64,000 nt of DNA, taken from positions 31,496,001 through 31,560,000 of the forward strand of contig OZ024753.1 of the NCBI GenBank assembly GCA_964016885.1. The letters are read 5' to 3'. This stretch comes from Eledone cirrhosa (Eukaryota). Shown one piece after another: positions 1-64,000 of the stretch; the first letter of the stretch is position 1; each line of letters opens with the position of its first letter. Made by a program: the position numbers and the translations under genes. Under the pieces are notes generated by a model that was not told where the DNA came from, searched no databases, and saw only the letters and a list, made by a program, of their open reading frames with translations.

Positions 1-340
1 CTGGCACTTTATTTTATCGACCCCGTAAGGATGAAAGGCAAAGTTAACCTCGGCGGGATTTGAACTCAGAATAGCAAGGGCCGTAACTCTATGCGTCAAA
101 GCATGGCGTCCGACCCTCCACCGATACTGCCAATCCACCGCCCTTTCATAATAATTGTTTCTACTTTAGGCACAAGGCCAGCAATTACCCAGTGCATTAC
201 TGGTACTTTATTTTATCGACCCCGTAAGGATGAAAGGCAAAGTCAACCTCGGCGGGATTTGAACTCAGATCGTAAAGGGACGTAACTATGCTGGAAAGCA
301 TGGCGTCCGACTCTCTACCGATACTGCCAATCCACCGCCC
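1..340 (-). mobile_element. Two tandem copies of tRNA-derived SINE family 1 (Meta-domain-like core)
   Basis: Consensus on the element strand: ggcggtggattggcagtatcggtag (A-box-like) ... gagttcaaatccc (B box) ... gcctttcatccttacggggtcgataaaataaagtaccag ... gtagaaacaattatt. Copies at 1-143 and 150-340. Confidence 0.9.
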
Positions 341-629
341 TTTCATAATAATGATGACTTGTAACTTGAACTGAATTCGTGGGTGACTGTTTGGATTAGT
401 CTCTCAAAACATATTGTTATTTCTTAAATACACTTTGATTACACGAGGCAGCATATATATATATATATATATCGATTTATCAAATATGTCTTCCAAAGAA
501 AATTCTGTTTTATTTCCTTCATTGATTCAGGTTTTTTGTGCGGTTTCTATTTATATTGTATAGTTTAAGAGATCATATTTATGTTCTTCAATCATACATC
601 CTACCACTAACATCTCAGCATCCTTGTTA

Positions 630-921
630 TATACATATATCTATATACACACACGCATATATTCACACATTACATATATATATGTGTATGTGTGTGTAGA
701 TATATTTTCATATATATGCATAAATACACGCACACACAAGCGCAAACACGCACACATTACATATATGTATGTGTATGTGTGTGTAGATATATGTATACAT
801 ATATATGCATAAATACACGCACACACAAGCGAAAACACACACACATTACATATATGTATGTGTATGTGTGTAGATATATGTATACATATATATGCATAAA
901 TACACGCACACACAAGCGCAA

Positions 922-1015
<94 letters not shown>

Positions 1016-1070
1016 GCACACACAAGCGCAAACACACACATATATATATATATATGCACGCACACACTTA
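630..1070. repeat. Compound CA/TA minisatellite (~76-bp unit, ~3 copies)
   Basis: Repeated gcataaatacacgcacacacaagcg unit. Confidence 0.85.
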
Positions 1071-1303
1071 TCTAAAGTTTCATTTTATTAAATATACTAT
1101 TTACTATCTATTTTGGAAACACTTCTTTCTCTCTCCCTTCTCTCTCTCTCACTCTCTATGTAAATATATATATATATATATGTCTACATCTCTCTATATA
1201 TATGTCTATATATGATAACTTCACTAATATATTATCATACCTTTCTATGTTCATTTTTGGGTTTCCGTCGTTCCCTTTCCCCTTCCATTATTATTTTTCA
1301 TTA

Positions 1304-1497
1304 GGGTGGTGAATTGGCAGTATCGGTAGAGGGTTGGACGCCATGTTTTCTAGCATAGTTACGGCCCTTTACAGTCTGAGTTCAAATCCCGCCGAGGTTA
1401 ACTTTGCCTTTCATCCTTACGAGGTCGATAAAATAAAGTACCAGTAATGTACTGGGTAATTTGCTGGCCTTGTGCCTAAAGTAGAAACAATTATTAT
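1304..1497 (+). mobile_element. SINE family 1, full length
   Basis: Same ~190-bp consensus with a TTA tail. Confidence 0.9.
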
Positions 1498-4337
1498 TTT
1501 TCATTTTATTCTATTTTTCGTAGCAGAAAACAAATGGGAAAGATAAATTAATTAATATTGAATAAATGAATCAATGCAAGGAACTATATATGTCTCTGTG
1601 TTGTATTCATGTCATGAAAAGATCTCTTATTTTATGACTTTGATTAATATTCTAGACAATCTGGAACCTATTTGGGGCTTCATCCAATTTACTCGAGAAT
1701 TTTCTACTGTTTTTCGTATTTTTTCCTTCCACTTCTTTATCCTGTTTTTTATCATGGAAAGAAACCAATTCAAGCCACATAAAATTCAGTGTGTATCTTT
1801 AATGTAATCTTGTAAATTATTTCGTTCCTTCTATATCTTTAGTCTATTATAAATTACTTTTGTTTATTTAGCAATCTGTAATACAATACACTTGTTTTTC
1901 TGTTGGTATATTTTCTTGCGCTAGACGTATGGTAAATGTAGTTCCGATAGATGCACATCTCAACTTCTAGACTATATATTCATCATCATTATTGCAGTGT
2001 GTTCCAAGAGTTTCTTGCATCACGTATGAAGCATCGATTTTTACGCAAATCCTCGAACATGAGAAAAGGATAAAATAAAATTGAAAAAAAACTCGGATCT
2101 TAAATTTCTGTTTTCTTGGTGTTCGTTATCACGTAGAAGTGAGAATACAACTCTAAGTTATCCCCCACACGGTCAACATTAAATTCCCAACATTGCATTG
2201 TAGTCTTAATATATATTGTAAGGTTGATGTAATACTCTGTATCAAGTGAAATAATTGTCATTGAGACCTCTAACAAACGAATGATGTGTATGAAGAAAGT
2301 CGACAGTTATTCCTAGATGTGTCAACTCAGAGATACAACACAATAATTCTTTGGAAGAGAATAACATTTTCGAGGGGACACCACAATTTGATGTGTTTTA
2401 TATATTCATAGATTAATATATTTGCATATTTATATTAAGACCGTATCCTAATAGCTGGCTCTTGTTTTCAGAGCCAGAAAATACCTTACCTCTCATAAAC
2501 TAATGTCCCTCTTTCTCGTTTGTAGATTAGATTTTTGTTATAAGTTACTTACAATGGATAGGGGTAGTATATCTGCAGCCCTTTTGCAAGCTTGATATTA
2601 TATTGCTCCCCTCCTTCAGATACATCGAAATCGCCTCTGATAATTCGAAAATGTGAAAGACATATACGGGGATAAAGCATCGTCACTGCAGGGTGATGTA
2701 ATTTGGAGACTGAATGGCTGGCCTTCCATCATTCCATTGACTACCTTCATATTCAGTATATATATATATATATATAATGATATAGCACTCTTTTTTTTTC
2801 CTTTGCTTTTACGTAATTTGGAATTACGTAACACACACAGACACACACATATATATATACACACACACATACACGTAACACACACACACATATATTTATA
2901 TATATCCAGAGAGAGGGGGAGAGAGAGATAGTCGATCGACTTTCGTCAAATCAGTCCGAGGAAATAATGTTTCCGTTGGTCTTTCCAATTGCTAATACTC
3001 TCTATCGGTCGCAACTCCAGGTAGTAGGAGCAGGTGTGAAATAAAGTGTCTTACTCAATGAGCACTGTAAAATAAAGTGTTATATATATGAAGACGCGTT
3101 ACTGAGTGGTAAGAGTATTGGATTCGCAAGAAAAATAATAATCAATATAAATATTTTCCATGTCTCTATAAATGGCAGCTGAAGATTTCTAAGCAACATC
3201 GAAGTGTTGTCGCAAACTCTATTATTTCTGCGGGTTTTAAATGGTTCACCAATGTAGTAATATAGAGAACTTCTCAAAATATGAAAGACATTCCATCAAA
3301 TTTTAAAGATATTTTCATATTTGTTCTTATTAATGATAGGTTTTTTTTTTTTCGAATTCCACATTGGCAAAATTTAATAAAATTTAAATTAAGTCTTATT
3401 TCTGTCTTTTATGGTAATTTCATAGTAACTGCTTTATAATTTATAGAATATGTCTATTACTTTCTTTTCATCTGTCCAAACAATTTATTTCAATAGCCAT
3501 GAATACTACTACTACTTTATTGCTTGTCGTCACTGCATTACTGCATTATGTAGCACCACAGCTCTGTAGTATGTCTTGGATAAGTTCAGTGCTGTTTGTG
3601 GTGTTGTTTCTATTGTATTGAGTGTCTTCGTAATATGCCTGCAGTTCTTAGTAGTATATATTTGTAAATCCTGGGGCTTTGGTTATGTAGATGCCTGTGT
3701 ATTACTATTCGTCTTCTTTTTCTTTTTCTTCTTTTCCTTCTTCCTTTTCCTTCTTCCTTTTCCTTCCTTTTCTTCTTCTTCTTTTCCTTCTTCCTTTTCT
3801 TCTTTTTCTTTTTCTTTTTCTTCTTCTTTATAGGTAATATTAGATTTAGTATTGTTATCGCATGAATTTGTAAACAATAACGTCGTTGAAAATCGGATTC
3901 CAACGAGGGAATCACTGGTTCATTGAACATTAGAATTATGAATGATAATAAGATAATTATGTTTTCATTTTGCTTTCAAATACCGTGTGTATTGTTAAGG
4001 CCTCTTTTAGAAATTCAGCGAAATATCTATAAAATATATCCACTTAGAAATCAACAGCTTGCCTTCAGGTACAGATGTTCAATTTAATTCCCCTTTCATA
4101 ACAATCGACACATTTTAAACCGAGTTAACAATCTCTCACTCTCGCTTTCTTTCTTTTACACAAGAGCCCGCGCTAACACGCACACGCGCACGCACGCACG
4201 CACGCACGCGTGTGTGTGTGTTCCTGAATTTTTAGGGTATCACGTAAGTGTAGAGCTGGTGTATTTATAGTGGAGGTAGGACTGCTGCAATCAGTGTGTG
4301 ACTCAGAGAGGGGGTGGAATAATATTATAATTAACTG

Positions 4338-4417
<80 letters not shown>

Positions 4418-4667
4418 TTTAAATGTGTATGTCCTAAGGCAAATGACTATCATGATAGTCAATGGTTATCATTAATAGTTTAAAACATCTGGATAACTAC
4501 GCCTTTTCTTGAATTATATATATATATATATATAAATATATATATTAGAAAATGAGGTTTTTTACAAAATGATAAACAAAAACGAGATGTCCTGCACAAG
4601 TGAAAGTATAATGGAAAAGGATGAAATCGAACATGCAACTGGAGTCTTTTTAAGAATATTTATTTGG

Positions 4668-4711
4668 TTCCTTTACCGGTTTCGCAGTTCTTTTGCTTTT
4701 CAAAAGTAGAA
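4668..4711 (-). ncRNA. Hammerhead-like motif, family C second copy
   Basis: Same UUGAAAA core and GAAACCGGUA. Flanks (~4590-4733) are homologous to ~27913-28050. Confidence 0.55.
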
Positions 4712-4792
4712 TTGGGATGGATGGTTTGTGGTTTATATATATATACATATACGATATTAAATAAATGGAAACTATATTTATAAAACCATATT

Positions 4793-4858
4793 TATTTCAT
4801 TATATATATTTCAGGGATATCATATTAACAATATGCTATGCCATCCTCAGACAAAATA
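4793..4858 (-). ncRNA. Type I hammerhead ribozyme (family B), left arm copy
   Basis: Mirror copy of 5014-5079 with U instead of A at position 10.1. Confidence 0.68.
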
Positions 4859-5013
4859 CAATATAAACAGTTTTATAGATAAATAGATTTGACATACCGT
4901 ACAACATCGACTTGTATTTGAAAAGTTGAATTGGCTGCCAATTCAACTTTTCAAATACAAGTCGATGTTGTACGGTATGTCAAATCTAATTATCTATAAA
5001 ACTGTTTATATTG

Positions 5014-5079
5014 TATTTTGTCTGAGGAAGGCATAGCATATTGTTAATATGATATCCCTGAAATATATATAATGAAATA
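5014..5079 (+). ncRNA. Type I hammerhead ribozyme (family B), right arm of a 373-bp palindrome
   Basis: UAUUUUGU-CUGAGGA-31-nt stem II hairpin-GAA-AUAUAUAU-A-AUGAAAUA: 8-bp stem I with 2 G-U pairs and a palindromic stem III. Confidence 0.7.
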
Positions 5080-7499
5080 AATATGGTTTTATAAATATAG
5101 TTTCCATTTATTTAATATCGTAAATATACTCCAAATACTTGTCGAGTGCTTTTATATCAGTTATAAATATTTACTAGTTGTAACCCAACAATTTAAATAT
5201 AACTTTCCATATATATACATATATATATACAATGTGTGTGTGTTTATGAAAGAGTGAAACACAGAGACTCATCGATAGAAGTGCTTATTTGTTTACAGCA
5301 GTAGAATGTAAAAGACACACGCGTTTGTTACCCTGTCCCACTATATAAAAGTTGTGATAATGTAAATCTTATATTTTACTTTTGTCATATGATTATAACA
5401 TTATAACGTAATATCATATTACATTGTAAAGTTATATCGTATTGTAACGTTATATTTTCATATATAATAAGGCTAATGTGATGTATTATATCGTATCGAG
5501 TTCTCCGTCTGATTTTCTCTTAAAGCCTCCATCTGTGCCAACTATGTCTTTCATCTTAAAGCTATCGGTGCAATAACTATTAATACTACCTGCTAGATCG
5601 ATCAAACGATTATGTCTTCTATAATTTGGCAAAAGTACACGTTTGAAATTGGTAGTGAATGACTAAACAAAGTTACACTAATGAGAACGCTAAAATTGAC
5701 GCCAATAAAATCTCTTTCTCTTTCCCTCTCTCGTTATACGTAGTTTGAAACAAATGCGACTCGTTATTGATACCCTATTTTCAGTATTGATAGATTAATA
5801 TCTATCAGTATTAGCTTGAATTTTCATTCTGGCTATTCGCTTGTCTTTTCATGCAATTAAAAATTAAATATATTACCATCAATAGAATATAGTTACATGG
5901 CTGTCATGTCAAACTTTTGTGAAAAACTGTCCAATGGCTGCTTGCATGTCTTTGAAGATATAATCAAATATATGTACGATGCGTTTAGGCATGGACTTGT
6001 GGTGAAAAAGGTCGCTTCGTAATCGCTTAGTTCTGATATTGATCTCAACAAGAACTATCTTCGCTTAGCCTAATCTATCGTGGCGGGTGGTCTCATACAG
6101 CAATTTTGTGAATGCTTGTAGATGGAAACTGTGGGAAGGTCAGTATGTATAAGTGTTTGCGTGTGCATTTGCTTGTGCGTGTGTATATGTGAAGGTATTA
6201 TTATAATCAATCAGAAATAATTTCCTGAATCTGTTTGGACTCTTTATATTTAACGGAGAGATAACGACACATAAACTAAGTCACGTTCGTTATCAATACA
6301 ATTTAGAAAAAAAAAAAATATATATATATAATAATAATAATAAATGTGAAGAATAAAATCCAAAGAGAGCTCGATAAATATTTACATGTTTTTTATGTTT
6401 TAATTGAATATTGACCTGTTAGGCGCGCTCAGATGCCTAGCACAATATCCGCTACCCAACACCACAGACACTATCTTTTTTTTGTTAAATCACCAGTCTG
6501 ACGAGCATAACGATACTGTACTGGAATCAAGTCCAGATCTTCTAGAAATAACCTTTAGTTAATTATTTGCGAAACTTGCATAACACGTTATTAACAACGG
6601 CTTTGAAATTATATGGCTATTGCAATTTCTTCAGTTCGTATTTAAATAACTTTGATGACCTTGTGAGAAAAAGTTCTGTATGTTTAATCACGGTATCTTG
6701 TCATCGATTACGAACGTCCATTAATTCGATCTGCCTGAAAGATTAAGTTTGGCTAAAAGCCGGCCAGTTTTGACAATTCTATATCGATGTTCATCTGAAC
6801 GGTTATATCCTTTTAGTAGCATTTGATTCTATTAAATATTGCCATGGTTAATGCGACCACAGCTAAATTACATTTTATTCCAGAACGTTCTAATATTTTA
6901 GCCTTGTAACTACTACTATTACTTTGCTCCTAAAAAAAACATTTGATAATTAGTTTTGATTTGAAAGACTTAACTACTTGAATTAAAAACCTTTATTATA
7001 ATATGTAAATATATTCTAAGAAACCAAAATAGCCAATATGTTTTAAAAGTGTTGACTTATGAAGAAATACTTTTGAAATATTCTTTAAAAATGCGAACTT
7101 AGGTAAAAGTCTTTCTTAGGTAATTTTATTGAAGAATTTATTGTAAAAGTACACCCACCACTAACAAAAACTTGTAATTGAAATGTCTAGTCCTTTTAGC
7201 AATATAAGCAAGGCGTTAGAGAAAACATCTCTGATCGTGAACAAAGAAAAATAGAACGTATCTGTAAAGAAAATATCACTTAATCTGATGTTCAAAGGAA
7301 AAGCAGTTATTAGAGAACACGATCTATAGAAATCCAATTCCATTGTTAAGTATGCGGTTATGTTCTTTCGAGAAGACTTAGAAAATGTTGAATATTTTAT
7401 TTATTTCCATTACAAAAAGAACGACTTAAATCAATACATGAATGAGACTTACATTTACCTCTGCAATTATCTCTCTCCCTCTAACACATATACACTCTC

Positions 7500-7551
<52 letters not shown>

Positions 7552-7635
7552 GTTATTCCGGGTTGAATCGGAGGTAACCACAGTAAGTAAGGTACTCAAT
7601 ACATAGCAGAGTATAAAAGTTTTAATATAGATGAG

Positions 7636-7682
7636 ATTCTACAGGACTAGAACTGTTTCATTCATTAGAAATCATCAGGAAT
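7636..7682 (-). ncRNA. Type I hammerhead ribozyme (family A, second copy) within palindrome 7618-7741
   Basis: AUUC-CUGAUGA-U UUC[UAAU]GAA U-GAA-ACAG[UUCUAGUC]CUGU-A-GAAU. Stem I covaries with the 24218 copy. Confidence 0.8.
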
Positions 7683-7929
7683 GATGATTTCTAATGAATG
7701 AAACAGTTCTAGTCCTGTAGAATCTCATCTATATTAAAACTATATATATATATATATATTCTACTAACTAATAATTTCATCCACTTCTTTGTGTTGACGT
7801 TATAAAACATTTACATTTCACACGAACTAACATTACCTGAGACAGTTCTTCACCCGACAATTCTGTTTCTTCCTCAATGAATCTTTTTAATGTCTTGAGT
7901 CTTCCGCGTTTGTGTTTCATACTAGTGGG

Positions 7930-8285
7930 CTCTCATAGTAAAGGTTATGTAGCAAGTTTGTCGCACCTCATGGCATGACCTGGAAGTTGGAGACACATGA
8001 TACTGATGATATGGCTAATGGCAGGGGTGGGGGGGCAGGCTGCTGTAAAGTGGTTTGTTTGTAACACTGTCGAGATGATATGGCTAATGGGGGAGGGGGG
8101 GTAGGCTGCTGTAAAGTGGTTTGTTTGTAACACTGTCGAGATGATATGGCTAATGAGGGGGGGGGAGGCTGCTGTAAAGTGCTTTGTTTGTAACACTGTC
8201 GAGATGATTGATGTTTGTATCTTTTTTAGCATTCGAGTGTAGCAACCATTTAAAGCTTTAGCGATAGCTATTGTCTCAACACACA
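7930..8285 (-). mobile_element. Degenerate RTE-like LINE fragment with a ~63-bp internal triplication
   Basis: LNGCYTRML...LQLPGHAMR resembles the LDGCYTRML...RL.LAGH..R motif of RTE-like ORF2 ends. The gctgctgtaaagtg unit is repeated three times. Confidence 0.6.
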
Positions 8286-8289
8286 CAGG

Positions 8290-9340
<1,051 letters not shown>

Positions 9341-9451
9341 AGAGAGAGAGAGAGAAAGAGTCAGGACCTCGGCGGCTGAGCTCCTGACTCTTTCCTATTA
9401 CTCACTCTACTACCCTAAGTGTCGAGTACTCTGGTGTGTTATGGTCCATAT

Positions 9452-9636
9452 TTGTTTTTACTTTTGACACAAGGCCAGCAATAAACCAGTGTATTACTGG
9501 TACTTTATTTTATCGACCTCGTAAGGATGAAAGGCAAAGTTAACATCGTCGGGATTTGAACAAAAACCATAAAGGGCCGTAACTCCTTGCTGCAAAGCAT
9601 GGCGTCCGACCCTCCACCGATACTGCCAATCCACCG

Positions 9637-9671
<35 letters not shown>

Positions 9672-10253
9672 TAATAATATATATATATATATATATATAT
9701 TAATAATTGTTTCTACTTTTTGGCACAAGGCCAGCAATTACTCAGTGCATTACTGGTACTTTATTTTATCGACCCCGTAAGGATGAAAGACAAAGTCAAC
9801 CTCAGCGGGATTATATATATATATATATATTAATAATAATATATATATATATATATTAATAATAATAATATATATATATATATTAATAATAATAATATAT
9901 ATATATATATTAATAATTTTTTTTTTCTTTTTTTAACTTTTGGCACAAGGCCAGCAATTACCCAGAGCATTACTGGCCCTCTACCGACCCTCCACCGATA
10001 CTGCCAATTCACCGCTCTTATATATATATCTATATATATATTAATAATAATATATATATATATATTAATAATTGTTTCTACTTTAGGCACAAGGCCAGCA
10101 ATTATCCAGTGCATTACTGGTACTTTATTTTATTGACCCCGTAAAGATGAAAGGCAAAGTCAACCTCGGCGGGATTTGAACTCAGATCGTAAAGGGACGT
10201 AACTATGCTGGAAAGCATGGCGTCCGACACTCTACCGATACTGCCAATCCACC
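9452..10253 (-). mobile_element. Cluster of four SINE family 1 copies separated by (TA)n/(TAA)n tracts
   Basis: Copies at about 9452-9639, 9703-9812 (partial), 9931-10017 (internally deleted) and 10068-10253. Confidence 0.88.
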
Positions 10254-10265
10254 ATATTAATAATG

Positions 10266-10296
<31 letters not shown>

Positions 10297-10896
10297 AATT
10301 AATAATAATATATATATATATATATATATACATAAATTAATAATATATATATATATATATATACATAAATTAATATATATATATATATATAAATATACAT
10401 AAATTAATAATAATATATATATATATAAATATACATAAATTAATAATATATATATATAAACGCACACATACATATATAATGTGTATATACAATCTTCTAC
10501 AGTTGTACACAAGCAGCGACAATGTGTGTGTTTTTGTGTGAGAGAGAGATACCTTTATATATATATAGAGAATAAGTATATATAGAAATTAAAATTTCGC
10601 ATGAATTAACCCCAAATATGCATATTCTACTTCATTCTACTATGAGATCCTAAGAATACATTTCGATGGAGACGTGTTAACTATTACACCTAACCAGATT
10701 ACACGGAATTATACAATGCAGTTTAATGTGGCGGTTTGGCGGTAAAATATACAAGGTTCCGGTGATAGCAGCCATTATTTCGGTACAAAACTTTTATTGT
10801 CTTTAAGATCAACATATACTGTTGTTATTAAAACATCTCAAAGCACAGGAAATAGTGATGAAATGATAAGACAAACGAGAGTTTAAATATATATAC

Positions 10897-10942
<46 letters not shown>

Positions 10943-11366
10943 TGTGTGGGTGTGTGTATATATATGGGTGTGTGTGTGTGTGTATATATAGAAATACCGA
11001 AGATGGTTGGAAGATCACTGATGGACCACTTTATTTATATATATATAGTGTGTGTGGGTGTGTGTATATATGTGTGGGTGTGTGTATATATATATATATA
11101 TGTGTGTGTCTGTAATTATGTGTGAATGTGTGTATATATATTTATGTGTGTATTGAGAAGTAGGTGATGTATAGCCATACAAGTTAGATGATAGAAGAAA
11201 TAAAGACGGAAATGCAAAGAAGTAGATCTAATATTTATCATTTTATAATAATATGAAACGACAAATACAAATTAAGCACCCAAGTACAATAAACAGTACA
11301 ATATTAGATACATTATTTTGTGTACACATACGCACATATATATTGATGTATAGCGAGGGTAGGAAA

Positions 11367-12741
11367 GTGAGTGCTTGAGTCAAATATAGTTAGTACACTC
11401 GCGCCAAGGAGAGTGAGTACTTGAGTCAAATATAGTTAGTACACTCGCGCCAAGGAGAGTGAGTACTTGAGTCAAATATAGTTAGTACACTCGCGCCAAG
11501 GAGAGTGAGTACTTGAGTCAAATATAGTTAGTACACTCGCGCCAAGGAGAGTGAGTACTTGAGTCAAATATAGTTAGTACACTCGCGCCAAGGAGAGTGA
11601 GTACTTGAGTCAAATATAGTTAGTACACTGGCGCCAAGGAGAGTAAGTACTTGAGTCAAATATAGTTAGTACACTGGCGCCAAGGAGAGTAAGTACTTGA
11701 GTCAAATATAGTTAGTACACTCGCGCCAAGGAGAGTGAGTACTTGAGTCAAATATAGTTAGTACACTGGCGCCAAGGAGAGTGAGTACTTGAGTCAAATA
11801 TAGTTAGTACACTGGCGCCAAGGAGAGTGAGTACTTGAGTCAAATATAGTTAGTACACTCGCGCCAAGGAGAGTGAGTACTTGAGTCAAATATAGTTAGT
11901 ACACTGGCGCCAAGGAGAGTGAGTACTTGAGTCAAATATAGTTAGTACACTGGCGCCAAGGAGAGTGAGTACTTGAGTCAAATATAGTTAGTACACTGGC
12001 GCCAAGGAGAGTGAGTACTTGAGTCAAATATAGTTAGTACACTGGCGCCAAGGAGAGTGAGTACTTGAGTCAAATATAGTTAGTACACTGGCGCCAAGGA
12101 GAGTGAGTACTTGAGTCAAATATAATTAGTACACTGGCGCCAAGGAGAGTGAGTACTTGAGTCAAATATAGTTAGTACACTCGCGCCAAGGAGTGTGAGT
12201 ACTTGAGTCAAATATAATTAGTACACTGGCGCCAAGGAGAGTGAGTACTTGAGTCAAATATGGTTAGTACACTGGCGCCAAGGAGAGTGAGTACTTGAGT
12301 CAAATATGGTTAGTACACTGGCGCCAAGGAGAGTGAGTACTTGAGTCAAATATAGTTAGTACACTCGCGCCAAGGAGAGTGAGTACTTGAGTCAAATATA
12401 GTTAGTACACTCGCGCCAAGGAGAGTGAGTACTTGAGTCAAATATAGTTAGTACACTCGCGCCAAGGAGTGTGAGTACTTGAGTCAAATATGGTTAGTAC
12501 ACTCGCGCCAAGGAGAGTGAGTACTTGAGTCAAATATAGTTAGTACACTGGCGCCAAGGAGAGTGAGTACTTGAGTCAAATATAGTTAGTACACTGGCGC
12601 CAAGGAGTGTGAGTACTTGAGTCAAATATGGTTAGTACACTGGCGCCAAGGAGAGTGAGTACTTGAGTCAAATATGGTTAGTACACTGGCGCCAAGGAGA
12701 GTGAGTACTTGAGTCAAATATGGTTAGTACACTCGCGCCAA
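11367..12741. repeat. 46-bp minisatellite, ~30 copies
   Basis: Unit gtgagtacttgagtcaaatatagttagtacact(c/g)gcgccaaggaga, head-to-tail, with few variant positions and no spacers. Confidence 0.97.
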
Positions 12742-13020
12742 TGTAGTTGAGAACACTCTTCACTAGTTTGAGAATATAATTTTGAACGAAATATTATTTC
12801 AGCCGGCAAACACGGTAGCCTCAATACCATACATAAATCACAGCCTGCTATACTTTTTATTGAATAACCAGGGCCAAAGATGCATCATATAAGTCTCTAT
12901 CTTCATGTCTGATGAGTGAAAGATCAGAAATTATCCTCAGGGCAGACATCCTGGTAGGAAAAGAAACGTATTGGGGTAAAATGCATTTGATCATAGGTTT
13001 GTTCGATCATTACTGAAAAA

Positions 13021-13209
13021 GGGCAGTGGATTGGCAGTATCAGTAGAGGGTCGGACGCCATGCTTTCCAGCATAGTTACGTCCCTTTACGATCCGAGTTC
13101 AAATCCCGCCGAGGTTGACTTTGCCTTTCATCCTTACGGGGTCGATAAAATAAAGTACCAGTAATGCACTGGATAATTGCTGGCCTTGTGCCTAACGTAG
13201 AAACAATTA
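13021..13209 (+). mobile_element. SINE family 1
   Basis: Full consensus match. Confidence 0.9.
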
Positions 13210-13259
13210 CTGAAATATGGCTTTCAAAACGCGCATAGTTTATTCTACTTTATGACAGA

Positions 13260-13540
13260 GTATCCAGCTTCAAGGCCCTTCCATCGTTTCACTCTATTGC
13301 CGTGACTGACCTGGTTCTTCCCCCGATTGTCTTCATGGATTCTTTGATGCCGTCCTTTCGTTTTCTCTTCCGTCTGCACCTCTTTCCTTGCTACTGTCGT
13401 TGAATCCACACTTTGGATATTTACGTCTATCTATTATCCTTCTCTGGTTTGTCTCAATATCCTGCCCGGTATCATTTTGTTTTTATTTGTTATAAATCAT
13501 ACCACCACACTGTATCTAATTTTTCCGCAATATATTTTGA
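13260..13540 (-). mobile_element. Highly decayed RTE-like LINE 3' fragment
   Basis: Minus strand gives remnants of the AGH..R / W.....KR.R.R....D.I / W pattern, with stops and frameshifts. Confidence 0.35.
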
Positions 13541-14920
13541 TCCGGTGCTGGCATTGCTCATTCCCATATATATATATATATATATATACACATCTATCTA
13601 TCTATCTGTCTATATATAACCCTGGATAAACTTATATATGTATATATAAAATATATACATACACACATATATATCCGACCTAGCCGTCGAAACGGCTTGA
13701 GCTCAGCCGTCGGGGTCCTACTCGTTCCTATTACCCACTCTACTACCCTAAGTATTGAGTAATTTGGTGCGTTATGGTCCAGCTGGTTCCTTACCACATT
13801 TCCTTCGTTATATATATATATATATATATATATATCTTACTCAATGCACCAAGATTATTATCTACACGAAGGGAATTAGTCCTGAATCGCTATACTGATA
13901 ACAAAATATCGGGTCATATGATTGACCTTTCTTATAGATACTAGCTATCGATATAAACTTCACTTCGCCTTCACTTTCTATACAGCAGAAGAGAAAAAAA
14001 GCATTTAATAAAATACAACTATGAGAAGAAGCACTACAGTTGGTAACAATACACATTTACTGTGGGAAAAGTAAAGAAATTTGTTTTGTGAAAAATATAT
14101 TGGCATCTCTTCAATAGCAAACCATTCCCTTTAGACTTTCATATTGTTTTATTTTTTGGTATTTTATTTAACACTTATTTTCTATTTCCAACGCTCAATA
14201 CAAACTTAGAATTCGAGAAGAAATCGAAGTTATAATCACGCGCCATTGTGAATGTATGGGCACAAGACTTAAATTGGATGTGCGTAAATGTTTCTGTATG
14301 TCTTTATTTGGGGGCATTTTGTGCTTATATACGTGGTGTGTGTGTGTGTGCGTATTTGTGTATGTATTTGTGCGTAATTGTGTCTTCGTACGTACGTACG
14401 TGTGTGTGTGTGTGTGTGTGTACACGTACGTACGGGTGTGTGTATATGAGGTTGTTTGAACCTTTGTGTATATGTGTATATATGTGTGTGTGTGTGTGTG
14501 CAGGGGCTTGCTGGCGAGTAATTGTGTGTGAATCTATCCACCATTGAATTAAAACGCTGTTTACAGTTCTATACTTCTCTATAATTTGCCAGCGTTGCTA
14601 GTCCGTCAATTTCCTCACCTGTTGCGATGTTTCCTCCAGCGGCAGAGTATTGAATAAGAATTTACACACGGCAGAATAAAAGTACTTTCATCCACACAAA
14701 ACGAACACTACACACAACCTTTTTATTACCAGTATCTACACAAGGGATGTGCACTTTTAAAATATCTGAAAAACATTGTTTAGTTGCACTGAGTATATAA
14801 AATGATTTTGCAGCCTGCATGATTTAACCCCATACATACATATGTATGTATACATCCACACGCACACACATACTTTCTATATATATATATACATCCACAC
14901 GCGCACACACACACACACAT

Positions 14921-14953
<33 letters not shown>

Positions 14954-14958
<5 letters not shown>

Positions 14959-15126
14959 AAAATGTATGACCCCGACAGCAGAGCTCAAGCCGTTTCGACG
15001 GCTATCCAGAAATAGCCGTCGAAACGGCTTGAGACCTGCCGTCGGGATCATACATTTTCCTATTACCCACTCTACTACCCTAAGTGCGTTATGGTCCACC
15101 TGGTTCTTTACCACACTTCCTTCGTT
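14954..15126 (+). mobile_element. Short (TA)n-inserted family G with inverted 5' end; other copies at ~9353-9450, 13673-13810, 18894-18985, 54551-54715
   Basis: Shared gaaacggcttgagctcagccgtcggggtc...cctattacccactctactaccctaag...ggttccttaccacatttccttcgtta. Each copy has a different inversion breakpoint. Confidence 0.75.
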
Positions 15127-15256
15127 ATATATATATATAGAGAGAGAGAGACAGATAAAAAATAACGATTAAAAAAAAAGCGCCTAGTATGATTGTATAT
15201 ATTATATATACATACTACAAGTATAGTATACAAGAAAAACATTCACATAGAAAAAT

Positions 15257-15455
15257 AATGAATGCGATCTAGAAGCTAACACAGTGAAGAGTATTTAGCA
15301 AATAGCTAACCCAATGTACCAGACTATTTGCGTAATGACAGACTACCCAACTGAGTATCCAAACTGCAGACTACCAATGCTAGACACAGAACTGTTGCTG
15401 GAAACTAAGAATCCCGAAGCCCAAATCCGCCTTTCGCATTATTTCAAACTCATAT
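15257..15455 (+). mobile_element. Decayed Penelope-like RT fragment
   Basis: EANTVKSI*QIANPMYQTICVMTDYPTEYPNCRLPMLDTELLL...IRLSHYFK resembles the PLE RT motif 6-7 region (IAN.I...I..T.D.P......hPhLD). One in-frame stop. Confidence 0.5.
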
Positions 15456-16013
15456 CTTGAAAGTGGATCATAACTTTTCATAACTATTTGTAGAATTAAA
15501 AATATTCATATCAGATCATCGGCAAAACCAGAACATATATCACCATACGAAAGTAAATCCAGTGTTGCGTGCTCGTTTAAAATAACGTGAGAGCCAGAAA
15601 CACTTACATATATATGATTTGGTGAGGATGAGTATTTATGACATGCATGACATAAACAGATATATCAACGAAAATTAAACTGAAGCATAAAATCCTAATA
15701 CAAAATATAAGAAGTACTTAAAAATAGAAAAAAAAAGAAGTTTGTGAATCTTTGACAGTTGTAAACGTTATGCGTTCAGCAACGTCAGATAATGAGTGAA
15801 ATATGATGGGGAATATATCCAATGATAACTATCAGTACTATTATATAGAAATATAATAGATGTGAGGTTATAGTGTAAAGAAAGCTTGTGATAGATAAGT
15901 CTTGAACCATGCAATCGAGTGAATCTCTGCCTACATTTTAGCATTTGCCTCTGAAAATATCGGAATTTTGTAAAACTTATAATGCTTATAAAATTGTTAA
16001 AGATTTTCATTAT

Positions 16014-16204
16014 GACGGTGAATTGACAGTATCGGTAGAGGGTCGGACACCATGCTTTGACGCATAGAGCTACTGCCCTTGCCATTCTGAGTTCAAATCC
16101 CGCCGAGGTTATCTTTGCCTTTCATCCTTACGGGGTCGATAAAATAAAGTACCAGTAATGTACTGGGTATTTGCTGACCTTGTGCCAAAAAGTAGAAAGA
16201 ATTA
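16014..16204 (+). mobile_element. SINE family 1
   Basis: Full consensus match. Confidence 0.88.
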
Positions 16205-16470
16205 TGACAATTTCACAATTACAAGTAATCGGCAACATTTTGTCCAATTTTAATGTTCTCTTCATAACTCAAGTATATTCCACTCTATAATAACCTGCAT
16301 GATCTCTTAAATTCCAAATGTAATTGGAAAATGTTCTTTTATTCTTGTTACACTTTATTTATATCTGAAACAATATCTTTCATTCTTCCTTCCTTTCTTT
16401 CTCTCTCTCTTCCCCCTCTCTCTCTCTGTATCTCTCTCTCTCTACATAAATAAATGTATACACACACATG

Positions 16471-16508
<38 letters not shown>

Positions 16509-16633
16509 AAAAACTGGCTTTGACAATCGCCACCGACGAATGCGAGAAAGTTAACCCGGAATCTTCCCACCGGAATTAACAAAGTACTTACTAGATCTAC
16601 CAACTCATAATATTATAATATTCTAAAATTAAA

Positions 16634-16722
16634 TCAAATTCTTTAGAACTACAAGTGAAGTCATTCTTTTGCTTTTTTTCAAATATACCTGACTGTACCA
16701 AGGATCTCACACATTTTTCCAA

Positions 16723-16767
<45 letters not shown>

Positions 16768-16851
16768 AAAATGTGTGAGATCCTTGGTACAGTTAGGTAT
16801 ATTTGAAAAAAAGGAAAAGAATGACTTCACTTGTAGTTCTAAACAATTTGA
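16634..16851. repeat. ~90-bp inverted repeat with a (TA)n spacer
   Basis: tcaaattctttagaac...cacatttttccaata / tattggaaaaatgtg...gttctaaacaatttga. Confidence 0.8.
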
Positions 16852-17371
16852 ATATATAAACGTATATGTATATAAACGTATATATATGTATATAAACGTA
16901 TATATATGTATATAAACGTATATATATATATATATAAACGTATATATATGTATATAAACGTATATATATATATATAAACGTATATATATATGTATATATA
17001 AACGTATATATATATGTATATATAAACGTATATATATATATGTATATAAAACGTGTATATATATATATATATAAAGTTATGAAACTAAAGGAGCTGTGTG
17101 GTTACTAAAAACAAGATTTAGGATGGTGGTTAGGATGGAATAGGAGGAGAAAGGAAGAAAGGAGTTTCCATCGTCAGCTGTAAATGTACCCCGAACCGAT
17201 GTTTCGGCGCTGAATTACAGGACATCTGTGTAGTTGGGGTGCGCTCGAGGCCTTTTATTGATCAAAAGGGCAGGTGGAAAAGCAGAGAGAAAAAAAGGAG
17301 AGAAAAGGAAAGAGAGGGAAAGGAGGAATAGCAGGAGGGGGGGATGAAGAGAGAGGAAGAAGGGGAAAAAA

Positions 17372-17407
<36 letters not shown>

Positions 17408-17647
17408 TCTCCCATCGATTTCAATGTTTGAGAGTCCAACAGCTGGGTTTTGTTCTTTTATGAGACTTTAATTCGGTTAATGATTTGGCGATTCGATGAC
17501 AGATTGGAAATTAGAGAAGACCTTTATACAGAGTGGCCGACATGTTAGATCAAATCTTCGCCTTTGCTCTCGCCTTTTAAAACAATCCAAACCTTTGAGC
17601 TTGTCCTTGTATCTGTGTTATGGTATTCTCACATTATAGTTTAATTG

Positions 17648-17762
17648 GTTCAAATCCCACCGAGGTTAACTTTGCCTTTCATCCTTACGGGGTCGATGAA
17701 ATAAAGTACCAGAAATACACTGATATAATTGCTGGCCTTGTGCCAAAAGTAGAAACAATTAT
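17648..17762 (+). mobile_element. SINE family 1, 5'-truncated
   Basis: Begins at the B box. ttatagtttaattgg occurs on both flanks (possible target-site duplication). Confidence 0.85.
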
Positions 17763-18266
17763 AGTTTAATTGGATATAAGTTGATGTTAAATATGAATAA
17801 GTCAGAATAAAATTCTAGATACTGAGTTTCTAAATATAACATGTTTGAGAAAAGTTGGATTGTCAGAACGGAAATGACTTAGTTCAAGCGTTAGCTTGAT
17901 ATCAGGCGACGGCTTGAGATAAACAACTGTATCAAAGATATACTGATCAGTGTACACTCTATCTGAATACAATGCGTGATAGTCATGTTTGAAAATCTCA
18001 TCATAAGCCTCTTCTACAAAACTGAGATTACTCTAAACAACAACAGCAATAATAAGGAAAAAACACATTACATGATGGAAAACTAAGATAATATGTCTAA
18101 ATATAGAACGTCATTTTTCATAAGTTGGTCTGACAATATGGTGTGTAAGCATCAACAAAAATAAGAAATAGTTATAGATCCTAATATTATACATTGTCTG
18201 GTATCTACATTCAACTGTTTATATAAATACATTCCTAAGTTTTATATCGAATAACAATAATAATCG

Positions 18267-18455
18267 ATTCGTTTGCAAGTAAACAGTCTCATTACACTAT
18301 GTTTTTAGATGACCATCGCCGTCCTTTTTTTCTAGTGGTCACAGAGAGAAACAATGATGGTTTCTCTCTGTCATGGCTAGTAAAAAAAAAAAAGAATGGT
18401 GATGGTCTTCTAGAAAGAGACATAGCGTAATGAGGCTGTTTACTTGCACACGAAT
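18267..18455. repeat. Imperfect ~190-bp foldback (MITE-like or old palindrome)
   Basis: attcgtttgcaagtaaacagtctcattacactatg...cagagagaaac / gtttctctctg...catagcgtaatgaggctgtttacttgcacacgaat. Confidence 0.7.
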
Positions 18456-18836
18456 AAGTCTGAATTAATAATCTAATGTCAACAGAGATGGTATATAAGC
18501 CTGTGTTTGTGTGTCGATGTGGGGGTGAGTGTATGCGTGTGTATATGTTTATTGAGAGAAATATAAATAGGGATTTTTTAATGTTTTCTCAATTTTGTGG
18601 CTTAAATAATACTAAATTAAAGGCAAACCACATTTACTAGCAAAGCTAAATTTTTTGTTGATACGATGTATATAGGAAGAAACGCACACAGAAACACATA
18701 CCAGTTTGACTCAGACATATCAAAGATATAAATGCATACACTAATATATAAATGCATACACTAACATATATTTGTTATATCAAAGATATAAATGCATACA
18801 CTAACATATATTTGTACAAATATTCATATGAATGTG

Positions 18837-18897
<61 letters not shown>

Positions 18898-19107
18898 AAT
18901 GAGTAGGACCCCGACGGCTGAGCTCAAGCCGTTTCGACGGCTAATTCTGTCGAAACGGCTTGAGCTTACCACATTTCCTTCGTTATATATATATTGGTAT
19001 ACATACATATGATTATATATATATATTGGTATACATATATATGATTATATATATATATAATCATATATATGTATACCAATATGTGCATATGTATATATTT
19101 TTTTTTA

Positions 19108-19307
19108 CTAAAGAAATTAACAAAATTATTTAGCCTGATAGTGGGGTTAAGAACCCTCGTGATGTGTTGGTGTAAATGGTAGCACAGTGGTCCGGATAAC
19201 CAAAGATGTGTGTTCGACTCCCATGTACGTCAATACTCCCCTTTTTCCATTTCTCCGAGGGTTCTTAACCCCACTATCAGGCTAAATAATTTCTTTAATT
19301 TCTTTAG
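19108..19307 (+). mobile_element. tRNA-like sequence (19161-19232) enclosed by 52-bp inverted repeats
   Basis: IRs at 19108-19159 / 19256-19307. The inner sequence has A box tggtgtaaatgg, B box gttcgactcc, a weak acceptor stem and a T5 run at 19242-19246. Confidence 0.6.
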
Positions 19308-19380
19308 ACAAAATACGGCGATAACTTACATTTCTAATAATTTCAAACCCACTCGCTGTTTCGAAAATATTCTTACTTGA

Positions 19381-19421
<41 letters not shown>

Positions 19422-19423
19422 CA

Positions 19424-20028
19424 TGAGAAGAAAGAAGAATACCGCGTGGTTGCACATGGGTTACATATGATAAAAATAGTCCTTCGTCAGTGATTTTCCA
19501 ACCATCATTGGTATTTCATCGCATTAAAAATCATATACCTCAGGTTGGTGCGAGCAATAACTAAGAAAAGTTATTGGGACCAGTAAATCGCGTAAAGCGA
19601 GGGGGACAAGTAAACAACATAGAAGGATAAAAGCAAACCAAAGATAGGAAAAAAACAAGCAACATGGTTGTCCGGTCAGCATAAGCTGGGTGGATTTCAT
19701 GAGCGAAAGGTATAGACCGTCCGACGTAAGTGAGATGTAAGCAAGAAGAGACCCACTGTAAGCCAAACGGAAGGAAGTGAGAAGGGAAGTAACAGAGTGA
19801 GTGAGTAGAAGTGCGAGGAAGCGGTCAGTCGAGAGAAAGTGTAACTGACAGAGGGGGCGAAAGAATGTGAGAGCAACAGAGAGAACGGAGAAGCAGTGAG
19901 AAGAAAGAATACTGCGTGGTTGCATATGGGTTACATATGATAAAAATAGTCCTTCGTCAGTGATTTTCCAACCATCATTGGTATTTCATCGCATTAAAAA
20001 TCATATACCTCAGGTTGGTGCGAGCAAT
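19424..20028. mobile_element. ~600-bp element with ~130-bp direct terminal repeats, between (TA)n tracts
   Basis: 19424-19558 and 19897-20028 are near-identical. The non-coding interior is purine-skewed. Confidence 0.65.
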
Positions 20029-20142
20029 CGATATACATATATATGATTATATATATATGTATGTGTATATATATACATGGGTATATATATATATGTATTT
20101 GTATATGTATGTGTATATATACATGGGTATATATATATATAA

Positions 20143-20173
<31 letters not shown>

Positions 20174-20632
20174 ATATTGATATATCTATATATAGTTATA
20201 TATATATGTATGTGTGTGTAATATATATATATATGTAAACACACGGACACACGTGCTCATACACAGACAGGTACATATATTTCCACGAATAAACATTCCC
20301 ACAAATCTAGCCACGAATAATTAATGGACCGAGATAGTAATAAAAAACACGATATCGTTTGAAATATTTTTGGCTGAGAATCCCTTGAAATAAACATATA
20401 TATATATATCCTTTCCTCTTACATTGTTCTAAAGATTTAGTTTTTATGGTTATGGCACTTATATTCCTCTCAATGTCATTCCATTATCGATGACAAACTA
20501 AACTACAATGACGCTGAAATCTATACTCTTATGTATATATGTAAGTGTGTATGAACATATATTTATATATATATATAAATTAATAAAAACAATGAATAAA
20601 AAAAAGAACAAGTTCCTTATGTTAAAAAATTC

Positions 20633-20764
20633 ATCATTTTACGATCGTTTCTAGGATATATATGTGTGTTGGTATGTATATCATATAGATCTATGTAAAA
20701 ATATTACAAACTATCAGAGGAAATATACATACCTTCACATATATATGCTGTCTTCAGAAATAAT
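20633..20764 (-). ncRNA. Type I hammerhead ribozyme, family D second copy
   Basis: AUUAUUU-CUGAAGA-[99-nt hairpin region]-GAA-ACGAUCGU-A-AAAUGAU. Confidence 0.72.
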
Positions 20765-22135
<1,371 letters not shown>

Positions 22136-24217
22136 TATTTGGTAAACACAGATCTGTGCTGATAGTACTGCGGTAGTCCGTCTCCGATTACCGGAATCGG
22201 CCCGTCTCCGATTACCGGAATCGGCGTCTCACTGGGCTGTGAACTAACTCTGTAGGTGTTTTGCCTCCTTCTACATTGACAACTGATGTACTCGGTGCCA
22301 CCCAAAGAGCCTGAAACTGGACTGAAGACGAAGCCATGTTGTTATGGATGAAACTTTTTAACCTGACACACTTGCTTTTACACACAACCAGAGGAGTTAC
22401 TAGGGTATGGCATGCATGGCACAAGCAATGGACGCCAGATGGATCAGATGTACGTTCTATTAAAGTCTGATCAATTATCGTCAGAGAGTGAAAAAAGAGA
22501 CTTTTTTCGGATGCATGACCTATCTTTGATTATCATGTTTATGAAGCACTATTCTGGCTGGAATAGTAAACCATTTATATAATTCATTAGGCCCATAGGT
22601 TATCTGAAAGATGGGTATCAAATATTTGATCCGCGGCCTAATTTCATTGCCTGCCATAGGCGCTATTTTCCCTAGTTACTTGTGGGGCGCAGGTAATCTG
22701 AAATAAACGTAAATGCAAGTAAATAAGGGACCTTCGATATATTATGTGATATGTGCGACAGTTGTTTTATCGACGGAATTTCCTATTCATGAAATTAACG
22801 AGCACCTGGCTGAGTTTTCCGAGACAGATGTGTGCTGATTCTTTACGAGATTCAGCGTGCTCAAGGCTATATTTTGGAAAGATAGATAGAAATCTATTCC
22901 ATAGGCATTCAACCAGTTTTTTCTCTTCCCACGAGGCCTCAGTAAACGGCACGCAAATTGAGATCTTTCCCGAAACCTTATGAGTGCAAAGCAAATCTTT
23001 GAACTAGTTTACCATGCAGGCTTAGAGAATTTGAAATATTCCAAACATGAAAAGTTCCTTTATTCTTTTTTTCTTTTAATTGATCACAAATATAAGCGGA
23101 GCCTCTGCAGAGATGTTCGCCTGGCATGAATCGCTTCGTCCCTACATTTCTATAATATATCGAATTGAACACATAATCTGAAACTTCCTGTTCCATTACA
23201 AGAGAATATAACATCAAAATTATCTTTCACAACATCACGTAGCATGAAAGTAATATTTCCTCTAAAGTAATTTTAGGAAAAAGGAAAAGAAAAGCAAAAA
23301 AAAAAAATTAAGGATAGAACATATTAAAATATTATAAACTGACACTAACGAAAACTTGCTCAAATTATTGATGTTTTCGTTTTTGAATTCATATCTTCAT
23401 TGTAGAAATCTATATGATATACAAATAAATAAACAAATATACAGAACGTTATTTATCAGCTTATGATTTCCTGAAAAAGAACGTCTGATTGTTTGTTTAA
23501 AAATCAACCATAAAAATCATGATTTCAAAGTTTCAAAATACGATCTAATGGATTGATGTAAACAAAAGAAAAGAAAAGCAAACCATATTATTTGGTAGAA
23601 AAGCAGCAATATGAGTTTAGTGTGATCAAATATGTAGAATTATAATTGTTTATTGTATTTATTAAATAACCTTATATTAAAAATATACATTTATAATCTG
23701 ACGTTTTTTCTTTTCCTTTTTTTTTAAATGAAGGCTGATGTATTGTATACAGTTTTTCATTTATTCATATAACGGCTGTTTCATATTTTTAAAGTTCAGA
23801 ATCATATTAACTTTTAGCAGAATTTCTCTTCGTGTATATTTTTATCTTCTTTTTCATTTTAAAGCTACTCTTTCACATGGAATCGAAAATAGTAAGCTAC
23901 TAAATTGTAGAGAAATACGTTATGGAAATATATGTATTCAAAGAGAACTGACTTTTTAAAAATCATATGTTTATATATATATATAAAATTTCGTTTACAT
24001 GTATTTAGATTTTTATTATGTACCGACCTGTTACACGCGTTTTGCAAAAGATTGGTACCTGGGTCACCCATAGGAGTTATGGCCGCGACTTCATTATCGA
24101 TCTGCTCCCCAGACTGGTCATGCAACAAAAAATATAGTTTATATATATATATATATATATATAATCTAAAAATGGCTTCTACAGGACTAGAACTGTTCAT
24201 TCGGGAGTAATCATAAG

Positions 24218-24268
24218 GGCTTCCTGATGATTTCTCCCGAATGAAACAGTTCTAGTCCTGTAGAAGCC
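24218..24268 (+). ncRNA. Type I hammerhead ribozyme (family A), predicted cleavage after A24262 (GUA)
   Basis: GGCUUC-CUGAUGA-U UUC[UCCC]GAA U-GAA-ACAG[UUCUAGUC]CUGU-A-GAAGCC: 6-bp stem I, intact core, 4-bp stem III. Confidence 0.85.
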
Positions 24269-24519
24269 ATTTCTATATTAAATATTTCTGCTATGTACTG
24301 AGTACTTACTGACTGTGGTTAACCCAGGATAAACTTGTATGTATGTATGATTGAACCCAGGATAAACTTATATGTATGTATGTATAAAGGTTTGTGCGTG
24401 AGTGTGCGTGTTTTGTCTATTATTTACACTGTAAATTTCTGAGATATCTGGACTTCAGTTGAAATCCCAATGAATCATAGAATGGTTTCACCGCACCCTC
24501 TCATTATTATGTATTATTC

Positions 24520-24620
24520 AAGGTTAACTTTCCCTTTCACCCTTACGGGGTCGATAAAATAAAGTACCAGTAATGTACTGGGTAATTGATGGCCTTGTGC
24601 CAAAAGTAGAAACAATTATT
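24520..24620 (+). mobile_element. SINE family 1, 3' half
   Basis: Core and tail match the consensus. Confidence 0.85.
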
Positions 24621-24904
24621 TGCCTAAACGTTGAATTAAGCGTAGTAGTAGTAATAGTATGTTACAAGCGGTTCAAGCAAGCTATCAAACCTCTGAAGGG
24701 CATTGTTACATGTTTCCTAAAGGAAATATTAACCAAGCAATCTTTCCTCTGCATTGAAGCCTCAATTTAGCAGAATATCAGTAGAGTTATTCAATTCTAT
24801 TGTATTAGTTGCTGCGATAAACATCCCTGAAGACTTTTGATATTCAAATACCTTTCAATACAATTTGTCGTTTATAACACATACATACACACACATTCAT
24901 ACAT

Positions 24905-24967
<63 letters not shown>

Positions 24968-25204
24968 ACACATATATATATATATATAGTGTAATACACT
25001 ATTTTCATTGCAAGATGAGATAAGCTGGATGCCCTTTACAGTCACCTATACTTCAGGAGCGAAAAGCAAGTTGATGAATTAAGGATAGTTCAGGTAGCAG
25101 AACATTTACAATTCGTAGAGATGTACCAATATATAATAACATCCTATACTTTTCTTTATTAAAATCTAAATATCTATAAATTGTCGATTGAATTTTCATC
25201 AAAT

Positions 25205-25398
25205 CGGACCGAGTAAACAATGTTTCCGTTGGTCTTTCCAATTACTAATACTATCTATCGGTTGCAACTCCAGGTAGAATGAGCAACGTGAAAAAGTGTC
25301 TTGCCCAAGGTCATAACGCATCACCTGGTCCAGGAAACGAACTGACAACCTCACGAATGTGAATCCAGTTCTCTAACCAATCAGCCACACGCCTTCAT
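25205..25398 (-). mobile_element. tRNA-derived CORE-like SINE; related partial copy at ~2955-3065
   Basis: Minus strand gcgtgtggctgattggttag...gttcgtttcc...ccttgggcaagacactt. Both sites share aatgtttccgttggtctttccaatt. Confidence 0.65.
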
Positions 25399-25470
25399 AT
25401 ATAATATATAATATATAATATAATATATAATATATATATAATATATATATATAATATATATATATATAAT

Positions 25471-25503
<33 letters not shown>

Positions 25504-26136
25504 CTGCGTGTAAACACGCACACGCGCACACAAAACTAACTCGTACATCGAGTTTTGAGACGCTAGTGTATTAGAATCCGTAGGAAAATGTGAAAACTCG
25601 GCGTAAGGAAGGTGTTAAAACACCAAAATGGCGTCAAAGCGGCGTTGGGTAAAACATTAGCTCGAAGTGAGTTGGCGTATTTAAACGTCTGTTTATTACG
25701 TGAAGTGTGTATGGGTGGAGAGAGTTTTATTCAATAGCCTCCTTGTGTATATTTTGAGTGATTGCCATCAGAGATCAGCAAGTTTTAGAGAAAATAATCG
25801 GCTGTTTCCCAAATGTCTTCACCGTGTCTGATCGTTTTTTGTTGTTGTTTTTGCTTTGCTTATTTTCCATTGATCTTTTGTTACATACTTATATGTACAA
25901 CAGTGTGTTTAACAATGGTTTCGTCTAATTCACTCTTTTTTTTTACTTCGTCTGTGTGTGATTAGAGGAGTGTTTTATGTTTTCCTGCCTTGTGTAATTG
26001 TCCACGCGTTTGTTTAGGATTGAAGCACGCTCTTCATATGTCGTAGACTGTGCGCAATCATTGCTCTCTCTCTCTCTCCTGATTTTATCTTCCCTTCTCT
26101 CTGTCATTTACACTCTTTTCCTATATCTTACACACA

Positions 26137-26176
<40 letters not shown>

Positions 26177-27207
26177 TAACTGCTATATTTCTTTCTCTGC
26201 TTCATTTCTTCCATCCCGCCTCTGTCACTCACTAAACACTCATCACCTATCTCACGAGCTGTATCTTCTTCTTTCCTTCTTCTTCCTCTTTCCTTCTTCT
26301 CCTTCTTTCTTTCTTCTTCTTCTTCTTCTTCTTCTTTCCTTTTCTTCTTTCCTCTTTCCTTCTCCTTTGTCTTCTTTTTTCTTCTTTCCTTTTCTTTTCT
26401 TTTTTCTTCGTTTTTGTCTTCTTTCTTTCTTCTTCTTTCCTTTTTCTTCTTTCCTTTTTCTTCTTTCCTTTTTCATCTTTTCCTTTTTCTTCGTCTTTGT
26501 CTTCTTCTTTCAATTATAACTTTATAGGAGACTCTCTGAGAGATTAACTTGAAGAACTCTTAAACCTCTATGTCTGTCGATTTCTTTAGTGTCTAGAATT
26601 TAATTAATGCCACAGATTCTTGAAACCACTGACCCCTCTCACTTTCCATATTTAACAAGATTTTCTTGTTTCATGGAATATTAAAGTTCATAGAATCTGA
26701 ACTACCAAGCAATGACATCTGCTTGCGGCTGTTCAAGATTTGACCATTGTCATAGAAAATTTCGAAAGTTTCGATGAAAAGATTTCTAGTTAAAAATGTT
26801 TTACTTATTGGTGCAGGCACCACTATGTTGAAGTGGGTGGGGCTATTCCAACTTATGTGCCTCTGAATATTTTGGATAGGCGATCCGGCTGGGGTATATC
26901 TGTAGGTAATATTTTCTATAAATCAACTCCAGAAGTGTTCGTTGACGGAAAGTACACATACACAGATATACACATCTAAACACATACACACAGACACACA
27001 CACACATACACACACACAAAGACACACACACATACATATATATTTATAGTAGATATAAATAAACACAGTAAATTGTGTGTTTAAAATTACGAAGGCTGAA
27101 AGACCACCTTGGTATGACGAATACAATCTATGAAACAAACGGAAAATACAAGATAAAAAATGAATTAAAATGTACAAACCGTTTCAATAATATATTAATC
27201 TCCCCTC

Positions 27208-27249
<42 letters not shown>

Positions 27250-27687
27250 AACATTGAAGCTCCGACGTCTGGCAACTGACTTGGTAAACACCCACATAAT
27301 TATTAACCATCTTGCCAACAACAATTCTGAGTTCCCTTTTGATTTCCATGTGTCTAACACATGTGGGCATGCCAACAAAGTCAGAGAACAGCACAGCTCC
27401 CATTTTTTCACGATCAGAGTTGCTGAAGCATGGAACAAACTAGATGCATCAGCTATTAGCTGTCGAGACACTGCATCCTTTAACACCTCCATGCTTCTGA
27501 GATTCGCCAACACTACACTACACCTAATATTCCCCCTCCGTGCACACGCACTCATGTATATCATGACTCGTACACTATTCACTTCCCTGACATTTGTACA
27601 TTATTCTATTTACTATACATGCACCTTTGATGAGTTGTAGTGGACCTGAGCTCTGTACGCAATAATTTCATTATTATTATTATTATT
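27250..27687 (+). mobile_element. CR1-type LINE 3' end fragment
   Basis: LRRLATDLVNTHIII...TCGHANKV...FFTIRVAEAWNKL matches the CR1/L2 ORF2 C-terminus (RR...DL..., TRGH, FFS.RV...WN.L). It ends in a (TTA)n tail. Confidence 0.8.
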
Positions 27688-27936
27688 CACACACATGAAT
27701 ACTATATATGGCGAGATTAATTGTAGAGTTGGATTATTTTAGATGACTCTACTAGAAATGTGCCAATAGCTAACTTTGTATAAGTTATTCTATATATGTT
27801 TACATAATTTCTCTAAGTGATATCTTTAGGTATCATTCCTTGAGATTTTCTGTATATCAGTGACAACTAATTTTCTGTTGATACATGCATCAATGCTTAT
27901 ACATATGTGAGAAAAACCACAGACCCTCCATCTCAA

Positions 27937-27980
27937 TTCTACTTTTGAAAAGCAGAAGAACTGCGAAACCGGTAAAGGAA
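27937..27980 (+). ncRNA. Hammerhead-like motif with U3:A8 core variant (family C)
   Basis: CUU-UUGAAAA-GCAG[AAGAA]CUGC-GAA-ACCGGU-A-AAG: palindromic stem III and GUA site. Stem I is only 3 bp plus a bulged extension. Confidence 0.6.
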
Positions 27981-28048
27981 CCAAATAAATATATATATAT
28001 TTTTTTTAAATAAGACTCCACTTGCATTTCCGATTCCATCTTTTTTTT

Positions 28049-28096
<48 letters not shown>

Positions 28097-28178
28097 CCGT
28101 ATCGCATTCTACCCTATAATATATATATAACCGTATCACATTCTACCCCATAATATATATATATAATGTGCGTCTATT

Positions 28179-28218
<40 letters not shown>

Positions 28219-28821
28219 CTCGAGATGCATTGGTCTTCACGATAGTCTACGCAGAAAGTAGGATCGAACCCCAAACCATATGGTTGCGAAGTAAACATCT
28301 TAACCACACAGCCAAACCTATAGATATTTGAGTTGGTATCCAGTTGTATGTTTCGCTGAAATGAATTCTATCACATTTGACATTTATTCCAACGTGATGA
28401 ATTCACTAATTTCTGGTAGATTGTGCTATGACATGCAGGACACTCAATTGGTTCGCGCGCGCGTGTGTGTGTGCGTGCGTGCGTTTGTGTGCGTGCGTGC
28501 GTGTGCGCGCGCGCGCGTGTGTGTGTGTGTGCTTGACAGGCATTACTTTTACTAGGAATATATGACATATAGGGGTCAACATTCAGTGTTTGCGCTGACG
28601 TGATTAATTTTACAAGTCTGGAGAGGCAACATTAGTATTTATATAGTAAATGACTTGTTAGATATATGTGATAGGAATAACTTCTCACTACAGACTCTCT
28701 CTCCCCCCCCCCCTCTCTCTCTCTATATATATATATAAAGTAAACATAAATAACAAAAAAAAAATTGCACAGTACATGTAGGAATTATATTAGTTTAACG
28801 TTTGAAATATCGCAAAGAGAG

Positions 28822-28857
28822 TCTTAATGTTTCGGACACTAGTCCTTCATCAGAAGA
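28822..28857 (-). ncRNA. Minimal hammerhead motif (family E), possibly decayed
   Basis: UCUU-CUGAUGA-A GGAC[UAGU]GUCC-GAA-ACAU-U-AAGA. ACAU is one transition away from the palindrome ACGU. Confidence 0.6.
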
Positions 28858-29084
28858 TAGAGGTAGGAATAGAAGATAGATAGTAAAGAGTGCTGAGAGG
28901 AAGGAACAGGGAAAAAGAGAACAAAAATTGGGGAGAAAAGATCACACGTATGTATTTACTCGGCATATTTATAATCACACTTTTAAGAAAACACACATAT
29001 AAACATGGTCAAATAGGAAGTATGCACTTAAGCCTTTATACCCATATTTCTGATCAGTTTATAATTATAGTCGTAATAATTAAG

Positions 29085-29569
29085 TCTATATTTGGCACAA
29101 GGCCACCAATTTGAATGGAAGGTCGATTAACTAGGCCGCAGTGTGTTACTGGTATTTTATTTTATCGATCCCGGAAGGATGAAAGCAAAGGTAACATCGG
29201 TGGGATTTGAATTCAGAACGTAAAGGGCCTTAATTCTATGCCGCAAAGCCTGTTATCCAATGCCTTACTAATACCGCCAGTCTATTACCAATCCATAATA
29301 ATGAACAGATTCATACAATAACTCCCGTTTATTTAAAGCCAGCCAAGGAATGGGAGCTTTAGAATATGTAGCAATGATGATGAGAGTTTACCAATAATTG
29401 TTTCTAATTTTGGCAAAAGGCTAATAATTACCCAGTGCATTACTGGTACTTTATTTTCTAGACCCCGTAAGGATGAAAACTTAACCTCGGCGGGATTTGA
29501 ACTCAGATCGTAAAGGGACGTAACTATGCTGGAAAGCATGGCGTCCGACTCTCTACCGATACTGGCAAT
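29085..29569 (-). mobile_element. Two SINE family 1 copies (diverged ~29085-29285; closer to consensus ~29394-29569)
   Basis: Reverse complement of the consensus. Confidence 0.82.
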
Positions 29570-30035
29570 GATGTTCCGTAGGCTGTAAGAAGTACAAAAG
29601 CAGAATGAGTATCTGTAAAAACCCTCTTATTATCGTTCACGTGCCCTTACATTCACACATGTGTACACATATACTCGTAAGTTAGCATTCATACATACAT
29701 GTTTTTTGCCTAATGATTAGGGCGTTGACCTCGTGATCACGAGGCCGTGGGTTCAGTTCCTGGACGTGACAGTGCTCTGTTCTTCAACAAAACACTTCAT
29801 TTTAGGTTAATTTCCATCACAGTTTAGTTACAACTATCATGACAACACCCAAGAAACTTAATAAGGCAACTATCCCAGCCTAAAAATGATCAGTAAATTT
29901 CATTTGTTTTTCCCAAACCCATACGTCCGACTGAGAGCATATCTTTTCGATGGCGACAGAGTATTACTCCAGGACTGGAGCCGGTTCTTCTCTCTCTCTC
30001 TCTCTGTTAATCATGTAATTGGTTTCTCTGCTGTG

Positions 30036-30133
<98 letters not shown>

Positions 30134-30379
30134 AATCATGTAATTGGTTTCTCTGCTGTGTGCATCTCTCTCTCTCTCTCTCTGTTAATCATATAATTGG
30201 TTTCTCTGGTGTGTGCATGTGTCTCTCTCTATATATATATGTGTGTGCAGTTACGTGAGTAGAAAAAAAATTAACATTTTATTGCAATACATATATCTAT
30301 ATTATATATTTTATGATCTTTCTGCATTTCCCCCGCTTTCACTGTACAGATGCACTATAAACACGAACACACACACACG

Positions 30380-31920
<1,541 letters not shown>

Positions 31921-32058
31921 GTATACACATGTGTATGTGCACGCTTTATGTGTTTTTATATATCGATACAGTGATTGATTGCAATGTCTTTGCACCATAT
32001 CAGTAAAATATCGATCAATTTAACTTTATTTTTCTCACATATTTTTCCTCTATTTCAG

Positions 32059-32170
32059 TCATTGTGTTATGTGCCTCCCCGAACACGGTGCGAGAAATAA
32101 TGATAAAAGCTGCTGAACTGAATTTTGATAACGGAGAATATGTTTTCTTCAATATCGATCTTTTCCAAAG
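32059..32170 (+). CDS. Internal coding exon of a receptor-type guanylate cyclase / natriuretic peptide receptor-like gene (ANF-receptor extracellular domain)
   Basis: Polypyrimidine acceptor ttttcctctatttcAG before 32059 and donor AAAG|GTAAGT after 32170. The 112-bp phase 1/2 exon reads IVLCASPNTVREIMIKAAELNFDNGEYVFFNIDLFQ, matching the NPR-family ectodomain pattern (hydrophobic-C-x-S-P..R.hM..A.......YVFF.hDhF). Confidence 0.85.
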
Positions 32171-32214
32171 GTAAGTTACACTAACTTTTCTGTATTGGTT
32201 AAGTCATACATTTG

Positions 32215-32306
32215 AACTACTACTACTGCTACGACTATTGCTACTACTATCACTACTTCTACGACTACTACTAGTACTACTGCTACTACTGCTGCTGCTG
32301 CTGCTG

Positions 32307-32383
<77 letters not shown>

Positions 32384-32470
32384 GCTGCTGCTATTACGAC
32401 TACTCCTACTACTTCTACTACTATTACGACTACTACTACCATTACTACTACTACTACTACTACTACTACT
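32215..32470. repeat. (CTA)n/(CTG)n trinucleotide repeat
   Basis: Direct inspection. Confidence 0.95.
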
Positions 32471-32639
32471 CTACTTGGATGTAACTTTACGGAGTTAGCT
32501 CGATTTTTAAAACGATAGAACGCCGTCCGAAAGTACAGATGGCTACGTTTGTTCCTGTGATTATTTTGTTGTTGTTTAGCCCTACCTCAGTTCTGGTCAA
32601 CAATTTATATGGTCCATATATTATGTTGATATGGGGGGG

Positions 32640-32850
32640 GGGGTGACAGTATTGATAAAGTGTCGGATGAAATGCAGTTGCGGTATTTGTAGTGTAACTT
32701 TACATTCTGAGTTCAAATCCAACCAGAATCAATAATGCTATTATCCTCCCGGACTCGATAAAATGAAGTACCAATCAAGTATTGTGGTTGATTTCATAAA
32801 CTTTTCCTCTTCTTCAAATTTGCTGGTCTTGTGACTAAATAGGAAATCAA
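32640..32850 (+). mobile_element. Diverged SINE family 1 copy
   Basis: gagttcaaatcc...cgataaaatgaagtacca...ttgctggtcttgtg. Confidence 0.7.
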
Positions 32851-35800
32851 TATCTTACATTGGTGTTCTGATCTCGTTACCCGTTTTTTCTTTTTTCTTT
32901 TACGAAATTACCGAGACTTTTGCAGTAATACATCTCTGAATATATTTAGGTCCACATCATGTACTTCTCCGTTTTGTAAAATGGCGGCGTGTGAAGTGTG
33001 GGAAATTTAGCTACTATTTTTGGAATATACTGTTTTCACACTGGTACCAAGGAGGTACTGTTAATTGTATTACTTGTGACCGTAAACAGCAGTAGCACTG
33101 TAGAATTGATGTGTGCTTCGTTAATTTGATTTAACGATTTCAGTTCTCTAGTAAAATAAAATAGAATCATAATCAGACGAGGGGAATGTGTTTATTACAT
33201 GCTGATTATTGGTACACATGACCTGAGTCAGGGTCCGCAACTCCGTCCTCAGTCACAATTTCCCTATCAATACATAATTAATTAATATGTAAACAGCATG
33301 AACATCACCGTATCTTTATATTTTTCTTACAAGAAAGATATTATAGCATGCTCCCTATACGCCGAACGCAGCTCAGATGTACTGTCTGGCCAAGTGTATA
33401 GAGTATACTCCTTTTGTATTTCCTCACTTTTTTGTCTTTCTATTTTCCTTTCGTTCGTTATGTTTGTCATTATGATATAAATGTATTTTAAATTAAATCT
33501 ATTACTCTAAAAAAAGAAACTTGAAGTAACATGGAAGCGCCATCATTAACTGGCTTGAACTGTCAAGCCACAATGAGCTGGTAGGAAAATATCGCCGCAT
33601 CGATCCAAGTATTGTGCATATATTGTGTGACATGACAACAGCATATAAAATATAGAAAACAATCAATGCATGAAAGAAATAACACAAATCTCTCATTGTA
33701 AATGTTCTTAGTAAAAAATGTCGATCTGTTCTAATGGATTAAATTCGGATGTGATAACTTTAGCATCGTTTCCACCACCCGAAGCATTACTTGTAAACAG
33801 AGAGAGAGAGAGAGAGTGAGCGAGAGAGAGAGAGAGAGAGACGCACACACTACAATTACCCTAGCTAACACAACCAGTATACATACACAATATATAAGTA
33901 AATAAATATATAGAGAAACAAATTGTGGAAAACTAGCTTGTTAGATAAAGATTTCAACATTTTTTTTTCATTCAAATAATAGATTGAACATGATATCGTA
34001 ATTTCTATCGATGATATACTTCGCATGCAATTAGTTTATCTGGTATAGCAGATTCCATGTGATAATTGGCAAGGGTGGGATTCAACATTCGCTGATAAAA
34101 TTTTATGAAGAAATCTTTGTATCAGTTTTTGCCTTCCAGAACTGTCAATTCTTTCTGAATACTTCAGCTAAGAAAAAAAAAACAAACAAAAATATTTCTA
34201 ACCAATAATGGCACCCATCAATTTACTACAAACGTAAAGGAAATGTTCAGATATTTTTGTTTAACATTCTGTCATTCTCGAAAGAAAATCATAATAAAAA
34301 TTTGGAGATTTATACCAACTTATATAAATCAAATTTAAAATAGTAATTCAGTGTAAGAATCCTGTGACAATAGCAGTAGATAAAACAATCAACTGGTACA
34401 CGCGTTGAATAAATTCATTACATACTATATATTTTATATGTTCTTCAACATAGGAACATATTCAAGTACTCCACTTCCTTTTTAGTACTTTTTTGAAATT
34501 CACAATCGCCTGTCATGTTTTAAAGCTTCATCCTCTTGATAAATCTTGTTTCCGATCTACAACTATAGTATTATCTTATTTCTTATATACAGTAATATGT
34601 TCTTGTACCTATTAACGCATGTGAACAAAATAAATATGTTTTATTTCATTGAATGCAAATATATATAATTTATATTGTATCTAAAAATGAATGTACCATA
34701 TACTGGTTACCTATTGATATTAGCAACAAGTTGATCAAGAGAGTATAATGCCTCTCCGCAAGGATATACAGTATATGATTTTCTTCCTGTTAGGATTTCA
34801 GAGTTCTGGATTCCCTCCCTTTAGAAGAGAGAATGGAGGCCCTTTTAAATATGAAGAGCTATTTTTATCTAAAAATAATAATTACAACTGAGCCGCATAA
34901 TTTATTATAAATAAAAGGACATATATCTAGATAGTGTTTTTCTTACTCAATACAATTTTAGGCTTTGAATCATATCAGAAATTGTTACAACGTCCAGGTC
35001 ATAAATCATGTATTTAACATCAATACAAGATTGCAGATTTGATAAAATAATTGGCTGCTAATACACTCCTAGTGTATTATAAACTCGGAAGTGATATATT
35101 TTTGTTCTCATTTATTAATAAGCGACGCAATAACTCTTAAAGTATTTAGAGCATCGCATGCAATGTCTCAGCATTTGTTTCGGCTCTCTTCCGTCAGAGT
35201 TATTCATATATCGGTCAGATCATCTTTGCGTTCCATTCATTCGGGGTCGATATATAAAGTTCTATTCAATGAGTTATGGAATTAGTGGATTTGTTAAGGA
35301 GATAGACTGTATACTCTTTGATATGCATTGTCTTTGTGCGTTCTGAGTTCATATCTTGCGTATTGTCACGAGAAAAGTGATGAGGTTACTGAGAAAATCT
35401 AAGACAAACTTTTGGACTGAAGAAATGAACAATATGCAGATAATTTTCTTTGTCCAGTCTGAGGATTGTCTTCTTTCATTTTCATGAATAATTTCAGAAC
35501 AGAGCATTAGACAGAGAGAGTGTGTGTGTGTGCAACCTAAGAGAGCACGCGTGAAGGAGAGAGAGACTGCAAAAGAAAGAGAGGAGGAGGAGGAGAATTG
35601 AGCTTGTTAGGAAGATAATAAACCTGATCTACTCGGGAATTGAACAGAATGCCGAAACAGACTCTGTAGCCACTACACCTACAACCGCCATCGGTGTCAT
35701 GGCAGAGTTAATGATGTTATAGCAATTTAGTGGATAATAACACACTGGTGTTCTCATATTTAATTCGACATAAAAGAGAATATTAATGACACCAAACAAA

Positions 35801-36090
35801 CGTGGAGAACTATACATATGTATATGTGTGTGTATCTATGTTTACATAGATATACACACATATATATATATGTATATGTGTATGTATGTATATGTATATG
35901 TATGTATATGTATGTATATATGTTTTTATTCATATTTATATATGTGTATATATATATATACATCCATATATATGTATATATATATGCGTGTGTATATATA
36001 TATATATATACACACACACATATATATATATACATATATATACATATATATGTATGTATATATATATATATACATATATATGTGTTTGTG

Positions 36091-36179
<89 letters not shown>

Positions 36180-36316
36180 ATATATGCGTGTGTGTATATA
36201 TATGTGTGTGTGTATATGTGTGTGTGTGTATATATATGTGTGTGTATATGTGTGTGTGTGTGTGTATATATGTGTGTGTATATATGTGTGTGTATATATA
36301 TATATGTGTATATATA

Positions 36317-36349
<33 letters not shown>

Positions 36350-36546
36350 GTGTGTATGTATATATGTATATATATGTATATATATATATATAGTTTCACT
36401 TCAAATGTTATCATGTTTGAAGTCATTTCAGATTGTTTTGTTTACAAAGTTATTCAATAATTTATCCACATAAGAAAATTGAGTATTGTCTCTTAAAATC
36501 TTCTTTATGGCATATATCATTTATTTTTGAAAATGATTGCATATTC

Positions 36547-36582
<36 letters not shown>

Positions 36583-36773
36583 GCAACTGTGTATCAAATT
36601 TTCGTCGCATGTGTAAATGAAATTTATGAATATGAGTGAATATTTTCCTTTTATTGTTCAACTATAATGTTTGTATTATGAAATATCATAAATATCCGCT
36701 TATTCGTTTACGTTAACTGAAAAACATATTTATTATTCATGGCTTCTGATGTGTGTTGTGTTTTAAAAGAAAA

Positions 36774-36805
<32 letters not shown>

Positions 36806-37079
36806 CGTATATATATATATATATATATGCGTATATATATATATATATGTATATATATGTATATATATATATACGTATATATATATTTATTAAAATAACA
36901 GATTAATATATATATATATATATATACGTATATATACTTATATACACTGTCTATGTGTATATATATATATATATATATAGATATACGTATATATACTTAT
37001 ATACACTGTCTATGTGTATATACACGTATATATACTTATATACACTGTGTATGTGTATATATATATATATATATATATA

Positions 37080-37963
37080 CGAGGTGTGTCAGAAAAGTTC
37101 CAGGACTGATGTTACAAAAGATTTATTTCAAACCCAAACTTCGCATTAAGAGTTTTCTCCTTCAAAGTAATCCCCCTGGAGTCTAATGCACTTTTCCATC
37201 CTTTTCTGCCACGCTTGCATGCACTCCTGGAAGGATTCTTCCGGGATCCTCCGCAGTTCCGTCGTGACGGCCTTTTTGATGTTGTCCACGTCTTCAAAAC
37301 GGGTCCCCTCCGGGTACTACTTGAAGATCCATGACTCATCACCGGTGATGACTGTCCCTAGCAAGTCTGGTTCGGTTTCAAGACGCTCGAGGATGTCCTG
37401 GCACACTTGCATGCGTCGACCCTTCTTGTCATGGTTCAACAGTTTTGGCACCATCTTCGCGCAAACTTTCCGCATGTCCAAGTCTTCAGTGATGATCTTC
37501 CAGACGCTGCCCAGCCCATTTGCCATAAGTCGAACAGTCAGCCGATGATCGCTACGCACCATCTGCCTGACGCGCTCAACGTTCACCTCAGTCCTGGTTG
37601 TTGAGGGCCTTCTGCTCTTGGGGTCATCTTCCACGGCGTCGCGTCCTTCTTTAAACCTCTTGCACCACTCAAAGACACGAGAGCGTGATATCGTCTCATC
37701 TCGATACACTTGCTGCAGCAATCCCAGTGCTTCTGACGGAATTTTCAAGTTTGTTCGTTGCTCTGTGCTCATTGCTTGACGACATGAAGCAGAGGACATG
37801 TATATAAAATTATGAAGAAAAAAGTTTGATCGCTGCAGAGAGCTAAGATTACAATTACATACTCCAGGGGGATTACTTTGAAGGAGAAAACTCTTGGTGT
37901 GAAGTTTGGGTTTGAAATAAATCTTTTGTGACATCAGCCCTGGAACTTTTTTGACACACCTCG
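37080..37963 (-). mobile_element. Internally deleted mariner (Tc1/mariner) DNA transposon
   Basis: ~103-bp inverted repeats (37080-37182 / 37861-37963) flanked by TA. Minus-strand transposase MSTEQRTNLK...SRVFEWCKRFKEGR...MVPKLL...TGDESWIF is followed by a deletion and then the C-terminus ...[17 protein letters not shown]. Confidence 0.92.
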
Positions 37964-37989
37964 TATATATCCTTATAAATATACACATG

Positions 37990-38078
<89 letters not shown>

Positions 38079-38668
38079 AAATGAAAGTCTGAAGGCAAGG
38101 TAAAATTCCAATCATTTTAATCACGACATATGTTTCAATAACAGATAGATTGATCGTAAAGCCATGATCAATTATCACTGATCTCATCAGGTGAAAATCA
38201 ATTGTCTTCAAATTTTTGATATGAGGGAGAAAATTAGCAATGTTCACTTACAGAGTTTATTCCCTCAAATGAAGATCCAGTATCACATTTCATTACACGC
38301 ATGTTACACGTTAACATTACAATTTGCAACGTAACATTTTATTCACGCTCGTACATAAAACTACATAGTTAGTTTCCCGTGACGAAAATCGTCTCCTGTT
38401 CAGCAACTATACATGTACACAACGATGCACAACACCTATAGATGAAGGTTATGTATCATCTATATACGTACATTATACATCTATATAAGTGGTATGTACT
38501 TAGCCTATATATTTACAATGTTCCACAGTCATACATATTCAATGTACTTCGCCTATGTATGTAGAATATGTGCATGAATCCTGTACAACATCTATAAACA
38601 TACAATCTACAAGAAGCCTCCAAGTACCACACACATGTATATATACATGGTGCAGCATGTATCATATT

Positions 38669-38930
38669 GGGGGCGCGTGACCTAGTGGTAATGGTGCTGA
38701 ACTTAAGATCATAATGTCGCTGGGTTGCATGTTGTATTCTTAAGCAAGACACTTCATTTCACGTTGCTCCAGTATACTCGGTTAAAAATGAATGCCAGCA
38801 ATTGCTGGGAGATTAATCTCGCGATGGACTGGCGTCCTGTCCAGGGACAAGTTTTGTACTTTCGGTCGTTTCACGCCAAGAAACCGGAATAAGCACCGGT
38901 CAGACGAACGTTAAATGGCTAAAGACAGAC
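38669..38930 (+). mobile_element. SINE family 2 (tRNA head, CORE-like gcaagacactt, V-like gcgatggactggcgtcctgtccaggg)
   Basis: A box tgacctagtgg and recognisable conserved SINE body motifs. Related pieces at ~29705-29830 (+). Confidence 0.7.
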
Positions 38931-40154
38931 TATGGACAGCATCTACCAACCTTAAATAAGATCTTTCAGTACATACATTGCTACGAAAGAATTCAGTCCT
39001 TGCTTTTCACATTTTTCTTACGTTTGCTTTTTTGATCGTTTTTCTTTATTTTTCTTTCCCTTCCCCGTTCCTTCCTGTGTGTCTACCTCGCTATTCTTAA
39101 TTATAAGGGACATTAGATTTACAGCTACTATGTATATCACCTATGGACCTACAACTGACACCAACTGTACAGAACATACCTATAGAAGTATCATTTACAT
39201 CATCTATACTGTATACAGTCTACAACACGTTTTCATGTAAATTAAACATCACCTATAGCGTATTTCGTACAACACCTATACATTATATAATCTATATCAT
39301 CTATACATTTACATTGTGTAGCACTTATGTATTTACATTAACGCCTATAGATGTACAATTTACATCACTTATACATGCACAAGTTACATCACCGCTAGAT
39401 ATAAAATGGACACCAGCTACACACGAACAACTTATATAAACTATACATATCTGTCTCCCTTTTATATTAATTGTAAAACAACGTATACATGTAAATATTT
39501 ATATTTGCTTTGCTGGCGTGTATATGTAGCAATAAACCGCTTCAATGCGTGGTATGTCACAGTGTTTTAATTGAGTAACATATGGAGTGATATGAGATAT
39601 GCATTTTTTATAAAAATATCGATGTCATAGCTGTATGTTAATGGCGAGGCTCGAATATGACACCATGTATGAAGGTTGAGAGTAACTATCATGAAAAATG
39701 CCAATTTCCCAATAATCCGATATCATGCTATTAGAATTCTCTGTATTATAAGGTGAGGATTTTTATGAGCTAAGCAATTCCATACCAACATGTCCTTCTA
39801 TTATTAAAGTAACAGTAGGGTTTGAAAATGTCATAGACGTTAATACATTATTGATGCATGTCTTTAGATCTATTCGTGGGGAGATAAGCAGTATAGCGTT
39901 AGATAACACTAACACTAAAATGTAAATTCATACATACAGGTAATGGTGTTAGGTTTTTGTAGATGAAATAAATGGCTAAAAAAATATATATAAACATATG
40001 TAAGTAGATAGGCACTCACATGCATATATATATATATATATATGCACATATAAATGCACATATATATATATACAGATATGTATGCACTTATATATACATT
40101 TATATGCATATATATATATATATACATATATATGCATATATATATATATACAGG

Positions 40155-40198
<44 letters not shown>

Positions 40199-40501
40199 TA
40201 TATGCATATATATATGCATATATATATATATACATATATATATATATGCATATATATATATACATATATATATATACATATATATATGCATATATATATG
40301 CATATATATATATATACATATACATATATACATATACATATATATATACATATATATATGCATATATATATGTGCATATATATATATACATATACATATA
40401 TGTGCATATATATATATACATATACATATATATGCATATATATACATATATAAACATATATGTATATATACATATATTCATATATAAATGTATACATATA
40501 T

Positions 40502-40556
<55 letters not shown>

Positions 40557-40580
40557 CTGAGTTTCTAACTCAATATATAC

Positions 40581-40627
<47 letters not shown>

Positions 40628-40659
40628 TTATTTGTCTCAAAACCCCCAAATACCTACAT

Positions 40660-40870
40660 CCGACTTCGGTATTGATACTCTTCATGTCTCTCAGTTCTTT
40701 GTGCTATTGCTTGAAAGCAGTCTGATGTTGTCCCCCACCTTTAAGATTTCTAGGCCCTTGTTTATCCAATAATAAGGAACCATGTCAAATGCCTTCTTAA
40801 TGTCTTTGTTAATTTGTTTTTACATGATTTTATTGTAAACTTTCACTGTCCCTGTATTCTTGTATTATTC
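40660..40870 (-). mobile_element. R4/Dong-like non-LTR RT fragment
   Basis: DIKKAFDMVPYYWINKGLEILKVGDNIRLL matches the D.KKAFD.VPH.Wh...L RT motif of RLE-type LINEs. Confidence 0.5.
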
Positions 40871-40939
40871 CCTATATGTGGGCCATAGTGTCTAATAAAG
40901 AAATTATTATTACTATCATTAACACTATTAAAGGACTTA

Positions 40940-41154
40940 TGTGGATTAGCAAATCGGTGGCACGTCAAACAACATGCTTTGCATCACAGAATTATAGTCA
41001 TTTAAATTCTCAGTTCAAATCCCGCCGTTTTACGTTAGCTTTCCCTTTCATCCTTACGGGGCCAATAAATTAAAGCACCAGCAATGCACTGGGGTCGATT
41101 TAATCGAATTTCCCTTCCCCTTCAAATTGTTAGCCTTTTGCCTAAATCAGAAAC

Positions 41155-41196
<42 letters not shown>

Positions 41197-41490
41197 CATT
41201 ATCAAGGGCGGTGGTTTGGCAGTATCAGTAGAGGGTCTGACGCCATGCTTTCCAGCAAAGAGTTATGGCCCTTGCCATTCTGAGTGCAAATCCCGTCGAG
41301 GTTAACTTTGCCTTTCATCCTTACGGGGACGATAAAATAAAGTACCACTAATACACTAGGATAATTGCTGGCCTTGTGCCAAATGTAGAAATAATAATTA
41401 TTATTATTATTATTAAAAATTATATTAATAAAGTACCAGTAATGTACTGGATAATTGCTGGCCTGTTGCCAAAAAGTAGAAACAATTATT
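40940..41490 (+). mobile_element. SINE family 1 cluster (diverged copy, consensus-like copy inserted in its (TTA)n tail, extra 3' fragment)
   Basis: Copies at about 40940-41160, 41206-41395 and 41428-41490. Confidence 0.85.
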
Positions 41491-42039
41491 AACAATTATA
41501 TTGATTTATTAGTCCATTAAAATGATATTTTTCAATGTTTAATGTAATTTGTGTTGAGAATGACTTCAATACTATATTAGTATGTATGTGACTAATGGAT
41601 CTAAAGTCGGAGTTAGATTAAACATAATTAGTAGCTAAAATGGTAATGCAAATTTCTTTAATTAATTCAATATAATATAGGATTTCTTTAAATGTACACG
41701 CTAGAATATCTAATTGCCACAATAAAATTCATGTATGCATTATTATGTAATATTACGTATTATTTCGAATAATATTGAGTTATTACATAACCTTAAATAC
41801 ACGCACACTAACACACACACTAACATACACACACACACACATATATGTGAATGTATGTGTGTGTTTGTGTGAATGCCTGATTATGTATGCATATATATGT
41901 ACGCATCTATAATTGAAAAAATAAAAAGATAACTTTATGCCAGACAGAATAAATAATAGGGCTATATTTTTATATAATAATTAGTGTACATATAGATTTT
42001 GGCGGACCACTGGCGGCTTTATGTGTTAAATTGAGCTCG

Positions 42040-42300
42040 AAAATATCTCTACATTTGCATAGATTTTACCGGGGTGACTTAATAAGAAGAGCCTTTCTAT
42101 TTAGGGCAATCTCTACTGTTTCCCTTTTAGAAAATTAGGATTATCGCATCTGATTAGGTACCTTTCCAGAGATCAAGGCAACCCGGCTCGCACGATTCTG
42201 CCAGAGAATGCCTTCTCTATTTAAGGCTTTTAACATCTCTGGTTGAGTTTCATATTCCCGAAAGTCCTTGCCATATTAGAGCTCTATAACTGTAAAAGAC
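42040..42300 (-). mobile_element. Decayed RTE LINE fragment (RT N-terminal region)
   Basis: GK...PEMLKALNREGILW...SGKVP, followed after frameshifts by IF.KG..RDC..KG.S remnants of the PI.KKG...C.NYRGISL motif. Confidence 0.55.
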
Positions 42301-42492
42301 GTTGGGACTGGATGTAGAAGAGCAGCAAAATAGTAACTTCAACTCGCCTGGTTGCACCTCTCTGAAGAGAAAGGATCCCCCGACAAGTTCCTGGTAGTTG
42401 GCGTGTAAAGTGTCTGATTCTTAAGCAATCTCTCTCTCTCTCTTTATACACACACCTCTCTCTCTCTCTCTCTCTCTCTCTCTACATACATA

Positions 42493-42718
<226 letters not shown>

Positions 42719-43488
42719 ATATTTATGCATGCGTTTGTGAGTGCGTGGTTGGACGGGTTTGTGTATATCTCATTACAGATAGCTAATATGTTTACAAAAG
42801 TGGCCATTTCGAATATCGTTTATAAGATTCGAAGCGTTTTACTAGAATTAAAAAAATTACCCAATCAATATTTTATTTCTGTTCTTTGAAGTGGCTACTT
42901 AGAATCTCGCCAGGAGGACAGATGCAAAATTTCCAAAATAAATATCAAATATGGCATTAAATGTTACTATGATTAAAAAATACTAATTAATTAACGAAAT
43001 AAATCGCATAATGTTGTTTTTATATCATCTGAAATTGTTATTTAAACTCAACCTTCACAAATATGAAGTAGTGAAATGTATTTTGACACATTCATTTCTA
43101 CTTCATATAGTCTGCCTATAAGACATCACAAAAAAATTGAATTCCACTGAAATATTCAATATATAACTTTTATTTAACATTCCAAGCCTATATTTTTAAT
43201 AAATTTACATTTACTCTCATCGTTGAAATATTCAAAATCGTCCCCGCTCCTTGGGACTTCCTCTGCAAAATGAAATCACATACACACAGTTAGTAAGTGA
43301 AACAAACAGAACATAGGAGGCAATTTCACACAGTTATATATGGTTCGCGCTTGTAGGAAGTACACACACAGACACACTCACGCACACACACAGACACGCG
43401 TGTGTGTGTGCGAGAGAGAGAGAAAGTCAACATAGCAAAACAATACGGGGGAATACAAAAGTATACAAAAGGAATGTTATATATATAT

Positions 43489-43673
43489 AGTGGTAGAACA
43501 CTGGAAGGTAATATCCGTAGTGGTAGAGCACTCGGTCCATGGGACGAGTTAGGTAGACGTGGTTACACAACAGTTAGTTCTCCATACCGAGAACAATTGT
43601 TTCACCTTAGCGGATCCGCTAAGGTGAAACAATTGTTTTCGGCATGGTGAACTAACTGTTGTGTAACTACTTC

Positions 43674-43675
<2 letters not shown>
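43489..43675. mobile_element. Palindromic insertion (43554-43675, centre ggatcc) with one-sided extension, flanked by (TA)n
   Basis: 61-bp arms with few mismatches. Each arm contains GAA-ACAAUUGU-U (hammerhead 3' half). Confidence 0.65.
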
Positions 43676-43717
<42 letters not shown>

Positions 43718-44379
43718 TCATCATTGTCAGAAAAAAGAACGTTTTTAAACAGAAAATGGTAGTATACTTCCTTGAGAATCATACAATTCTTACAATGAGA
43801 ATATCATATATATTGATTCCTAATATAGGAAGATTGCCAGGAATTTTTAAGAGGGAGTATAGTCTTTTATATAAAAAAAACTATTACTTGACCCGTTACA
43901 TTATTTTATCGAATTCTGCTTATTTTCTGTGAAATGGTTGAAATCGAATCGCTCTGATATTTTTTATAATCCTTTAGCGATTGATTGAACGTTGATGTGC
44001 TTTTTGTGATCGCCTATTTTTTTACTGTTTTCAGTTTTCATTTAAATTGCTTTGCCTTTCCAGTTCTTTGCTTTTTTATGTATTCTGTTGGCCATACGCA
44101 AGCGTCTAAATTTTCTGTATATCGATTAATAGTTTAGAGGTGCGCTTGTTATATTAACACTGCAATTGACGCACGTGTTTATTCTTGCCACATATGAGGT
44201 AGCCGTTTTACAACATATCAATATTGCTAATGTGATATCCAAATATGTGTCAACATGTCTTGCTAGACCACAATAACAGAAATAACAACTGCATCAACAC
44301 CGACAATAAAAAGAATTGTAATGGATTCTAATCTAGATACAGGGCCAGCAATGACTGATGTTTTTTTTCCGAAATACGT

Positions 44380-44790
44380 GTTTCATTAACGTAATTGTCA
44401 GGGAGATTCCGCGTGACACAACCTATAACATAGCTGATCCTTTGAAATACAGGTGCAGTCAATTAAACAGATTCCCAAACAGTTTCCATCAACCAATTTG
44501 ACTCACATGGCATAGGTCGACCCGAAGATTTAGTAAATACAGTGTCAGATTTAGGACAAAGTCCTAGGTAAATTATGAGGCCCCTACATTTGAAAAGGTT
44601 TTGAAAAATACATCGTAAAATATTTTTTGGTAGAAAGATGACACACACACCTGGCCAAAGGGCGCCTGTGATTAAGCACGATGATGCATCTGGCACTGGG
44701 TAAATGACACTTACCCAAGATCTCATGCAGCTGAGATATGACCCTGGGACCTAATGATTGCGAAGTGCACTTCTTAACCATTCGGCCATG
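44380..44790 (-). mobile_element. Old tRNA-derived SINE (related decayed copies at ~5985-6150 +, ~28235-28315 -, ~44960-45085 -, ~51200-51385 -)
   Basis: Minus strand catggccgaatggttaagaag...cttgggtaagtgtc...tgtgagtcaaattggttgatggaaactgt. The head and tail motifs recur at the other sites. Confidence 0.55.
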
Positions 44791-45898
44791 CTCTGTTTGC
44801 AAGATAAAATGTGGATGTCTGTCTCATACAATGAATGAAGTGATTAAGAACAATATGTTACCTCAGATCCCTGACATTTTCCCCGCTAAATCCTAGTGGT
44901 AGTGTTAAATCAGGCGAAAGATTGAGTCAACTACTAAATAACAGGAGTTGTCTCCAAAGTGTCACCGCGTAGTTTCTATCAACCTGATTCATCTGATAGA
45001 ACACGTTTGTTAAATGTGACTCCCAATGAAATTGAACCTGAAACGAGGTAGTTGCCAAACGAAAGTCTTAACCCGCATAACCACATTTATTGGGAGAGTA
45101 TGATATAAAAAGAAGACGGTGAACATTCATTTTGCTGTTCTTTTGCTTCGGGCATATCCTGTTTGAGCAAAGTTATGTCAATTCCATGTTTTATAGTCAT
45201 AGTTATATACATGTCTTTACGTCTCCTTTGTTTATTAAGACGTTTGTTATTGATTTGTGCTATTGCTAACATATCATGAAAGCACGTCTAGGTACCATCG
45301 TTGTATGCTATATATGTGTTGGTGCGTATGCATGTTAAACACATTGTCTGAGATATGATATCTGATCTGTAATAGAGAAAATGTTGTGTAATTTGTAATA
45401 GATTATGTCTAGTAAGAAATACCACCCGGAGGTTTCTGATAGAGCATTATTTAATTAAATAAACAGAATTTCCAATAAAGATTATCAATTTTATCTAGAT
45501 CTACATGATATCCTAGCGGATTTTATAACTTTAATTCAGATGAAAAAAATGTGATTTTTTTTTTTTTTTACACATTTGTTTTTTTCATATTTTATCAGTC
45601 TCCCGAGAAACAATATGTGAAAATAATACTAAATGTTAATATTTTTATCTTTACAATTTAGTCAGTTACATTACATTACAGGAGAAGGTAGACGTCGTAG
45701 ATGAATATTAAAATATTATATATTATATAAAGTGTGCTGGGCATATGGCGTCCGTTGGTGGCTACTTTTTCCGTCTTAATGTGTCTTCGTTATATTTGTG
45801 AGCTATTTTTGTAGCATCGCCTCATATGAGTACGCCACTCTTTATATTAATGTTGTTCCCTCGGTGCTTCTCAAAAGTTCAAGGCATCAGTCATGTAT

Positions 45899-46076
45899 CA
45901 GTATCGGTAGAGGGTCGGACGCCATGCTTTGCAGCAAAAAGTTACGGCCCTTTATGGGCTGGGTTCAAATCCCGCCGAAGTTAACTTTGCCTTTCATCCT
46001 TACGGGGTCGATAAAATAGAGTACCAGTAATAAGCTGTGATAATTGCTGGCTTTGTGCCGAAAGTAGAAACAATTA
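45899..46076 (+). mobile_element. SINE family 1
   Basis: Consensus match. Confidence 0.88.
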
Positions 46077-46281
46077 TATATATATATATATAATATGATA
46101 TAATATGATATATATAATATGTTATATATATATATATAAAATAAGATATATATATATATAATTTGATATAATATGATATATATATATATATATATATAAT
46201 ATGATATAATATGATATATATAATGTTATATATATATATATATATAAAATAAGATATATATATATATAATTTGATATAATA

Positions 46282-46316
<35 letters not shown>

Positions 46317-46917
46317 GATATAATATGATATATATATATATATAATATGATATATATATATATAATATGATATATATATATGTATATAATATGATATATA
46401 TATATATATAATATGATATATATATATATATAATATGATATATATATATATATGATATATATATATATAATATGATATTATATATATATAATATGATATA
46501 TATATATATGATATATATATATATGATATATATATATGATATATATATATATATAAGATATATATATATATATATGATATATATATATATATAATATGAT
46601 ATATATATATATATAATATGATATATATATATATATAATATGATATATATATATATATATATAATATGATATATATATATATATAATATGATATATATAT
46701 ATATATATAATATGATATATATATATATATAATATGATATATATATATATATAATATGATATATATATATAATATGATATATATATAATATGATATATAT
46801 ATATATATAATATGATATATATATATATATATAATGATATATATATATAATATGATATATATATAATATGATATATATATATATATGATGATATATATAT
46901 AATATGATATATATATA

Positions 46918-47106
46918 TAATTGTTTCTACTTTAGGCACAAGGCCAGCAATTACCAGTGCATTACTGGTACTTTATTTTATCGACCCCGTAAGGATGAAA
47001 GGCAAAGTCAACCTCGGCGGGATTTGAACTCAGATGGTAAAGGGACGTAACTATGCTGGAAAGCATGGCGTCCGACCCTCTACCGATACTGCCAATCCAC
47101 CGCCCT
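46918..47106 (-). mobile_element. SINE family 1 inside a compound AT microsatellite
   Basis: Near-perfect consensus match. Confidence 0.9.
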
Positions 47107-49209
47107 TGATATATATATATATATGATATATATATATATATAATATGATATATATATATATATGATATATATATATATATATATATGATATATATATATA
47201 TATAATATGATATATATATATATATATATAATGATATATATATATGTATATAATATGATATATATATATATATAATATGATATATATATATATATGATAT
47301 ATATATATATATAATATGATATATATAATATGATATATATATATAATATGATATATATATATATATAATATGATATTATATATATATAATATGATATTAT
47401 ATATATATAATATGATATTATATATATATAATATGATATATATATATATAATATGATATATATATATATGATATATATATATATGTATATCTGATATATA
47501 TATATATATATAATATGATATAATATGATATATATATATATGATATATATATATATGTATATCTGATATATATATATATATATAATATGATATATATATA
47601 TATATATAATATGATATATATATATATATATAATATGATATATATATATATATCATATGATATATATATATATATAATATGATATATATATATATATAAT
47701 ATGATATATATATATATATAATATGATATATATATATATATAATATGATATATATATATATATAATATGATATATATATATAATATGATATATGTATATA
47801 ATATGATATATATATATAATATGATATATATATATAATATGATATATATATATAATATGATATATATATATATAATATGATATATATATATATATAATAT
47901 GATATATATATATAATATGATATATATATATAATATGATATATATATATATATAATATGATATTATATATATATAATATGATATTATATATATATAATAT
48001 GATATTATATATATATAATATGATATATATATATATAATATGATATATATATATATGATATATATATATATGTATATCTGATATATATATATATATATAA
48101 TATGATATATATATATATATATAATATGATATATATATATATATAATATGATATATATATATATATCATATGATATATATATATATATAATATGATATAT
48201 ATATATATATAATATGATATATATATATATATAATATGATATATATATATATATAATATGATATATATATATATATAATATGATATATATATATATGATA
48301 TATGTATATAATATGATATATATATATAATATGATATATATATATAATATGATATATATATATAATATGATATATATATATATAATATGATATATATATA
48401 TATATAATATGATATATATATATAATATGATATATATATATAATATGATATATATATATATAATGATATATATATATATAATGATATATATATATATAAT
48501 ATGATATATATATAATATGATATATATATATATATATGATATATATATAATATGATATATATATATATATAATATGAAATATATATATATATATAATATG
48601 ATATATATATAATACGATATATATATAATATGATATATATATATATATTTATATATAATATGATATATATATATATAATATGATATATATATATATAATA
48701 TGATATATATATATATACATATGATATATATATATATTTATATATAATATGATATATATATATTTATATATAATATGATATATATATATATATATATAAT
48801 ATGATATATATATATTTATATATGATATATATATATATATAATATGATATATATATATATATATATAATATGATATATATTTATATATAATATGATATAT
48901 ATATATATATAATATGATATATATATATTTATATATGATATATATATATATATATATATGATATATATATATTTATATATGATATATATATATATATATA
49001 TATAATATGATATATATATATTTATATATAATATGATATATATATATATATATATATAATATGATATATATATATTTATATATGATATATATCTATATAT
49101 ATGATATATATATATTTATATATAATATGATATATATATATATATATTATATGATATATATATATATTTATATATAATGATATATATATATATTATATGA
49201 TATATACAT

Positions 49210-50711
49210 ATCATCATCAGGTTTAGCGTCCGTGTTCCACGCTTGCATGGGTTTGGACGGGGGTTTTCCCACTTGAGGCAAGAGTGGTTGTCTTGCTCGC
49301 ATAGGACTGTCTGGCGGGTTTTCTACAGTTGGATGCCCTTCCTAACACCAACCACATTTACAGTGTGGGGCTGGGAGGTTTTTACCGTGTTGCCTACACG
49401 GCCACATTACAGCGTGGACTGTCTGGCGGGTTTTATACAGCTGGATGCCCTTCCTAACACCAACCACATTTACAGTGTGGGGCTGGGAGGTTTTTACCGT
49501 GTTGCCCTCACGGCCACATTTACAGCGTGGACTGTGTGTTTTTTGTCGTGACACCTACACGATCTCATTTGTTTCGGCCTGGATGTTGTGGGACCAACAT
49601 AACTTTACATTGAAAGGGGCGGTGTGGGTGGGGTGGAGGGACGGGGGGGAGGGTGTTTTGATAGAGATGCCTACTGACTGTAGTAGGTTTTTACTTTGTA
49701 TTTAGGTAAGGCGGGTCTTCTCTATTACTGAGTACCGCCAAAGGCCTCGGTCCAGTGACATTGTCTTGGAGAGGTGTAAGCGTGTGAGGTCGGAATTTAT
49801 CAGCTCGTCCCATGTTTTTCTGGGTCTGCCTACTCCGTGGCTACCGTCTATCTTTATTGCCCTGCACTTTGTTATACAGCTGTCGTCTTTCATGCGCATC
49901 ACGTGACCGTACCAACGTAGCCTTCTCTCGAGTAAACAACATCTGATCCCTCTTATTTCTAATTTTTTCCTTAGTTCGTTTATGCTTTGCCGTTCACGTA
50001 TATTACTATTGCACATCCAGCGGAGCATGCAAGCTTCGTTCCTCTCTAGTCTGCGTATATCCTCTGCACACAATGCCCAGGTCTCACTGCCATGCAGCAT
50101 TGCTGTTCGTATGCAGGCATCGTATAACCTGCCTTTCATTTTTAGGGAGAACCCTCTAGCGGCTAATAGTGGTATAAGCTCTCTGAACTTTTTCCATCCA
50201 GTTCTGACTCTAGCTACTGTACTTTCAGAGCACCCTCCCCCACTGCTGATTTTGTCACCCAGGTAACGGAAGCTGTCCACTATTTCTATAGAACCCTCTG
50301 CGCAGTTGAAGGAGCTAGTATTTTGTGGGCACTTGCTGCTACTTATGTAAAATCTATGTTCTTAGTTAGCTTACCTGTGATCCCACTACATCTTTTATGC
50401 ACCCATACTTTGCATTTGGGACATAAAATGGAGTTTCTACCTACGCCTTTCCTACACACTGAGCATGGCCATTTCCCAGATGGGACTGCCGCCTTATTTT
50501 CTTTCCTACAAACTAGAACTTTAGTCTTAGCCAGGTTAATTTTAAGGCCTTTTGATTCTAGGCCGTGCTTCCATGTTTGGAATTTCTTCTCTAGTTCGGT
50601 CATTGATTCAGCTATGAGCGTTAGATTATCTGCGTATAGGAGTTCCCATGGGCAGCCGGTCTTGAACTCCTCTGTTATAGCCTGAAGGGCAATAATAATT
50701 AGTAGGGGGCT
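49210..50711 (-). mobile_element. 5'-truncated RTE-clade LINE (RT C-terminal half plus 3' UTR) inserted in an AT-rich microsatellite
   Basis: SPLLIIIALQAITEEFKTGCPWELLYADNL (YADD-like), Cys-rich WPCSVCRKGVGRNSILCPKCKVWVHKRC, FRYLGD, RRLRWYGHVMR, GRPRKTW. Frameshift/stop near 50343. The 3' UTR has an internal duplication and a (GAT)n tail. Confidence 0.92.
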
Positions 50712-51110
50712 ATATATTTATATATAATGATATATATATATGATATATATATATTTATATATGATATATATATATATATATGTATATATATAATATGATA
50801 TATATATAGATTTATATATAATATGATATATATATATAGATTTATATATAATATGATATATATATATATTTATATATAATGATATATATATATATATATT
50901 TATATATAATATGATATATATATATTTATATATAATGATATATATATATATATTTATATATAATATGATATATATATATTTATATATAATATGATATATA
51001 TATATTTATATATAATATGATATATATATATATATATTTATATATAATATGATATATATATACATATGATATTTATATATAATATGATATATATATATAT
51101 ATATGATATG

Positions 51111-51141
<31 letters not shown>

Positions 51142-51146
51142 ATATG

Positions 51147-51177
<31 letters not shown>

Positions 51178-51984
51178 TGTTTAACATGGTAACGTGTAGT
51201 GTGGTATTAACCTCCGTTAGTAAGCTACAGTTCATGTGATGGCTTCCAGACTGTTTTCGTCTACCCAAGTCATAGCTTAACCAAAGATTATAATCAAACG
51301 ACACTTGACCAAGACGCCACGCAGTTAGATCGAACTCAGCACCTAATAATTGCGAGGTAATCCTCTTAACTATCTGGCCATCGCGTGTCCACGGGCGCGC
51401 TATAGAATTTATGATTTAAAAAATAAATAAAAATGTTAGCCATACCGATGACCAAAGGCTCTGTTTATCCAGTGCTTTCATTCATAGGATTATGAAAATA
51501 GAAATTGATTTGAACATGATTTGCCTGTTAATTACTTTCATATATATATATATATAGACGATGGGAAATTTTACAGAGGACACTAATAATGTATAATTGC
51601 ATTTACATTAATTAACTAAAATGCTAACGTGAGTCAAACTGCCGCCACAACGCTGCTTATTGGAAGTGTTTCTATTTTCTGTTACCTTCGCTTAATTCTA
51701 ATTTCTAGACGAAAGGAAATGAGTACCGAAATGAAACTCGTCAAAACTATAAACATTCGTGTCGACATTTCAGAAAATTATATTTGATATGTGTGTGCCT
51801 TATATTCTATCTACTTCATAAATATTTCACTTTACATGTAGCCATCAATTATGTAAAACGTTTATAGATAAGGAGTCGAATTAGCACAGCATTCAAATAA
51901 ACACAGCTGTTTATGATATCTATTGCATGAATCAACCGGGTCATTCTTTATTGCACCAAGACAACTCACTGATAAAATGTGCAT

Positions 51985-52031
<47 letters not shown>

Positions 52032-52881
52032 TTCGTTCATATTTTAGTTTTCCACTTTGTTAACGTGGCACGAAATTTCAAAAAGAACATTGATATAAAT
52101 GACTAACAAATTATCTTAAGCTGTAAATTTTTTTATTTAATGCTGAAAGGGTATCGTCAAATACTGAACGTACTCTGTACGATTAGTTTCGTATAAAACA
52201 ACATATCTTTGTCTGTTTTTCGCAGTTATTTTATCATCAGTAGAATGCTTAGTTTCTTTTTAAATATAGTCAATATACAGGCATATATACATACACAAAT
52301 ATATACATTTAAGCATATATACAAACCCACAAATATGCATAAACCACACATACATTCATCTGCACACATTCATCCATATAAACGCGTTTAAGCTTCAGGC
52401 GTGTTATAATTTGGATTATATTTATATTATTTGTCATTTCCATTCGAGATATAATTTAGTCTTAATATCTTTAGTTTAATTTTAATAATGAATGACAAGT
52501 ATAAATACCAATATGTCAAACCTCTGTCACCTGAGAAAAAGTTAATGTGTTTAAAGGAAATACCGTTAATTCTTTAAATATAATAGCTTAACTGTAAAGC
52601 AGAAAGTGTATATGCAAATATAAATAAGTAAAGTGAATTCCGCTGTCTTTTCTTGAATATATATATTTTTATTTATATAATATATATATATAGCAGAGAA
52701 TTAGAATAAACGAAGCCAACATTAACATGTTTGACTTACACATTTTATTTTATATACTTGAATATATATATCTATATAATTCTATTTTTCTATCTAGACC
52801 ATCTATATAAATGTTTGGATATTATACTAATATATACATTTCTATATAGTTTTATTCACACACACGCACACGCACACGGAC

Positions 52882-52986
<105 letters not shown>

Positions 52987-54033
52987 TAGCAGTTAGTTGT
53001 GTGTGTGTATATATATATATATGGTTACGTGTTTAAATCATAATCTACTACATACCTATATAAAGATGTGAACATGTATGGCGTGTATAAATGGTTTATT
53101 CGCACCACCCTCGATTTTATTAAAGATTCGTAAGTTTCAATGCATAAAAATGAGGAAAAATTCAATTCATAAGAACTATTGTTCATATATCTTACTGCAT
53201 ATCAGTGAGAATAATCGTGTGATAAGACATGTAAATTGCATGTGTGAATGTCAAGAATTACAATTTCTTAAGAAAAAATATCTTAAGAAATATTTACCTC
53301 CTCAAAAAATATTCTTTTAACAACACACATTTTAAAACAAACAAAAAATACACACCTAACTTCTAATAAATGTGTATAAATGCGTAAATTATGTATGTAT
53401 ATGTGTGTGCGCATGTACGTAAGAATATATGCATAAATGAATATATGTATGTATATATGCATAGATGTACTAATGCATGTATGCTTATGTCTAAATAAGT
53501 AAATATGTATATATATACGTATGTATAATTATATTATGTATGTATGTATGTATGTATGTATGTGTGTGTGTGTGTGTGTGTAGATAGACGGATGGTTATA
53601 TGACAATGTAATATAATCAATTTATTTTCTTCACATGAAATCGACCAATGCAGTTTTTAAAAGCTGCCATGAAGCTTTTCAAAATGATGGCGTTGGATTT
53701 GTTGTCTTGGTTACTTCATCTAAACGCAGGGAAAATGCAGGAAAAAATCGATTGGAACTTGAAAGCATCACTAGAAATATATTAGTGGAATTTAGTTGAT
53801 TTTCGTACATACAGTAACACACAAAACTATGATTGATGTAATGGTCAGTGCATAGGAATAGATATATAAAGAGAATATATGCAAATATAAGTCAGAATGT
53901 TAAAGTGATGCAGAAAAATATGATTTATGCAATGCTCATCATTTCTAGACAGATATAAAGAGATTTATCATATATGAGTGCGCCTGGTACAGTAACGCAG
54001 TAAAATATGTTGGATGCAATGGTCATTATATAT

Positions 54034-54220
54034 GGGTAGCGAATTGGCAGTATCGGTAGAGGATCGGACGCCATGCTTTGACGCATAGAGTTACGGCTCT
54101 TGCCGTTCTGAGTTCAAATCCCGCCGCGGTTAACTTTGCCGTCCATCCTTACGGGGTCGATAAAGTACCAGTAATGCAAAGGGTAATTGCTGGCCTTGTG
54201 CCAAAAGTAGAAACAGTTAT
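54034..54220 (+). mobile_element. SINE family 1
   Basis: Consensus match. Confidence 0.88.
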
Positions 54221-54492
54221 ATATAAGTAGCGAAATCTGTATTTACAATCGAGGTATTGTATACGAATGTTAGAAATGTTATATTATATATAAGTAATAT
54301 TATACATTTCCTAATTGAATTAAGTATACATACGTTGATAACCTTATGCATTGACACAGAATACTTAGAATTAAACTTCTAAATCGCAGAGACAAGTTAA
54401 TACATATATATTTAGTATCACATTTATCAGACATATGGCTAGAACTCAGTTTAGGAATTCAATATATTGATTTATTTTTTAACACACACACG

Positions 54493-54555
<63 letters not shown>

Positions 54556-54764
54556 CGAAAGAAATGTGGTAAGGAACCAGGTGGACCATAACGCACCAAA
54601 GTACTCAATACTTAGGGTAGTAGAGTGGGCAATAGGAACGAATAATTCTGTACAGAGTACAGAATTAGCCGTCGAAACGGCTTGAGCTCAGCCGTCGGGG
54701 TCTTATTTGTTCCTATATATATATATATAATTACTATCTACATCTTACACTATTTACAACAATA

Positions 54765-57250
<2,486 letters not shown>

Positions 57251-57308
57251 TAAACGTAAGTATGTATGTATACGTACATACATATATGTGTACAGACGTA
57301 CAGTAGCA

Positions 57309-57348
<40 letters not shown>

Positions 57349-57702
57349 CAGGTACACATACATATATGTACGTATCAGTTTAGCGGACGCTTATTATAAC
57401 GCCCGCTTTGTCCGTTTGTAAACAAACGGACAGCCTGATTTATGCCGTACGGTGTTAAGGCAACCACGTCACCTTTTTGTTCAACACTGACACAGGAACG
57501 ATGTACTAGTTTCAAGCTTGTTAGCTACCATCAGCACCGTATACCCTCTGCCAGATGGTTGAACGTTGGAAAGTATATACTTTCCTCATGAAAATTAACG
57601 GCTGAGCAGCCTAATTTGCATATCGAGTGAGTTCAGTCGGCCAGGCGCACCGTACGTCTGTACACATATATGTATGTACGTATACATACATACTTACGTT
57701 TA
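57251..57702. mobile_element. Hammerhead-bearing segment bounded by perfect 51-bp inverted repeats
   Basis: 57251-57301 is the reverse complement of 57652-57702. The interior holds the family F hammerhead and two small hairpins. Confidence 0.6.
57498..57540 (-). ncRNA. Hammerhead motif with A9G core change (family F)
   Basis: ACGGUG-CUGAUGG-U AGCU[AACA]AGCU U-GAA-ACUAGU-A-CAUCGU: 6-bp stem I and palindromic stem III. Confidence 0.62.
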
Positions 57703-59152
57703 AGTAACTGCCGTACTAAGAGTGAGAAATGAAATTTCGTTTTCATTTTATTACAACTTATATATATATATATAATGTTCTAAATAGTGTAAAGATGTAG
57801 ATAGTAATTCGCAACTATTCACAAAATCTTCAATTACTTCTCAATAATATAATCATGCCAAAGACAATAAAAAAAATGTTTCAGATATTTAATTTGATGA
57901 ATATTCTCTTCCTTTTTGAATGATCTAAAGTAATCTTCGATTACCAAATGCGATAACTGATTTTCACACTAGCGATTCTTGAAAAAATATGTACGTTGTG
58001 TTCTCAAAATGCAACATTTGTATAATATTTCTTGTAAATTTCTTACATGCAAATTATATTCCATGTTTTCGCAGTTAACATTTCAAGATTATTAAATATA
58101 TATTGAACTTTAGACTTATTTTATGTTCTTTTCCTGATAGAGATGCTATTCAGTACATTTAACATCAAAACCATAAAAAAAGCGTATAGAAATGATGCCC
58201 AAATGTGGTACCGAGTATTGTGTAACACTATTCCCTCTTTAATGAAGATTATTAGCATTCTTTTCTCGATTTAAAATGGGATCATTCCTCTTAACCTCAA
58301 TTACAAGGAAGATTGAGCAGCCCTACCTATAGATATTAGAAGAATCATACGTTGAAATGTTATCAAACCTGTAACGATCTTGAAATGTACCTATGAACTC
58401 TTTAACTTTAATGATGCCACAAATGCACCACAAATTCGCGTTCAAGAGGAATTAGTGACGAGTATGAATAAAAAAAACTATTCAAAGCTACAGGCTTGAC
58501 AAATATGAGATATAACAACTAATTATCAAAGATAAGCAAGAATATATTTATTCATGTCCTTTTACTCAAATCTTATTATACTGGTCCCAGTCATTAAGAG
58601 CGTGGCTATGCTAAAACACTGACTAGGCTGGACGATGTGCTGGACGATGTGCTATTTCTTGCCAACAGTCCATCTATTACTGCCTTTCAAGCCACAGTCT
58701 GTCAAGTAACATTTTTCTCTTTCGAAAGAAGTCATACGAAGCGATCACTTGAAGATATCTCTTGTTTTGTGAAGATCCTGTGATGAACTGATATTCTCTC
58801 AATTTTATTTTCGATACCCTACCTTATTAGATCATACAAACTAATCTTACATTACGAAACCGCAGTCTGGGGTTTTGAAATTAGAAGGTAAATTTTGATC
58901 TAGCTTGCTTTACCCACTTTGAATTGGCACATACATACATACACAAAACATTCCAAAAATATTGCATCTAATATACACATGTACAGATAAAAAGCATATA
59001 CACATGCAACCATACAACTCAAAACATACACATCCATATCAACACATGCATGCATGCAAACATGCATACATGATCTACCTAGTTGGTAGAAACCGACTCT
59101 CTCTCTATTGGTAAAAATTTGTGAAATTATAAAACCAGGAGAACATACATAC

Positions 59153-59240
<88 letters not shown>

Positions 59241-59262
59241 GTGTACTTATGTGAATGTGTGC

Positions 59263-59299
<37 letters not shown>

Positions 59300-59629
59300 C
59301 ATGTATGTGTATTTATGTATATTTCAGCGAAAAATACACCTTCTCTGACCAATATCAAGAATTAGACACGAAAGATTTCAGTTAGAGATTATATTGTAAA
59401 CCAGCTTAAACGTTGCTAAAATGCAACACATCGCAAATGCTCGCTTTCTTCTAGTTCACTTAAATAAATATAGATTTATGTAATTTGATCTAAGTGCATT
59501 TTATTGAATACATTGATAGCGACTGGTTAATATTGGTGTTATAATAAAGTAGGTGACTGATACGAGGTACGTTGGAATGTTGAAAAATAAAAGATCTGAG
59601 AAACTGAGTGGTGAAGCCATACAAATATG

Positions 59630-59677
<48 letters not shown>

Positions 59678-59751
59678 TATATACATATATATCGAAATAT
59701 TTGTATGGCTTCACCAAACAGCCATACAAATATTTCGATATATATATATAT

Positions 59752-59858
59752 CCTATGTTGATAGACGCAGGATATGGCAGCGATAATGAAGGACGGAGAC
59801 CGCTGGAGAGAACTCGTCCATGGATCTCGGGAATTTTACCCGCCCCAGATAGATAGAT
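59752..59858 (+). mobile_element. Very short RTE-like LINE 3' terminus
   Basis: MKDGDRWRELVHG resembles the M.DR..WR..V terminal motif and is followed by a (GATA)n tail. Confidence 0.4.
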
Positions 59859-59916
59859 ATATATATATATGTATGTAAAACGTAAACAGAAATAACAACA
59901 TATATATATGTATATA

Positions 59917-59963
<47 letters not shown>

Positions 59964-60357
59964 CGCACACACAAACATAGATACATATATTCATTCATTC
60001 ATATATATATATATATATATATATATAATTCTATATTCGAACAAATGAAATATATGTTGAATGATTTCAATATCAAATCGAATTTTATTAGCCTTCATAT
60101 TATTCTTTAAATGAAAAGTCATTCTCATAAAATATCAATAATCTTTAAATGCTACCTTCAGTAAATATGACTTTGCTATGGTAACAACTGACACATGTAA
60201 TCGTTTACAATTTAAAATAGATTTTTAAAGATTCCCAAAAGAAATTTGTAAATATAGTTTCATTTTCTATAAATTACATTATATGCCGAAATAATAATTT
60301 GAATATACATGTATATACATTTTAAACACACACACACACACACACACATACATATAA

Positions 60358-60392
<35 letters not shown>

Positions 60393-60399
60393 CTCTCTG

Positions 60400-60450
<51 letters not shown>

Positions 60451-60457
60451 GTCTGTC

Positions 60458-60521
<64 letters not shown>

Positions 60522-60564
60522 TAAAAAAATAATGAATACAGTTCCTTATATTAAACAAAAAAAG

Positions 60565-60717
60565 TTCATTATTTAACGATCGTTTCTAGGACATATATGT
60601 GTTAGAATTGGTATGCATATTCAACAGATCTATGTACAAAATTATACAAAATTATACAAATTATCAAATATAATATACATACCAACACATACATATGCCG
60701 TCTTCAGAAATAATGAA
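60565..60717 (-). ncRNA. Type I hammerhead ribozyme with a very long stem II (family D)
   Basis: UUCAUUAUUU-CUGAAGA-[114 nt, partly self-complementary]-GAA-ACGAUCGU-U-AAAUAAUGAA: perfect 10-bp stem I and palindromic stem III. Confidence 0.75.
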
Positions 60718-60959
60718 ATATATTTATTGATAATAACAACAATTCAAAATTACAGGTCTGTTTGGGAACAGAGTTCAAATTGACCAATGAAATACACAAA
60801 AAAAATAAATCAAGAAAATACAGTTAGGTGTGTGTATATATGCAAGTAACTTCGTTCATAGATATGCATAAAGATATATGTTCACATGCATACGCATGTC
60901 AAAAAAATGTATGTAAATACAAAAATTCAGGGCTAATGTCTCTGTATGTTTATAATCTA

Positions 60960-62460
<1,501 letters not shown>

Positions 62461-62739
62461 ACACTTATTTACATGCGCACATATGTATTTTTATACTCAC
62501 ATATAAACACCCAAACATACATACCTACTTAGATACACATACATTCATCCACGCTTACAAATACAAATAATTATAGGGGGGGAGGGGATTAAAATTATTA
62601 GTGGGAAATATTAAATATAAGTTTCAAGGAACATAGAATATTAATCTGCATTTAGATCATAATATATGTTTACATAGTAGTTTCAGTATTAGGAAATGTA
62701 AGAAAGAAGGCAAAATTATGCATTTTAATATGTGTAGAC

Positions 62740-63105
62740 TATTAATTAAAGGTTAACTAAATTAAAATTAGTTAATATATTGATTTCTAAGGTGTATACT
62801 ACTTAGGTTTATAATATTTGAAGCGGAATTTTGAAGTTAAACAGTAGTAGAGTATTAATTATATCATAACTAAATTAAAATATTAACATTATGGTATCAA
62901 TATTAGGAAATGAATTTAGTAATAGGGAAAACCAAATCAAGTATTTCATCGGTAGTAGAATATAAATTATAGGTTAACTAAATTAAAAAATAATATATTA
63001 TTAAATTCTATAGTATATGTTAATTAGATTAATAATAATTAAAGCAGATTTTGTATTTTATCTATAGTAGAATATAATAATAGGTTAACAAAAATTAAAA
63101 ATAAT

Positions 63106-63139
<34 letters not shown>

Positions 63140-63670
63140 AAATTTAATTGTAAAGAATATATTAATTAGGTATATATTTAAAAATTTATCTCAGTTTATG
63201 ATTACATGATATTCAGCAATCCATCTGTATAGGAATTTTAATTTTAAGCTAATTAAATAAAAATAAAAATTATAGGTTAACTAAATTAAAATTAATTTAT
63301 AAATAAGTTTCTAAATTGTACATTAATTAGGTTTATAATATTAAAAAATATCTGTTATTGATTACACGATATTTTGTTATATTTCATCTGTAAAGGAATT
63401 TTAATAAAGGGTTAAAAAAACTAAAATTAATCTATAAATTAATTTACAAAGTATATATTAATTATGTTAATAATATTTAAAAGTTCTTCACTATTTATGA
63501 TTACACAATATTTTTTAATCTCATTTGTATTAGAATTTTAATTAAATTAAATTTATAGGTTAACTACATTTAAATTAAATTATATTATATATTAATTTCT
63601 AAAATATATATTATTAATTAGGTTTATAATATTTAAATGTTTTTCTCAGTTTATGATTACACAATATAAT
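62740..63670. repeat. Degenerate AT-rich tandem repeats (~110-155 bp spacing) downstream of the PLE ORF
   Basis: Recurring aggttaactaaattaaaa (about 62750, 62970, 63080, 63273, 63557) and tttatgattacac-like motifs (about 63195, 63356, 63495, 63651). Confidence 0.55.
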
Positions 63671-64000
63671 TAATTCCTGTCGCTTATTTAATAGGATATC
63701 CTTAGATTTCATTATTTCAAATAGTTCTTGGGAACATAATCTACATTCATTTCTATTATTTTGATAAGGGGTGGCTCTTTTGAGCACACTCCAGGTCATA
63801 TCATATTCTATATTCTTATTTCTATAACTATTAATTTTTTCTGCTAGAGATGTTGTATTAGCCAGTGCGGCATTTTTAAAACTATGTTTGTGGGTATTAA
63901 ACCTTACCTTAAAATTGTTAGAAGTAGCTCCTATATATGAGCAAATAGAATCTTTAGTTTTAACTTTACATTTATAAACTATGTTGTTAACCAGACAATT
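63614..64000 (-). mobile_element. 3' end of a Penelope-like retroelement ORF: GIY-YIG endonuclease domain, frame open from the window edge to the stop
   Basis: Manual translation from 64000: NCLVNNIVYKCKVKTKDSICSYIGATSNNFKVRFNTHKHSFKN...TSLAEKI...DMTWSVL...CRLCSQE...LLNKRQELIILCNH. It has IVY/YIG motifs, the conserved R...H, and the C-terminal CxxC/LNxxxE/CxH of PLE endonucleases, with no internal stop. Confidence 0.85.

Follow-up and report, generated by a model that had tools for sequence, protein, structure and literature searches.

The hammerhead motif at position 24218 is most probably a short, promoter-less insertion of the pseudo-LTR (pLTR) hammerhead of a high-copy Penelope-like retrotransposon (PLE), in whose subfamilies stem I has been kept paired. 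Transcripts of this element likely have the first base of stem I as their 5′ end. The window is the whole stretch of Eledone cirrhosa DNA that we analysed, 64,000 nucleotides of contig OZ024753.1 (positions 31,496,001 to 31,560,000). Both of its copies of the motif are type I hammerheads with an inverted arm and a common tail, and the original prediction of two hammerheads, each with an inverted partial duplicate and the same tail, described the sequence correctly.

The first copy (24218..24268, + strand) belongs to subfamily b and is identical to an ORF-linked copy, L227. In stem I, GGCTTC (24218-24223) pairs with GAAGCC (24263-24268). The core consists of CTGATGA (24224-24230), followed by U, and GAAA (24243-24246). 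Stem II is TTC/GAA with the loop TCCC, followed by U, and has a U·U at its base. Stem III is CAG-TTCTAGTC-CTG, followed by TA, and its 8-nt loop carries a CUAG palindrome; a stem III of four base pairs had been predicted, and we count three Watson-Crick pairs plus A15.1-U16.1. Cleavage is predicted after A24262. The inverted, tail-less arm of the same insertion (24161..24217, − strand) has a broken core (CUUAUGA, GAAC) and pairs with the ribozyme as a long hairpin. The element leader and tail continue to the outer end of the insertion (24269..24336, +; 116/124 identical to the b copy L225, with deletions). Also readable in the sequence are a repeated tail end flanked by (TATG)n units (24349..24372, +) and, at the left end of the insertion, the (TA)n target microsatellite (24140..24163).

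The second hammerhead belongs to subfamily a and lies on the minus strand (7634..7682), with ATTC at 7682-7679, GAAT at 7639-7636 and TAAT as loop II. The junction has shortened the 5′ strand of its stem I to AUUC, the source being AGAUUC. Its tail (7549..7633, −) ends in (TA)n, the whole arm being 134/139 identical to the a copy L015, and its inverted tail-less arm (7683..7741, +) begins inside the core and likewise ends in (TA)n. Both window insertions adjoin (TA)n. The stem III 20-mer matched four times in the window against 0.01 expected, at the two ribozymes and their two inverted arms. Across the family we found the type I core CUGANGA/GAAA/UH with three helices (96% of cells paired); the G10.1-C11.1 pair at the base of stem II is replaced by U·U in all subfamilies.

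An Rfam scan of the window at the gathering threshold reported no hammerhead model, only a tRNA-like match (32.8 bits, 19161-19232, +) that is possibly a SINE head. The sequence at about 24530-24600 may resemble an octopus SINE. A second hammerhead family is present in the window as an inverted pair (4793-4858, −, and 5014-5079, +) with the sequence TATTTTGT-CTGAGGA...GAAA-TATATA-TA, and has relatives in several of the genomic loci examined. Several further families occur in about 0.5 Mb of sampled DNA (L018, L024, L032, L058, L060, L063, L087, L103, L193 and others), many with a palindromic helix III (CTAG, TATATA, TGCGCA).

The hammerhead core pattern yielded 20,402 exact matches in the 3.0-Gb genome, about 2,000 of them in one array, and its reversed control yielded 0. 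The source element runs, in order, TATAAATA, 30 nt, hammerhead, tail, ATG, an ORF for reverse transcriptase (RT) and GIY-YIG endonuclease, 3′ UTR and hammerhead. The ATG lies 175 nt after the hammerhead core, and the motif is repeated after the ORF; in the long copies that we extended, the a-type motif recurs 2.6 kb downstream of the endonuclease frame. In tandem copies, hammerhead and tail directly precede the ATG. The b-type motif (GGCUUC/UCCC/GAAGCC) stood before the ORF in 5/5 matches of a ribozyme-to-ORF pattern (68-82% amino acid identity). Some relatives have an unbroken natural RT-endonuclease ORF of 713 aa from the first Met, with the motifs DKT, RWR, CxCX5C, CxxC/CxH, YRDD and YIG. 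As in EN+ PLEs, a single ORF carries RT and then GIY-YIG (1,404 full-length relatives), hammerhead pLTRs flank the ORF, and insertions have an inverted 5′-truncated arm and a tail at one end. A Pfam search of the element ORF gave PF01541 (GIY-YIG) below the cut-off and did not detect RT. Of 1,527 candidates, 40 were scored; the best-scoring endonuclease copies were 99% identical, which marks the family as young.

The ORF motifs fit the definition of the Hydra clade (DKT, RWK, CxCX5C, CxxC and CxH, no GxKF/Y) with RWR replacing RWK, a placement made by comparison of motifs. We looked for DKG and GxKF/Y in the element ORF and found neither. Insertion at (TA)n is also as in this clade, since 105/121 a-type arms end in (TA)n. 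The clade's tendency to sizes below 3 kb is not followed by subfamily a, which reaches about 5 kb because of its microsatellite 3′ UTR. The C-terminal endonuclease rules out Naiad, the lack of CX2-5CxxC and DKG rules out Neptune and Nematis, and ORF linkage with core conservation rules out a chance palindrome or MITE. At L031:5170-7090 the 3′ UTR holds about 1.9 kb of mixed TG/TA microsatellite, so the element spreads a microsatellite resembling its own target. Fragments of other Penelope-like ORFs lie in the window at 63620-63997 (−) and, more weakly, at 26788-26922 (−), with 41% identity over 128 aa.

We modeled the folding of the 24218 sequence, leaving aside tertiary contacts, Mg2+ and proteins in all figures. 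The isolated 51-mer was predicted to form stems I and III at 0.37 and all three stems at 0.04; in its minimum-energy fold, UUC pairs with the GAA of the core and not with its stem II partner. Two 51-mers were predicted to co-fold through ACAG-UU-CUAG-UC-CUGU at -28.6 kcal, against -9.3 per monomer. The suggestion that stem III permits a monomer holds in that the 8-nt loop III allows one, but these predicted energies favor a dimer over two separate monomers. Some activity as a monomer is possible for the bare 51-mer, because its 8-nt loop III is longer than those of the listed Hydra motifs, and the GC-rich stem I of this copy folds best. Published PLE hammerheads are described as weak, dimeric or protein-assisted (PMC4209133, PMC11167929). 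The axolotl hammerhead, which has the same U·U, was 22% cleaved in an hour as a monomer and performed better as a dimer (PMC7229834).

These features raise the alternative that the hammerhead is kept as a folded signal (for protein binding, as an RT stop or as a promoter element) with little or no cleavage in vivo. The U·U in place of G10.1-C11.1 and the 3-bp stem II would suit such a signal, as would the register shift, which can bury G12-A14 and leaves a predicted full active fold of about 4%. Few copies end at the cut site, and ribozyme mutations were without effect on insertion in vitro in a lizard element (PMC11167929). Against this, subfamilies that differ by 13-40% in their flanks all have the same catalytic core, and the axolotl U·U hammerhead does cleave. 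We consider a purely structural role unlikely, and a slow ribozyme that is dimer- or protein-assisted and processes the element RNA at another step the likely reading.

Evidence that the structure has been maintained comes from stem I. In 86 distinct promoter-bearing copies, a non-random sample pooled from several pattern searches, the stem I haplotypes were AGAUUC/GAAUCU (45), AGCUUC/GAAGCU (14) and GGCUUC/GAAGCC (12), together with two G·U intermediates and a bulged GGCUUU(C) type. Genome-wide, the fourth pair of stem I was A-U in 10,944 copies (array included), C-G in 1,982, A·G in 80 and C·U in 39, making 119/13,045 unpaired combinations. We then compared 39 of 46 distinct 51-mers, excluding seven rows (L229:+ and six bulged ones). 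Double-sided changes were seen in two pairs of stem I and in no pair of stems II and III; the shuffle control for this comparison ignores kinship, and many of the rows came from searches with patterns containing stem III. Covariation of pairing among genomic copies was thus seen in stem I only.

Between the ORF-linked copies L013 (subfamily a) and L227 (subfamily b), flanks were 78-87% identical, loop II 1/4, stem I 8/12, and the core with stems II and III 35/35. The four stem I differences make up two full compensatory pairs. By chance, the 35/35 identity would be expected at about 0.5% and the arrangement of four changes as two complementary pairs at 0.3%. As the original prediction proposed, this supports selection on structure rather than sequence in the source elements, resting on two stem I events; the compensatory changes are two subfamily-level events counted many times. 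The compensatory change that had been read from the two window copies is real between the source subfamilies, but the window pair alone cannot prove it, because the A of AUUC in the 7636 copy doubles as the last base of the opposite arm. Promoter-bearing copies outside the window do prove stem I covariation.

Paired changes might also arise without selection, by templated repair between the two stem I strands (template switch, quasi-palindrome). Junctions that use the stem I strands as microhomology occur (L086, L054), and the fourth pair requires two transversions with no pairing intermediate. Yet G·U intermediates are present at the sixth pair, and such repair leaves the 35/35 identity of the core with stems II and III unexplained. 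We regard templated repair as improbable and retain selection on structure.

The positions at which insertions break off bear on where the RNA starts. We took 90 distinct tail-bearing arms, selected by an exact 24-nt tail from the first 100 listed of 14,004 matches (first 37 Mb of contig C1), and counted positions relative to C3. Half of them (45/90) break close to where stem I begins, at -7..+8: 4 at -7 (a C common to the opposite arm) and 41 at -6..+8. The promoter is retained in 14, while 3 break at -44..-9, 10 at +9..+34, 5 within 4 nt of the cut (+39) and 13 beyond it; 53 of the 90 have an inverted partner. The edge is sharp at -6/-7. It is also seen genome-wide in a-type copies on the reverse strand, which is array-free: 4,608 reach -5, 1,905 reach -8 and 1,600 reach the TATA box, at about -36. 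Four subfamilies with differing spacers all have the conserved TATAAATA ahead of stem I, mostly at a distance of 29-31 nt (up to 33) from its first base. In 78/86 promoter-bearing copies stem I opens with a purine that follows a C; the six Gs belong to a type shifted by one base.

Judged from DNA junctions alone, the likely start of the element RNA is the purine at -6, with which stem I opens; G24218 would then be the first base of the source RNA. The spacing of TATAAATA and the purine after C fit this start, and the spacing agrees with the standard TATA-to-start distance. The same junctions suggest that the element RNA is mostly reverse-transcribed uncut, since the ends of stubs coincide with the RNA start and rarely with the cut site. 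Among 59 arms ending exactly at -6, the opposite arm explains 45. Eight of the remaining 14 junctions carry an extra G (two are possibly duplicates), a weak hint of a copied cap.

We also considered whether the edge is a 3′ splice site. Subfamilies a and c read T-tract...CCAG|ATTC or CCAG|CTTC, and the intron of Drosophila virilis Penelope ends at helix I (PMC4209133). Subfamily b has GG instead of AG, yet its arms likewise end at -6; moreover, arms contain the AG itself, and the 59 listed junctions are without a common upstream exon. A splice site is therefore quite unlikely, and we continue to read the edge as the transcription start. We rejected RT stalling at stem I, which should peak at the 3′ side of the stem and not at its 5′ base.

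How the palindromic stubs arise can be outlined from their ends. Clusters of 3′ ends lie +15/+28 and about +91 past the cut, with the same 105/121 running into (TA)n. The tail is on exactly one arm in 57/64 insertions and on both in none. Within an insertion the two arms are of one variant (loop II was shared in 30/30 a-type pairs), and this rules out two independent RNA templates for them. We propose that transcription would start at the purine at -6, and that the element protein would nick (TA)n and prime reverse transcription internally at the tail. Such nicking and internal priming were shown in vitro for the lizard element, where uncut RNA was the main template (PMC11167929). Where the RNA 5′ end is used, reverse transcription would run off at the capped end once about 140 nt had been copied. 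Second-strand priming or fold-back on the same template would supply another arm, without a tail, and head-to-head joining of the two would yield the palindromic stub seen in the window. The ribozyme would act at another step, as above. A rotifer pLTR has TATA and Inr-like motifs, and self-priming has been proposed for palindromes (PMC3846280). The tail word GTATTGAG(T/C)AC occurs in the region of window positions 24291-24306 and at L013:1568-1590, and also behind the hammerhead of the coral element Hydra-2_Amil (supplement of PMC8557442). It is a candidate protein-binding or initiation signal.

At its own locus the 24218 copy is likely inert. With its inverted arm, the locus was predicted to form a -72.5 kcal hairpin (z -14), and the predicted share of the active fold in place is about 1e-40. 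Even the 24210-24280 construct that had been suggested for transcription in vitro carries 8 nt of the inverted arm, with which the predicted active fold falls from 0.036 to 0.0003, about 100-fold. This copy had been called the best candidate for activity, a rank we cannot give to a promoter-less copy that is sequestered by its arm, has U·U in stem II and carries the standard subfamily b sequence found in L227. An active monomeric ribozyme at this locus is very improbable: the core is intact, stem I has 6 GC-rich base pairs, loop III has 8 nt and the isolated 51-mer is predicted to form stems I and III, but there is no TATA box, the inverted arm would be transcribed first, the tail has decayed as that of a neutral copy would, and the sequence is found elsewhere too.

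A search for arrays was prompted by a strand skew in the counts and by back-joints in DNA contigs. Head-to-tail junctions numbered 2,031 forward and 5 reverse. An array of 78-bp units extends from about 30,496,750 to 30,873,700 of contig C28 (L323-L333, L343-L344); both ends were read and nine inner 2-kb probes were positive, which gives about 377 kb and about 4,800 units if it is continuous. The units are subfamily a hammerheads and the array begins at an ordinary inverted-arm insertion; one subfamily seeded this satellite. We scored 337 units: the core is intact in 247, and in 129 of those every one of the 12 pairs is also kept. Changes in the core run at 2.7% per site vs 2.8% overall, a rate like that of the remainder, and on this ground we rejected selection on the ribozyme inside the array. 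A separate array of 7.6 units of the same 78-bp unit (L313:1377-1966, C1 at about 350.2 Mb) is possibly a transposed piece of the satellite.

A broader reading can be offered tentatively, and we rate it a little short of even. The hammerhead would be the first 51 nt of a capped RNA and a delayed self-decapping or processing switch, held off by the U·U, the register shift and the requirement for a dimer. Palindromic stubs would be strong-stop copies that record the RNA start and integration from uncut RNA, and the growth of one insertion into the ~377-kb satellite would be a retrozyme-like birth of an array from a PLE.

The closest published relatives are the Hydra-clade elements of Craig et al. 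2021 (PMC8557442), which include Hydra-1_Obim and share the C-terminal GIY-YIG, DKT, RW(K/R), CxCX5C and CxxC/CxH, the (TA)n targets and the pLTR hammerhead. Their hammerhead table also has CUGAUGAU...UGAA (U·U) and an ACAG/CUGU stem III, and U·U at stem II is found in published Hydra and axolotl motifs (PMC8557442, PMC7229834). Compared with the elements described there, the Eledone cirrhosa family differs from Hydra-1_Obim in hammerhead sequence, and has an 8-nt loop III with an inner CUAG palindrome (vs 1-3 nt), a tail of about 63-76 nt (vs 30-40), a microsatellite-rich 3′ UTR of 2.6 kb, an a element of about 5 kb (vs <3 kb) and a copy number of about 20,000. The PLE minimal hammerheads of Cervera and de la Peña 2014 (PMC4209133) likewise include thousands of dispersed motifs from truncated PLEs, with close opposite-strand pairs, families with compensatory changes, palindromic helix III and low expected activity. 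The present family lacks their conserved G10.1-C11.1, its helix III is longer, and on its 5′ side helix I begins at a predicted start site, not at an intron end. The PAc Poseidon element of Anolis (Frangieh et al. 2024, PMC11167929) shares two insertion ends flanking the tail, AT-rich targets and an uncut RNA template; it belongs to a different clade, and its ORF begins inside the ribozyme, not 175 nt after the core.

Like non-LTR retrozymes and hammerhead satellites (PMC7229834; bioRxiv 10.64898/2026.07.22.740005), the C28 and C1 arrays consist of head-to-tail hammerhead units from a PLE pLTR, whereas the window copies, with their head-to-head arms, are inverted and not tandem. The C28 array is far above the largest array reported in the bioRxiv source (300 units), has no TATA box and drifts neutrally. 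We found no description of this family, its helix I start site or its satellite in a literature search that left most subscription papers and repeat databases outside, so the family may already be catalogued.

Hammerheads in PLEs are already known, and our results confirm covariation at the subfamily level. The interest lies in the reading of the start site and in the satellite; the single window copy is of little interest alone. Insertions of this family scatter thousands of near-perfect hairpins, which would be dsRNA substrates if transcribed. The three natural stem I haplotypes form a ready-made compensatory series. The role of the hammerhead in PLEs has been stated to be unclear (PMC8557442). 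A young family with unbroken ORFs and thousands of junctions offers a genomic read-out of RNA start and cutting, and this read-out would make the role of PLE hammerheads directly testable.
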